From: an uncultured Candidatus Binatia bacterium
Lineage (GTDB): Bacteria; Desulfobacterota; Binatia; UBA9968; JAJDTQ01
Length of the DNA stretch: 64,000 nucleotides
Direction of reading: 5' to 3'
Assembly: GCA_965213675.1 (NCBI GenBank)
Contig: OZ243916.1
Coordinates: 96,001-160,000, forward strand
The notes beneath the pieces are model-generated. The model was not told where the DNA came from, searched no databases, and worked only from the letters and a program-made list of their open reading frames with translations. Position numbers and translations under genes: made by a program. Below, one piece after another: positions 1 through 64,000 of the stretch. How positions within the stretch are numbered: position 1 is the first letter of the stretch; every line of letters starts with the position of its first letter.

Positions 1-16380: not shown

Positions 16381-17279
16381 CTCTGCGAACGGAAACATAC
16401 GTGGTCGGGCAGTCCTGTGCCCGCCGGTTGCTCGACTACCTGGAGCTCACCAAGCCGCGGCTCGTACTGATGGTCCTGATGACCACGCTGGTGGGTTTCT
16501 ACATGGGCTCGGAGGTGGTGCCGGACTATCTGGCGCTGCTTCACACGGTGCTCGGGACAGCGCTGGCTGCGGGCGGCACGCTGGCGCTGAACCAGTCGCT
16601 GGAAGGCGATATCGACGCTGCCATGGACCGCACCCGGCACCGGCCGATTCCCGAGGGCCGCGTTCAGCCGGTGGAGTGCGTTCTTTTTGGAAGCGTCCTG
16701 GTGGCTGCGGGACTGCTGCTGCTGATGGTAGCGGTAAACGTGCTCAGCGCGCTGCTCACCGCTATCATCTCCGTCACCTACCTGTTCCTGTATACGCCCT
16801 TCAAGCGAAAGTCGTCGGTGTGCAGCCTTATCGGCGCCGTCCCCGGGGCGTTGCCGCCGGTGGTGGGATGGACCGCCGCCCAGGACACTCTCGGCCTGGA
16901 GGCGGCGATCCTGTTCGGGGTGCTCTACCTTTGGCAGATCCCCCACAACCTCGCCATCGCGCGGCTCTATCGGGAAGACTTCCTGCGCGCCGGTATCCGC
17001 TTCCTTCCGGTCCTGGATGTGGAGGGCAGAAGCACGGGCCGGCAGGCGGTCAGTCACTGTCTGGCATTGCTGGTGGTAAGCCTGATGCCGACGCTGACCG
17101 GATTCGCCGGAGCGATCTACTACTTCGCGGCCATGGCACTGGGAGCGGGTTTTCTCATTTACGCCATCCGGCTCGCGGCGTTGCGGTCGGTGACCAGCGC
17201 GCGGCACTTGCTGTTCGCGTCATTGTTTTACTTGCCGCTGCTCTTCGTCGCCCTGGCTCTGGACAGAATACCGGTCTGA
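16377..17279 (+). CDS. ctaB: Protoheme IX farnesyltransferase (heme O synthase)
   Basis: ELTKPR, DAAMDRTRHRP, YTPFKR, GAVPGALPP, WQIPH. Confidence 0.95.
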   Translation: MTLRTETYVVGQSCARRLLDYLELTKPRLVLMVLMTTLVGFYMGSEVVPDYLALLHTVLGTALAAGGTLALNQSLEGDIDAAMDRTRHRPIPEGRVQPVECVLFGSVLVAAGLLLLMVAVNVLSALLTAIISVTYLFLYTPFKRKSSVCSLIGAVPGALPPVVGWTAAQDTLGLEAAILFGVLYLWQIPHNLAIARLYREDFLRAGIRFLPVLDVEGRSTGRQAVSHCLALLVVSLMPTLTGFAGAIYYFAAMALGAGFLIYAIRLAALRSVTSARHLLFASLFYLPLLFVALALDRIPV

Positions 17280-17388
17280 TATGGATTCCACTGCCGGCAC
17301 TCGCAATCGCACCAGGCGCCTCGGTTTCGTGATCGGAGCCGTCGTGGTTGGTTATATCCTGGCGACCGTCGTCTTTCTGGTGGTGTAT

Positions 17389-17571
17389 TAGTGTTGTGTG
17401 TCACGGACAGGTTCGCAAACATCCGCAGGAATTTCTGTCGTCGGCCAGCGATGAACTACAGGGGCGGCCGGCGGTCGCCGGATGTGTCGGGCACTACGCG
17501 AGAAAGAGCTACGCAGCCGACGGCGAAGAGGACGAGCATCTTTGTAAACGTATTCACGAAACGCAACACGA
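17389..17571 (-). repeat. Palindromic repeat family A, divergent inverted copy
   Basis: Reverse complement of 17484-17527 (TTCGCCGTCGGCTGCGTAGCTCTTTCTCGCGTAGTGCCCGACAC) matches the core of the 40778 and 50657 copies; degenerate GTGTTG...CAACAC arms. Confidence 0.75.
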
Positions 17572-17641
17572 GTGTACGTCGGATTACGGTTACGCTCATT
17601 CAAAGGCGCGTCTGCGGCTCGAATCATTGTCGGATACGCTG

Positions 17642-18298
17642 ATGGCAAGGGATGCGGCAGTGAGGATGCCGGCAGGGGATGTGGCGGATGTCCTGTCCCC
17701 GGTGTCCGCCTTTGGCGAGGGGCCTCCACCACCGTCCCGGCCGGAGCCGGTGATCAGCAACGCGCGCCTTGGCCTGATGATGTTCATCGGCGCGGAGGTG
17801 ATGTTCTTCGCCGGGCTCATCGGTGCGTTTCTGATCTTGCGATTGAGCAGCGAAGTGTGGCCGCCGGCCGGACAGCCTCGGCTCCCGGTCTGGATCACCG
17901 GATTCAACACTCTGGTGTTGCTCGCCAGCGGCGTGTCCATGCACCGGGCCGGGCTGGCCGCAACCGCCCGCGAGCAGGTCCGCCTGTCCGGCTGGCTGCT
18001 TGTCACCGCCGTGCTCGGGGCCGTGTTCCTGACCATCCAGGGATACGAATGGGTGCGTTTGATTGGATTTGGATTGACCATGCGCAGCGGGCTTTATGGT
18101 TCCACCTTCTACGCACTCATCGGACTCCACGGACTGCACGTCCTCGGAGCGCTGGTGTGGGTGGGGGTGGTCTGGATGCTGGCACGGCGTGGGCGTTTCA
18201 CCGCAGGACACACCGCCGGGGTGGAAACGTGCAAGATGTACTGGCTGTTCGTGGTGGCCCTGTGGCCGGTACTGTACGGCCTCGTATACCTCTATTAG
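17642..18298 (+). CDS. coxC: Cytochrome c oxidase subunit III family protein (copy 1)
   Basis: FIGAEVMFFAGL, NTLVLLASG, QGYEW, GLHGLHV, YWLFV; start uncertain (17642 or 17666). Confidence 0.9.
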   Translation: MARDAAVRMPAGDVADVLSPVSAFGEGPPPPSRPEPVISNARLGLMMFIGAEVMFFAGLIGAFLILRLSSEVWPPAGQPRLPVWITGFNTLVLLASGVSMHRAGLAATAREQVRLSGWLLVTAVLGAVFLTIQGYEWVRLIGFGLTMRSGLYGSTFYALIGLHGLHVLGALVWVGVVWMLARRGRFTAGHTAGVETCKMYWLFVVALWPVLYGLVYLY

Positions 18299-18308
18299 CG
18301 GTTCGTCC

Positions 18309-18485
18309 ATGGAAACCGAACGCATCGCCGAGGCCTTCAACTGGACCGTTGTGTTCCTCATGGCCATGCCCTACCTCACCCTGGCCGGTTGCCTGGGCTG
18401 GATTTTCTATCGCCGCACACGCGCACAGAAGCCGCTCGAGGATCGGCGAGCCCGGTTTCACATCGTCAGAAAAGGAGAATGCTAG
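18309..18485 (+). CDS. 58-aa single-TM protein within cox operon
   Basis: METERIAEAFNWTVVFLMAMPYLTLAGCLGWIFYRR...; fills the gap between the two subunit III genes, its TAG abuts the next ATG. Confidence 0.7.
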   Translation: METERIAEAFNWTVVFLMAMPYLTLAGCLGWIFYRRTRAQKPLEDRRARFHIVRKGEC

Positions 18486-19097
18486 ATGAGTCAGGCAGCG
18501 ACGCTACATCGAGACCCTGCAGAGACTCCGCTTACCCCGGAAAGCTGGGGCAAGCTGGGCATGTGGATCTTCCTCTGCGGCGACGCGATGACCTTCGGGA
18601 CCCTCATCGTGACCTTCGGCATCATGCGCATGGCCGCGGACAACTGGCCGGTGCCGGCGGAAGTGCTGGGCATCAACCTGACCGCCGCCATGACGTTCCT
18701 GCTGATTTGCAGCAGCGTCACCATGGTGCTGTCCCTGTCCGGCATCAAGCGCGGCGACATGCAGGAGTTCCGAAAGTACATGCTGCTCACCGTTCTCGGC
18801 GGCACGGCTTTCCTCCTGTTGCAGGCCTACGAATGGAACCATCTCATCCACGCGGGCGTGACCATCACAGAGAACAAGTACGGTTCGCCGGTGTTCGGCG
18901 ACACCTTCTACATCATGACCGGATTCCACGGCATGCACGTTTTCGGTGGCGTCGTCTATCTCGCGGTCATCCTGGTAGGCGGCATGACCGGCCGCATCCA
19001 TCCAGGCAATGCGTCGGTGGTGGAGATCGCCGGCCTCTACTGGCACTTCGTCGACCTCGTTTGGATTTTGATCTTTACCTTCGTCTACCTCTTGTAG
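18486..19097 (+). CDS. coxC: Cytochrome c oxidase subunit III family protein (copy 2)
   Basis: GKLGMWIFL, TFLLICSS, QAYEW, TGFHGMHV, GLYWHFVDLVW. Confidence 0.93.
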   Translation: MSQAATLHRDPAETPLTPESWGKLGMWIFLCGDAMTFGTLIVTFGIMRMAADNWPVPAEVLGINLTAAMTFLLICSSVTMVLSLSGIKRGDMQEFRKYMLLTVLGGTAFLLLQAYEWNHLIHAGVTITENKYGSPVFGDTFYIMTGFHGMHVFGGVVYLAVILVGGMTGRIHPGNASVVEIAGLYWHFVDLVWILIFTFVYLL

Positions 19098-19114
19098 GAT
19101 ACGGGAGACCCTCC

Positions 19115-19399
19115 ATGGCAGATACGACAGCCCACGAAGCGCACGCAGAGCCCAACTACCTCGCCGTATTCGGCTGGTTGTTCATCCTCACGGTCGTCGA
19201 GGTAGGGATCATCTTCGTGCCGATCCCGAAGCTCATGATCGCGGCTGCGCTGGTGATTCTGGCGGTAGTCAAGGCATCGCTGGTGGCCATCTACTTCATG
19301 CATCTCAAGTTCGAGAAGGTGGTGATCTGGTGGATCGCGGTGATCCCGGCGATACTCTGCATTTTCCTGATCTTCATGCTGATTCCAGAGCTTGCCTGA
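19115..19399 (+). CDS. coxD: Cytochrome c oxidase subunit IV family protein
   Basis: GGAG SD; YLAVFGWLFILTVVE, KASLVAIYFMHLKFE. Confidence 0.9.
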   Translation: MADTTAHEAHAEPNYLAVFGWLFILTVVEVGIIFVPIPKLMIAAALVILAVVKASLVAIYFMHLKFEKVVIWWIAVIPAILCIFLIFMLIPELA

Positions 19400-19400
19400 C

Positions 19401-19608
19401 CCAGGAGCCTGTGGAGTCTGTCAAGCTCCTGGTGCGAGGCGGGAAATGGGTCCGTTCCCGGTTGGATTTTCGTCCAATATGACCGATATTATCCTCCAAT
19501 CCGCCCGAAGCCGGGCTCAATTTCTCTGCCTCTCGTTACGGTTCGATAAACCCGAAAGGCGCCCAGGGCAGCGAGCCGAGATGCGAGACTCCTCAGACAC
19601 CACACTAG
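19401..19608. repeat. Composite of repeat remnants (CCAGGAGC hairpin, family B core inverted, family A end)
   Basis: CCAGGAGC...GCTCCTGG at 19401-19432; revcomp of 19451-19503 resembles 56049-56104; CAGACACCACACTAG at about 19594-19608 matches the family A terminus. Confidence 0.6.
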
Positions 19609-19645
19609 CACCGGCTTTCATGACCACTCGCTTCGTGCGCCGACG

Positions 19646-20158
19646 ATGTTTCCATTGATCCCGATTGCCTCGCTGCCCCACCTGAACGCTCTGCTCAACG
19701 CGGCCAGCGCCCTCTTGTTGCTGGCCGGCTACTACTTCATCCGGCAACGCCGCGTCACTGCGCACCGGCGCTGCATGGTGGCGGCACTGGGTAGTTCCGG
19801 CCTCTTCCTGGTTTCGTACCTGATCTACCATTTCAGCGTCGGATCCGTCCGTTTCCAGGGCACAGGCTGGATCCGTCCGGTGTACTTCGCCGTGCTCGTA
19901 TCCCATACCGTACTCGCCACCGCCATCGTGCCCCTGGTCCTGCTCACGGTGGTGCGCGCCCTGCGCCAACGATTCGACAAGCATCGCGCCATCGCGCGCT
20001 GGACCCTGCCGCTTTGGCTCTACGTGTCCGCCACCGGCGTGGTGGTGTACTGGATGCTGTACCAGATGGGATTCCAGGAGTCTGTCGGATTGGATTTCAC
20101 TTCCTTCGACTTCGCTACGCTCAGGACCGGCCAGGAGCGTGCACCGCAAGAATTGTGA
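19646..20158 (+). CDS. DUF420 family membrane protein
   Basis: LPHLNALLN, HRRCM, FLVSYLIYH, HRAIARWTLPLWLYVSATGVVVY; typical cox-cluster neighbour. Confidence 0.9.
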   Translation: MFPLIPIASLPHLNALLNAASALLLLAGYYFIRQRRVTAHRRCMVAALGSSGLFLVSYLIYHFSVGSVRFQGTGWIRPVYFAVLVSHTVLATAIVPLVLLTVVRALRQRFDKHRAIARWTLPLWLYVSATGVVVYWMLYQMGFQESVGLDFTSFDFATLRTGQERAPQEL

Positions 20159-20250
20159 CCGGACGACCTCCCGCAGGGGCGACCGGCCGGTGGCCCCTAC
20201 CCTGGACCCAATCCCCTGGAGCCTGTGGGGTCTTTCAGGCCAGGCTCCTG
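20073..20250. repeat. Cluster of REP-like palindromes between convergent genes
   Basis: CCTTCGACTTCGCTACGCTCAGGAC (about 20103), GCAGGGGCGACCGGCCGGTGGCCCCTAC (20173-20200, GTAG-type REP), GGAGCCTG...CAGGCTCC (about 20218-20248). Confidence 0.65.
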
Positions 20251-21327
20251 GCTCGCCTGCTGCGCCAGCAGTGTCACGCCTCGCTGGCGAAAGCCGATCC
20301 GCACACGAGCGCCCGCCGGGATCAACGCATCGAACTGGTAATCGGTCACGAAGATCTCGCCGATCCCGCTGTCGAGCGTGTATTCCACATGACTGCCGAG
20401 ATAGGTGCTTTTCGACACCGTGCCCGTGAGTCCGGTTTCGTCATCGCTTGCTGCCACCGTCACCGCTTCCGGGCGAACCGCGAGTTTGACCGGCCCGGGC
20501 TGTAGTTCCCGGTGCGTCAGGCGCAATTCCACCCGGTCCCCGACGCGGACGGTGGCGTAGCCGCCGTCGCGGCCGATCAGCTCGGCGTCGACCACGTTGG
20601 CGTCCCCGATGAAGTCGGCGACGAAACGGTCGCGGGGGGCTTCGTAAAGGGCGGCGGGCGCGCCTTCCTGAGCGATTTCCGCGTTGCGCATGACGATGAT
20701 CCGGTCCGACACCGCCAGCGCCTCCTCCTGGTCGTGCGTGACATAGACCGTGGTGAGGCCAAGACTTTGTTGCAACTCGCGGATCTCCTCGCGCACCCGC
20801 CGCCGCAGCTTCGCGTCCAGGTTGGAGAGCGGCTCGTCGAACAGCAGCACCGTGGGTTCAAGGACCAGGGCGCGGGCGACGGCGACCCGCTGTTGTTGTC
20901 CGCCCGAAAGCTCACTCGGAAGCCGCTCGCCGTAACCTGCGAGTCCCACGAGATTGAGGCCCTCTTCGGCCCGTTCCCGCGTCTCGGTCTTCGCGACTCC
21001 GGTCACCGAGAGGCCGTAGGACACGTTCTCGAAAACGGTCATGTGCGGGAACAACGCGTAGGACTGGAACACCATGGAGACGTCCCGCGCGCTGGCGGGC
21101 AGGCGGGAAACGTCGTCACCGCCAATGAACACGTTGCCGCCGGTGGGCATTTCCAGGCCGGCGATGAGACGGAGGGTCGTGGTCTTGCCGCAGCCGCTGG
21201 GGCCGAGCAGGGTCACGAGGTCGCCGGCCTGCACCTCGAAGGAAATGCGATCCACGGCCACCACCGGGCCGTAGTGCTTGCTGACATTGTCGAACCGGAC
21301 CGCGGACGCCGGGCCCTGAGTACTCAT
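20197..21327 (-). CDS. ABC transporter ATP-binding protein (FbpC/AfuC/PotA-like)
   Basis: GPSGCGKTT, LSGGQQQR, LLFDEP, C-terminal TOBE domain. Confidence 0.95.
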   Translation of the reverse strand: MSTQGPASAVRFDNVSKHYGPVVAVDRISFEVQAGDLVTLLGPSGCGKTTTLRLIAGLEMPTGGNVFIGGDDVSRLPASARDVSMVFQSYALFPHMTVFENVSYGLSVTGVAKTETRERAEEGLNLVGLAGYGERLPSELSGGQQQRVAVARALVLEPTVLLFDEPLSNLDAKLRRRVREEIRELQQSLGLTTVYVTHDQEEALAVSDRIIVMRNAEIAQEGAPAALYEAPRDRFVADFIGDANVVDAELIGRDGGYATVRVGDRVELRLTHRELQPGPVKLAVRPEAVTVAASDDETGLTGTVSKSTYLGSHVEYTLDSGIGEIFVTDYQFDALIPAGARVRIGFRQRGVTLLAQQASQEPGLKDPTGSRGLGPG

Positions 21328-23528
21328 GCCCCTCCTCCCAGTGCGGTCACCTCCACGGATTCCGCCCTTCGGCCGATGCGCCTTGCGCCAACGGCCAACT
21401 GGATCAGCACGATGACCACCATCATGACCACGATCAGCACGGAGCTGTAGGCAATCGCCAGTCCATAGTCGCCGTTTTCCACCCGGCCGATGATGTAGGA
21501 CGTGGCCATGTCGTAGTTGGCGCTTACCAGGAAAATCACCGCGCTGATGGCCGTCATCGCGCGCACGAAGCTGAACACGAGCGCCGCCACCACGGCGGGG
21601 CGCAGCAGCGGCAGCACGACTCTACGCACGGTGGCGAACGAGCTGGCGCCCAAGGTCAGCGAGGCCTCGTCCAGGCTCTTGTCGATCTGGGTCATGGCGG
21701 CGATGCCGGCGCGTACACCCACCGGCATGTTGCGAAAGATGAAACAGACCACCAGTATCACGCCGGTGCCGGTCAGCTCGATGGGCGGCACATTGAAGGC
21801 CAGGATGTAACCGACTCCGATGACCGTGCCGGGGATCGCAAAGCTCAACATGGTGCCGAACTCGAAGGCCTCCTGGCCCGCGAACGTTTGTCGAATCAGC
21901 AGATAGGCGGTCAATAGCCCCACGGCCGCGGTGAGCGGCGCGGCGATGGCGGAAATCGTGATGGTGGTAAAGAAGGAATTCCACGCGGCGCCCGACCACA
22001 CCCAACCGCTGGCGCCAGTGGTGATGGAGAAGGCGTCGATGTAGTGGCGCAGGGTGAGGCTGTGGTCCCTGCCCCAGAGTTCCACGAAGCCGCCGAACAG
22101 GATCATGCAATAGATGATCGCGGTCAGTCCCGCCCAGGGCAGCGCTGAGCCGTAAGCCATCCAGGTGACGCGCGCGGGCAGGGGGACGTGCAATCCGGCA
22201 TCGCCTTTGCCGGTCACCGTGGCGTAGGACTTCTGCCCCAGCCAGCGATGCTGCGCCCAGAACGCGGACAAGGTGAAGATCAGCAGCAGGATGGCCAGGA
22301 CCGCGGCCCGACCCTGATCGTTCTGCGCACCGACAATGGCGAAGAAGATCGATGTGGACAGGACATCGAAGTTGCCGCCCAGCACCAGGGGATTGCCGAA
22401 ATCGGCGAGGCTCTCGATGAAGCCCACCAGGAAGGCGTTGGCGAGGCCCGGGCGCATAAGCGGTAGCGAGACGGTGGTGAAGGTGCGCCAGTCGTCGGCG
22501 CGCAGTGTCTGCGCCGCCTCCTCCATCGAGGGACTCACGCCCTCCACCACGCCGATCAGCACCAGGAACGCGATGGGCGTGAACGCCAGCGTCTGCGCCA
22601 GCCAGATGCCGGGAAGTCCGTAGATGTAGCGCCCTGGAGTCGTCCCGGTGAGGGCCTCGATGACCTGCGTCACGGTGCCGGAGGCGCCGAACAACAGGAT
22701 GATGGCAAGGCCGATGACGAAGGGCGGCGTGATGATGGGCAGGACGGTCAGCAGGCGCAGGAGCTTCTTGGCCCGGAAACCCGTGCGTGTTGCCAACAGG
22801 GCAAAGGCCAGTCCCAGCAGGGTCGTGCTGGCGCCTACCAGAATGGCCATCAACAGGGAGTTCCACGCGACCCCGCAGTTGACGTTGGCGGCCAGGCAGC
22901 CCAGCCCCCAGATGTCGTGGCTGAAGAGCTTTTCGATGAAGAGGTAGGGAACGAAGTTGTAGTCGTTGTCCTGGAACGCGCTGGCCAGGATGCGCGCCAC
23001 CGGAAAGAAGATGAACGCGGCCACCAGCGCGACCACCAACGCGATGGACCCGACCACGAAGCCGTCGCCGTTGATGGCCCCGCGCGCGGCGATTCCCTGT
23101 GCCAGGAGAAAGAGGAAAGACGCCGATACCAGCAAGGCGCCGTAGCCCATGCCGAACTGGCGGTCGCCGAGGGGGCCGAAGATGCTTTCCAGAAAGGGAT
23201 ATTCCCAGCCGCCGATCCCGATCAGGAAGCCTTGAGCCAGGACGCAGAGAACGCCGAGGCTGCCTGCCGCCAGCAGGACCGTCGAGAAAAGCGGGTCCGT
23301 GCGGCGGCGCCCCAGCACTGCGAACGGGGCCGCCAGCGGCAGCACCATCGGCGCCAGCCACCAGCGCCCCATCAGGAGAACCTGGAGCGCGGCCGGGGCC
23401 GCATCGGCCCCGGCCGGGTAGTCGAACAGCCAGGCGAAGGACCAGAACCCGTCCTCCGCGCCGTACCAGGGGAGGAGCACATAGCCGCCCCAGCCCGCGG
23501 CAATCCATAGCGCGGCAGGCCGATGCAT
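21324..23528 (-). CDS. Fe(III)/AfuB-type ABC transporter permease (two fused TM domains)
   Basis: Two EAA loops (EEAAQTLRA, DEASLTLGA), LPIITPPFV, ADFGNP. Confidence 0.93.
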   Translation of the reverse strand: MHRPAALWIAAGWGGYVLLPWYGAEDGFWSFAWLFDYPAGADAAPAALQVLLMGRWWLAPMVLPLAAPFAVLGRRRTDPLFSTVLLAAGSLGVLCVLAQGFLIGIGGWEYPFLESIFGPLGDRQFGMGYGALLVSASFLFLLAQGIAARGAINGDGFVVGSIALVVALVAAFIFFPVARILASAFQDNDYNFVPYLFIEKLFSHDIWGLGCLAANVNCGVAWNSLLMAILVGASTTLLGLAFALLATRTGFRAKKLLRLLTVLPIITPPFVIGLAIILLFGASGTVTQVIEALTGTTPGRYIYGLPGIWLAQTLAFTPIAFLVLIGVVEGVSPSMEEAAQTLRADDWRTFTTVSLPLMRPGLANAFLVGFIESLADFGNPLVLGGNFDVLSTSIFFAIVGAQNDQGRAAVLAILLLIFTLSAFWAQHRWLGQKSYATVTGKGDAGLHVPLPARVTWMAYGSALPWAGLTAIIYCMILFGGFVELWGRDHSLTLRHYIDAFSITTGASGWVWSGAAWNSFFTTITISAIAAPLTAAVGLLTAYLLIRQTFAGQEAFEFGTMLSFAIPGTVIGVGYILAFNVPPIELTGTGVILVVCFIFRNMPVGVRAGIAAMTQIDKSLDEASLTLGASSFATVRRVVLPLLRPAVVAALVFSFVRAMTAISAVIFLVSANYDMATSYIIGRVENGDYGLAIAYSSVLIVVMMVVIVLIQLAVGARRIGRRAESVEVTALGGGA

Positions 23529-23548
23529 CGCCTTGGCGGGTCAGAGGT

Positions 23549-24586
23549 TCAGCGCGGCAGCGTGGAAACCTCGTCGTCCCACTTCTTCAACAGCCGCCGG
23601 CGTTCCGCCGAAGATCCGTATTTCTTGAAGTCGTAGTCGATCAACTTGATCTGGCTCAGATCCGGCGCCTGCGGCGGCGGTGTCGCGCCGGCGTTGGACG
23701 GCACCTGGTACGCCCTGGCCTGTGCCGCCATGGTCTGGACCTTGGGATCGAGGGCAAAATCGACCCACTTCCTGGCGCTCTCCGGATTGCGTCCGCCCTT
23801 GATGATGCTCACCGAGCCGATCTCATAGCCGGTACCCTCGCAAGGCGAGACGATCTCGATGGGGAATCCCTTGACCGCCTGGGTCACCGCGTCGTGCTGG
23901 AAGACGATACCGACGGTGGTCTCGCCCCGGGCCGACGCCTTGATGGGGGCCGAGCCCGATTTGGTGTACTGGTTGATGTTCTTGTGGAGCCCCTTCATGA
24001 ACTCGAAGCCCTTGTCCTCGCCGAACACCTGCACGATGGTGGCCAACGTCGTGTAGGCCGTGCCGGACGAGTTGGGATTGGCCATCTGGACGTGACCCTT
24101 GAATGCGGGCTTGGTCAGATCCGCCCAGCATTTCGGCGCCGCGAGCTTGTGCTTGGCCAGGAGTTCTCTGTTGTAACCGACCCCCAGGGCGCCGGCGTAG
24201 ATGCCCACCGTCTTGTAACCGGACTGTTCAGCCTGCCGCCGCGCCCAATCCTGAAGCTCGCCCAGCCGCGGCGACTTGTACTCCAGGGTCAGCCCTTCCT
24301 CGGCGGCCTGAAGATGCGGGTCGCCGGTGCCGCCCCACCACACGTCGCCCTTGGGGTTGCGGCGTTCCGCCTTGATCTGCGCAAAGGTCTCGCCGGAACT
24401 CTTCCGCGTCATGGCTACCTTGATGCCCGTGGCCTTCTCGAACTCCTTGACCATGAGTTGACACCATTCGATCTGCGGGCTGCAGTACAGGGTGAGTTTG
24501 CCCGCGGCCAGGGCCGTGTTGGCCGTTGCCGCCGCTAATCCGGCGATAGCGAAGGCCACGAGTGACAAGTGCAGACGTTTCATCAT
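23549..24586 (-). CDS. ABC substrate-binding protein (AfuA/FbpA-like; Fe(III) or phosphorylated sugar)
   Basis: Signal peptide; NPKGDVWWGGTGDPH, ANPNSSGTAY, CEGTGYEIG. Confidence 0.9.
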   Translation of the reverse strand: MMKRLHLSLVAFAIAGLAAATANTALAAGKLTLYCSPQIEWCQLMVKEFEKATGIKVAMTRKSSGETFAQIKAERRNPKGDVWWGGTGDPHLQAAEEGLTLEYKSPRLGELQDWARRQAEQSGYKTVGIYAGALGVGYNRELLAKHKLAAPKCWADLTKPAFKGHVQMANPNSSGTAYTTLATIVQVFGEDKGFEFMKGLHKNINQYTKSGSAPIKASARGETTVGIVFQHDAVTQAVKGFPIEIVSPCEGTGYEIGSVSIIKGGRNPESARKWVDFALDPKVQTMAAQARAYQVPSNAGATPPPQAPDLSQIKLIDYDFKKYGSSAERRRLLKKWDDEVSTLPR

Positions 24587-25109
24587 GCGATCCTCCCGTT
24601 TTGCTTTGGCGCGGCGTTACGCTGGTCCGCCTCTCTGGAGGCGTAGGTTCAACGCTCAGCCATGAATCCATGAATTTCACGGGCGACGTTACCACACTTC
24701 GTCCGGTGTTTGTAACCTGACCGCCCTGTTTCTCAGGGTGATCCCACGCTGACCGAGCATCCGCGTCGAGCGCCGGATGGGGTTCGTTCGTGTCCTTGCG
24801 AGGCCTCGTTACGCCGGAACGACGCCGTCCGAACCTCCGACTTCCGTGCAAGACGGCAACGTGGGATAGTCCTGCATGTTTCTGTACGGAGTTGTCGCCG
24901 TGCCACACTCGCCGCCATCCGTGGCCGCGGGCCGCCAAGTGCCTTTCCGCTTTGCCAGGAACGCCGCTGCGAGGCACGGAAAGGGACCCACTCCCTGTTG
25001 GATCTTCGTCCGGAATTGCCAGCAGGCTTCTCAGCGCGCGCGGTCAGGATCGCGATGTTGAAACCGCATGCCCGGGGCTGGTATACGGCAGGCAGCAGGG
25101 AGTCACCCA

Positions 25110-25907
25110 ATGAAGACCATCGGCATCGTGGGCTGCGGCGCCATCGGCAAGGGGCTGTTGAAGGCAGCCGACAGGGGAGCGCTGGCGGCCGAGATCTGCG
25201 TGACCAGCCGCACGGAGAGCACGTGCCGGAACTTTCTCGAGACCCTGGATGCGTCCGTGCCTTTCCTTGCTCTCAACGAACTCATTGACCGTTCCGATAT
25301 CGTCGTGGAAGCGGCTGGCGGCGCGGCCGTGCCGGACTTGGCGCGGCAGGTGTTTGATGCAGGCAAGGACTTGCTCGTCATCAGCGGGGGCGCGCTCCTG
25401 GACCATCCCGAGGTGATCCAACGGGCGCGGCGCACCGGCTGCCGCCTCTTGCTGCCGTCGGGCGCCATTGCCGCACTCGACGGCATTAAATCGGCATGCG
25501 CCGGCGCGGTGGCCCACGTCACCATTACCACCCGGAAGCCACCCCATGGCCTGGAAGGCGCTCCCTATCTCGTGGAGAATGGCATCTCGCTGGCCGGGCT
25601 GACCGAACCCCGGGAGATTTTTTCGGGCACCGCGCGGGAAGCCTGCCGGGCGTTCCCCGCCAACGTCAACGTGTCCGCGGCCGTAAGCCTGGCGGGCCTG
25701 GGGCCGGATCGCACGCGGATCCGCATACTGGCGGTGCCGGGCCTCGAGCGGAACTGTCACGAAGTTGAGGCGGAAGGCGAGTTCGGCAAGCTGAACATGC
25801 GCATCGAGAACGTGCCCACCGAAAACCCGCGCACAGGGCGGCTGACCGTGCTGTCGATGATCCGATCCCTCCAGGATGCGCTGGACCCCGTGCGCGTGGG
25901 CACCTGA
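25110..25907 (+). CDS. nadX: L-aspartate dehydrogenase family protein
   Basis: GCGAIG Rossmann motif, VEAAG, PSGAIAALD, TRKPP, FPANVNV, ENPRTG. Confidence 0.9.
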   Translation: MKTIGIVGCGAIGKGLLKAADRGALAAEICVTSRTESTCRNFLETLDASVPFLALNELIDRSDIVVEAAGGAAVPDLARQVFDAGKDLLVISGGALLDHPEVIQRARRTGCRLLLPSGAIAALDGIKSACAGAVAHVTITTRKPPHGLEGAPYLVENGISLAGLTEPREIFSGTAREACRAFPANVNVSAAVSLAGLGPDRTRIRILAVPGLERNCHEVEAEGEFGKLNMRIENVPTENPRTGRLTVLSMIRSLQDALDPVRVGT

Positions 25908-26053
25908 CGATCCACTACGGCACCCGGAGGATTGGCAAACGCAGCCTCATCCCGTTCGTCCTGAGCCCGCCGTCAAGCTCGGGACAGGCTCGGCGAAACG
26001 AAGTCCAAAGACGCTGGCTGAATTGAGCCGCATTGACTCCGACCCTTCATGAC

Positions 26054-27709
26054 ATGACCAACGTCGAAACCATCGTTCGCATGCTGGAACAGGCCGGGGT
26101 CCGCTGGGTCTTCGGCATCCCCAGCGGCCCGGTGCTGCCCCTCATCGAGGCCCTCGGCCGGAGCCCCGTGGAGTTCGTACTGACCGCCAGCGAGACCTCC
26201 GCGGGTTTCATGGCCGCCACGGTGGGACAACTCACCGGCGTCCCGGGCGTCTGCGCCGCCACCGTCGGACCTGGCGCCACCAACCTCACCACCGGCATAG
26301 GCTGCGCCTGGCTCGACGGCGCGCCGGCGCTGGCCATCACTTGCAACGTGCCCAGTCCGTGGCTTCAGCGCAGGATTCAGATGCGCATCGATCACAACGC
26401 GCTCTTCCGCCCCCTCACCAAGGCGACCTTCGCCTTGCATGCGGACGACGTTGGAGAACGGATGGCCGAGGCCCTTGCCCTGGCGACGGCGGAGCCTCCC
26501 GGCCCCGTGCATCTCGACCTGCCCGAGGACGTAGGCGTCGCGCTGTCCGCCGGCGACCCCTCGGCACGGGCGCCGGCTTCCGCCCGGGTGACGCCCCCCG
26601 CTCTGGCATCGGCGCCCGCCTCGATGTCGGCTCCAGCGCCGGCGCTGGAGCCCGTGCCAGACGAAGCCCGCGCCGCTCTTGCGGCGGCTTTGTCCCACAG
26701 CCGGCGCCCGCTGGTCATCACCGGGCTTGCGTTCACCCGTTCCGCTGAGGCGGACTCGCTGCTCCGCTTCATCGAGGGCCACCGGCTGCCGTTCGTCTCC
26801 ACCCTTCACGCCAAGGGCTTCCTGCCGGAAAGCCATCCCCAATGGTGCGGCGTCCTGGGGCGCGCCCGCCGCACCGACGTGCAGGGGCTCATTGACCGCG
26901 CCGACCTGATCATCGCGGTTGGGTACGATCCCATCGAGATCAACTATGAGGAGTGGGTACGCGACACGCCCGTGTTCCACCTGAGCACGACGCCGGCGGA
27001 GGTGGACCCGCGTGTCCGCTTCGTGTTCAACCGAGGAGGCGATCTTGACCAGGCCCTGCGGCGCCTGGAGGACCTTCCGGCCGCGGCCAACGACTGGTCC
27101 GCCGGCGAACTGGCGCACCACCGAACTTCTCTGGAACGGCAACTGCGCCCGGAAGGCAGCGGCTTCGCCGCGCACCAGGTGCTCGACGCGTTGCGCCTGG
27201 CACTACCGGCGGACGGCGTCCTGGCCTACGACGTGGGCGCCCATACACACCAGATCGCTACCCAGTGGCGCACGGACCTGCCCAGGACGCTGCTGGCCAC
27301 CAACGGCTGGTCCTCCATGGGCTTCGGCATGCCCGCCGCTTATGCCGCCAGGATGGTGCATCCGCAACGCGCCGTGGTCGGCGTGGTGGGCGACGGTTGT
27401 TTCCAGATGACCGCCGGTGAACTGGCGCTGGCGCGCCGGCGCAACCTGGCGGTTCCCATCATCGTCCTCAACGACGGCTGGCTTGGCCTGATGAAGGTCA
27501 AGCAGGAACGCAGGGAGTTCCCGCTCTCCGGCGTGGCACTGGGTTCCCGGGTGGATTCACCCCCACATTACTTCGGCGTCCCTTGCCGTGGCGTCGCGAA
27601 CGTCGAGGACTTCGAGGCCGCAATCCAATGGGGCCTCGGTCTCGACGGCCCCAGCGTTATCGAAGCCTTCATCGATGTGGAGCCGTACTCCATCACCGTC
27701 TTCGACTGA
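26054..27709 (+). CDS. Thiamine pyrophosphate-dependent enzyme (acetolactate synthase large subunit-like)
   Basis: VFGIPSG, TVGPGATN, PGPVHLDLPED, SMGFGMP, GDG...N TPP motif. Confidence 0.9.
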   Translation: MTNVETIVRMLEQAGVRWVFGIPSGPVLPLIEALGRSPVEFVLTASETSAGFMAATVGQLTGVPGVCAATVGPGATNLTTGIGCAWLDGAPALAITCNVPSPWLQRRIQMRIDHNALFRPLTKATFALHADDVGERMAEALALATAEPPGPVHLDLPEDVGVALSAGDPSARAPASARVTPPALASAPASMSAPAPALEPVPDEARAALAAALSHSRRPLVITGLAFTRSAEADSLLRFIEGHRLPFVSTLHAKGFLPESHPQWCGVLGRARRTDVQGLIDRADLIIAVGYDPIEINYEEWVRDTPVFHLSTTPAEVDPRVRFVFNRGGDLDQALRRLEDLPAAANDWSAGELAHHRTSLERQLRPEGSGFAAHQVLDALRLALPADGVLAYDVGAHTHQIATQWRTDLPRTLLATNGWSSMGFGMPAAYAARMVHPQRAVVGVVGDGCFQMTAGELALARRRNLAVPIIVLNDGWLGLMKVKQERREFPLSGVALGSRVDSPPHYFGVPCRGVANVEDFEAAIQWGLGLDGPSVIEAFIDVEPYSITVFD

Positions 27710-27827
27710 CGAGATCCATTGCCCCGGGCACGCCCCGCCGCTTTCCGCCATGGAACGCCTCGTCTTCCCTGGTGGCTGCCCGCTCCCGATGGCGCGCCCG
27801 CGGGAATTGCGGTAGGGTACGGTGAAC

Positions 27828-29024
27828 ATGGCCGCCCAGCAGCGCAATCGCGTCAATGTCTTCATCCTGGCCACCTGCCAGATGCTGTTCGGGGCTACCC
27901 GGACGCTGCTGATCGCCACCGCCCCGCTCATCGCCTACGGCATCGTCGAGAACAAGGGCCTGGCGACGCTGCCGGCCGCCCTGGTGATCGTCGGCACGGC
28001 CTTGGCCACCATGCCGGCCTCCATGCTCATGCGCGCCACCGGTCGGCGTCTCGGGTTCATGATCGGCGCCTGCTTCGGCGCCGTCGGGGGCGGCATCGTT
28101 CTCGCCGGCATCGTGCGCGCCGACTTCCGGTTGCTGTGCCTTGGGACACTCACCTACGGCTTCTTCGCCGCGTTCGGTCAATACTATCGCTTTGCCGCCG
28201 CCGACACGGCTCCCCCGGAGTTCCGCAGCAAGGCCATCTCATTGGTGCTGACCGGTGGGGTGATCGCGGCCGTGGTGGGCACGTCCCTGGCCATGGCGGG
28301 CCAGTTTCTGATCCCGTCCGACGAGTTCTTCGGCTCGTACCTGTTCCTGATCGCGTTGGCGCTCCTGACGGTCCTGGTGCTGCTCTTCCTGGACATCCCC
28401 AACCTCACGCCGAGCGAGCGCTCCGCGCAGCAACGCCCGCTGGCCACCATCATGGCGCAGCCGATCTTTGTGGCGGCCACCCTGGCGGCCACCATGGGGC
28501 AGGGAGCCATGAATCTCCTGATGACCGCCACGCCCATCGCCATGACCCAGGCCGGTCACCCGTTCACCGCTACCGCGCTGGTGATCCAGTGGCACAGCAT
28601 CGGCATGTTCGCGCCGGGCTTTGTCACCGGCTCCCTGATCAAGCGCTTCGGAGAGGCGCGCATCATCCTTACGGGTATTGCGCTCCAGGTCGTCTGTGTC
28701 GTCATCGGGCTTGCCGGCACCGGGGTGATCGAATTCTGGTTCGCCATGCTGTTCCTGGGGGTCGGCTGGAACTTCGCCTTCACCGGCGGCACGTCGCTCC
28801 TGACCACCGCTTACACCCCGGCGGAACGCAACAAGACTCAAGGGGCCATGAGCTTCATCAACTACACCTTCGTGGCCTTGGTGTCGTTGTCGTCCGGCGC
28901 CCTGGTGCACTTTCTGGGGTGGCAGTGGGTGAACCTCGGCAGCATCCCGTTACTGGCGGTGGCCGGCGTCGCCACGATCTGGTTCGCCGCAAGACAGCGC
29001 AAGCCAGCCGCGGCAGCGGCCTGA
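27828..29024 (+). CDS. MFS transporter
   Basis: About 12 hydrophobic segments; YRFAAAD, QWHSIGMFAP, GVGWNF. Confidence 0.88.
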   Translation: MAAQQRNRVNVFILATCQMLFGATRTLLIATAPLIAYGIVENKGLATLPAALVIVGTALATMPASMLMRATGRRLGFMIGACFGAVGGGIVLAGIVRADFRLLCLGTLTYGFFAAFGQYYRFAAADTAPPEFRSKAISLVLTGGVIAAVVGTSLAMAGQFLIPSDEFFGSYLFLIALALLTVLVLLFLDIPNLTPSERSAQQRPLATIMAQPIFVAATLAATMGQGAMNLLMTATPIAMTQAGHPFTATALVIQWHSIGMFAPGFVTGSLIKRFGEARIILTGIALQVVCVVIGLAGTGVIEFWFAMLFLGVGWNFAFTGGTSLLTTAYTPAERNKTQGAMSFINYTFVALVSLSSGALVHFLGWQWVNLGSIPLLAVAGVATIWFAARQRKPAAAAA

Positions 29025-29183
29025 GGGCTCCCGATCCCGAGCAATCCCGCCCGCGTTGCGACTGCGTGCGTCAACCGGCAGGCACAGGCCCCACCGCTCG
29101 CGGGCCGGGATCGCCCCACGCGGAAAACCCGGCGCGACGGGGCGGCGGCCATCCATCCGGGCAGGCGCGTACACTCGCCGGGG

Positions 29184-29564
29184 TCACAACACGGCCACCA
29201 ATTCGATCTGGAACAACATGCCGCCGCGGACGGGGGATTTGATGGCATGGCGGGCGGGACGGTCGTGCTCGTCGGGGAACATCTTGAGCCACGCCTTGTT
29301 GATGGAGTCACGGTACTCCTCCTCCTTGAGGTAGACCGTCATGCGTACGATATCGTCGGGGCTGCCGCCCGCCAGCCCCATGAACTGCCGGATGTTGTCA
29401 AACAGGACTTCCGCCTGGCGGTCCGGATCCGCTGGCAGTTCGCCGGTGGCGCCGTCCCGGCCGGAGATGCCGGAGGAATAGACGATGTTGCCCACCTTCG
29501 CTCCCATGGGGATCGGAGCGTTGTGCGGCACGCCGGGAAGCTCGATGCTGACTCTCCTGGGCAT
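29184..29564 (-). CDS. RidA/YjgF family protein
   Basis: PIPMGAKVGNIVYSSG, INKAWLKMFP, RPARH, QIELVA. Confidence 0.88.
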   Translation of the reverse strand: MPRRVSIELPGVPHNAPIPMGAKVGNIVYSSGISGRDGATGELPADPDRQAEVLFDNIRQFMGLAGGSPDDIVRMTVYLKEEEYRDSINKAWLKMFPDEHDRPARHAIKSPVRGGMLFQIELVAVL

Positions 29565-29614
29565 GGAGTGGATCCTTTCGTTGTTGTGGGGCTTGCCGCC
29601 AAGTTCTGCCGTCA

Positions 29615-29642
29615 CGATTCCATGGAAAATTCCATGGAATCG
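29615..29642. promoter_or_regulatory. Perfect 13-bp inverted repeat with nested palindromes (operator or hairpin)
   Basis: CGATTCCATGGAA-AA-TTCCATGGAATCG between MFS stop and ridA start. Confidence 0.5.
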
Positions 29643-29661
29643 ACGGTTTCCTGGCAACCTT

Positions 29662-30924
29662 TCATCCGGCGGCGGGTTTCGGGGTCCGTACTCCTCTTGC
29701 CGTGATGACGAAGAGGGCCGCGGCGATGGCCATTACCACCAGGGTGCTGAGCCCCAGTGACCATTGTATGCCGACATACGCGCCGGCAAAGCCCACGGTG
29801 ACGCCGCTGAACGTCCGCAGCCCCTGGGCGGCCATGTTGTAGAGCCCGATCAGACGGCCGCGCAGGTTGGCCGGCGCCTCGAGTTGCACCAGCGTCTGCG
29901 CCATGGACAGAAACGCAAGGTTGAGGATGCCGGCGAGGAACAGGAACAGCAACGACAGCACGTAGTTCGTGGAGACGGCGAAGGCGGTCATGGCGCAGCA
30001 CCACAGCATGGCCAGGATGATCGCCGTCGAGGCGCGTGCCGTGAACAGGCCTCTTATTTCCAGCAACAACCCGCCGGCGACGGCGCCCGCGCCATTGGCG
30101 GCGAACAACATGGCGTAGCCGAGGCTCAGATCCTCCGCGCCCAGCGACAGGGCGAACGCTGGCATGAGCGCCTGAAACGCGTTGCCTACGAAAAAGGCGT
30201 AGAAACCCACGAGCAGGATCATGGACAGGAGGATCCGGTTGTTTGAAGCGCCCCACAGTGCCGAAAGCGCTTCCGCCCAGCTCCCCTTCGTGGTCTGCCG
30301 CCCGGAGCCGTGGCCGGTATAGGGCACCAGCCGGCACCAGACCATCAATGGCAGGTAGACGAGCGCATTGACCAGCAGCGCCCGCGTGGGTTTCAGCAGC
30401 CACAGGGTGGCGCCTCCCACCGCGGGGCCGAACAGAATCCCCAGTTGCCGTCCCGTCGCCAGTAGCCGGATGCCGCTCTGAAGCGTCTCAGGCCCGACCA
30501 CGTCGTAGATCATGAGTTGGCGCGCCGGGTTCCACAAGGCGCCCGCCATGCCGTGGAGGGTCAGCAGGAGCGCCGAGTGCCACATCTCCAGGCGACCTGT
30601 ATAGAACAGCAATGCCCAGGCGAGGCTCACCGATATGAACAGGATCTGGGACCATTCCATGATCCGCCGGCAATCGAGGCGATCCGCAAGCGCGCCGAAG
30701 TACCACGAAAAGAACAGCGCGGGCATCCAGTGGCTGATGACGGCAAATCCCTGCAGCGTTTCGGAGCGGAACGCCTGGTACACGATGCCGTAGCTGATGA
30801 CGTGCTCGATGTTGTCGGCCATCATCGACAACATGTTGCCGATGAAGAACAGGGCGAAGTCACGGTTCCGGAGCGCCGCGAACGCGGGTGGGGCCTGAGC
30901 GGATGCAGGTGCGGGTGTGCTCAT
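29662..30924 (-). CDS. MFS transporter (MFS_3/H+ antiporter-like)
   Basis: FAALRNRDF, GALADRLDCRR, GPAVGG, APANLRGR. Confidence 0.9.
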   Translation of the reverse strand: MSTPAPASAQAPPAFAALRNRDFALFFIGNMLSMMADNIEHVISYGIVYQAFRSETLQGFAVISHWMPALFFSWYFGALADRLDCRRIMEWSQILFISVSLAWALLFYTGRLEMWHSALLLTLHGMAGALWNPARQLMIYDVVGPETLQSGIRLLATGRQLGILFGPAVGGATLWLLKPTRALLVNALVYLPLMVWCRLVPYTGHGSGRQTTKGSWAEALSALWGASNNRILLSMILLVGFYAFFVGNAFQALMPAFALSLGAEDLSLGYAMLFAANGAGAVAGGLLLEIRGLFTARASTAIILAMLWCCAMTAFAVSTNYVLSLLFLFLAGILNLAFLSMAQTLVQLEAPANLRGRLIGLYNMAAQGLRTFSGVTVGFAGAYVGIQWSLGLSTLVVMAIAAALFVITARGVRTPKPAAG

Positions 30925-31000
30925 GGAGTACGGTAGTGGCGGACTCGGGTGCGATGTTGCCCAATGTAGACAAGTTGTCCGTTCCTTGACAACCCGCAAC

Positions 31001-31036
31001 AAAGAAGCGGGCAGCCGCAAGGGCTGCCCGCTTTTC
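31001..31036 (-). terminator. Intrinsic terminator after spy-like gene (possibly bidirectional)
   Basis: AAGCGGGCAGCC-GCAAG-GGCTGCCCGCTT with A/T-rich flanks on both sides. Confidence 0.75.
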
Positions 31037-31073
31037 ATTCAGAACGAGAGTCGACTCGGCACAACACCCCGTC

Positions 31074-31628
31074 CTATCGGCGCCCGTGGCCGTGACCCTT
31101 GCGGCCTCCGCGGCCTTGCAACATGCGCTTCAGCATGCGGTCCGCCTTCGCGATCTGCTCGGGTGTCAGAATCTCTCGCACGGCCAGCACGGCGTCGGCG
31201 CGCGCCCGCAGCCGGTCGCCCCGGATCTTGGCGATGGCGTCCACCTTGGCGCCGACCGCGGCCTTTTCAACCGTCTCCCCCGTGACCATCTGGCGCAGAT
31301 CGATGCCGGCGATGCGGGCGTCGGCGCGCAGCGCGATTTTCTTCTTGCGCGCCTCGGTGAGCACCTCCTTGATCTTCGTGACCTGCTCGTCGGTGAGCTC
31401 CAGGCGCTCCTTCATGCGTCCCATCATCCGCGCCTGGCCACCGCGTTCGTGTCGTCCGCCGCGGCCGCGCCAGTGCCGCCTGCCGCGTTCCTCGCCGCCA
31501 TCGGCGCGGGCCACCCGCGGGCTGTCGCCGCGGCGCCCTTCGCTCTGCTGGCTCCAGGCGATGCCTCCGGAAAGGCCCACCAGGAGCATGGGTACCATCA
31601 GAAATGCGGTGCGCTTGCGATTCTTCAT
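31074..31628 (-). CDS. Spy/CpxP-family periplasmic protein
   Basis: Signal peptide, Gly/Arg/Met-rich N-region, two LTxxQ motifs (LELTDEQ, ILTPEQ). Confidence 0.85.
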   Translation of the reverse strand: MKNRKRTAFLMVPMLLVGLSGGIAWSQQSEGRRGDSPRVARADGGEERGRRHWRGRGGRHERGGQARMMGRMKERLELTDEQVTKIKEVLTEARKKKIALRADARIAGIDLRQMVTGETVEKAAVGAKVDAIAKIRGDRLRARADAVLAVREILTPEQIAKADRMLKRMLQGRGGRKGHGHGRR

Positions 31629-31673
31629 TGAGGTTCTCCTTGTTGGTTTGTTGAGTCGATCCGGATCGCGATG

Positions 31674-32183
31674 TCAAGGATTAGACGCATGGGGGTTCCG
31701 GGTCTGTCGCGGTGTCCCCAAGGGGAGTCGAGCGCTGCCGGTGCGCCGCGATTCGACCCGCGACATCCACCGCTGGCGCTTTTGCGCGCGTCGTTCACGG
31801 AAATCGTCGGTCAGGTCTTGCAGCCTGCGCGCCTGGCTGTCGTCGAGGGACGGTACGATCTTTTTGTGAAACTCCATGATAATGCGGTCGGCTTCCTCGT
31901 GGGAGCGTATGCGCTCCCGGTAAAGATTCTGCCGGGCCTGGCCCAACAATGGCCCGATCTCCCCCATCTGTTGCTCCGAGAGGTCGAGCTTCCGTTGCAG
32001 CATGTGCAGGTACCTTCCGCTCGAGGCCTGCTTCTTGCCGCTCCAGTGATGGCCGCCTTCCCGGTGGGGACGCCATGGGCCGCCCCAGAGTTCTCTTGCG
32101 GGAAAGACGTTTCCGATGACGGCGCCGCCCATGAGTCCGAGCAGGAATACGCCCACCACTGCAATCAAGGCTTTTCTCTTCAT
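31674..32183 (-). CDS. Membrane-anchored periplasmic helical protein (heavy-metal sensor/Spy-like)
   Basis: N-terminal TM VFLLGLMGG, LDLSEQQ and LDDSQ repeats; ATGA overlap with anti-sigma gene. Confidence 0.75.
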   Translation of the reverse strand: MKRKALIAVVGVFLLGLMGGAVIGNVFPARELWGGPWRPHREGGHHWSGKKQASSGRYLHMLQRKLDLSEQQMGEIGPLLGQARQNLYRERIRSHEEADRIIMEFHKKIVPSLDDSQARRLQDLTDDFRERRAQKRQRWMSRVESRRTGSARLPLGTPRQTRNPHASNP

Positions 32184-32638
32184 GGCATCCCTGCTCCCAC
32201 CCAAGCGATCAGCGCCGCGTCGGGTTCGTCGGCGGATACGACGTCCTGGCCCGTTCCGTCTTCCAGCATGGTGAGGGTGGCGGGCGTCCGCTCCAGGGAC
32301 TGCGTTGGCATGCCGCGCCAGAGACCGATGCCGCCGAGAAGCACCACCACCAGCACAAAGGCCGGGGCGAGCCGGCGACTGAACAGCAGGAGGGCGGCGC
32401 TCCACGACGCGCGCCGGTTCTCTTCCTCACGAATTCGAGCGAGCACTCCCGGCCACGCGGGCCGTTGCGGCGCCGGCGCCGGCGCCGCGGAGAAGAAACG
32501 CCGCCAGAGCCGTTCCTCCTCCAGGGCCGCGCGGCAGCCGGCGCACGAACCGATGTGTGCCGCGTGTGTTTCGGGGAGATCCTCCGTGCGCTTGGCGCCG
32601 GCGGATTCCAGCCACTGCGTGAAATCATCACAGGTCAC
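32180..32638 (-). CDS. Zinc-finger (ZAS, zf-HC2-like) anti-sigma factor
   Basis: MTC...HIGSCAGC (HxxxCxxC) followed by a single TM; directly downstream of ECF sigma. Confidence 0.82.
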   Translation of the reverse strand: MTCDDFTQWLESAGAKRTEDLPETHAAHIGSCAGCRAALEEERLWRRFFSAAPAPAPQRPAWPGVLARIREEENRRASWSAALLLFSRRLAPAFVLVVVLLGGIGLWRGMPTQSLERTPATLTMLEDGTGQDVVSADEPDAALIAWVGAGMP

Positions 32639-33300
32639 GACTCACCTCCCTGGCCTTCTGGACCCGGGCCGTCGTGCGGGCCACGGAACAGTTCGTTTAC
32701 GTGGGGCGCGAGCATCTGTCGCAGGCGCGCGCGTCCCCGGGCGTGGCGCGATTTGACCGTGCCCAGGGCACAATTCAGGATATCGGCGATTTCCTGGTAC
32801 GAATTTCCTTCCAAGTCCTTCAACGTCACGACGACGCGCAGCCGGTCGGGCAGGCGGGCGACCGTCCGGGCCACCAGGCCGCTGACAGCGGCCTCGCGGG
32901 CTTCGTCCATGTCGCCATCGCGCTGCCCGTCGTCGGCGAGCCGGTCGCGCAGACCGTCTGCGGCTTCCTCCGCGGGTTCCGCGTCCAGGGACACCTTGCC
33001 CGATTGCCGTTTGAGTTCGTCCCGGGCGCGGTTGATGGCGATGCGCGTGATCCAGGTGCCGAAGGCCGCGTCTTCCCGGAACTTGCCCAGCGAGAAGAAC
33101 GCCTTGACGAACACCTCCTGGACGACGTCGTCCACGTCACCATGGTCCGGTCCCAGGAGGCGGCCGACGAGCCGGTGAATGCGCGCTTGGTGACGCTCCA
33201 CCAGCAGCCGGTAGGCGTCCGCATCGCCGCTCCGGATCCGTCGCACCACGTCGCGTTCCGCATCTTCCAACGTCAGGCGATACGGCAGCGTCTCCGTCAT
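32635..33300 (-). CDS. ECF sigma-70 factor (RpoE/SigW-like)
   Basis: DDVVQEVFVKAF, FGTWITRIAIN, SYQEIADILNCALGTVKSR. Confidence 0.93.
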   Translation of the reverse strand: MTETLPYRLTLEDAERDVVRRIRSGDADAYRLLVERHQARIHRLVGRLLGPDHGDVDDVVQEVFVKAFFSLGKFREDAAFGTWITRIAINRARDELKRQSGKVSLDAEPAEEAADGLRDRLADDGQRDGDMDEAREAAVSGLVARTVARLPDRLRVVVTLKDLEGNSYQEIADILNCALGTVKSRHARGRARLRQMLAPHVNELFRGPHDGPGPEGQGGES

Positions 33301-33347
33301 CCTCAAACTGTGGTCCTCGCTCAACCGGACTTGACTCGATTCCCCAT

Positions 33348-33366
33348 TTAGACGAGATGGGGTTCC
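33348..33366 (-). promoter_or_regulatory. Candidate ECF-dependent promoter element GGAAC-N7-CGTCTAA (second copy at 31681-31699)
   Basis: Same motif and spacing about 50 nt upstream of both the sigma gene and the spy-like gene. Confidence 0.5.
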
Positions 33367-33637
33367 CGGCGGCCGCCCGTGAAGCCGCCGCGACCACGAG
33401 CCCGGGGTCGCCGAAGGGGATGCAAGGGTAGTTCGCCAGCGTCCAGCGACTTCGGCGCGGGTGGTGTGGACGCCGGCGTTGGCGTCGAAGCGGAGGTTCA
33501 GGCGTGGAGCCACGGCTCCGTTTGTCCCGAGTTCTTCGACTTCACCTCAAACGAGGCCAGCGACGTTGCCGTTTCCCTTGACTGTGTGGAAGGCGTTGAC
33601 ACGGCAGCCGCACCCCGCGTTGCCATGCGCTCTCGAA

Positions 33638-35566
33638 TCAGGCCGCGACCTTGGCCGTGGACATCCGCCGCGCCAGTGGCCGTGCCAGCCCGGCCGCGGC
33701 CAGAAGCACGCCGATGATGTCGGTCATCATGCCCGGCGCGATGAGCATGATGGCGGCCACGAACACCACCACCCGCTCCACCGCCTCGGTCCGGTCCTTC
33801 AAGTCGCCGACCAGGGCATAGGCATTGAGGATCACCCCGGCGGCCGCCGTCGCCGTGGTCAGAACGATGTCAACGGGATGCCCGCGCATCAGCAACGGCG
33901 TGCCGAACACGAAGGCGTAGGGGAGGATGTAGACCGGCAACGAAATCAGTCCCGCGAACAGGCTGGTGCGCCAGAAATCGCTGCCGGCGACGGTGGCGCC
34001 GGCATAGGCGGCCAAGGCCACGGGCGGCGTCACCATGGACAGCATGCCGGAGAAGAAGATGAACAGATGCGCGGCCATGGGCCAGACGCCCACCTTGATG
34101 AGCACGGGCGCCACCATCAGGGCCAGAATGATATAAGCGATGCTGGTGGGCAGTCCCATGCCCAGAATCATGGAGGCGAACATGGTGAGCAGCAGAATGA
34201 TGATCAGTTCTCCCCCCGCCATGCCGATGACGAGACCCGAGAAGCGCGTGGCCAGACCGGTCATCAGGATGGTGCCCATGATGATGCCGACGCACGCCAC
34301 CGCGGTGCCCAAGGTGACGAAGTCCCGGCCAGTACCCTCGAATACGTCGATGCCCTTCTTGACGGCGCGCCAGGCTCCGGCGGGGGCCGTCTTCACGAAC
34401 CCGCGCCGGTCCCGCACGAACATGGCAATGGCCGCGATGCTCACCCCCAGCACCGCGATGACCGTCATGGCCCGCAACACCGCCTGGACCGGCGACATCC
34501 GCGCCAGCAGCAGCACGATGAGCAGGCCGATGCCGGCGATGAACGTCAGCCCCTGGGGCTCGCGCACGACTTCCCGGATGTTGGGCAGTTCGGACTTCGG
34601 CAAACCCGTGAGCCCGGAGCGCAACGCGTAGAAGTAGACGCCCGCCAGAACCCCGATGAAGTACAGCACTGCCGGAATGAGTGCGGCCTTGACGATCTGG
34701 AGATAGTCCACTGCCAGGAACTGCATCATCAGGAACGCCGCGGCCCCCATCACCGGCGGCATGAACTGCCCGCCCGTGGACGCGGCCGCCTCCACCGCTC
34801 CAGCCACGTGAGGCTGGAACCCCACGCGTTTCATGAGCGGGATGGTGATGGACCCCGTGACCATGACGTTGGCCACGGCGCTGCCGCTCACCGATCCCAT
34901 CATGCCGCTGGAAACCACGGCCATCATGGCGGGGCCGCCGCGGTATCGTCCCACGAGGGAACGGGTGAACTCCATGATGAACGCCAGCGCTCCGGTGGCC
35001 TCCAGCAGCTTGCCGAACATCACGAACAGGTACACGAACTTGAAGGTGATGTAGGTGGCGACGCCGAAGACGCCGTTGCCGGACAGGTAGACGGTGGTGA
35101 CGATGCGGTCGAGGTCGAAGCCGCCGTGGCCCCCCACCCAGCGCGGCAGGTGCTGGCCGTAGAAGACGTAGACCAGAAACACCAGTGCGGTGACAACCAG
35201 CGCCATGCCGACGATGCGCCGGGTGGCCTCCAGCACCACGATGACACAGATGACCCCCAGCACCAGGTCGGTCTGGGTGACGAGTCCCGACTTGAAGGCG
35301 ATCTCCTCGTGCTCGATGAACACGTAGCCGAAGGTCGCCAGACTGAGCGCCAGCCAGAAGAGGTCCAACGCCACCTGGGCTGGCCGCTCACGCTCCGTCG
35401 CCTGGGTCAGGAACAACAGGACGAACAGGACGAGCAGGAAAAGGCTGCGTTCCTGAAGCGGCGGCAACGGACTGAAGGCGTTCCACACGGCGTAAGCCGA
35501 CAGTCCGATGGCCAACACCCGCGTGAGGGTCCGGCCTATGGCTCTCAGGGCGCCTTCTCCTTCCAA
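33638..35566 (-). CDS. TRAP transporter fused 4TM/12TM permease (TAXI-type)
   Basis: GSVSGSAVANV, AVEAAASTGGQFMPPVMGAAAF, LGMGLPT, VTPPVALAAY. Confidence 0.95.
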   Translation of the reverse strand: MEGEGALRAIGRTLTRVLAIGLSAYAVWNAFSPLPPLQERSLFLLVLFVLLFLTQATERERPAQVALDLFWLALSLATFGYVFIEHEEIAFKSGLVTQTDLVLGVICVIVVLEATRRIVGMALVVTALVFLVYVFYGQHLPRWVGGHGGFDLDRIVTTVYLSGNGVFGVATYITFKFVYLFVMFGKLLEATGALAFIMEFTRSLVGRYRGGPAMMAVVSSGMMGSVSGSAVANVMVTGSITIPLMKRVGFQPHVAGAVEAAASTGGQFMPPVMGAAAFLMMQFLAVDYLQIVKAALIPAVLYFIGVLAGVYFYALRSGLTGLPKSELPNIREVVREPQGLTFIAGIGLLIVLLLARMSPVQAVLRAMTVIAVLGVSIAAIAMFVRDRRGFVKTAPAGAWRAVKKGIDVFEGTGRDFVTLGTAVACVGIIMGTILMTGLATRFSGLVIGMAGGELIIILLLTMFASMILGMGLPTSIAYIILALMVAPVLIKVGVWPMAAHLFIFFSGMLSMVTPPVALAAYAGATVAGSDFWRTSLFAGLISLPVYILPYAFVFGTPLLMRGHPVDIVLTTATAAAGVILNAYALVGDLKDRTEAVERVVVFVAAIMLIAPGMMTDIIGVLLAAAGLARPLARRMSTAKVAA

Positions 35567-35697
35567 GACCTCACCTCGTCCTTCCGAAAGGGTGCGTCTA
35601 ACTCTTTGGTCATGGCGATACCGGCGGCATCGGACCGGCGGCGCCGCAAACGATGGGCGCCGGCGGTCCGATTGCCGCGATCACGTGACCATGAAGC

Positions 35698-36681
35698 CTA
35701 CTCCTTCCAGAGACCGGCTTCCTTCCAGTAGCGCACGGCCCCCGGATGATAGGGAACGCCGATCTGGGTGGTCAGGACCGCAGGGTTGAGTTGGGCGTAC
35801 TTGAAGTAGCGCACGTCCTCCGCCAACTTGCCCAGGTTTTGGTGAATCATCTTGATGACGTTGTAGACCAGTTCCTCGTCAGCGTCCGCCCGGACGGTGA
35901 GCAGGGGGCCGCCGATGTCGAACGTCTCGACCGCCTTGTCGAAGGTGGGCGTGTTGGCGGGAATGGTCTGCCGCGTCATGTACGGAAACTGCTCGACCAT
36001 CTTGTCGACGGCCTGGGGCTCCGGCGCCAGATACCGCGCGCCCTTTTCGGCGTGCAGGCGCAGGGCCGCGGGGATCGGGCTCAGCCCGGAAACCATGGTC
36101 GGCATGGCCACGATGTTGCCGTCGCCGAGTTGCGTGTAGAGGTCGCTCATGCCCGCGTACACGGGCTTGAAGTCCTCCTTGTAGGTCAGGCCGTGAGCCT
36201 TCATCAACGGGACCATGAAGGCGTCCCAGGTGCGGCCGGTGCCCACGCCCACGCGATGTCCCTTGAGGTCGGCGAACGAGTTGATGGGGCTGCCGGGCAG
36301 GGTGTGAAGCGTGAAGGCGTTGGGGTAAAGGCCCATGACCAGGGCCAGGGGATGCTTTTTCTTGAACGTCAGGACTCCGTGGTACGCCGGGTACGAGTTG
36401 TTGGACGCGATGACGCCCATGAAGATCTGTTTGCGGTCGATCAGGCGCACGTTCTCGCGCGAGCCTTCGGTCACCGCCGCGGTTACCGGGATCTTCATCT
36501 GATCTTCCAGCAGCTTGGCGACGCCCCCCGCCACCACGTAGAACGCGCCGCCGATGCTGGCGCCGCCGATCTCGAGGCTGGACGGCATCTCCGCCGCGGT
36601 TGCCCGCTGGGGGCCGGATGCCCACGCCATGGCCGCCACGGCCACCGCTGCGAGCAGCGTCTTGAATCTCGGACTCTTCAT
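35698..36681 (-). CDS. TAXI family TRAP solute-binding protein
   Basis: Signal peptide; GGAFY, TEGSRENV, DLKGHRV, VPYHPGAVRYWKEAG. Confidence 0.93.
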   Translation of the reverse strand: MKSPRFKTLLAAVAVAAMAWASGPQRATAAEMPSSLEIGGASIGGAFYVVAGGVAKLLEDQMKIPVTAAVTEGSRENVRLIDRKQIFMGVIASNNSYPAYHGVLTFKKKHPLALVMGLYPNAFTLHTLPGSPINSFADLKGHRVGVGTGRTWDAFMVPLMKAHGLTYKEDFKPVYAGMSDLYTQLGDGNIVAMPTMVSGLSPIPAALRLHAEKGARYLAPEPQAVDKMVEQFPYMTRQTIPANTPTFDKAVETFDIGGPLLTVRADADEELVYNVIKMIHQNLGKLAEDVRYFKYAQLNPAVLTTQIGVPYHPGAVRYWKEAGLWKE

Positions 36682-36818
36682 GCAAAACCTCCTTCTGGGT
36701 AGAAGTTACGACGCGCCGCCATGGATATGCGGCCGGACGAATTGGCGTAAAATAGGATGGATCGGGGTGCCGGTCAAGCCAAAAGAAACGCTCGTGTCGC
36801 GGCTGCGTTCGGAGGAAA

Positions 36819-37616
36819 TTACTGGAACGGCCCACCGCGGTAACCCAGCACCACGATCTCGGTCTTGCGCGGCAGCGCCGCCTTGCTGAGGGGTAGGGAT
36901 CCGTGGGGCACGGTGCGCATGGGGAAGCCTTCGGTGAAGATGCGCACGCGCTCGAGATCGTCGCGGTAGTGCATGGGGATCGCGATCTTCGGTTCGAGTT
37001 GTTCCACCACGCTACGGGCGGTCCAGGGTCCCATGGTGGTGCGCCCGCCGATGGGCACCAGCGCCACGTCCACCTTGCCGAACTGCTGCAGTTGCTTGTC
37101 CGTGAGCCGGTGGGCCAGGTCTCCCAGGTGCGCCACGCACAGCCGGCCGAGATCGTACACAAAGGCCGCGCCCTTGAAGAGGTCGCCGTTGGGCCGGCTG
37201 ACGTAGATGGGCACACTGGAGATGCGCACGTCCTTGACCGTGGCGCGCACCTGGTTCCATTCGTATGCGACCGGGGTTTCCCGAAGGCCTCGGAGAATCA
37301 GCGGCCGGCCGCGCACGATGGGGATCCAGTTGTGGTTCTCGTGCTCCCTGCCGATGGTGACGGCGTCCGCGGACACGTCCGGCGTGGGGTACCAGCCCGG
37401 CGCGAGCGGATCCATGACGATGCGCGTGCCCCGATGGGTGACGAGTTGAAAAAAGCTGTGGCCGAAGTAGTTCAAGGTGGCGTCGGGCGCGGCGGCATAC
37501 GCGGGCCGGAAGAAGCGGCTCGCGAAGCTCTCCTCCTTGCAGGCGGCGAACAGCGCGCCGTGGCAGAACACGAGGAAAACGGTGGCGATGATCGCGGCAC
37601 GGCGCGCTGTACGCAT
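36819..37616 (-). CDS. Exported metallo-beta-lactamase-fold protein (lactamase_B_3/UlaG-like)
   Basis: YFGHSFF, IVMDP, HLGD, DVALVPIGG, PKIAIPMHY; N-terminal signal. Confidence 0.85.
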   Translation of the reverse strand: MRTARRAAIIATVFLVFCHGALFAACKEESFASRFFRPAYAAAPDATLNYFGHSFFQLVTHRGTRIVMDPLAPGWYPTPDVSADAVTIGREHENHNWIPIVRGRPLILRGLRETPVAYEWNQVRATVKDVRISSVPIYVSRPNGDLFKGAAFVYDLGRLCVAHLGDLAHRLTDKQLQQFGKVDVALVPIGGRTTMGPWTARSVVEQLEPKIAIPMHYRDDLERVRIFTEGFPMRTVPHGSLPLSKAALPRKTEIVVLGYRGGPFQ

Positions 37617-37830
37617 CTCCCCAACCTTTCCGACAAGACCGACGCCGGCGTTGTGAACCGGAATTCCGGGAAAAGGCACGGAACCGCAGCCATCTTCGCC
37701 CAAGGTTTTTCGTTTGACAAGCTCACGGTCCCTGCCATAGAAGGGGCGTTGAGCGTAGCCAAAGGCAGGTGCCCGCCCATGCGCGCGCCGAGCTCCCACA
37801 GGAGTCAAACCCGAAAAGGAGGACATCCTT

Positions 37831-38865
37831 ATGAAGGCATTATACCTGACCGTCGCGCTTCTCTTCCTGACCGCATCCGCGGCGTGGGGCCAGAGCGAAA
37901 TGGTCAAGAAGCTGGCCAACTACAAGGGAGCGGATTACCACCAGATGCTGGAGGCGGGCGCCAAGAAAGAAGGCAAGGTGGTGTGGTACACGTCGCTGAG
38001 CGGCAAGTCCTACAAGACCATCCAGTCGGGCTTTGCCAAGAAATACCCGGACGTGAAGATTGAGGTCTACCGCGCGGGCAGCAAGGATATCGCCGCCAAG
38101 ATCCTCGCCGAGCACAAGGCCGGCAAATACCTCGTGGACGCCATCGAGAGCACGCCGGGGATCCTGCAGTTGCTCCGTGAGCGGAACATCATCACTCCCT
38201 ACAGCAGCCCGGAGCACAAGAGATGGCCGGATGAACACCAGACCAAGGCCAGTAGCGGCGGGGTTTGGTGGGTCACCGACCGCGAATCTTTCATCGGCCT
38301 CGGATACAACACCGACAAGATGCCCAAGGACAAGGCGCCCAAGAGCTTCGACGACCTCCTGGACCCTTCTCTCAAGGGCAAGATCGTCATGAGCGTGCAG
38401 AGCACCGGCGACCGGATGCTGTCGAGCATGATCAAGGTCAAGGGCGAGGAATACGTCGAGCAGCTCAAGAAGCAGCAGGTCAAGCTCGTGAAGATCTCGG
38501 GTACGGCCACTCGCGACCTGATCATCTCGGGCGAGTTCGTGGTGTCGCCTTCCGTGTTCCGCAATCACGCCCTCGTGAAGATCGCCGAGGGCGCCCCCAT
38601 CGGTTGGAACGCGTTGGACGAAGTTCCGACCAACGCCGGCGGCTCCGCGATTTTCGCGAATTCGCCGCACCCTCATGCCGCGTTGCTTCTTACCAACTTC
38701 GTCCTGACCGAGGGACAGCAGATCCTGCAGAAGTTCCACTACGGCATGGCGTGGCTGGACTATCCGTTCAAGCGGGTGTACCCCGAACGGGGAATGAGCT
38801 CGAAGGACTACAACAGGGTCTCCAAGAAGCTCAACAAGCAGTTGCGTTCCATCGGCCGCCGCTGA
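37831..38865 (+). CDS. ABC substrate-binding protein (Fe(III)/extracellular solute-binding family)
   Basis: AGGAGG SD, signal peptide, AKKEGKVVWYTS, DLLDPSLKGKI, PHPHAALL. Confidence 0.9.
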   Translation: MKALYLTVALLFLTASAAWGQSEMVKKLANYKGADYHQMLEAGAKKEGKVVWYTSLSGKSYKTIQSGFAKKYPDVKIEVYRAGSKDIAAKILAEHKAGKYLVDAIESTPGILQLLRERNIITPYSSPEHKRWPDEHQTKASSGGVWWVTDRESFIGLGYNTDKMPKDKAPKSFDDLLDPSLKGKIVMSVQSTGDRMLSSMIKVKGEEYVEQLKKQQVKLVKISGTATRDLIISGEFVVSPSVFRNHALVKIAEGAPIGWNALDEVPTNAGGSAIFANSPHPHAALLLTNFVLTEGQQILQKFHYGMAWLDYPFKRVYPERGMSSKDYNRVSKKLNKQLRSIGRR

Positions 38866-39004
38866 TGGACTTTACCGGCCACCTTCCCTTGGCGTTCCGT
38901 GCGGATCACCGCGGCGCCCCGGGGCAGCGACCCCGCCCCCGGGCGCCCGGTGAGTGCACGCCACGGCCGTGCACGGGCCAGAGTATCACCAGGAAACTCC
39001 GACG

Positions 39005-40780
39005 TTGAGCAAAGACGAAGCAGCGCTCAGGGAACCCGGTTTCGCCAGCGGCCGCGCCTGGGCATTTCTCGACATCTTCCGTCCCAGCAGGCAGGGCCGC
39101 GACTTCCCGTTGTGGTTGTTCATACCCTGTGCGCTGGTGCTCCTGTATCTCGTCATCCCGCCGCTGGTTTTCATCATCTATTCGAGTTTCGTTCCTTCGG
39201 AAGACTCGGACATCGTCGGCCTCACGATTCAGAATTATTTCGATATCTTCGAGGGTCTGGATGAGTTCCGGGGTTTGGTCTGGAACTCCGTCGTGTTTTC
39301 CGTGGGCAGCGCTGGCTGGGCGCTGGTCTTCGGCACGGCCATGGCCTGGCTGGCGGAGCGCAGCAATGCGCCGTTCCGCGCGGTGGCCTACCTGGCGGCT
39401 TTCGTGTCGTTCGCCGTCCCGGGCCTGGTCAAGGTCATCGGCTGGATTCTGCTGCTGGGGCCGGAGGCGGGCTTCCTCAACATCGCCGTGAATTCCGTCA
39501 CCGGAATCATGCCCATCTTCAACTTGTTCTCCATGAGCGGCATGATCCTGGTGGAGGGATTTCTCTGGACCCCCATCGTGTTTCTGCTCATGGCGACGCC
39601 GTTCCGGTCCATGGATCCGTCGCTGGAGGAAGCCGCGGTGGTGGCGGGCAGCAGCGACTGGCAGGTGTTCTGGAAGGTGACCCTGCCCATGGCCATGCCC
39701 AGTCTTCTCTCCGTGCTGATCCTCACCTTCATCCGCAGCATGGAGGCCTTCGAGATTCCCGCGCTGGTGGGTCTTCCCGCGGGCATCGAGGTCATGACCA
39801 CCCAGATCTACCTCCAGTTGATCGAGGGGTTCGTGCCCGAGTACGGCTATGCCAGCGCCTACTCCGTGCTGCTCATCGCCTTGGTGGCCCTGTGCCTGGT
39901 TCCCTACTATCGCGTTACCCAGCACGCGCACCGGTTCACGACCATCACCGGCAAGGGGTTCCAGCCCCGGCGCAAGGATCTGGGACGTTGGCGCTGGTTG
40001 GGTGGACTGGCTTTGCTGGGCCTGCCGATGCTCCAGCTCCTCCCGCTTACCGCGCTCATCTGGTCGAGCTTCATGCCCTACCTCGTCGTGCCCTCCTGGG
40101 ACGCGCTCTCCATGTTCACCCTGAACAACTACGTGGAAGCGTTCAGCGACGACAAGATACTGCGTTCCATCACCAACAACGTCACCATCAGCATGGTGTC
40201 CGCCACCGCGTGCGTGGGCGTCGCCTTCGTCACGGCCTGGCTGGTGACGCGGACCAACATCAAGATGCGCTGGAGCCTGGACCGCCTCACCATGGTGCCG
40301 CTGGTCTTCCCGGGCATCGTCATGGGCGTGGCCGTGCTGCAGACCTACCTCGTGGTGCCCATTCCCGTGTACGGCACCATCTGGATCATGGTCATCGCCT
40401 TTTCGGCGCGCTATCTTCCCTACGCCATGCGCTTCAGCCACGCCGGACTCATCGGCATCCACAAGGAGCTGGAGGAAAGCGCCACCGCCAGCGGCGCGAG
40501 CTGGGGCAACGTGGCCCGGCGGATCATGGTGCCGCTGATGATGCCGGCCCTGTTCGCCGGGTGGATCTACATCTTCCTCATCACCATCCGGGAGCTGTCC
40601 GTGGCGCTGTTGCTCTACAGCCCCGGTTCCGAAGTGATCTCGGTGGTCATCTGGGAGCTCTGGGACAACGGCCACATCGGGAGTCTGTCGGCCTTCGCTC
40701 TGGGCATCAGTGTAGGCACGGTTGTCCTCGCCAGCCTCTTCTACAAGCTCAGCCGGCGCCACGGCCTGGACGTCCGTTAG
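39005..40780 (+). CDS. Fe(III)-type ABC transporter permease
   Basis: Two EAA-type loops (SLEEAA, ELEESA), AFEIP, many TMs; start uncertain. Confidence 0.9.
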   Translation: MSKDEAALREPGFASGRAWAFLDIFRPSRQGRDFPLWLFIPCALVLLYLVIPPLVFIIYSSFVPSEDSDIVGLTIQNYFDIFEGLDEFRGLVWNSVVFSVGSAGWALVFGTAMAWLAERSNAPFRAVAYLAAFVSFAVPGLVKVIGWILLLGPEAGFLNIAVNSVTGIMPIFNLFSMSGMILVEGFLWTPIVFLLMATPFRSMDPSLEEAAVVAGSSDWQVFWKVTLPMAMPSLLSVLILTFIRSMEAFEIPALVGLPAGIEVMTTQIYLQLIEGFVPEYGYASAYSVLLIALVALCLVPYYRVTQHAHRFTTITGKGFQPRRKDLGRWRWLGGLALLGLPMLQLLPLTALIWSSFMPYLVVPSWDALSMFTLNNYVEAFSDDKILRSITNNVTISMVSATACVGVAFVTAWLVTRTNIKMRWSLDRLTMVPLVFPGIVMGVAVLQTYLVVPIPVYGTIWIMVIAFSARYLPYAMRFSHAGLIGIHKELEESATASGASWGNVARRIMVPLMMPALFAGWIYIFLITIRELSVALLLYSPGSEVISVVIWELWDNGHIGSLSAFALGISVGTVVLASLFYKLSRRHGLDVR

Positions 40781-40938
40781 TGTCGTGTCCCGCAAATTAC
40801 TGCGATAATTTGCGGGTCTGTTTCGCCGTCGGCTGCGTGGCTCTTCCTCGCGTGGTGCCCGGCACTGCTTGTCATCGCGCCTTGCCGGCAACAAAAAACC
40901 TGCGCAACTTGTCGCAGGAATTTACGGGACACGACACC
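40778..40938 (+). repeat. Palindromic repeat family A, copy 1 (MITE/REPIN-like, about 160 bp)
   Basis: 35-bp terminal IR GTGTCGTGTCCCGCAAATTACTGCGATAATTTGCG (4 mismatches); core closely similar to the 50657 copy. Confidence 0.85.
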
Positions 40939-41008
40939 AGGAGCTTGCGCCGAAGGGACGGATGAGAGCGAAGTTTCGCTTTCGCGAATTCCTGCCGCAC
41001 AAGCTCCA
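40938..41008 (+). repeat. Internally deleted copy of repeat family B
   Basis: CAGGAGCTTGCGCC joined to GAAGGGACGGATGAGAGCG...GAATTCCTGCCGCACAAGCTCC, matching both ends of 55984-56148. Confidence 0.75.
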
Positions 41009-41092
41009 TTGCGGGGATTTTCCCTGCAGGGCATAGGGTGCTGCGTTTGCCGGCCCTGTTCAAGATTGTCTCAATCGCCCGAGGAAGCCGCC

Positions 41093-42109
41093 ATGACCAC
41101 ACGGATCGCCATCAACGGATTTGGCCGCATCGGCCGTCTCAGCTTGCGCGCCATGCTGCAAAGACACCGGGAGAGTCTCTCCGTCGTCGCCATCAACGAC
41201 ATCGCGGACCTGGAAGTGGGCGCGCACCTGCTCAAGTACGACACGAACTATGGCATGTTCCCCGGCGCGGTAACGGTGGGCGAGGGCGTGATGGAGGTGG
41301 ACGGCGGCGCCATCCGCGTCACCCGTGAACTCGACCCGTCCCGTCTCCCCTGGAAGAAGCTGGGGGTGGACGTGGTCATCGAGTCCACCGGGGCCTTCAC
41401 CGACGCCGGCGCGGCATCGGCCCACCTTCAGGCCGGGGCGCGGAGCGCGGTGATCACGGCGCCCTCCGCCAACGCGGACATGACCGTCGTCATGGGTGTC
41501 AACGATTCCCGGTACGATCCCGGCAAACATCGCATCGTCTCCAACGCGTCCTGCACCACCAACTGTCTGGCGCCGGTGGCGAAAGTGCTCCACGACCGCT
41601 TCGGCATCGAAAGAGGCATGATGACCACGACCCATGCCTACACCGGCGACCAGCGCATCCTGGACGTGGCGCACAAGGACCTCCGGCGCGCCCGGGCCGC
41701 GGCCATGAACATCGTGCCCACCACGACCGGAGCCGCCCGCGCCATCGCGCGCGTCATTCCCGAACTCGAAGGCAAGCTGCGCGGAATGGCGCTGCGTGTG
41801 CCCACCGCCACCGTTTCGGTGGTGGACCTCGTGGCCGACCTCAAGCGACCAGGCACAGCGGACGACGTCAACGCCGCCCTGGCCGAAGCCGCACAAGGGT
41901 CCATGAACGGTATACTGGATTACTGCGACGAGCCGCTGGTCTCGAGCGACTTCAAGGGGAGTGCGGCATCTTCCATCGTCGACGGACTGTCCACCGTCGC
42001 CGTGGACGAGAGCATGGTGAAGGTTCTGTCATGGTACGACAACGAATGGGGCTACAGTTGCCGTGTGGCGGACCTCGTCGCCATGATGGCCGAGAGAGCG
42101 GCGGCGTGA
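41093..42109 (+). CDS. gap: Glyceraldehyde-3-phosphate dehydrogenase (type I)
   Basis: INGFGRIGR, SNASCTTNCL, PTTTGAA, WYDNEWGYS. Confidence 0.97.
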   Translation: MTTRIAINGFGRIGRLSLRAMLQRHRESLSVVAINDIADLEVGAHLLKYDTNYGMFPGAVTVGEGVMEVDGGAIRVTRELDPSRLPWKKLGVDVVIESTGAFTDAGAASAHLQAGARSAVITAPSANADMTVVMGVNDSRYDPGKHRIVSNASCTTNCLAPVAKVLHDRFGIERGMMTTTHAYTGDQRILDVAHKDLRRARAAAMNIVPTTTGAARAIARVIPELEGKLRGMALRVPTATVSVVDLVADLKRPGTADDVNAALAEAAQGSMNGILDYCDEPLVSSDFKGSAASSIVDGLSTVAVDESMVKVLSWYDNEWGYSCRVADLVAMMAERAAA

Positions 42110-42142
42110 CAGCCTCGCATGCCCACGAGAACCACGCCGTCC

Positions 42143-42244
42143 GAAGAACTCGCCCTCCTCGACGCCTTGCGTGACGCCACCCAACGCGGCCACTTCATTG
42201 CCGCCGACGCTGAAGATCTTTTGAAGTTCCTTGACCTGGAGCAT
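42143..42244 (-). pseudogene. N-terminal remnant of an ABC ATPase
   Basis: MLQVKELQKIFSVGGNEVAALGGVTQGVEEGEFF, then similarity is lost just before the expected Walker A. Confidence 0.6.
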
Positions 42245-42264
42245 GTGGGCATCCGGTTGGCCGC

Positions 42265-43098
42265 CTATCCGATGGGATGGCGTGTCAGGAAGTCCTCCAA
42301 CGCGGCGATGGCGCCGGCGCCGTCCCAGAAGGTCATGTGGCGCACGCCCGCAATGAGGGCCAATTCGGCTCCGGGTATGGCCTGTCCGAGGCGCCGGGCG
42401 GTGTCCACTGGCGTGCTGCCCTGCCGTTCCACCTTGTCATCCTCGCCGCACAGCACCAGGGTGGGCGCCCCGACCCGTGGCGCCATGGCCAGTGCGTCCC
42501 AGGTGAGGCGCGCGTACTCGTGGCGGCGGAACATTTCGACGGTGGACTGTCCGGACCACAGAGCATCGGCGAGCGCGGCGGCCGCCGCGCGGTTGGCGTG
42601 ATAGAAGGTGGGGTTGAAGGCCATGCCGTCATTGTCCACGTGGGACTTGATGTAGTGCTCGAATCCCAGTTCCTGAATCCGGGCGTGGGTTCTCGGAGAC
42701 ACTTCCCGCGGAGCGCCGCTCAGATTGCGGGCGCCCGGGCCGGTGGCGGCCATGGTGAGGCTGGCCACCAGGTCCGGGCGCTCGATGGCCAAGGCCTGAA
42801 GGATTTGACCCCCGATGGCGAAACCCACCACGTGGCAGCGCGTGATCCCGAGATGCGCCAGCAACGCGGCGCAGTCGCCGGCGAACCGGCTCACGGTGTA
42901 GCCGTCCGCGGGTGCGCTGCTGCGGCCGGTGCCGCGGCAGTCCATGATGATCGTTTCCCAGCGCCGGCTCAGGGCTGGCACCACCTGAAGCTTCCAGGGA
43001 TCCAACGGCCACCAGGATGCCGGAACGAGCAGTACGGGCTCACCCGATCCCGCCCTTTCGTAGAAAATGTCCACTCCCTCCAGCTTCGCTGTCGGCAT
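42265..43098 (-). CDS. Alpha/beta-hydrolase fold protein
   Basis: YERAGSGEP, DCRGTGRS, HVVGFAIGG, PTLVLCGEDD, GVRH. Confidence 0.9.
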   Translation of the reverse strand: MPTAKLEGVDIFYERAGSGEPVLLVPASWWPLDPWKLQVVPALSRRWETIIMDCRGTGRSSAPADGYTVSRFAGDCAALLAHLGITRCHVVGFAIGGQILQALAIERPDLVASLTMAATGPGARNLSGAPREVSPRTHARIQELGFEHYIKSHVDNDGMAFNPTFYHANRAAAAALADALWSGQSTVEMFRRHEYARLTWDALAMAPRVGAPTLVLCGEDDKVERQGSTPVDTARRLGQAIPGAELALIAGVRHMTFWDGAGAIAALEDFLTRHPIG

Positions 43099-43303
43099 GT
43101 CGATCTCCGCTTGTTCGTTTGGCGGATACAGCAGGGTCGGACGGGACACGGACGACGCCTAACGCCAACGTGACCCCACGTTCGTTTCGCTGCCGACGAT
43201 AGGACACGCAACGCGCTTGTGCAACCCCGACGTCCAGTCCTCAAGGGTCGCAAAACGCGGTTCCGGGCGCACGGAAAGCAGCGGCGGGGGCGGCTCCGTT
43301 GCC

Positions 43304-44578
43304 CTACTCCGGGGGTGGAACAGGCGCTTGCGCGTCGGAGCGCAGCAACTCCAGGAACTTCCGCCGTGGAAACCCGTCGGCGCGCTGTCCCTTGCTCGCC
43401 TGATAGTGTCGAACGGCCGCGCGCGTCTTCGGACCAATGATGCCGTCGATCTCGCCGATGGCGTATCCCCGCGCCGCCAGCAGGCGCTGCAGTTCGACGC
43501 GCTCGGCTTCGGCGATGGGGGCGATGCCGTCAGGCCATACGAGGACGTTTTCCTGGCCACGCAACCGTTCGGAGAGATGCCCCACCGCGAGGGCGTACTT
43601 GTGAGCCGGGTTGTAGCGCATGATCGCGCGGAAATTCGCGCGCAACAGGAAGGCAGGTCCCTCGATGCCCGCGGGAAGGTCGAGGAACGCCGGCTCCGTG
43701 GGACGAGTGAACGCGTTGCCGTCGGTCCGCCGAACCCCCAGTTGCTCCCAGTCCCGGATGCTCCGCTCCCCCTTGCGGCCGGCGAGTCCGGCGTCGAACC
43801 CCTTCGGGAGGACGACCCTGTCGCCCCAAGGCCTTTGCGGCGCCCACCCGTTGCGGCGCAGATAGTTGGCGGCGGATGCGAGCGCGTCCCGCGGCTCGTC
43901 CCAGATGTCGCGCCGGCCGTCACCGGTGAAGTCCACCGCGTAGGCCAGGTAGCTCGTGGGAATGAACTGCACGTGGCCCATGGCGCCTGCCCACGAGCCG
44001 TTCATGCGCTCCAGCGCGATGTCGCCGGCCTTGAGAATATTCAGGGCCGCCAGCAATTGGTTGCGTCCGAACTTCGCCCGGCGTCCCTGGTAGGCCAGGG
44101 TCGAGAGGGATCGGATGACGTTACGCTTGCCCTGCAACTTGCCGTACAGCGTCTCCATGCCCCAGATGGCGGCCAGCACGTGGCGATCCACCCCGTAGCG
44201 CTCCTCAATGCGTCTCAGGTCGGCGGCGTGTTCCGAAAGCTTGACGCGCCCGTCGCGCACGCGCGTATCGGTGACTACCAGGGCTACGTACTGGGAGGCG
44301 GGCAATATGAACTCCGGTTGCCGGTTGTTCCTTTCGATGACTTCCGGGTCAGGGGTGAGGCCGCGAAACGCGCGGTCATAGAGTGCTTCCGGAATGCCGC
44401 GCCCCAACGCCGCCGAGCGGAATTCGCGCACGAAGGACGCATAGGCGGCGTGGTCGGAGGTGAGCGGCTGGCCTGGGGAAGTGGACGGCGCCACGAAAGC
44501 GGCGATGATCGCGGAAGCGAAGATCGCCAGCACCGGAGCCCGGCGGCGAAAGTTCTTTACGGTGGTGCGTCCTTTCAT
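43304..44578 (-). CDS. Lytic murein transglycosylase (MltB/SLT_2) with C-terminal peptidoglycan-binding domain
   Basis: QPEF, AIWGMET, GSWAGAMGHVQFIP, DFTGDGRRD, DGIIGPKTR. Confidence 0.93.
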   Translation of the reverse strand: MKGRTTVKNFRRRAPVLAIFASAIIAAFVAPSTSPGQPLTSDHAAYASFVREFRSAALGRGIPEALYDRAFRGLTPDPEVIERNNRQPEFILPASQYVALVVTDTRVRDGRVKLSEHAADLRRIEERYGVDRHVLAAIWGMETLYGKLQGKRNVIRSLSTLAYQGRRAKFGRNQLLAALNILKAGDIALERMNGSWAGAMGHVQFIPTSYLAYAVDFTGDGRRDIWDEPRDALASAANYLRRNGWAPQRPWGDRVVLPKGFDAGLAGRKGERSIRDWEQLGVRRTDGNAFTRPTEPAFLDLPAGIEGPAFLLRANFRAIMRYNPAHKYALAVGHLSERLRGQENVLVWPDGIAPIAEAERVELQRLLAARGYAIGEIDGIIGPKTRAAVRHYQASKGQRADGFPRRKFLELLRSDAQAPVPPPE

Positions 44579-44602
44579 GAAGTATACGGGTCCTTCCGCA
44601 GC

Positions 44603-44833
44603 CTACGTGAACAGTTTTACGATGATGGCGATGAGTCCCGCAAGTATGGTCAGGGCCCCCAAAGCCATTTTGCTCTCGAGCTTGGAAATGTCCGCCTTTG
44701 TGGCCAGGTGCGGAAGAGTCGATTCAAAGGCCGTCTCCAGCCGGGTGATGTCCGTCTTGGTGGCCAAGTGCGGAAGAGTCGATTCGAAGCCTGCCTCCAG
44801 CCGCGTGATGCGTTCTTCCGTTCCGTTCGCCAT
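44603..44833 (-). CDS. 76-aa coiled-coil protein with C-terminal TM (DUF1640/CCDC90-like) and a 20-aa tandem duplication
   Basis: GGAGG SD; ITRLExxFESTLPHLATK twice, LATKADI motif, hydrophobic tail. Confidence 0.75.
   Translation of the reverse strand: MANGTEERITRLEAGFESTLPHLATKTDITRLETAFESTLPHLATKADISKLESKMALGALTILAGLIAIIVKLFT
44688..44810. repeat. 60-bp tandem duplication inside small coiled-coil gene
   Basis: TGGCCARGTGCGGAAGAGTCGATTCRAAG...CTCCAGCCGSGTGATG at 44701 and 44761. Confidence 0.85.
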
Positions 44834-45037
44834 GATTGCCAACCTCCCGTTATCCAACCCTGCCGCCATCTTGACCGCGGCCGCCATGAAAATCAACGGT
44901 TTTGAACATGGGTCCACCCCAAGAGCCTTCGCGGTAGTTTGCCCAACGAATCCCTGCTGACTATATTTGGAAGCGCGTTGCTTCCCAGCTCCGCGCACAC
45001 ATGCCTTCAGCGACATCACACGAGAGGAGAATGCACC

Positions 45038-45898
45038 ATGCCCAGACCGCGCCCCATCCAGTGGCCGGACAATGCCAAGATTTGCGTCACTTTCATCATT
45101 CCGTGGGAGGTGTGGCCGGACAACTACGCCACCCGCGGTTCCCTCCAGCGCGTCAGCCATCCGCTGCCGCCGGAGAACGCCGTCTTCAAGCAGAACATGG
45201 CCGCGGTCACCGAGCGCGAGTACGGGGACCGGGTCGGCATCTGGCGCATCATGGACATGTTCGAGCGGCACAATCTCAAGGTCACCTTCCTGATGAACGG
45301 CAAGAAGGTGGAGCAGTTCCCCGACGAGTGCAAGGAGTTTCAGGCCCAGGGGCACGAGTTTTCCTCGGAGTGTTACGAGCACGAATACGCGTTCATGTAC
45401 ACGCGGGAAGAAGAGCGGAAATCCATCCAGGATACGGTGGCCGCCTTCAGGAACGTCCTCGGCGCGCCTCCCACCGGCTATCTGTCGCCCGGTCACGCGT
45501 CCACGAACAACACGCTGGACTTGGTGGCGGAGGCTGGGTTCGTGTGGTGGGCCGACCCGCTCAATTCGGACATCCCCTATACCGTCGAGGCCGGCGGACG
45601 CAAGGTCGCGGTGGTGCCGTACAACGTGCCGGGGTGCAACGACTACTCCACCTACGGCGGTGGTCGCACGCCTCGTGACCTGCTCCAGATCATGAAGGAT
45701 CAGTTCGACTACCTCTATTGGGAAGGTGAACAGGGCGCGCCCAAGTTCTTCGCCTTCAATCTCCACCCGTTCGTCTCCGGTGTGCCCTACCGCACCCGGA
45801 TCGTCGACGAGTTCATCAAGTACGCCAAGGGCTTCAGCGATGTCTGGTTCGCGCGCCGTCTGGAGATCGCCAACTGGGTGCTGGATCAGGGTTACTGA
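45038..45898 (+). CDS. Polysaccharide deacetylase family protein (PuuE/allantoinase-like)
   Basis: GAGGAG SD; WPDNAK, EYGDRVGIWRI, NSDIPY, DQFDYLYWEG, LHPFVSG. Confidence 0.88.
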   Translation: MPRPRPIQWPDNAKICVTFIIPWEVWPDNYATRGSLQRVSHPLPPENAVFKQNMAAVTEREYGDRVGIWRIMDMFERHNLKVTFLMNGKKVEQFPDECKEFQAQGHEFSSECYEHEYAFMYTREEERKSIQDTVAAFRNVLGAPPTGYLSPGHASTNNTLDLVAEAGFVWWADPLNSDIPYTVEAGGRKVAVVPYNVPGCNDYSTYGGGRTPRDLLQIMKDQFDYLYWEGEQGAPKFFAFNLHPFVSGVPYRTRIVDEFIKYAKGFSDVWFARRLEIANWVLDQGY

Positions 45899-45910
45899 CA
45901 CCGTGTCTCG

Positions 45911-46723
45911 TCATGGTGGCGGGTCGTTGGGAAGACGGCTCATGACGGCGCCGAGTTCCAGAGTCCTGCCGTACACGCTGCGCGCACAGTCGCTGAGGAG
46001 GAAGGCCGCCACCGCGGCGACCTCCCCGGCCGACGGGACGTCACTTTCCCGGCACGGGCGCCTGTCCCCGATTGCCGTCCCCGCGGGCGGCGGTTCCGGC
46101 TCACCCGGCGCCGGATCGGACTCGGGCCGCACCCGGCCGGCGCGTATGGGGCGCCGCCAGAAGGGCGGCGGCTTCAGGACGTTCAGGGTGACATTATCCT
46201 GAGCGGCTTCCGTGGCGACGCCATGCAACCATGCCGTGAGCGCGGCGTCGGTGGCGGCACGGACGCTGCCCCCAGCGCCGTTGCGATCCTCCGGCCATGG
46301 AACCATCCAGAGGACGCGCCCCCAGCACCGGCTCCGCATTCCGCGAAGAAGAGTCTCCGTGAGCGCCCTGAAGCGCAGGAATCCGTCGTCGAGCCGGGCG
46401 CTCCAGTCGGGGTTGCCCTGTCCATCGTCCCGCAAGGCGTGCCGGACGATGCCGAACAGGATATCGATGGCGCCGAAGTCGCGTGCGATCCGCTCCACCT
46501 GGCCGCCGGCCGACGCTTCGCTCCACGCCTCCAGGGGGTAGCCGGCGGTCCGGACGCCACCCCGCTCCGCGGCTTCGGCGGCCACCCGTCGCGCCGCCCA
46601 TTCCTTGCGCGCGCACACGGCCACGTTGGCGCCCTCGGCGGCCAGCGCTCCGGCCACGGCCCGGCCGATGCCGCGAGATCCGCCGAAGACCAGTGCGCTG
46701 CGGCCCTTGATGCCCAGGTCCAT
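45911..46723 (-). CDS. Atypical short-chain dehydrogenase/reductase
   Basis: MDLGIKGRSALVFGGSRGIG Rossmann start, C-terminal AAFLLSD; catalytic region divergent. Confidence 0.75.
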   Translation of the reverse strand: MDLGIKGRSALVFGGSRGIGRAVAGALAAEGANVAVCARKEWAARRVAAEAAERGGVRTAGYPLEAWSEASAGGQVERIARDFGAIDILFGIVRHALRDDGQGNPDWSARLDDGFLRFRALTETLLRGMRSRCWGRVLWMVPWPEDRNGAGGSVRAATDAALTAWLHGVATEAAQDNVTLNVLKPPPFWRRPIRAGRVRPESDPAPGEPEPPPAGTAIGDRRPCRESDVPSAGEVAAVAAFLLSDCARSVYGRTLELGAVMSRLPNDPPP

Positions 46724-46735
46724 GCGTCTCTCCGT

Positions 46736-48655
46736 TCATCCTGAATGCGCGAGCGCCGCCGGGGGCGGACCGCTCAGGGCCTCTACCAACTCTGTTTCCC
46801 GGGACATCATGTCGGCGAAGTAGCCGTTTCCGCGGACGAGTTCCGCGGGAGATCCCTGCTCGGTGATCTTTCCCTGGTCGAGACAGATGACCCGGTCCAC
46901 GTGGCGCAGCGCGGACAACCGGTGGGCGATGATGATGACCGTCCGCCCTTGTGCCAAGCCCTGCAGGTTCCGCTGGATGCGCAGCTCGTCCTCCTTGTCC
47001 AGGGCGCTCGTGGCTTCATCCAGAATGAGCAACGCACGCGCATGAAACAACCCGCGCGCCAGCGCCAGCCGCTGCCGTTCACCGCCCGAGAGAAGGCTGC
47101 CGCGGGCGCCGATGGTGGTGGCGTAGCCCTTGGGCATGCGGGTGATGAACTCGTGGGCGCACGCCGCCTTGGCGGCCGCGGTCACCTGCGGCATCTGGCG
47201 CTCGCCCGGTCCCAGCGCGATGTTGTCGGCGATGCTGCGCCGGAAGATCGGATAGTCCTGCTCCACTGCGCCGATGTGAGCGCGCAGCCACGCGGGATCG
47301 ATGATCGTCGCGTCGACGTTGTCGAGGAGCACGCGCCCCTCGTTGGCCAGGTAGAGTCTCTGAATCAACCGGCTGAGGGTGCTCTTGCCTGAGCCCGACG
47401 GCCCTGCGATGCCCACGGTTTCGCCGGGCGCGACATCGAAGGTCACGCCGTCGAGTGCCATCCGGTCGGTGTCCGGATAGCGGAAGCGGACGTCCTCGAA
47501 ACGAATGCCCCCCGTGAAAGCGGGCGGCCGGATGAGGTGCCCGCCGTGGCGCTCCGTCTCCTCGTTGAGCACGGTGGCCAGTTCCTTCACCAGCCCGCGT
47601 GACCGGCCGAAGTCGTACGCGAACAGGCACAGGCGCATCATGGGCTGGGAAAAGCGCATGTTGACCAGGTTGACCGCCACGAGCTGGCCCAGGGTGAGTT
47701 GGCCGTCCAGGACCATGGAGGCGCCGAACCAGAGCAGCCCGGCCGTGGCGAGACGGTTCACGAACTGGTTGTACTGGGTCGTGGATTCGCGCAGGTCTTG
47801 CGTGTCCTCCTCCGATGCCACCGCGGCGTCCACACGGTCGACGAGGAAGTCTTCCTGGGCCCTCACCTCGTTCATGCCCTTGACGGTCTCGATGCCGGTG
47901 AAGGTGTCGAGCACCGCCTCGTTGCTTTCCCGCCGGTTCCCGCGGGTGCGCCGGGTCCATCGCCGCAATGTCGGCATCACCACAAAGGCCGGAGCGATGT
48001 AGAGGGGAAGGGAGGCCAGGATGATCATCGACAACGTCAGGCTGAAATTCAGCATCAGCGCCAGGAAGACGACCACGAAGACGACGTCGACGAACACGAA
48101 CACCACGGCGTTGGTGAGGAAGCGCCGCAGTTGCTGAAGCTCCTCGATGCGGGAGAGGGTCTCCACCGGGGTGTTGCGGAGGTAGAAGGACGCGGGCAGC
48201 TCCAGCGAGTGACGAATGAGCCGCGACAGCAGCGTGCGGTCCATGTGGCGCACGGCCCGGCGCAGCGCGCGGTGGCGCGCCGCGCGCAGGATGGCTTCGA
48301 ACAACAGGAAGAAGAGCAGGCTGACGATAATGACGTCGAGGGTGGCGGCGCCCCGGTTGGACAGGACCTTGTCGATGATGATCAGGAAGGCGAAAGGGTA
48401 GATGTAACCCAGGAGGTTGACGAAGAAGGACGCCGCCACCAACGGTCCGAAGACAGCCTTGTTGTGGAATATGTGCTTCGCGACGGAGGCGAGCGAGAAC
48501 TCCGCGTCTTCCCCTTCGACGGGACTCGCCGGCCTCTCCGCGGGATCGCCGGTGGGCTCCACGCGCGGTCGGGCCCGGCCCGGCGCACCCGCGCCCCGGG
48601 GGCGGGCGCCGGCCGGCCCACGGCCCTCAAGCCTGTGCTGCGTCGCGGGCGTCAT
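46736..48655 (-). CDS. HlyB/PCAT-type ABC exporter lacking the C39 peptidase domain
   Basis: IIIDKVL, LTLGQLVA TMD; GPSGSGKST, LSGGERQ, ILDEATS, AHRLS. Confidence 0.9.
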   Translation of the reverse strand: MTPATQHRLEGRGPAGARPRGAGAPGRARPRVEPTGDPAERPASPVEGEDAEFSLASVAKHIFHNKAVFGPLVAASFFVNLLGYIYPFAFLIIIDKVLSNRGAATLDVIIVSLLFFLLFEAILRAARHRALRRAVRHMDRTLLSRLIRHSLELPASFYLRNTPVETLSRIEELQQLRRFLTNAVVFVFVDVVFVVVFLALMLNFSLTLSMIILASLPLYIAPAFVVMPTLRRWTRRTRGNRRESNEAVLDTFTGIETVKGMNEVRAQEDFLVDRVDAAVASEEDTQDLRESTTQYNQFVNRLATAGLLWFGASMVLDGQLTLGQLVAVNLVNMRFSQPMMRLCLFAYDFGRSRGLVKELATVLNEETERHGGHLIRPPAFTGGIRFEDVRFRYPDTDRMALDGVTFDVAPGETVGIAGPSGSGKSTLSRLIQRLYLANEGRVLLDNVDATIIDPAWLRAHIGAVEQDYPIFRRSIADNIALGPGERQMPQVTAAAKAACAHEFITRMPKGYATTIGARGSLLSGGERQRLALARGLFHARALLILDEATSALDKEDELRIQRNLQGLAQGRTVIIIAHRLSALRHVDRVICLDQGKITEQGSPAELVRGNGYFADMMSRETELVEALSGPPPAALAHSG

Positions 48656-49487
48656 CGGTGCTCACCAGTGCGAGGCCTTGCGCCGCAAGCTCCTTGATCA
48701 GGTGCCTGCGGGGGTCGTCGGCTTCCGCGCGGGCACTCTCCGCCAACGGTGTCGGATTGCCCGCAGGACCATTTGCCGGGCTTGTCGCGGCAGCAGTCCT
48801 GTCGCCCACGGCCCCGGCGGCGAGGGAACGCCATTCTCGGGAGCCTTCCAGCAGGGTGAAGGCCTCCGGCGCCAACTCCAGAACCCTGGGACGTCGCCGT
48901 CCACGGGTCGCGAGTATCACCATGTGCACCCTTCGTTCCGTCACCGGCTCACGGGAGCGGGTGGGCTCGAACAGGGCGCGCACGTCGTGCCGGCATTGCA
49001 CGAGGCCCGCGCACGGATGTGTCCGGTACCAGAAGCCCGGCTCTTGGGGCCGCGCCGCCAATACATCGCTCTCCATGCCTGCGGGGCGCAGCGTCCGTGC
49101 CCATGCCAGCGCCAGCTCGATGGCCGCGACGTCCGCGGTCCAGGGCGGCCGCGGCGGTTGGTCGACGTCCGGTGCGAGGAACCGTTGGAAGAAACGTTCA
49201 GCGTCCGGGTAGCGCTCATAGGTCCGCGGCGGGCACGCCGTGGCGTAGTCGCGGGCGAGGGCCGGGAACCCGTGTCCCAGCAGCGTGGCGGTGCGCTCGA
49301 ACGTCTGGCGGAGGCGCGCCATGCGCTTGTTGTACGAGAATTCGGCTTCCAGGCGCAGCCGCCCCACATCCATGCCATGAAGCTCGGGGTCCCGGACCGC
49401 GGAGTCGAGGTCGGGAGTCCCGAAGATGAGGGCCGGGCTGGTCAGGTGCCGCAGCAGATGGGTCTGTCTGTCAATGAGCCGGTGCAT
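48627..49487 (-). CDS. DUF2063-like MNIO partner protein (putative RiPP recognition)
   Basis: LRQTFERTATLLG..F..LARDYATACPP and PWTADVAAIELALA patterns; overlaps the DUF692 gene. Confidence 0.75.
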   Translation of the reverse strand: MHRLIDRQTHLLRHLTSPALIFGTPDLDSAVRDPELHGMDVGRLRLEAEFSYNKRMARLRQTFERTATLLGHGFPALARDYATACPPRTYERYPDAERFFQRFLAPDVDQPPRPPWTADVAAIELALAWARTLRPAGMESDVLAARPQEPGFWYRTHPCAGLVQCRHDVRALFEPTRSREPVTERRVHMVILATRGRRRPRVLELAPEAFTLLEGSREWRSLAAGAVGDRTAAATSPANGPAGNPTPLAESARAEADDPRRHLIKELAAQGLALVSTDDARDAAQA

Positions 49488-50358
49488 GAATCATACTCCC
49501 TTCGCTTGTGGAGGCGGCTCTGGCCACCTGCCGGCGGAGCCGCGTCACGTCCGCCAGAAGCTCATCTCCCTGTTCGTAGTCGTTGTCCCGCTCCAGGATC
49601 ACCGTTCGGGGGCGCTGGCGGTCGAGGGCGTACTCCAGGAGATCCAGTGCTTGTTGGGGCACGGGGTGGCTGTGGTTGTCGGCGTGGAAGGGTACGTCGA
49701 GGTAGGGCCGCTGGATGAGAGGACCCCCGGCCGCATGCACCCCGGTCACCACGCCCTCGGGCAGTTGGTCGAGAAACGCCAGCGGATCGACGCCATGGTT
49801 CGAGGCGTTGACGAACAGGTTCTCCACGTCCAGCAGCATGCCCACGCCGGTCTCGCGGAACAGCAGGTTGAAGAACTCCGCGTCGTTCATCTCCGCGTTC
49901 GGAAAGTCGAAGACGTACGAGATGTTCTCGATGGCGAAGGGCACCGGCAAGTGCGCCTGGACCCGCTCGATCTTGCGGATGAGCATGTCCGCGGCGGCGC
50001 GGGTCTTGGGCACCGGCAGCAGGTTGGCGAGGTCGATGCCGGGAACCTTGGTCCAGGCGAGGTGTTCGCTGTAGGACGGAATCTTCAGGTCCTCGATGGT
50101 TTCCGCCACCGCGTCGAGATAGGCCTCGTCCAGGGGAGCGTCGGTGCCGATGGAAAGCCCCACGCCGTGCAGGACAAGGGGCACCCGGTCCACCAGGTTT
50201 TGGATGGCCCGGCGCGCGTAGTCGCCGCCCTTGATGTAGTGGTCCACCGTGACCTCCAGCACGTCGAAGCGGTGCAGGTTCGCCAGCGTCCACTTGGCGA
50301 CGGGAACACGGAAGCCGATGCCGATAAGGGGGGACTCGGATGGAATTGAACTGTTCAT
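49471..50358 (-). CDS. DUF692 multinuclear non-heme iron-dependent oxidative enzyme (MbnB/TglH/ChrH family)
   Basis: GGAGG SD; GIGFR, LHGVGLSIG, YSEHLAW, IENIS, LLDVENL, HAAGG, DNHS, VILERD. Confidence 0.93.
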   Translation of the reverse strand: MNSSIPSESPLIGIGFRVPVAKWTLANLHRFDVLEVTVDHYIKGGDYARRAIQNLVDRVPLVLHGVGLSIGTDAPLDEAYLDAVAETIEDLKIPSYSEHLAWTKVPGIDLANLLPVPKTRAAADMLIRKIERVQAHLPVPFAIENISYVFDFPNAEMNDAEFFNLLFRETGVGMLLDVENLFVNASNHGVDPLAFLDQLPEGVVTGVHAAGGPLIQRPYLDVPFHADNHSHPVPQQALDLLEYALDRQRPRTVILERDNDYEQGDELLADVTRLRRQVARAASTSEGSMIHAPAH

Positions 50359-50656
50359 GGAACCTCCCGACTCGAAATGAAATCATGAGCCCGGCGCTTG
50401 CCGCGTCCGGCACGCACCGGTCTTTGCGAGCGCTGCGCCGCCTTTCACGGCCGCGCTACGTCCTCACAAGTATCAATCGAAAGGTGGTCGCTGAACTTTA
50501 GCCCCGGCCGCTGAAAAACTCCGCGAGCGGCCGGGTCGGTGTGGAACGGAGCGCTATGCGAAAGCTGTGGTATCCGCTTGCGCTCCGACAGGGGAGGTCT
50601 GAAATGGTCAGGGAATTGGCAGGGCCGCCTGTGTGGGGCAACCCTACCGGGCTAAC

Positions 50657-50818
50657 TAGTGTGGTGTCTGGTTAATACGCGTCATAATCTGCGGGTCTTT
50701 TTCGCCGTCGGCTGCGTTGCTCTTCCTCGCGTGGTACACGCCACTGCTCGTCATCGCGCCTTGCCGACGACAAAAAATCCTCCGCAGATTATGACGCGAA
50801 TTAACCAGACACCACACT
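50657..50818 (+). repeat. Palindromic repeat family A, copy 2
   Basis: 37-bp terminal IR AGTGTGGTGTCTGGTTAATACGCGTCATAATCTGCGG (1 mismatch); CTAG/CTGG at ends; core shared with the 40778 copy. Confidence 0.88.
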
Positions 50819-51826
50819 GGCGAGTTCCATGCCCACAATCCGTGCCGGATTGCGGGTGCAGACCGTATACAACTCGTCCTGGTGCAACCCGAATGCCTCC
50901 ATGTAGCCGCGGATAAGGCGCATGGCTTCCACGGAGTCGGGAAACAGCGGCTCGCCGGCATCGCTCGACAGCGCGAAGTGCTCGACCCCCACCTCGCGGA
51001 TGGTGTTGTACATGATCTGGGGATCGACGCCGAGAAGCGGCGACAACTCATCGAAGGTGAAGTTGAACAGGACGCCCAGGGGCGCCAGCTCCTTCATCTG
51101 CTCCACCGATACGTCGAGAAAGGGGCTGTAGGGATGGTCGATGACCAGCCGTGCGAGCCCCGCCTTGTGCGCCTCCTCGGCGATCTTGAAGATCTCCTTG
51201 TGGGTGGGGTGGCCGAAGAACAGCGCCACGTCCCGCTCCACGCACAGCCGGATGACATCCCTGACCTCGGGCTTCAACGTCCCCGATGCGTCGAGGTTGT
51301 AGCGGCCGTGCTCCAGGGCCTTTTCCCAGGAAAGGGGACCCATCCAGCCCTGAGCGTTCATGTCGTGCTCGATGAGTTCCCGGCGGCTGCCCACGATGTG
51401 CATGGTGTTCGCGTGGTTGAAGACCGGCAGCCACAAGGCGACGACGCCGTCGTCGATGGCTCGTTCCGCCAGCTCCGCCGACACCGGTTCGTCGTTGCGG
51501 CCGCACACGAAGCCGGCGAACAGGGCCACTGGCGCGACCCCTTCCTCCGCGGCCCACGCGTCGAGTTGCGCTTGCAGTTCGCGAACCGCCGTCCCTGCCT
51601 TGCCCACGATGGACTTGAACAGGATGCCCTTCATCCCGGCCCGGGAAGCCTTCTTCACCAGGTCCAGGGCATCCTGCTGGCCGGCGTGGGCGTGGCAGTG
51701 GATGTCGATGGCGTCCTGGACCTTGACGTGGCCGGGATGGACCACGCCGGGCTTGTACTGGGTGCGCGCCGCGTAGGAGGTGACGCACCGCTCCTGGGTC
51801 GGGGTAGAGACCACGTTGTCACTCAT
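50801..51826 (-). CDS. DUF6282-like amidohydrolase/PHP-type metalloprotein
   Basis: AIDIHCH, WLP, FGH, IDHP, LSSDAG, RNPA; AGGGAG upstream. Confidence 0.75.
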   Translation of the reverse strand: MSDNVVSTPTQERCVTSYAARTQYKPGVVHPGHVKVQDAIDIHCHAHAGQQDALDLVKKASRAGMKGILFKSIVGKAGTAVRELQAQLDAWAAEEGVAPVALFAGFVCGRNDEPVSAELAERAIDDGVVALWLPVFNHANTMHIVGSRRELIEHDMNAQGWMGPLSWEKALEHGRYNLDASGTLKPEVRDVIRLCVERDVALFFGHPTHKEIFKIAEEAHKAGLARLVIDHPYSPFLDVSVEQMKELAPLGVLFNFTFDELSPLLGVDPQIMYNTIREVGVEHFALSSDAGEPLFPDSVEAMRLIRGYMEAFGLHQDELYTVCTRNPARIVGMELASVVSG

Positions 51827-51932
51827 CGCCTTCTCCCTTCACTGGCCAGGCACGGCCGCCGGAACCGGCTTGCCGTGCGCCATGAGACCGGTTCATATTA
51901 GACCCTCGAAAACCGGAACGGAAGAGGCGGAC

Positions 51933-52946
51933 ATGGATGGAACCGAGTATCTCACGCCCCTCGAGGCGTCGGTGGCGCTGGGCCTTGCCCTGGGCGCCGT
52001 CTACGGCGCGCTGGCCCAGCGCAGCCGATTCTGCCTGCGCCGCAGCCTGGTGGGGCAATGGAGGGAATGCCGGCCGGCGCTCGGCGTCTGGGCCATGGCG
52101 TTTGCCCTGGCCATCGCCGGCACGCAAGGCGCGGTGTCCGCGGGGTGGATCTCCTTCGATGCGCACCGGTTCCTGGCCCCCGACCTGCCCGTCGTCGCGG
52201 TTGTCGTGGGCGGCGCCCTGTTCGGCGCCGGCATGGTGCTCAGCGGCGGCTGCGCCTCCCGGCTCGCGGTGCTGAGCGGTTCCGGCAACCTGCGCGCAGC
52301 CCTTGTTCTGGTGGTCTTCGCGGTGGTCGCGTACGCGATGATGAAGGGTGTGCTGGCGCCGCTGCGCTCGGCGCTCGCCGGGTGGACGCTGGATCCCGGC
52401 GGCAGAGTGACACTGGCGGCTCTGCCCGGCGGGGACGTCTGGATCTGGGGCCTGGCGCTCGCTGCGGGGACCCTGGCGTTCCGCTCCGGAGCGGACCCGC
52501 GCCATGTCGCCATGGGCGCCGCCATCGGGCTGCTGGTGCCGCTGGGGTGGGTCGGCACCGGTTTTGTTCTCCTGGACGACTTCGATCCCGTGCCGCTTCA
52601 GTCCTTGAGTTTCACCGGACCCATGGCCGACACGCTGTTCTGGAGCATGGCGGCCACCGCGGTTCCGGCGGGCTTCGGCACCGGCCTGGCCGCCGGCGTA
52701 TTGGGTGGCAGCCTTGTGGCGGCGGTCCGCGCGGGCGAGTTCCGTTGGATCAGCCTGGAAGGGCCGCGGCAGACCGGACGTTACATGGCCGGCGCGGCGT
52801 TGATGGGGACGGGCGGCGTGCTGGCGGGTGGATGCACGGTGGGGGCCGGACTGTCGGGCGTGTCCACCGGCAGCATCGCCGCGACCCTGGCGCTCATGGC
52901 CATGGCGCTGTCAGCCAGGACGGTGGGGAAGCTGATCCGAGGATAG
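51933..52946 (+). CDS. YeeE/YedE family sulfur/thiosulfate transporter (SoxT-like)
   Basis: RSRFCLRR, FGAGMVLSGGCASR, GGVLAGGCTVGAG. Confidence 0.9.
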   Translation: MDGTEYLTPLEASVALGLALGAVYGALAQRSRFCLRRSLVGQWRECRPALGVWAMAFALAIAGTQGAVSAGWISFDAHRFLAPDLPVVAVVVGGALFGAGMVLSGGCASRLAVLSGSGNLRAALVLVVFAVVAYAMMKGVLAPLRSALAGWTLDPGGRVTLAALPGGDVWIWGLALAAGTLAFRSGADPRHVAMGAAIGLLVPLGWVGTGFVLLDDFDPVPLQSLSFTGPMADTLFWSMAATAVPAGFGTGLAAGVLGGSLVAAVRAGEFRWISLEGPRQTGRYMAGAALMGTGGVLAGGCTVGAGLSGVSTGSIAATLALMAMALSARTVGKLIRG

Positions 52947-52985
52947 CCGCCCCTCAAACGCTTTCCGTTCATGGCCTCTGGAGGA

Positions 52986-54275
52986 TCAGCCGAAGAGGTC
53001 CCTGGAGAAGGCCGCGTACCAACCGACGGATTCCTCGTAGGTGGCCTTGCGTACCTCGGCGCTCTCTCCGGTCTTGGAGATGAAGCCGTCGGTCTTGGCG
53101 ATCTTCTCGTCGGTGGCCTTGTAGGAGGCGCCGACCTTGACGCCGTCATCGGTGGCGATCAGCGACCAGCAGGTGTTGCGGAAGCGCGCCGGGAATGCCT
53201 TCGAGCCGGTCAGCGCCGCGCGCACCGCCATGGCGCACACCTTGGCCTGACTGTTGGCGGAGAACCCGGACTTGGGCATGTCCCCTTGCTGGGAAGCGTC
53301 GCCGAGCACGTGAATGTTCTCGTCCGCACGGCTTTGCATGGTGTGGGGCGCCACCGGCGCCCAGCCCGCTTCGTTGGTGATCCCGGCCGCCGCCGCGATG
53401 CGGCCCGCCTGCTGCGCCGGAATCACGTTGCAGACATCCACCTTGGTGACCTCGCCGTCGATCACCACCTCCATGGAACCCGGGCGCACCGCCACCTTGT
53501 CGCCGCCGAAGTCCGGACCGACCCGCTCGATCATGCCGGGGTAGTGGCGCTGCCAGCCTTCCTCGAATAGCCCCTGCTTGGAAAACTTCGCCTTGGGGTC
53601 GACGATCAGTATCTTGGCCGTCGGGTTGGATTGCTTCAGCGTGTGCGCGACCATCGAGATGCGTTCGTACGGTCCCGGGGGGCAGCGAAAGGGGTTCGGC
53701 GGCGCCACCATGCAATAGACGCCGCCCTGTCGCATGGCCGCCACCTGGGCCTTGAGGAGCTGGGTCTGCGAGCCCGCCTTGTAGGCGTGGGGCATGCGGT
53801 TCTGATGCGACAGGTCCCAACCAGGCACCGAACCTGGGCGGAAGTCGATGCCGGGGGAGAGGATCAACCGGTCGTAGGCGAGGCTGCCGCCGCCGGCGAG
53901 TCCGATCCGCTTCTTTCCCCTATCCACGGACACGGCCCAGTCGTGGACCACGTTGATACCGTAGGCCGACGCCAGGGTTCCGTAGGAATGCCCGATGGAC
54001 GCGAAGCTGCGGAACCCGCCGAGGTAGAGGTTCGAGAAGAAGCATGAGTAATAGTGCCGGGAGGGCTCCACCAGGGTCACGTCGATGGCGCCTTTCGAGT
54101 CCTTGGCGAGGTAGCGCGCGGCCGTGGCTCCGCCGGCGCCGCCGCCGATCACCACCACCCGCGGGCGGCTCTGGCCGAGGATGGGTGAGGCCCACAACGC
54201 CGCCGACGTGGCGGCGGTGGATGCCAAAAAGCGGCGCCGGCTCAGGCCGCGGTTCTTGTGATCCCTTTTCGACAT
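52986..54275 (-). CDS. soxF: Flavocytochrome c sulfide dehydrogenase flavoprotein subunit
   Basis: Tat signal SRRRFL, GGGAGGATAA, SCFFSNLY, RCPPGPYER, MPKSGFSANSQ, NTCWS. Confidence 0.92.
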   Translation of the reverse strand: MSKRDHKNRGLSRRRFLASTAATSAALWASPILGQSRPRVVVIGGGAGGATAARYLAKDSKGAIDVTLVEPSRHYYSCFFSNLYLGGFRSFASIGHSYGTLASAYGINVVHDWAVSVDRGKKRIGLAGGGSLAYDRLILSPGIDFRPGSVPGWDLSHQNRMPHAYKAGSQTQLLKAQVAAMRQGGVYCMVAPPNPFRCPPGPYERISMVAHTLKQSNPTAKILIVDPKAKFSKQGLFEEGWQRHYPGMIERVGPDFGGDKVAVRPGSMEVVIDGEVTKVDVCNVIPAQQAGRIAAAAGITNEAGWAPVAPHTMQSRADENIHVLGDASQQGDMPKSGFSANSQAKVCAMAVRAALTGSKAFPARFRNTCWSLIATDDGVKVGASYKATDEKIAKTDGFISKTGESAEVRKATYEESVGWYAAFSRDLFG

Positions 54276-54290
54276 GGCTCCCCCCTTTTC

Positions 54291-55004
54291 TCATGGCCCG
54301 TCGGCCGGCCTTGCGAAATACGCGGCCAGCGACGCGATCTCCTCGTTGGATAAACGCCTGGCGATGGTCTGCATGGCCTGATGCTTCCGCTTGCCATGCT
54401 TGTACGCTTGCAGCGTTATCACGAAGTCCTCCACCGGCCAACCGGCAATGGCGGGGATGCCTTGCTCGGCGCCGCCGGCGTGGTGGCAGGTGACGCATTC
54501 ACTCGCCAGCCAAGCGCCGTATTCGAGGTCGCCCGGAATGGTGAGGAGGCGCGGGTCGAGGCCGTATTCGGCGGCGGTCATGGTCGGTTCCGCCGCCGGA
54601 AGGCGGGAGCCGGACAGGGAGCGCAGCCACGCCACAAGATCCGCCCGGTCGTCCGCCGCCATGCCGGCGTAGCTCATGCGTGACCGCGGCACCGCCTTGC
54701 GAGGGTCTGCCAGAAAGGTATCCAGCGTCGCTTCCGTCCACACCAGTCCGGCGGTTCCGGCCCTGCGCATGGCCCGAGAGTAACGAAAGTCCGGGAGCGA
54801 ACCGGCGCGGCGACCGAACAGGTCGTTCAGGTGGGGGCCGATGCGGTGCCTTGCGCCACGGCCGGTCTGGTGACAACGCTTGCATTCCTGGTAGAGCGCC
54901 TTCCCGCGTTGCGTATCCGCGCCATGGGCTCCGGTGGCGGCCAGAAGCAGAAGAAGAACCAACGCGAGCACAGGGAAAGCCGCGGGCTTCGTGATGCTCT
55001 TCAT
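54291..55004 (-). CDS. soxE: Diheme cytochrome c (SoxE-like)
   Basis: Signal peptide; CKRCH with GPHL (class I) and CVTCH; upstream of soxF. Confidence 0.82.
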   Translation of the reverse strand: MKSITKPAAFPVLALVLLLLLAATGAHGADTQRGKALYQECKRCHQTGRGARHRIGPHLNDLFGRRAGSLPDFRYSRAMRRAGTAGLVWTEATLDTFLADPRKAVPRSRMSYAGMAADDRADLVAWLRSLSGSRLPAAEPTMTAAEYGLDPRLLTIPGDLEYGAWLASECVTCHHAGGAEQGIPAIAGWPVEDFVITLQAYKHGKRKHQAMQTIARRLSNEEIASLAAYFARPADGP

Positions 55005-55026
55005 GCGCAGTGGGGCGCCCGGAAGG

Positions 55027-55356
55027 TCAAGACTTGACCGTGACTCGCCGGCCGAGGCGGTATACAGAGCCATCGTCATCGACCCACTCGAATTCCATCT
55101 CGCCCGATTCCCGCACCGCCATTTCGAAACTGAAATACGGATCCGCGGACACCGCCCGTTCGAGATCCACGGAGATGGCCTCCTCGCCGTTGTAGCGCAC
55201 CACGAACTGGTTGATGATCCGCCGGGGAATGCGTTTCCCGTCACGGTCCTGGCGGAGCCCGGTGTGCATGGGGTGGGTGATGCGGGTCCTGACGGTGAAG
55301 GGAACTCCGGCGGACACCGACTTCGGCAGTTTCACGCGCGGCCTGGGATTCTGCAT
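55027..55356 (-). CDS. soxZ: Sulfur carrier protein SoxZ
   Basis: PRVKLP, ITHPMHTGLRQDRDG, PRRIIN, AVSADPYF, WVDDDG. Confidence 0.92.
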   Translation of the reverse strand: MQNPRPRVKLPKSVSAGVPFTVRTRITHPMHTGLRQDRDGKRIPRRIINQFVVRYNGEEAISVDLERAVSADPYFSFEMAVRESGEMEFEWVDDDGSVYRLGRRVTVKS

Positions 55357-55416
55357 TTCAAACACCTGGTGCGCTGTGTCACGAACATGTTCGTGAATCA
55401 CACCGCCGTCGGATCA

Positions 55417-55851
55417 TCAGCAACCGCCCGCCGTCACCTTGATCGCGTGGGACGTCGTGCGGAACGCGCCGTCGGCCATTTCCGCCACGGCGATGAGTTT
55501 CTGGCTCCCGGCCAGCCGGATGCGCGTCGACGCCGCGGGCGTGACCCACTTGCCGAATGTGAAGACGGCGACGCCCGGACTCGGGTTGCCGTCGGCGAAC
55601 AGGGCGATGCGGCGCGCACCTTCGGCGGAGACCCGCACCGGCACCGCCCCGCCGTTGTCGGCGATCTCCGCGGCTTCGATGCGGACGCCGCCCTCCACCG
55701 GCAGCGCGCCCTTGGTGAAAAGCGCGATGGCGAGCTGGGTCTCATTGGCCGCCCGTGCCGGCCGGACCCGAAACAAGCCGGCGAGACCCGCGGTCGCTGC
55801 GGCCACGGCAACGCCGGCGAACGAGAGTATTTGCCTGCGTGTGGTACTCAT
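55417..55851 (-). CDS. soxY: Sulfur carrier protein SoxY (ends in GGC)
   Basis: Tat-like TRRQIL, EIADNGGAVP, GNPSP, STRIRLA, IKVTAGGC. Confidence 0.9.
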   Translation of the reverse strand: MSTTRRQILSFAGVAVAAATAGLAGLFRVRPARAANETQLAIALFTKGALPVEGGVRIEAAEIADNGGAVPVRVSAEGARRIALFADGNPSPGVAVFTFGKWVTPAASTRIRLAGSQKLIAVAEMADGAFRTTSHAIKVTAGGC

Positions 55852-55983
55852 GTGGAAACGCTTTCGGCTTATCGGGTAGACGCCACCGGAGCCTTGGGTG
55901 ACCGCGCCTGCCGGCGGCACCCGGGCCTCCGCCGGTTGCCGGAACCCGCGGGGCAGCGTCTTGCCGCCCCTGCCATCCATTCC

Positions 55984-56148
55984 CAGGAGCTTGCGCCGCA
56001 TGAATTCGCGCGAGCGAAAATTCGTGCGCCGCCTTCCCTCGGCCCGGTCGATTGAGGACAATATCATGTCATATTTGACGAAATCGAGCGACCGAAGGGA
56101 CGGATGAGAGCGGATTTGGAGCCGTGAATTCCTGCGGCGCAAGCTCCT
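55984..56148 (+). repeat. Repeat family B, full copy (MITE-like, about 165 bp)
   Basis: 26-bp terminal IR AGGAGCTTGCGCCGCATGAATTCGCG (24/26), AT-rich internal palindrome AATATCATGTCATATT; related copies at 40938 and 19451. Confidence 0.82.
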
Positions 56149-56187
56149 CTCGTAGACGCTCGAAATCGGCAACGAAAGAAGGCGCTC

Positions 56188-57186
56188 ATGAAATTCGGTC
56201 TATTCATCATCGGCGAGGACGACCCCGAACTTCAACTCGACCTCAAGCGTTATTACGAACGGATGCTGGAGCAGGTCCGCTGCGGCGAGTCCCTGGGCTA
56301 CGAATGCTTCTGGTTCGGCGAGCATCACTTCGATTTCCATGGCGTCATTCCATCGCCCACGGTGCTCATGTCCGCGGCGGCCGCGTGCACCGATACCATC
56401 CGCCTGGGCGTTGCGGTGGCGCTCTTGCCCTACCGGAATCCCATCCTCACCGCAGAGGAATACGCCATGATCGACGTGTTGAGCGGCGGCCGGCTCGACT
56501 TCGGCGTCGGCCGCGGCACGCCCCCGGAACTGGTGGGCTTCGGCGTCAAGGAGGACAACCGCGACCGGCTGGTGGAGAGCCTCGAAGTGGTGGAAATGGC
56601 ATGGCGCGACGGAACGGTGTCCTACCAGGGACAGTTTCACCACATCGACGACGTGTCGCTTAACGTGCAACCTGTCCAGCGGCCGTCGCCGCCGGTGTAC
56701 TTCGCCACCTTGAGCCAAGGCTCCTATCAGGTGGCCGGCGAACGCGGCTACCCCATTCTCGGCATCCCCTTCGCGAGCTGCAAGGACATGGCCGAAGTCA
56801 GGCGCAAGGTGACCTTCTACAAGGAAGCCCTGAGTCAGAATGGCCACAACCCCGACGCCGTGGACGTGGGCCAGACCATTCACACCCACGTGGCCGAAAC
56901 CGACGCCGCCGCCCGGCGCCGCGCCCGCCCCGCCATGAGCCGCTACTACGAAGCCCGCAAAAGCGTGCGCCCGCGCGGCTACGATGCACTCGACCAGGCA
57001 CGCATGCTCATGGTCGGCGGCCCCGCCCGTTGCATCGAGCAGATCGAAGAGATCGCCGGCACCGGCTCCAACTACATCATCTTCTCCATGAACTTCGCCG
57101 GCCTCGACCAGGCCTGTATCCTGGAGTCCATGGCGATGATGGCGGAGGAGGTGCTGCCCAAGGTCGAAGGCTTGGACGGCTCGTAG
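56188..57186 (+). CDS. LLM-class (luciferase-like) flavin-dependent oxidoreductase
   Basis: MKFGLF, WFGEHHF, IRLGVAV, AEEYAMIDVLSGGRLDFGVGRG, PVQRPSPP. Confidence 0.92.
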   Translation: MKFGLFIIGEDDPELQLDLKRYYERMLEQVRCGESLGYECFWFGEHHFDFHGVIPSPTVLMSAAAACTDTIRLGVAVALLPYRNPILTAEEYAMIDVLSGGRLDFGVGRGTPPELVGFGVKEDNRDRLVESLEVVEMAWRDGTVSYQGQFHHIDDVSLNVQPVQRPSPPVYFATLSQGSYQVAGERGYPILGIPFASCKDMAEVRRKVTFYKEALSQNGHNPDAVDVGQTIHTHVAETDAAARRRARPAMSRYYEARKSVRPRGYDALDQARMLMVGGPARCIEQIEEIAGTGSNYIIFSMNFAGLDQACILESMAMMAEEVLPKVEGLDGS

Positions 57187-57221
57187 CGGATTTCTCGATC
57201 GAGTCGACGTGGGGCGAACGG

Positions 57222-58538
57222 CTACCGCATCAAACCCGGCAGCCAGATGGCGATGGGCGGGAACAGCATTACCAGAGCCAGGGCGATGATGTTGATGAGG
57301 ACGAAGGGGATGACGCCGCGGTAGATGGCGCCCAAGGTGACGTCGGGCGGGGAGACGCCCTTGAGCACGAAGAGGTTCATGCCAAAGGGCGGGGTGATGA
57401 GGGACAGCTCGATGTTCACCATGGTGACAATGGCGAACCACAAAGGGTCGAGGCCCAGGGAGCGGATCACGGGGAAGAAGATGGGCACGGTGATGAGCAT
57501 GATGGAGATGGGCTCCATGAACGCGCCCATGATGAGGATCACGATCTGCATGGCGGCAATGATGATCCACTGGGACACGGCCAGCTCGGTGGCGAAGGTG
57601 GACAGGCCCATGGCCGCGCCGGAGTGGGCGAGGATCTGGCTGAAGGCGGTGGCGCTGGTGACGATGAGCAGGGCGAAGCCGGAGACCTCCACGGTGCCCA
57701 GGAGCGACTTTTGCAGGATCTCCCACGACACGCGCCGGTAGGCCACGGCCAGGCAGAAAGCCCCGGCGACCCCCATGGCGGCGGACTCGCTGGGGGTGGC
57801 GATGCCCATGAAGATCGAGCCCAGCACCACGAGCACCAGCACCACCAGCGGCAGGAAGTACTTGAGGGCGGTCAGGCGCTCGCCCCAGGACACCTTCTCG
57901 ACGTCCACGGCGGGGGCCAGTTGCGGCCAGATCGTGCAGGCGATGACGATGTAGCCGAACAGCAGCGACGCCAGCAGCAGCCCCGGCAGCACGCCGCCGA
58001 TCAGCAGGTCGCCCACCGAGAGCTGGCTGATGCCGCCGAAGATAACCATGAGCGCGCTGGGCGGGATCAGCACGGCCAGACCCCCCGACGTGGCCAGGGT
58101 GCCAACGGCCAGGCCCGTGTCGTAGCCCTGCCTGCGCATTTCCGGGATCAGGATGGTTCCCAGGGTGGCGGAGCTGGCCATGCTCGAGCCGCTGCCCGCG
58201 CCGAAGGCCGTTCCCGCGAGCACGGCCAGCACCGCGAGACGGCCGGGCATCTTGCCCAACCATTTGCCGATGGAGGTGATGGCGAGGGCGGCGAGACCCG
58301 AATGGAGTACCAGTTCGCCCATCAGCACGAACAGGGGCAGGGCGATGAAGGCGAAGGTGCCGACGCTCGTGAAGCTGCTCAGGGCCACGGCCTGGACCGC
58401 GCCCGGACCCACGAGCACGTACAGAAAGGCGATGTTCAGGACGCCGAAGGCGAACGCGATGGGAATGCCCGACGCCATCAGCAGGAGAAGGGCGCCGAAC
58501 ATGACCACCAGAACGATCCACCACTCGAGGATAATCAG
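57222..58538 (-). CDS. dctM: TRAP transporter large permease DctM
   Basis: ALPLFVLMG, GSSMAS, LIPPS, ATPSESAA, ITPPFGMNLF; start codon apparently non-ATG (see findings). Confidence 0.92.
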   Translation of the reverse strand: MIILEWWIVLVVMFGALLLLMASGIPIAFAFGVLNIAFLYVLVGPGAVQAVALSSFTSVGTFAFIALPLFVLMGELVLHSGLAALAITSIGKWLGKMPGRLAVLAVLAGTAFGAGSGSSMASSATLGTILIPEMRRQGYDTGLAVGTLATSGGLAVLIPPSALMVIFGGISQLSVGDLLIGGVLPGLLLASLLFGYIVIACTIWPQLAPAVDVEKVSWGERLTALKYFLPLVVLVLVVLGSIFMGIATPSESAAMGVAGAFCLAVAYRRVSWEILQKSLLGTVEVSGFALLIVTSATAFSQILAHSGAAMGLSTFATELAVSQWIIIAAMQIVILIMGAFMEPISIMLITVPIFFPVIRSLGLDPLWFAIVTMVNIELSLITPPFGMNLFVLKGVSPPDVTLGAIYRGVIPFVLINIIALALVMLFPPIAIWLPGLMR

Positions 58539-59050
58539 AGGCCTCCTTCTCCGGGCGCGACCTCCGTGGGCCCGCGCTCCCCGGCGAGGATTCGGAAGAC
58601 AAAACCCAGCGCGAGCCAGGCCGCTCCGATGGGGATAATGATCAGCACCGGGAATTTGGGGAAGTTGAGGGCGGTGGAGAAGCGGTAGCCGTTCTCCAGC
58701 GCGTGCCATGCCACCGCCCAGCCCTGCCACGCCAGCACCACGCAATAGAGCAGCCCGAAAATGTCCGTCACCACCCGAAGCCGCCGTTGCGCCGGCGCCT
58801 TGAGGCGCGCGGTGACGAGTTCGACCTTCACGTGATGGTCGTTCATGAGGATCCACGCGGCGGGAACGAAGGTGAGATACACCAACAGGTACTCGTTCAT
58901 GTCGATCACCCAGATGGTGGGCGCGCGGAAGAGCAGGCGGGCGAAGACATCGTAGAGAACGGACACCGTCATCACCACCACGAACGCGGCAGCGACGGCA
59001 CTGAGCGCGCGGTTCGCCCTGTCGAAGGCGAGGCTCAGGTATTGCATCAT
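58535..59050 (-). CDS. dctQ: TRAP transporter small permease DctQ
   Basis: Four TMs, DVFAR, PTIWV, HVKVE; between dctP and dctM. Confidence 0.9.
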   Translation of the reverse strand: MMQYLSLAFDRANRALSAVAAAFVVVMTVSVLYDVFARLLFRAPTIWVIDMNEYLLVYLTFVPAAWILMNDHHVKVELVTARLKAPAQRRLRVVTDIFGLLYCVVLAWQGWAVAWHALENGYRFSTALNFPKFPVLIIIPIGAAWLALGFVFRILAGERGPTEVAPGEGGL

Positions 59051-59133
59051 GGGGCGAGCCGTGGGCAGCGGCGGCCGGCGGCCCGCATCAACGGGACCGG
59101 CAGCCGCCGCGCGTCACGTCCGGCGAGACCGGT

Positions 59134-60150
59134 TCAGTTGTAGGGCTCCAGGGCTTTCTGGATACGTGGACCGTACTTGGGCGACTGCTTGAGCAGCTCG
59201 GCCCAGTAGGCGTTGCGCGCCGCCGCCAGCCGTTTTTTGGCGGCGGCGTCCACCTGGATGATCTTCATGCCGTTGGCCTGAAGCTTCTGGATGGAGGCCT
59301 GGTCGGCGTTGAAATAGTAGTCCAGCACCTCGCGCTCCATCCCTTCGGCGGTGTCCGTCACGATTTTCCGGGCGGCGTCCGACAGCTTGTCCCAGACCCG
59401 CGTGGCAATGTAGACGCCGCCCGGCGAAAGCTGCATGGGCGTGGCGATCATGGCCTTGTAGACGTCTCTCTCGCCGAAGCTCCAGGCGTCGTTGGGCGCC
59501 CGGTAGGCGCCGTCCACCACGCCGCGCTGCAGTGCCGTGTACAGTTCGTTGGCCGGGATGGTCTGGGGCGAACCGCCGAGGAACTGAATGGCGCGGGCGT
59601 CCTGGGCTCCCGAGGCGCGGATGCGTTTGCCCTTGAGGTCTCCGAGACTCGCGATGGGCTTGGCCATGAGAAAGCGGAATCCGGTCCCGCCCACCAGGAT
59701 GCCGACGAAGCGCGTGGCCGATTTCTCGGCGTAGGCCTCGTTGATGATGTTCATGGCCTGGGTCGTGCGCAACGCTTCCAGCCACTTGTAGATGTCGTCG
59801 GGCTTGACCAGGCTCATGGCCGCGCCTTCGATGGTCTCGCCGGCGTAGTACGCGCCGGCGGAGTGGGTCATGTCGGCGATGCCGGTGCGCAGGGCCTGGA
59901 ACTGCTCAAAGGCCGGGGCCACCTCCGGTCCGCCCAGAAGGCGGATCTGCACCACGCCCTTGCCCGCCTTGTTCACCCGTTCGATGTACTTCTTGTACAT
60001 GAGATCGCAGTCGCAACTCAGCGGCCAGGCGGCGATGGCGCGGAGCACCGCTTCCTTGGCGCCCGCGGTCGGGACCATTGCGAGGGTCGACAGAGGCACG
60101 GCCAGCAGGAACGCGAGGATCGACTTTCTCAGAAAGGATGGGTTTCGCAT
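59134..60150 (-). CDS. dctP: TRAP substrate-binding protein DctP
   Basis: GGAGG SD, signal peptide, DLKGKRIR, ELYTALQRGVVDG. Confidence 0.92.
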   Translation of the reverse strand: MRNPSFLRKSILAFLLAVPLSTLAMVPTAGAKEAVLRAIAAWPLSCDCDLMYKKYIERVNKAGKGVVQIRLLGGPEVAPAFEQFQALRTGIADMTHSAGAYYAGETIEGAAMSLVKPDDIYKWLEALRTTQAMNIINEAYAEKSATRFVGILVGGTGFRFLMAKPIASLGDLKGKRIRASGAQDARAIQFLGGSPQTIPANELYTALQRGVVDGAYRAPNDAWSFGERDVYKAMIATPMQLSPGGVYIATRVWDKLSDAARKIVTDTAEGMEREVLDYYFNADQASIQKLQANGMKIIQVDAAAKKRLAAARNAYWAELLKQSPKYGPRIQKALEPYN

Positions 60151-60233
60151 TGTGTACCTCCGGTTTTGGGCCCGTGTCGTGTCCGGACGATTCATGCTCC
60201 GGGATGCGGTGGCGCTGGCCGCCGCACGCACTG

Positions 60234-60734
60234 TCAGATCGCCTCGTACGGAAACCGTTTCACTTTCGCCATGTTCTTCCCTTCGATGCGGATCAGCTTG
60301 GTGGTGTCGGCGCGCCAGGGCGAGTGCAGGTCGCCTTCATTGTAGAGATGGGCCATGCCCGGCTTGAGCGTGTAGGTGCGGAGCTTGCGCGCCTTGCCCT
60401 TCTTGCCCTCGCCCGCGGGCTCGACTTTTTCCCAGTCGGTCATCTCGGTTTCGCCCGAGGCTTGGCCGTAGATCGCCCAGGCCGGACCGTGGTCGTGAGG
60501 GTTGCTGCCCTTGGCGCCCTTGTTGTGATGCGCGAGGATGCAAAACCCCAGTTCGTCATCCTCATAGATCACCTTCCGCTCCGGCTGGTCGTCTTCGACG
60601 TGCTCGTCGATGAATTCCTGATCCTTGCAGATCTCTGCCACCAGCGAGACCACCTTCTGCCGCCCCTCGGGGCCAGGGTCCGCCTTGAGGATGCTGTGAC
60701 AGTCGGCGGCAAACTGTTCGAGTGTGTGGCTCAT
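60234..60734 (-). CDS. Cupin, cysteine dioxygenase-like protein
   Basis: GGAGGAG SD; PHDHGPAWAIYG and GDLHSP His triad. Confidence 0.78.
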   Translation of the reverse strand: MSHTLEQFAADCHSILKADPGPEGRQKVVSLVAEICKDQEFIDEHVEDDQPERKVIYEDDELGFCILAHHNKGAKGSNPHDHGPAWAIYGQASGETEMTDWEKVEPAGEGKKGKARKLRTYTLKPGMAHLYNEGDLHSPWRADTTKLIRIEGKNMAKVKRFPYEAI

Positions 60735-60873
60735 GGTACGACTCCTCCGAGAATGTATTTCCGGTCCGCCGAACGGCCCGGCGTTGCGCTTGCTGAAATG
60801 CTTGTACGTCGTCTGCCGCGAGAGTGTCAAGCCGGTTCGAGCGGCGGATGGCGCGGAGCCGAATGCGGCCTCG

Positions 60874-61866
60874 CTATTCGCTCCACCCCACGATGGGTGT
60901 GAACAGGTCCTCCAGCGCGGGCCTCGGTTCCGCCACGAAACCCTGCTCCACCAGGTACTGCATGAATGTTTCCAGCGTCTCCCGGTTGGCTTCCACCCCG
61001 TAGGGGTAGGGGTCGCCGCCGAACAGCTCACGGATTTCGTCCATCTCGGCGTTGAGCCACGGGACCATGTACGCCATGGTGCCGCTGAAGCTCATGTGTC
61101 TCAGCGCCCACGCCTTGGCCGCCTGAAACGCCTTGAACATGGTTTCGGCGATCCACGGGTGTTGCGCGTGCAGTTCCTCGCGCATGACGATGGTGTGCAT
61201 GATGGGAAAGATGCCGGTAGCCTGGAAGTACTCCCGCTCGGTGCGGCGGTAGTCCGGGAAGAGCCGGAGCACGGCTGGATGCGTTGCCAGGGAATCCGGC
61301 TGCCGCGCGCCCAGATAGGCGGCGATGGCGCCCTCCGCCAGCAGGTCGTTGATGGACTTGTCCGCGGGGCCCGGCTCGAGTTCCAGTGCGCCCAGCGGGC
61401 GCAGGTCCACTTCGTCGTCGGGCGGCCGCGGTGCGTTGACGCCGCCCTCGACCCAGCGGATGCTGGACAGGTCCACGCCATGCCGGTGTTGCAGAATGCC
61501 GCGAATCCATACGGCGGCGGTCTGTCCATATTCCTGGACGCCCACGCGCTTGCCGTTGAGGTCGGCCGGCTCGGCGACCCCCTGTTCCCGGTTGACGTAG
61601 ATGTACGCGTGACGAAAGAGGCGCGACGGGAACACCGGCAGCGCGATGAACGGAAACCCGCCGCGTGCGCGCCGGGTCAGGTAGGTGGACAGCGACATCT
61701 CGCACAGGTCGAAGGCCCGGGTCTTCATCATGCGGGTGAAGATCTCCGGCGGCGACTGAATCTGCAAGCAAGTAACGTCGATGCCCTCGGGCCGGACCTC
61801 GCCCTTGGCAATGGCGTCGACGCGATCATAGGGCCCGGTGGCCAGAGTCAGTGACAGGTTCCCCAA
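60874..61866 (-). CDS. 4,5-dihydroxyphthalate decarboxylase-like / PhnD-SsuA-fold protein
   Basis: YDRV, EIF.RM, FDLCEMSLS, PVFPSRLFRH, YGQTAAVWIRG, GIFPIMH, YPYGVEANR; TTG start with GGAGGA. Confidence 0.85.
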   Translation of the reverse strand: MGNLSLTLATGPYDRVDAIAKGEVRPEGIDVTCLQIQSPPEIFTRMMKTRAFDLCEMSLSTYLTRRARGGFPFIALPVFPSRLFRHAYIYVNREQGVAEPADLNGKRVGVQEYGQTAAVWIRGILQHRHGVDLSSIRWVEGGVNAPRPPDDEVDLRPLGALELEPGPADKSINDLLAEGAIAAYLGARQPDSLATHPAVLRLFPDYRRTEREYFQATGIFPIMHTIVMREELHAQHPWIAETMFKAFQAAKAWALRHMSFSGTMAYMVPWLNAEMDEIRELFGGDPYPYGVEANRETLETFMQYLVEQGFVAEPRPALEDLFTPIVGWSE

Positions 61867-62119
61867 GGTCGTTCCTCCATGGCAAGGGCAATTGAGAACG
61901 CGTCCCGAGTGAGTCTTACATCAGGGGGGCGCAACCGATATGCTGCCGGGCGGTTGTTCTTCAGGTTTGAGGTCAACTTTCCAAAGTCAGGCAGCAACCG
62001 CAAGCTTCGCCCCGCGATGGTGGAGTAGGGCCGGTGTCCCGCGTCACATGGAGCCGCGAGAGCATTCAGTCATTTGCGGCGCACGAACTTTGCGGTACAC
62101 GACACCAGGGAGGTCCATC

Positions 62120-63115
62120 ATGCAGATGCAGTTCAGTCTTCACAGTCCCAACGGCGGCCTGAAGGAGGCGGCGCGGATCCGCGACCGTGTGGTGCGGGCG
62201 GAGCAACTCGGCTTTGAAGGGATTTACCTGGGCTGCAGCCAGCTCAGCACCCCGGAACCCTTTCAGATCCTGGCCATGTGCGCCGTGGCCACAAGCCGTC
62301 TGAAGCTCGGCACGGCCGTGACCAACATGGTCTACCAGGACCCCACCGTCCTGGCGGGCTCCGCCGCGACCTTGAGTGACATCTCCGACGGCCGCGCCGT
62401 CCTCGGCCTCGGCACCGGCGACGGCCCGGTGTACGCCATGGGCCGCAGGGCCACCCGGCTCAGGGAGTTCGAAGAAGGCATCCGCACCATCCGCAACGTG
62501 CTGCAAGGCGGCGAGTTGACCACTCCCAACAACCGTGTGCGCGTGAACTACCGCATGCTGCCGACGCCGGTCTACCTCTCCATGGAGGGACCCAAGGGCC
62601 TGCGCCTCGCGGGCCGGGTGGCCGACGGCGTGTTTCTCGGGAGCGGCGTGGAGCCTCGCGCGGTGGGGTGGGCGCTGGGGCGCATTGCCGAGGGCGCGGC
62701 CGAGGCCGGGCGCTCGCCCGACGAGATCGCCGCCCTGGCGTGCGGCATGGTGTGCATCAAGGACGACGGCGACGAGGCGCGCCAGATCGTGCGCCGCCGC
62801 CTCGCCAACCGCGCGCACCATAACTTCCAGTCCACCCTCCAGACCGTGCCCGAGGAAGAGATGGCGAGCATCCGGAAGTTCATGGCCGCCTTCGATCAGT
62901 CCAAGCCCATGGAAGAGCGCTCCGACCCGGCGCTCATCACCGACTATCTCGTGCGCCGCTTCGCCATCGCCGGCACCCCCACGGAGTGCATCGCGCGCCT
63001 CGAGGAGCTGTCGGACGCCGGGGTCAACCGCGTCATGCTCACCCCCGCCCGGCGCGTCTACGAGGAAACCGTGGAGGCCCTGGCCGAGAAGGTGATGCCC
63101 GCTTTCGGCGCGTAG
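62120..63115 (+). CDS. LLM-class oxidoreductase (Mer/F420-type-like)
   Basis: AEQLGF, LKLGTAVTN, SDGRAVLGLGTG, GPKGLRLAGRVADG, IAGTP. Confidence 0.9.
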   Translation: MQMQFSLHSPNGGLKEAARIRDRVVRAEQLGFEGIYLGCSQLSTPEPFQILAMCAVATSRLKLGTAVTNMVYQDPTVLAGSAATLSDISDGRAVLGLGTGDGPVYAMGRRATRLREFEEGIRTIRNVLQGGELTTPNNRVRVNYRMLPTPVYLSMEGPKGLRLAGRVADGVFLGSGVEPRAVGWALGRIAEGAAEAGRSPDEIAALACGMVCIKDDGDEARQIVRRRLANRAHHNFQSTLQTVPEEEMASIRKFMAAFDQSKPMEERSDPALITDYLVRRFAIAGTPTECIARLEELSDAGVNRVMLTPARRVYEETVEALAEKVMPAFGA

Positions 63116-63199
63116 CGCACGGCTTCCCGTCCCCCGGACGATCCGGCCCGGGTGCGGCCGGCTCGCGGCCAGGGAGTCGGCGGTTTTCTGCGTGGTGTC

Positions 63200-64000
63200 C
63201 TACAGATTCACCCGCGCCATGCCGTCGGGCGGGTAACGGTCGCCGGCGGCCGCGCCGGGCGGGAATGCCGCGTCGAGTGCGGCGAGGTCTTCCGCGCTGA
63301 GCGCGATGTCCGGAGCCTTGAGGTTCTCTTCCAGGTGGGAGCGCCGCTTGCAGCCGGGAATGGGGAAGACACGACTTCCCTGGGCCAGCACCCAGGCGAT
63401 GGCGATCTGCGCGGACGTCGCCCGGTGGATGCGGGCGACCCTGCGGATGGCCGCCACGCGCTCGCGGTTGGCCACGGCGTTGGCGTCCGCGAAACGCGGG
63501 AACTTGTGGCGCGTGTCGCCTTGTTCCAGCGCGTCCCGACCCGCCACCGTTCCGGCCAGAAAGCCGTAGCCCAAGGGCGCGTAGGCCATCAGGCCGAGGC
63601 CCAGTTCATCGCACGCTTCGAGATGGCCGCTTTCCACGTCACGGGTCCAGAGCGAGTACTCGTACTGCAGCGATACCAGTGGATGGACCGTCATGGCCCG
63701 ACGCAGCGTGCCGGGGGCGGCTTCCGACAGCCCGATGAAGCGCGTCTTGCCTTCTTCCACCAAGCGGGCCATGGCGCCCACGGACTCTTCGATGGGCACG
63801 GTGGGGTCCACACGGGACAGGCAGAATGCGTCCAACGCATCGATGCCGAGGTTCCTGAGGCTGGTCTCGCATATCTGCCGCAGCCGGTCCGGCGCGCCGC
63901 TGCCCTGCGCCACCGACGAGCCGTCATCGGCCCGGATGGTGCCGGTCTTCGAGTGGATGAATACCTTGTGGCGCTTGCCGTCCTTCAGCGCGCGGCCTAT
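63200..64000 (-). CDS. Aldo/keto reductase (5' end outside window)
   Basis: SLRNLGID, PIEESVGAM, IGLSE, QYEYSLW, YAPLG, PIPG, HLEEN; frame runs off window end. Confidence 0.93.
   Translation of the reverse strand: MGRALKDGKRHKVFIHSKTGTIRADDGSSVAQGSGAPDRLRQICETSLRNLGIDALDAFCLSRVDPTVPIEESVGAMARLVEEGKTRFIGLSEAAPGTLRRAMTVHPLVSLQYEYSLWTRDVESGHLEACDELGLGLMAYAPLGYGFLAGTVAGRDALEQGDTRHKFPRFADANAVANRERVAAIRRVARIHRATSAQIAIAWVLAQGSRVFPIPGCKRRSHLEENLKAPDIALSAEDLAALDAAFPPGAAAGDRYPPDGMARVNL

What the first reader, a model, noticed from the sequence alone, without database searches (positions are those of the whole stretch)
45911..50358. MNIO (DUF692) + partner + type I-like ABC exporter + SDR operon: candidate new RiPP/protein-modification system
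Seen: four co-oriented, tightly coupled genes (overlaps of 17 and 29 nt, gap of 12 nt). They encode a DUF692 enzyme with the expected His/Glu/Asp iron-ligand motifs, a DUF2063-like partner, an HlyB-type exporter and an atypical SDR. Established: DUF692 enzymes (MbnB, TglH, ChrH, bufferin/oxazolin types) oxidatively rearrange residues, mostly Cys, in ribosomal peptides with a partner protein. The common bufferin-type loci have an adjacent signal-peptide precursor and often DoxX or an ECF. None of these is here, and I know of no characterised MNIO locus with this exporter+SDR layout. Inference: a distinct class whose substrate is encoded elsewhere or is a T1SS-secreted protein.
Basis: partly seen in the sequence, partly recalled or inferred. 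Interest (0 to 1): 0.82.

Follow-up and report, generated by a model that had tools for sequence, protein, structure and literature searches.

The report
Iron-enzyme peptide system with Cys-Gly repeat substrates
The four genes are real and form the core of a lineage-specific system in which an iron enzyme probably rewrites the cysteines of unusual Cys-Gly-repeat proteins, encoded elsewhere in the genome, before a dedicated pump secretes them.

Summary
Four co-oriented minus-strand genes (overlaps 17 and 29 nt, gap 12 nt) encode an MNIO/DUF692 enzyme, a partner with the TglI/NGO1945 fold, a HlyB-like ABC exporter without its N-terminal C39-like domain, and an SDR-fold protein without the catalytic Ser/Tyr/Lys.

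The set is conserved in one genus of uncultured bacteria whose public relatives are labelled Candidatus Binatia (26 of 28 genomes). It evolves under purifying selection (dN/dS 0.13-0.39).

Fuller versions of the locus in relatives add a C39-like domain, a HlyD adaptor and a TauD-family dioxygenase. In this genome the HlyD and TauD genes lie 68 kb away.

I found the likely substrates. This is a new protein family with an acidic leader of about 32 residues (W-x-L…L-D-L-E-V/I-H-G) followed by (Cys-Gly)n(Cys-Ser)n, 7-20 Cys in all. It is present in 27 of 28 genus genomes and in 0 of 400 other genomes of the phylum.

These genes sit directly beside the MNIO operon (4 loci), beside HlyD-TauD (10 of 10 loci checked), or beside an S9 peptidase or Sel1 protein. 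In this genome they lie about 3.76 Mb away by contig coordinates.

Best reading: a secreted Cys-modified RiPP or protein, probably poly-thiooxazole. The chemistry and the function are inferred.

The parts
49471..50358 (-). MNIO (DUF692) enzyme, 295 aa (P0001)
   Evidence: PF05114 scores 253 bits against a cut-off of 25. The best solved relative is 3BWW (E 1.3e-36), then TglH (2e-16) and MbnB (about 1e-5). H64, H99, E144, D177, N180, H208, D227, H229 and E256 are invariant in 16 orthologues. dN/dS is 0.13-0.17.
48627..49487 (-). MNIO partner protein ('PME-type 2'-like), 286 aa (P0002)
   Evidence: DUF2063 scores only 19.1 bits, below the 27.2 cut-off, and there is no sequence match in the PDB. 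The AlphaFold2 model (pLDDT 80) best matches TglI 8hi7_A (E 2.5e-5, TM 0.51) and NGO1945 3dee (E 4.4e-4). dN/dS is 0.23-0.27.
46736..48655 (-). HlyB-like ABC exporter lacking the N-terminal C39-like domain, 639 aa (P0003)
   Evidence: TIGR01846 scores 533 bits with profile positions 120-693 only. An alignment with relatives shows a clean in-frame loss of about 120 residues. dN/dS is 0.22.
45911..46723 (-). SDR-fold protein without the canonical catalytic triad, 270 aa (P0004)
   Evidence: adh_short scores 64.6 bits. The glycine-rich dinucleotide motif is conserved, but no Ser/Tyr/Lys is conserved at the catalytic positions in 14 orthologues. dN/dS is 0.30-0.39.
50359..50800 (-). Upstream intergenic region (presumed promoter region) with no precursor ORF; it carries a MITE-like palindrome at 50656-50815
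   Evidence: No conserved small ORF is found here across 22 upstream regions. The palindrome folds at -101.8 kcal/mol (z -14) and gives 207 blastn matches in the genome.

Best explanation
The four genes are the core operon of a lineage-specific MNIO system for modifying and secreting a RiPP or protein.

Proposed pathway:
1. The partner protein binds the acidic leader of about 32 residues (W-x-L ... L-D-L-E-V/I-H-G) of precursors that have no signal peptide and are encoded elsewhere.
2. The MNIO oxidises the many cysteines of the (Cys-Gly)n(Cys-Ser)n core. The most likely product is 5-thiooxazole, as made by its nearest characterised relatives BufB, HvfB and FonB.
3. The HlyB-like ABC protein, a HlyD adaptor and a TolC-like channel export the product.
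4. A TauD-family dioxygenase and the SDR-fold protein add or assist further steps.
5. An exported S9 peptidase and a Sel1-repeat protein act after export.

In this genome the system is split over three places:
- this window;
- HlyD and TauD at G000:C1:213603-215948;
- one intact 164-aa precursor plus two truncated copies, with the S9 and Sel1 genes, at G000:C1:3906075-3911082.

Shown: gene families, conservation, selection, the existence of the precursor family, and its linkage and co-occurrence. Inferred: which residues are modified, the chemistry, the order of steps, the export route of the product, and a metal-binding (copper-type) role.
For: - Families. This genome's own HlyD scores 330 bits against the 208.65 cut-off of TIGR01843. 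TauD (PF02668) scores 99 bits, S9 (PF00326) 167 bits and Sel1 254 bits.
- Partner fold matches TglI and NGO1945.
- Conserved layout in 26 of 26 related loci.
- Purifying selection on all four genes.
- Precursor family: 33 distinct members, 61-282 aa, 7-20 Cys. W, L-x-L-E and G-C-G-C-G-C are invariant in an alignment of 14 of them. No Pfam or NCBIfam family matches.
- Physical linkage to the MNIO operon: a precursor lies directly upstream of MNIO in L038/L049, L039/L061 and L089. In L031/L071 the order is precursor, S9 peptidase, MNIO.
- Physical linkage to HlyD: precursor, HlyD and TauD lie on one strand in 10 of 10 loci checked, one of them cut before TauD.
- S9 or Sel1 lies within 1.5 kb of the precursor gene in 22 of 32 precursor loci, MNIO in 3, none of these in 7. 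Some of these loci overlap.
- Co-occurrence in the genus: MNIO in 26 of 28 genomes, precursor in 27 of 28, TauD-like in 27 of 28. G014 lacks all three. G019, 76% complete, lacks only the MNIO.
- The precursor profile finds 0 of 400 other genomes of the phylum.
- The nearest NCBIfam models are BufB and HvfB. Their products are 5-thiooxazoles on Cys followed by Gly (PMC12668002, passages read).
Against: - No experiment or expression data is available.
- In the window's genome no precursor lies near the operon, and the precursor usually found before HlyD is absent; an IS-like remnant sits there instead.
- Two of the three precursor copies in this genome are truncated.
- The MNIO scores below the BufB and HvfB cut-offs, so the chemistry may differ.
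- The partner is not a bona fide DUF2063 protein.
- The ABC protein here lacks the domain that in HlyB-type pumps binds the cargo.
- The SDR-fold protein lacks catalytic residues, so its role is unknown.
- All genomes concerned are close kin, so the co-occurrence counts are not independent.
Confidence: 0.7

Rival explanations
1. The window's locus is a decaying remnant. Having lost the C39-like domain, HlyD and TauD, it no longer works in this genome.
For: - The fuller form (C39-like domain, HlyD, TauD) exists in relatives.
- In this genome two of three precursor copies are truncated.
- An IS-like remnant lies upstream of HlyD.
Against: - All four genes are intact with dN/dS of 0.13-0.39 against three relatives that share the reduced layout.
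- The same reduced layout occurs in 8 of 26 related loci.
- HlyD and TauD are intact 68 kb away.
- One full-length precursor is intact.
Confidence: 0.1
2. The Cys-Gly-repeat proteins are not MNIO substrates. They would be unmodified metallothionein-like secreted proteins, or substrates of another enzyme such as a YcaO cyclodehydratase, and the MNIO would act on something else.
For: - The cores resemble Gly/Cys/Ser-rich precursors of YcaO-made azole peptides (recalled).
- This genome has one YcaO gene, at G000:C1:64849-67209.
- No precursor lies next to the MNIO in the window.
Against: - YcaO is found in only 16 of 28 genus genomes, whereas the precursors are in 27 of 28; 11 genomes have precursors but no YcaO.
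- No YcaO gene was seen next to any precursor.
- Precursor genes abut the MNIO operon in 4 loci.
- The leader-plus-core design fits recognition by a partner with an RRE-type domain.
Confidence: 0.12
3. The biosynthesis is the same but the purpose differs. The product would be an antimicrobial, a microcin-like linear polyazole exported by a bacteriocin-type pump, with the Sel1 protein or the peptidase serving immunity or maturation. It would not be a metal chelator.
For: - The design is an N-terminal leader ending in Gly, plus an ABC with a C39-like domain, plus a HlyD-family adaptor.
- That is the layout of class II microcin and bacteriocin export (recalled).
- Copy number is variable and some loci sit beside transposases and phage-like genes.
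Against: - By NCBIfam score the nearest characterised MNIO relatives are BufB and HvfB. MNIOs of that group make 5-thiooxazoles, and the paper gives evidence for a role in copper detoxification (PMC12668002, passages read; PMC12452194, abstract and sections 13, 17, 18 read, plus passages).
- The system is nearly universal and syntenic in the genus, which is unusual for a bacteriocin.
- No immunity gene is evident.
Confidence: 0.25

Closest known systems
Captophorins: bufferins, oxazolin, fontiphorin (BufB/HvfB/FonB MNIO with a DUF2063 partner)
   Same: - An MNIO enzyme followed by a partner gene.
- Cysteine-rich repeat cores with Cys followed by a small residue.
- BufB and HvfB are the best NCBIfam models for the enzyme.
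- 3BWW is the best solved relative.
   Different: - Scores lie below both equivalog cut-offs.
- The partner is not a bona fide DUF2063 protein.
- Precursors have an acidic leader instead of a Sec signal peptide.
- No DoxX, DUF2282 or sigma/anti-sigma family was among the Pfam hits of the 10 neighbouring ORFs scanned.
- Export genes are a type I secretion set, with TauD, SDR-fold, S9 and Sel1 genes attached.
- Precursors are mostly unlinked to the enzyme.
Pearlin system TglHI (Pseudomonas syringae)
   Same: - The partner's predicted fold best matches TglI (8hi7_A).
- The precursor has a leader and no signal peptide.
- The partner is of the 'PME-type 2' kind described in PMC12452194 (section 18 read).
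   Different: - The enzyme is only distantly related to TglH (E 2e-16).
- As recalled, TglH acts on a single C-terminal Cys; here there are 7-20 Cys in repeats.
Methanobactin MbnBC
   Same: An MNIO with a partner converting Cys in a leader-bearing peptide that is then exported.
   Different: - MbnB similarity is very weak (TIGR04159 40 bits against 325; PDB E about 1e-5).
- No MbnC-type partner.
- The export genes differ.
'Adjamnio-I' putative precursors (Antoine et al. 2025, Microb Genom, PMC12452194, Table 2)
   Same: - No signal peptide and no Pfam signature.
- 122-293 aa with 8-21 Cys.
- Gene order precursor, MNIO, PME-type 2. The family found here has 61-282 aa and 7-20 Cys.
   Different: - Identity could not be tested: the alignment is in Fig. 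S3 and supplements are closed.
- That paper's text contains none of the terms 'ABC transporter', 'HlyD', 'type I secretion' or 'TauD'.
- Its method collected only ORFs that precede MNIO genes (section 13 read).
Type I secretion systems (HlyB/HlyD/TolC) and bacteriocin-type ABC exporters
   Same: - The HlyD adaptor passes the TIGR01843 cut-off.
- The ABC best matches HlyB.
- Two TolC-like genes lie elsewhere in the genome.
   Different: - The ABC scores below the HlyB cut-off.
- In this window it has no N-terminal domain. In relatives that domain scores 21.1 bits against the C39 cut-off of 22.
- The cargo has an N-terminal leader and no RTX repeats.

Membership tests
MNIO superfamily (PF05114, MbnB_TglH_ChrH) | Pfam score above the gathering cut-off | tested here: met
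   253 bits against a cut-off of 25, covering profile positions 2-260 of 263.
MNIO superfamily (PF05114, MbnB_TglH_ChrH) | Conserved His/Glu/Asp/Asn metal-binding residues | tested here: met
   H64, H99, E144, D177, N180, H208, D227, H229 and E256 are invariant in 16 orthologues, and all nine align with identical residues in 3BWW. That these are the iron ligands is recalled from MbnB and TglH structures and was not tested.
MNIO superfamily (PF05114, MbnB_TglH_ChrH) | Partner protein gene directly downstream | tested here: met
   The next gene overlaps by 17 nt. Its model matches TglI and NGO1945.
Bufferin/captophorin MNIO (NCBIfam NF050167 BufB; NF003818 HvfB) | Score above the equivalog cut-off | tested here: not met
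   BufB 206.7 against 310; HvfB 187.3 against 360.
Bufferin/captophorin system | Precursor with an N-terminal Sec signal peptide | tested here: not met
   The 33 leaders are acidic (median 8 Asp/Glu against 2 Lys/Arg in 32 residues). By my reading of the sequences they have no basic N-region. A crude hydropathy window did not separate them cleanly from two exported proteins used as controls. No dedicated signal-peptide predictor was run.
Bufferin/captophorin system | Bona fide DUF2063 (PME-type 1) partner | tested here: not met
   19.1 bits against a cut-off of 27.2. Relatives P0012 and P0089 have no Pfam hit and P0062 scores 17.6 bits.
Methanobactin MbnB (TIGR04159) | Score above the equivalog cut-off | tested here: not met
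   40.4 bits against 325.
Type I secretion system | HlyD-family adaptor above the TIGR01843 cut-off | tested here: met
   This genome's own copy (outside the window) scores 330.3 bits against 208.65. A relative's in-locus copy scores 336.2.
Type I secretion system | HlyB-type ABC above the TIGR01846 cut-off, with an N-terminal C39-like domain | tested here: not met
   Window copy: 532.6 bits against 725.55, N-terminal domain absent. A relative's full-length copy: 558 bits against 725.55, with Peptidase_C39 at 21.1 bits against 22.
Type I secretion system | TolC-like outer-membrane channel in the genome | tested here: met
   Two OEP-family (PF02321) genes, at G000:C1:3139514-3140671 and 808670-809899. 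Whether they serve this pump is not known.
Classical SDR | Catalytic Ser-Tyr-Lys (Y-x-x-x-K) | tested here: not met
   No Ser, Tyr or Lys is conserved at these positions in 14 orthologues. The dinucleotide-binding glycine motif is conserved.
YcaO-dependent azole peptides (considered for the precursors) | YcaO cyclodehydratase linked to or co-occurring with the precursor | tested here: not met
   YcaO is in 16 of 28 genus genomes against 27 of 28 for the precursors. None was seen beside a precursor gene.
'Adjamnio-I' putative precursors (PMC12452194) | Sequence match to the family alignment or profile | not testable with these tools
   The alignment is in Fig. S3 and supplements are closed. Size, Cys number, lack of signal peptide and gene order are compatible.

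The most novel reading that the evidence does not exclude
This is a new RiPP or protein class. An MNIO would turn tandem Cys-Gly and Cys-Ser repeats into long runs of 5-thiooxazoles. That would be an iron- and oxygen-dependent route to linear polyazoles that needs no YcaO. The product would be hydroxylated by a TauD-family enzyme, secreted by its own type I system and trimmed outside the cell. It would serve as a high-capacity extracellular chelator of copper or other soft metals, or as a microcin-like antibiotic. The pathway genes are scattered over the chromosome rather than clustered.
Probability: 0.35. Interest if true: 0.85.

Novelty: new variant of a known kind. Interest (0 to 1): 0.72.

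Why it matters
- MNIO enzymes are an active area of natural-product enzymology. [quoted passage not shown]
- This system pairs an MNIO with a repeat core that is almost pure Cys-Gly/Cys-Ser, an acidic leader, a dedicated type I secretion set and a TauD-family enzyme. It occurs in an uncultured lineage.
- It gives a concrete substrate to test (a 164-aa protein with 17 Cys) and a simple core in which to study iterative MNIO catalysis.
- It shows that neighbourhood-only mining misses substrates. Here the enzyme, the adaptor and the precursors lie in three separate places.
- If the product is a poly-thiooxazole, it would be a new kind of secreted metal-binding polymer.

Tried and rejected
- Complex prediction of MNIO + partner + precursor residues 1-62 gave no verdict.
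- The look-up of sequencing runs listed no RNA holder.
- The ESM Atlas gave no usable hit for the 164-aa precursor.
- A small-ORF search in the 700 nt upstream of the MNIO in 22 loci found no conserved ORF at the syntenic locus.
- The C39-like domain had no sequence match in the PDB. My reading is that the residues expected for the catalytic Cys and His are Ser and Arg. That reading rests on a recalled motif and the alignment and was not tested by a tool.
- A search for pmoA (PF02461) in this genome found nothing, but its control rang nowhere, so it is uninformative.
- The one metagenome scan, made with the nearest outside relative (a fused MNIO-partner protein), gave only two short contigs. 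One has an ORF ending in four Cys residues alternating with Gly, 1 kb upstream of the fusion gene. The other shows no secretion genes downstream. This is a hint, not evidence.
- Five literature searches listed no paper whose title or abstract start describes an MNIO locus with type I secretion, TauD or Cys-Gly-repeat precursors. In some searches, no listed paper held an MNIO-type term (MNIO; captophorin, thiooxazole or bufferin) together with 'type I secretion'.
Full report
**Observation.** They overlap by 17 and 29 nt and are then separated by a 12-nt gap (translations).

Family assignments:
- Pfam assigns the first protein to the MNIO family (PF05114, 253 bits).
- The second gets only a sub-threshold DUF2063 hit (19.1 bits against 27.2).
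- The third has ABC_membrane and ABC_tran domains.
- The fourth matches adh_short.
- NCBIfam ranks BufB (207 bits, cut-off 310) and HvfB (187, cut-off 360) first for the enzyme, well ahead of ApyH, ChrH and MbnB. All are below their cut-offs.
- NCBIfam ranks the type I secretion HlyB model first for the ABC protein (533 bits, cut-off 725.55). The match covers profile positions 120-693 only, so the N-terminal domain is missing.

The genome has a single MNIO gene.

**The proteins in detail.**
- In 16 orthologues, H64, H99, E144, D177, N180, H208, D227, H229 and E256 are invariant. All nine align with identical residues in the solved DUF692 protein 3BWW, the best PDB match (E 1.3e-36; TglH 2e-16; MbnB about 1e-5). 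That these are the iron ligands is recalled, not tested.
- The partner has no sequence match in the PDB. Its AlphaFold2 model (mean pLDDT 80) best matches TglI (8hi7_A, E 2.5e-5) and NGO1945 (3dee, E 4.4e-4), the known MNIO partners. It fits the 'PME-type 2' partners of Antoine et al. 2025 (PMC12452194, section 18 read).
- The SDR-fold protein keeps its glycine-rich nucleotide-binding motif, but no Ser, Tyr or Lys is conserved at the catalytic positions in 14 orthologues.

**Conservation and variants of the locus.** An orthologue of the MNIO (78-92% identity) occurs in 26 of 28 genomes of the genus. In the same order outside the genus, 1 of 16 genomes has an MNIO, at 30% identity. Public relatives are MAGs mostly titled 'Candidatus Binatia bacterium'.

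In 26 related loci:
- the order MNIO-partner-ABC is always kept;
- the SDR gene is found in 23;
- a C39-like N-terminal domain on the ABC in 12;
- a HlyD adaptor gene plus a TauD-family dioxygenase gene, inserted between ABC and SDR, in 12;
- the exact reduced layout of the window (none of these extras) in 8.

The extra genes were identified as TIGR01843 HlyD (336 bits against 208.65) and PF02668 TauD (116 bits). The N-terminal domain scores 21.1 bits against the Peptidase_C39 cut-off of 22. The loss of that domain in the window is a clean in-frame deletion.

Against three relatives with the same reduced layout, dN/dS is 0.13-0.17 (MNIO), 0.23-0.27 (partner), 0.22 (ABC) and 0.30-0.39 (SDR). 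The flanking genes give 0.04-0.07. The reduced operon is therefore maintained by selection.

**The substrate.** No conserved small ORF lies upstream of the MNIO at the syntenic locus. In extra copies of the locus in relatives, however, the ORF directly upstream encodes a protein with a leader-like N-terminus followed by a run of Cys-Gly repeats.

A six-frame scan of the window's own genome found three such ORFs, all far from the window:
- an intact 164-aa protein with 17 Cys at G000:C1:3906075-3906569;
- a 43-aa short form;
- a copy cut by a stop codon inside the core.

Contig C17 repeats part of this region at 99.3% identity and is probably a second strain in the assembly.

Across the fetched loci there are 33 distinct family members. 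They are 61-282 aa long (median 164) and have 7-20 Cys (median 14). In an alignment of 14, one Trp, L-x-L-E and G-C-G-C-G-C are invariant. The leader of about 32 residues is acidic. The core is (Cys-Gly)n then (Cys-Ser)n, often followed by an acidic linker and one of several C-terminal domains. No Pfam or NCBIfam family matches. A search of 5.8 billion proteins gave 22 relatives, all unnamed or 'hypothetical'.

**Linkage and co-occurrence.** Precursor genes are tied to the other components in three ways.
1. Beside the MNIO operon, in four loci: L038/L049, L039/L061 and L089, and L031/L071, where the order is precursor, S9 peptidase, MNIO.
2. In a module precursor-HlyD-TauD on one strand, away from the MNIO. 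This was verified in 10 of 10 loci from ten genomes, one of them cut before TauD.
3. Beside an S9 peptidase or a Sel1-repeat protein, in 22 of 32 precursor loci. MNIO is the neighbour in 3 and none of these in 7. Some of these loci overlap.

In the genus:
- the precursor profile hits 27 of 28 genomes;
- the TauD-like gene hits 27 of 28;
- the MNIO hits 26 of 28;
- G014 lacks all three, and G019, 76% complete, lacks only the MNIO.

These genomes are kin, so the counts are not independent. The profile hits 0 of 400 other genomes of the phylum (254 other genera) at E ≤ 1e-5.

**This genome.** The system is dispersed.
- HlyD (330 bits on TIGR01843) and the TauD-like gene (99 bits; the H-x-D, distal His and Arg motifs can be read in the sequence) lie at G000:C1:213603-215948. 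That is 68 kb from the MNIO and outside the window.
- An IS-like remnant sits where relatives have the precursor.
- The precursors lie with the S9 peptidase (PF00326, 167 bits) and the Sel1 protein (254 bits) at about 3.906-3.911 Mb. By my reading of their N-termini, both neighbours carry hydrophobic, signal-like starts; the hydropathy figures are.
- Two TolC-like genes exist elsewhere.

**Mechanism (inferred).**
1. The partner binds the leader.
2. The MNIO oxidises the core cysteines one after another.
3. The ABC, HlyD and TolC proteins export the product.
4. The TauD-like and SDR-fold proteins tailor or assist.
5. The S9 peptidase and Sel1 protein act outside the cytoplasm.

The 5-thiooxazole outcome is favoured because BufB and HvfB are the nearest models. 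FonB, an MNIO of the same captophorin class, makes this group on Cys followed by Gly, and the same paper shows 5-thiooxazoles in the Haemophilus influenzae (oxazolin) product too (PMC12668002, passages read). A copper-type metal-binding role follows by analogy only.

**Rivals.**
- Decay is unlikely given the selection data.
- A YcaO route to azoles is unlikely: YcaO occurs in only 16 of 28 genomes and is never linked to a precursor.
- An antimicrobial role remains open.

**Known work.** The 2025 survey (PMC12452194) lists 'adjamnio-I': 100 sequences, 122-293 aa, 8-21 Cys, no signature, gene order precursor-MNIO-PME type 2 (section 17 read). This may be the same family. Its alignment is in a supplement that I could not open.

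The text of that paper contains none of the terms 'ABC transporter', 'HlyD', 'type I secretion' or 'TauD'. It collected only ORFs that precede MNIO genes (section 13 read).

Five library searches listed no paper whose title or abstract start describes this layout.

The nearest relatives outside the genus, in a search of 1.84 billion representatives, are at 52-56% identity. They include fused MNIO-partner proteins of 530-535 aa. One is named as coming from a Steroidobacteraceae MAG.

**Limits.**
- Nothing here is experimental.
- The complex prediction gave no verdict, and no RNA runs were listed.

Noticed in passing
window 50656-50815: A palindromic, MITE-like element of about 165 nt lies between the DUF6282 gene and the MNIO gene. 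It folds at -101.8 kcal/mol (z -14) and gives 207 blastn matches (top hits 96-99% identical) across the genome. Another copy has landed in the leader of a truncated precursor gene at G000:C1 ~3909.3 kb.
   Followed up: partly
window 50801-55244: Sulfur-oxidation genes lie next to the locus: a DUF6282 protein (50801-51826, -), a YeeE/YedE-type sulfur transporter (51780-52946, +), the flavocytochrome c sulfide dehydrogenase flavoprotein (52986-54275, -) and a di-haem cytochrome c (54291-55244, -). DUF6282 flanks the locus in 19 of 26 related loci; the sulfide dehydrogenase gene (YeeE too in nine) was seen in 10 of 20 loci fetched with shorter flanks.
   Followed up: partly
window 43217-44905 (+): A 562-aa ORF with no Pfam hit. 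It is conserved next to the polysaccharide deacetylase gene in relatives at 46-66% identity over its main segment. Its function is unknown.
   Followed up: no
G000:C1:61091-68336 (outside the window, about 30 kb before its start): A separate RiPP-like cluster: a 786-aa YcaO-domain protein, preceded by an ORF whose N-terminus looks like a nitrile-hydratase-type leader (my reading, not tested). YcaO is present in 16 of 28 genus genomes.
   Followed up: partly
G000:C17:70001-75173 vs G000:C1:~3908.7-3913.9 kb: Contig C17 duplicates the precursor region of C1 at 99.3% identity over 5.2 kb. This is probably a second strain in the assembly, for which contamination is given as 8%.
   Followed up: partly
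L031 / L071 (one relative's chromosome): Two MNIO loci lie in tandem about 8 kb apart, one with a truncated ABC gene. A precursor, an S9 peptidase and transposase-like genes lie between them. Extra copies of the system sit in mobile-looking contexts.
   Followed up: partly
L108:699-1016 (+) and L108:2006-3398 (+): On a metagenome contig carrying a fused MNIO-partner gene, an ORF 1 kb upstream ends in a short Cys-Gly repeat; the contig's fusion protein is 80% identical to P0120, a representative itself 53% identical to the window's enzyme. This hints that Cys-Gly cores go with a wider enzyme subclade.
   Followed up: partly
G000:C1:~216.3-216.6 kb: A transposase-like remnant lies upstream of the relocated HlyD-TauD pair, where relatives have a precursor gene. 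IS5-like is my reading of the translation and was not tested.
   Followed up: no
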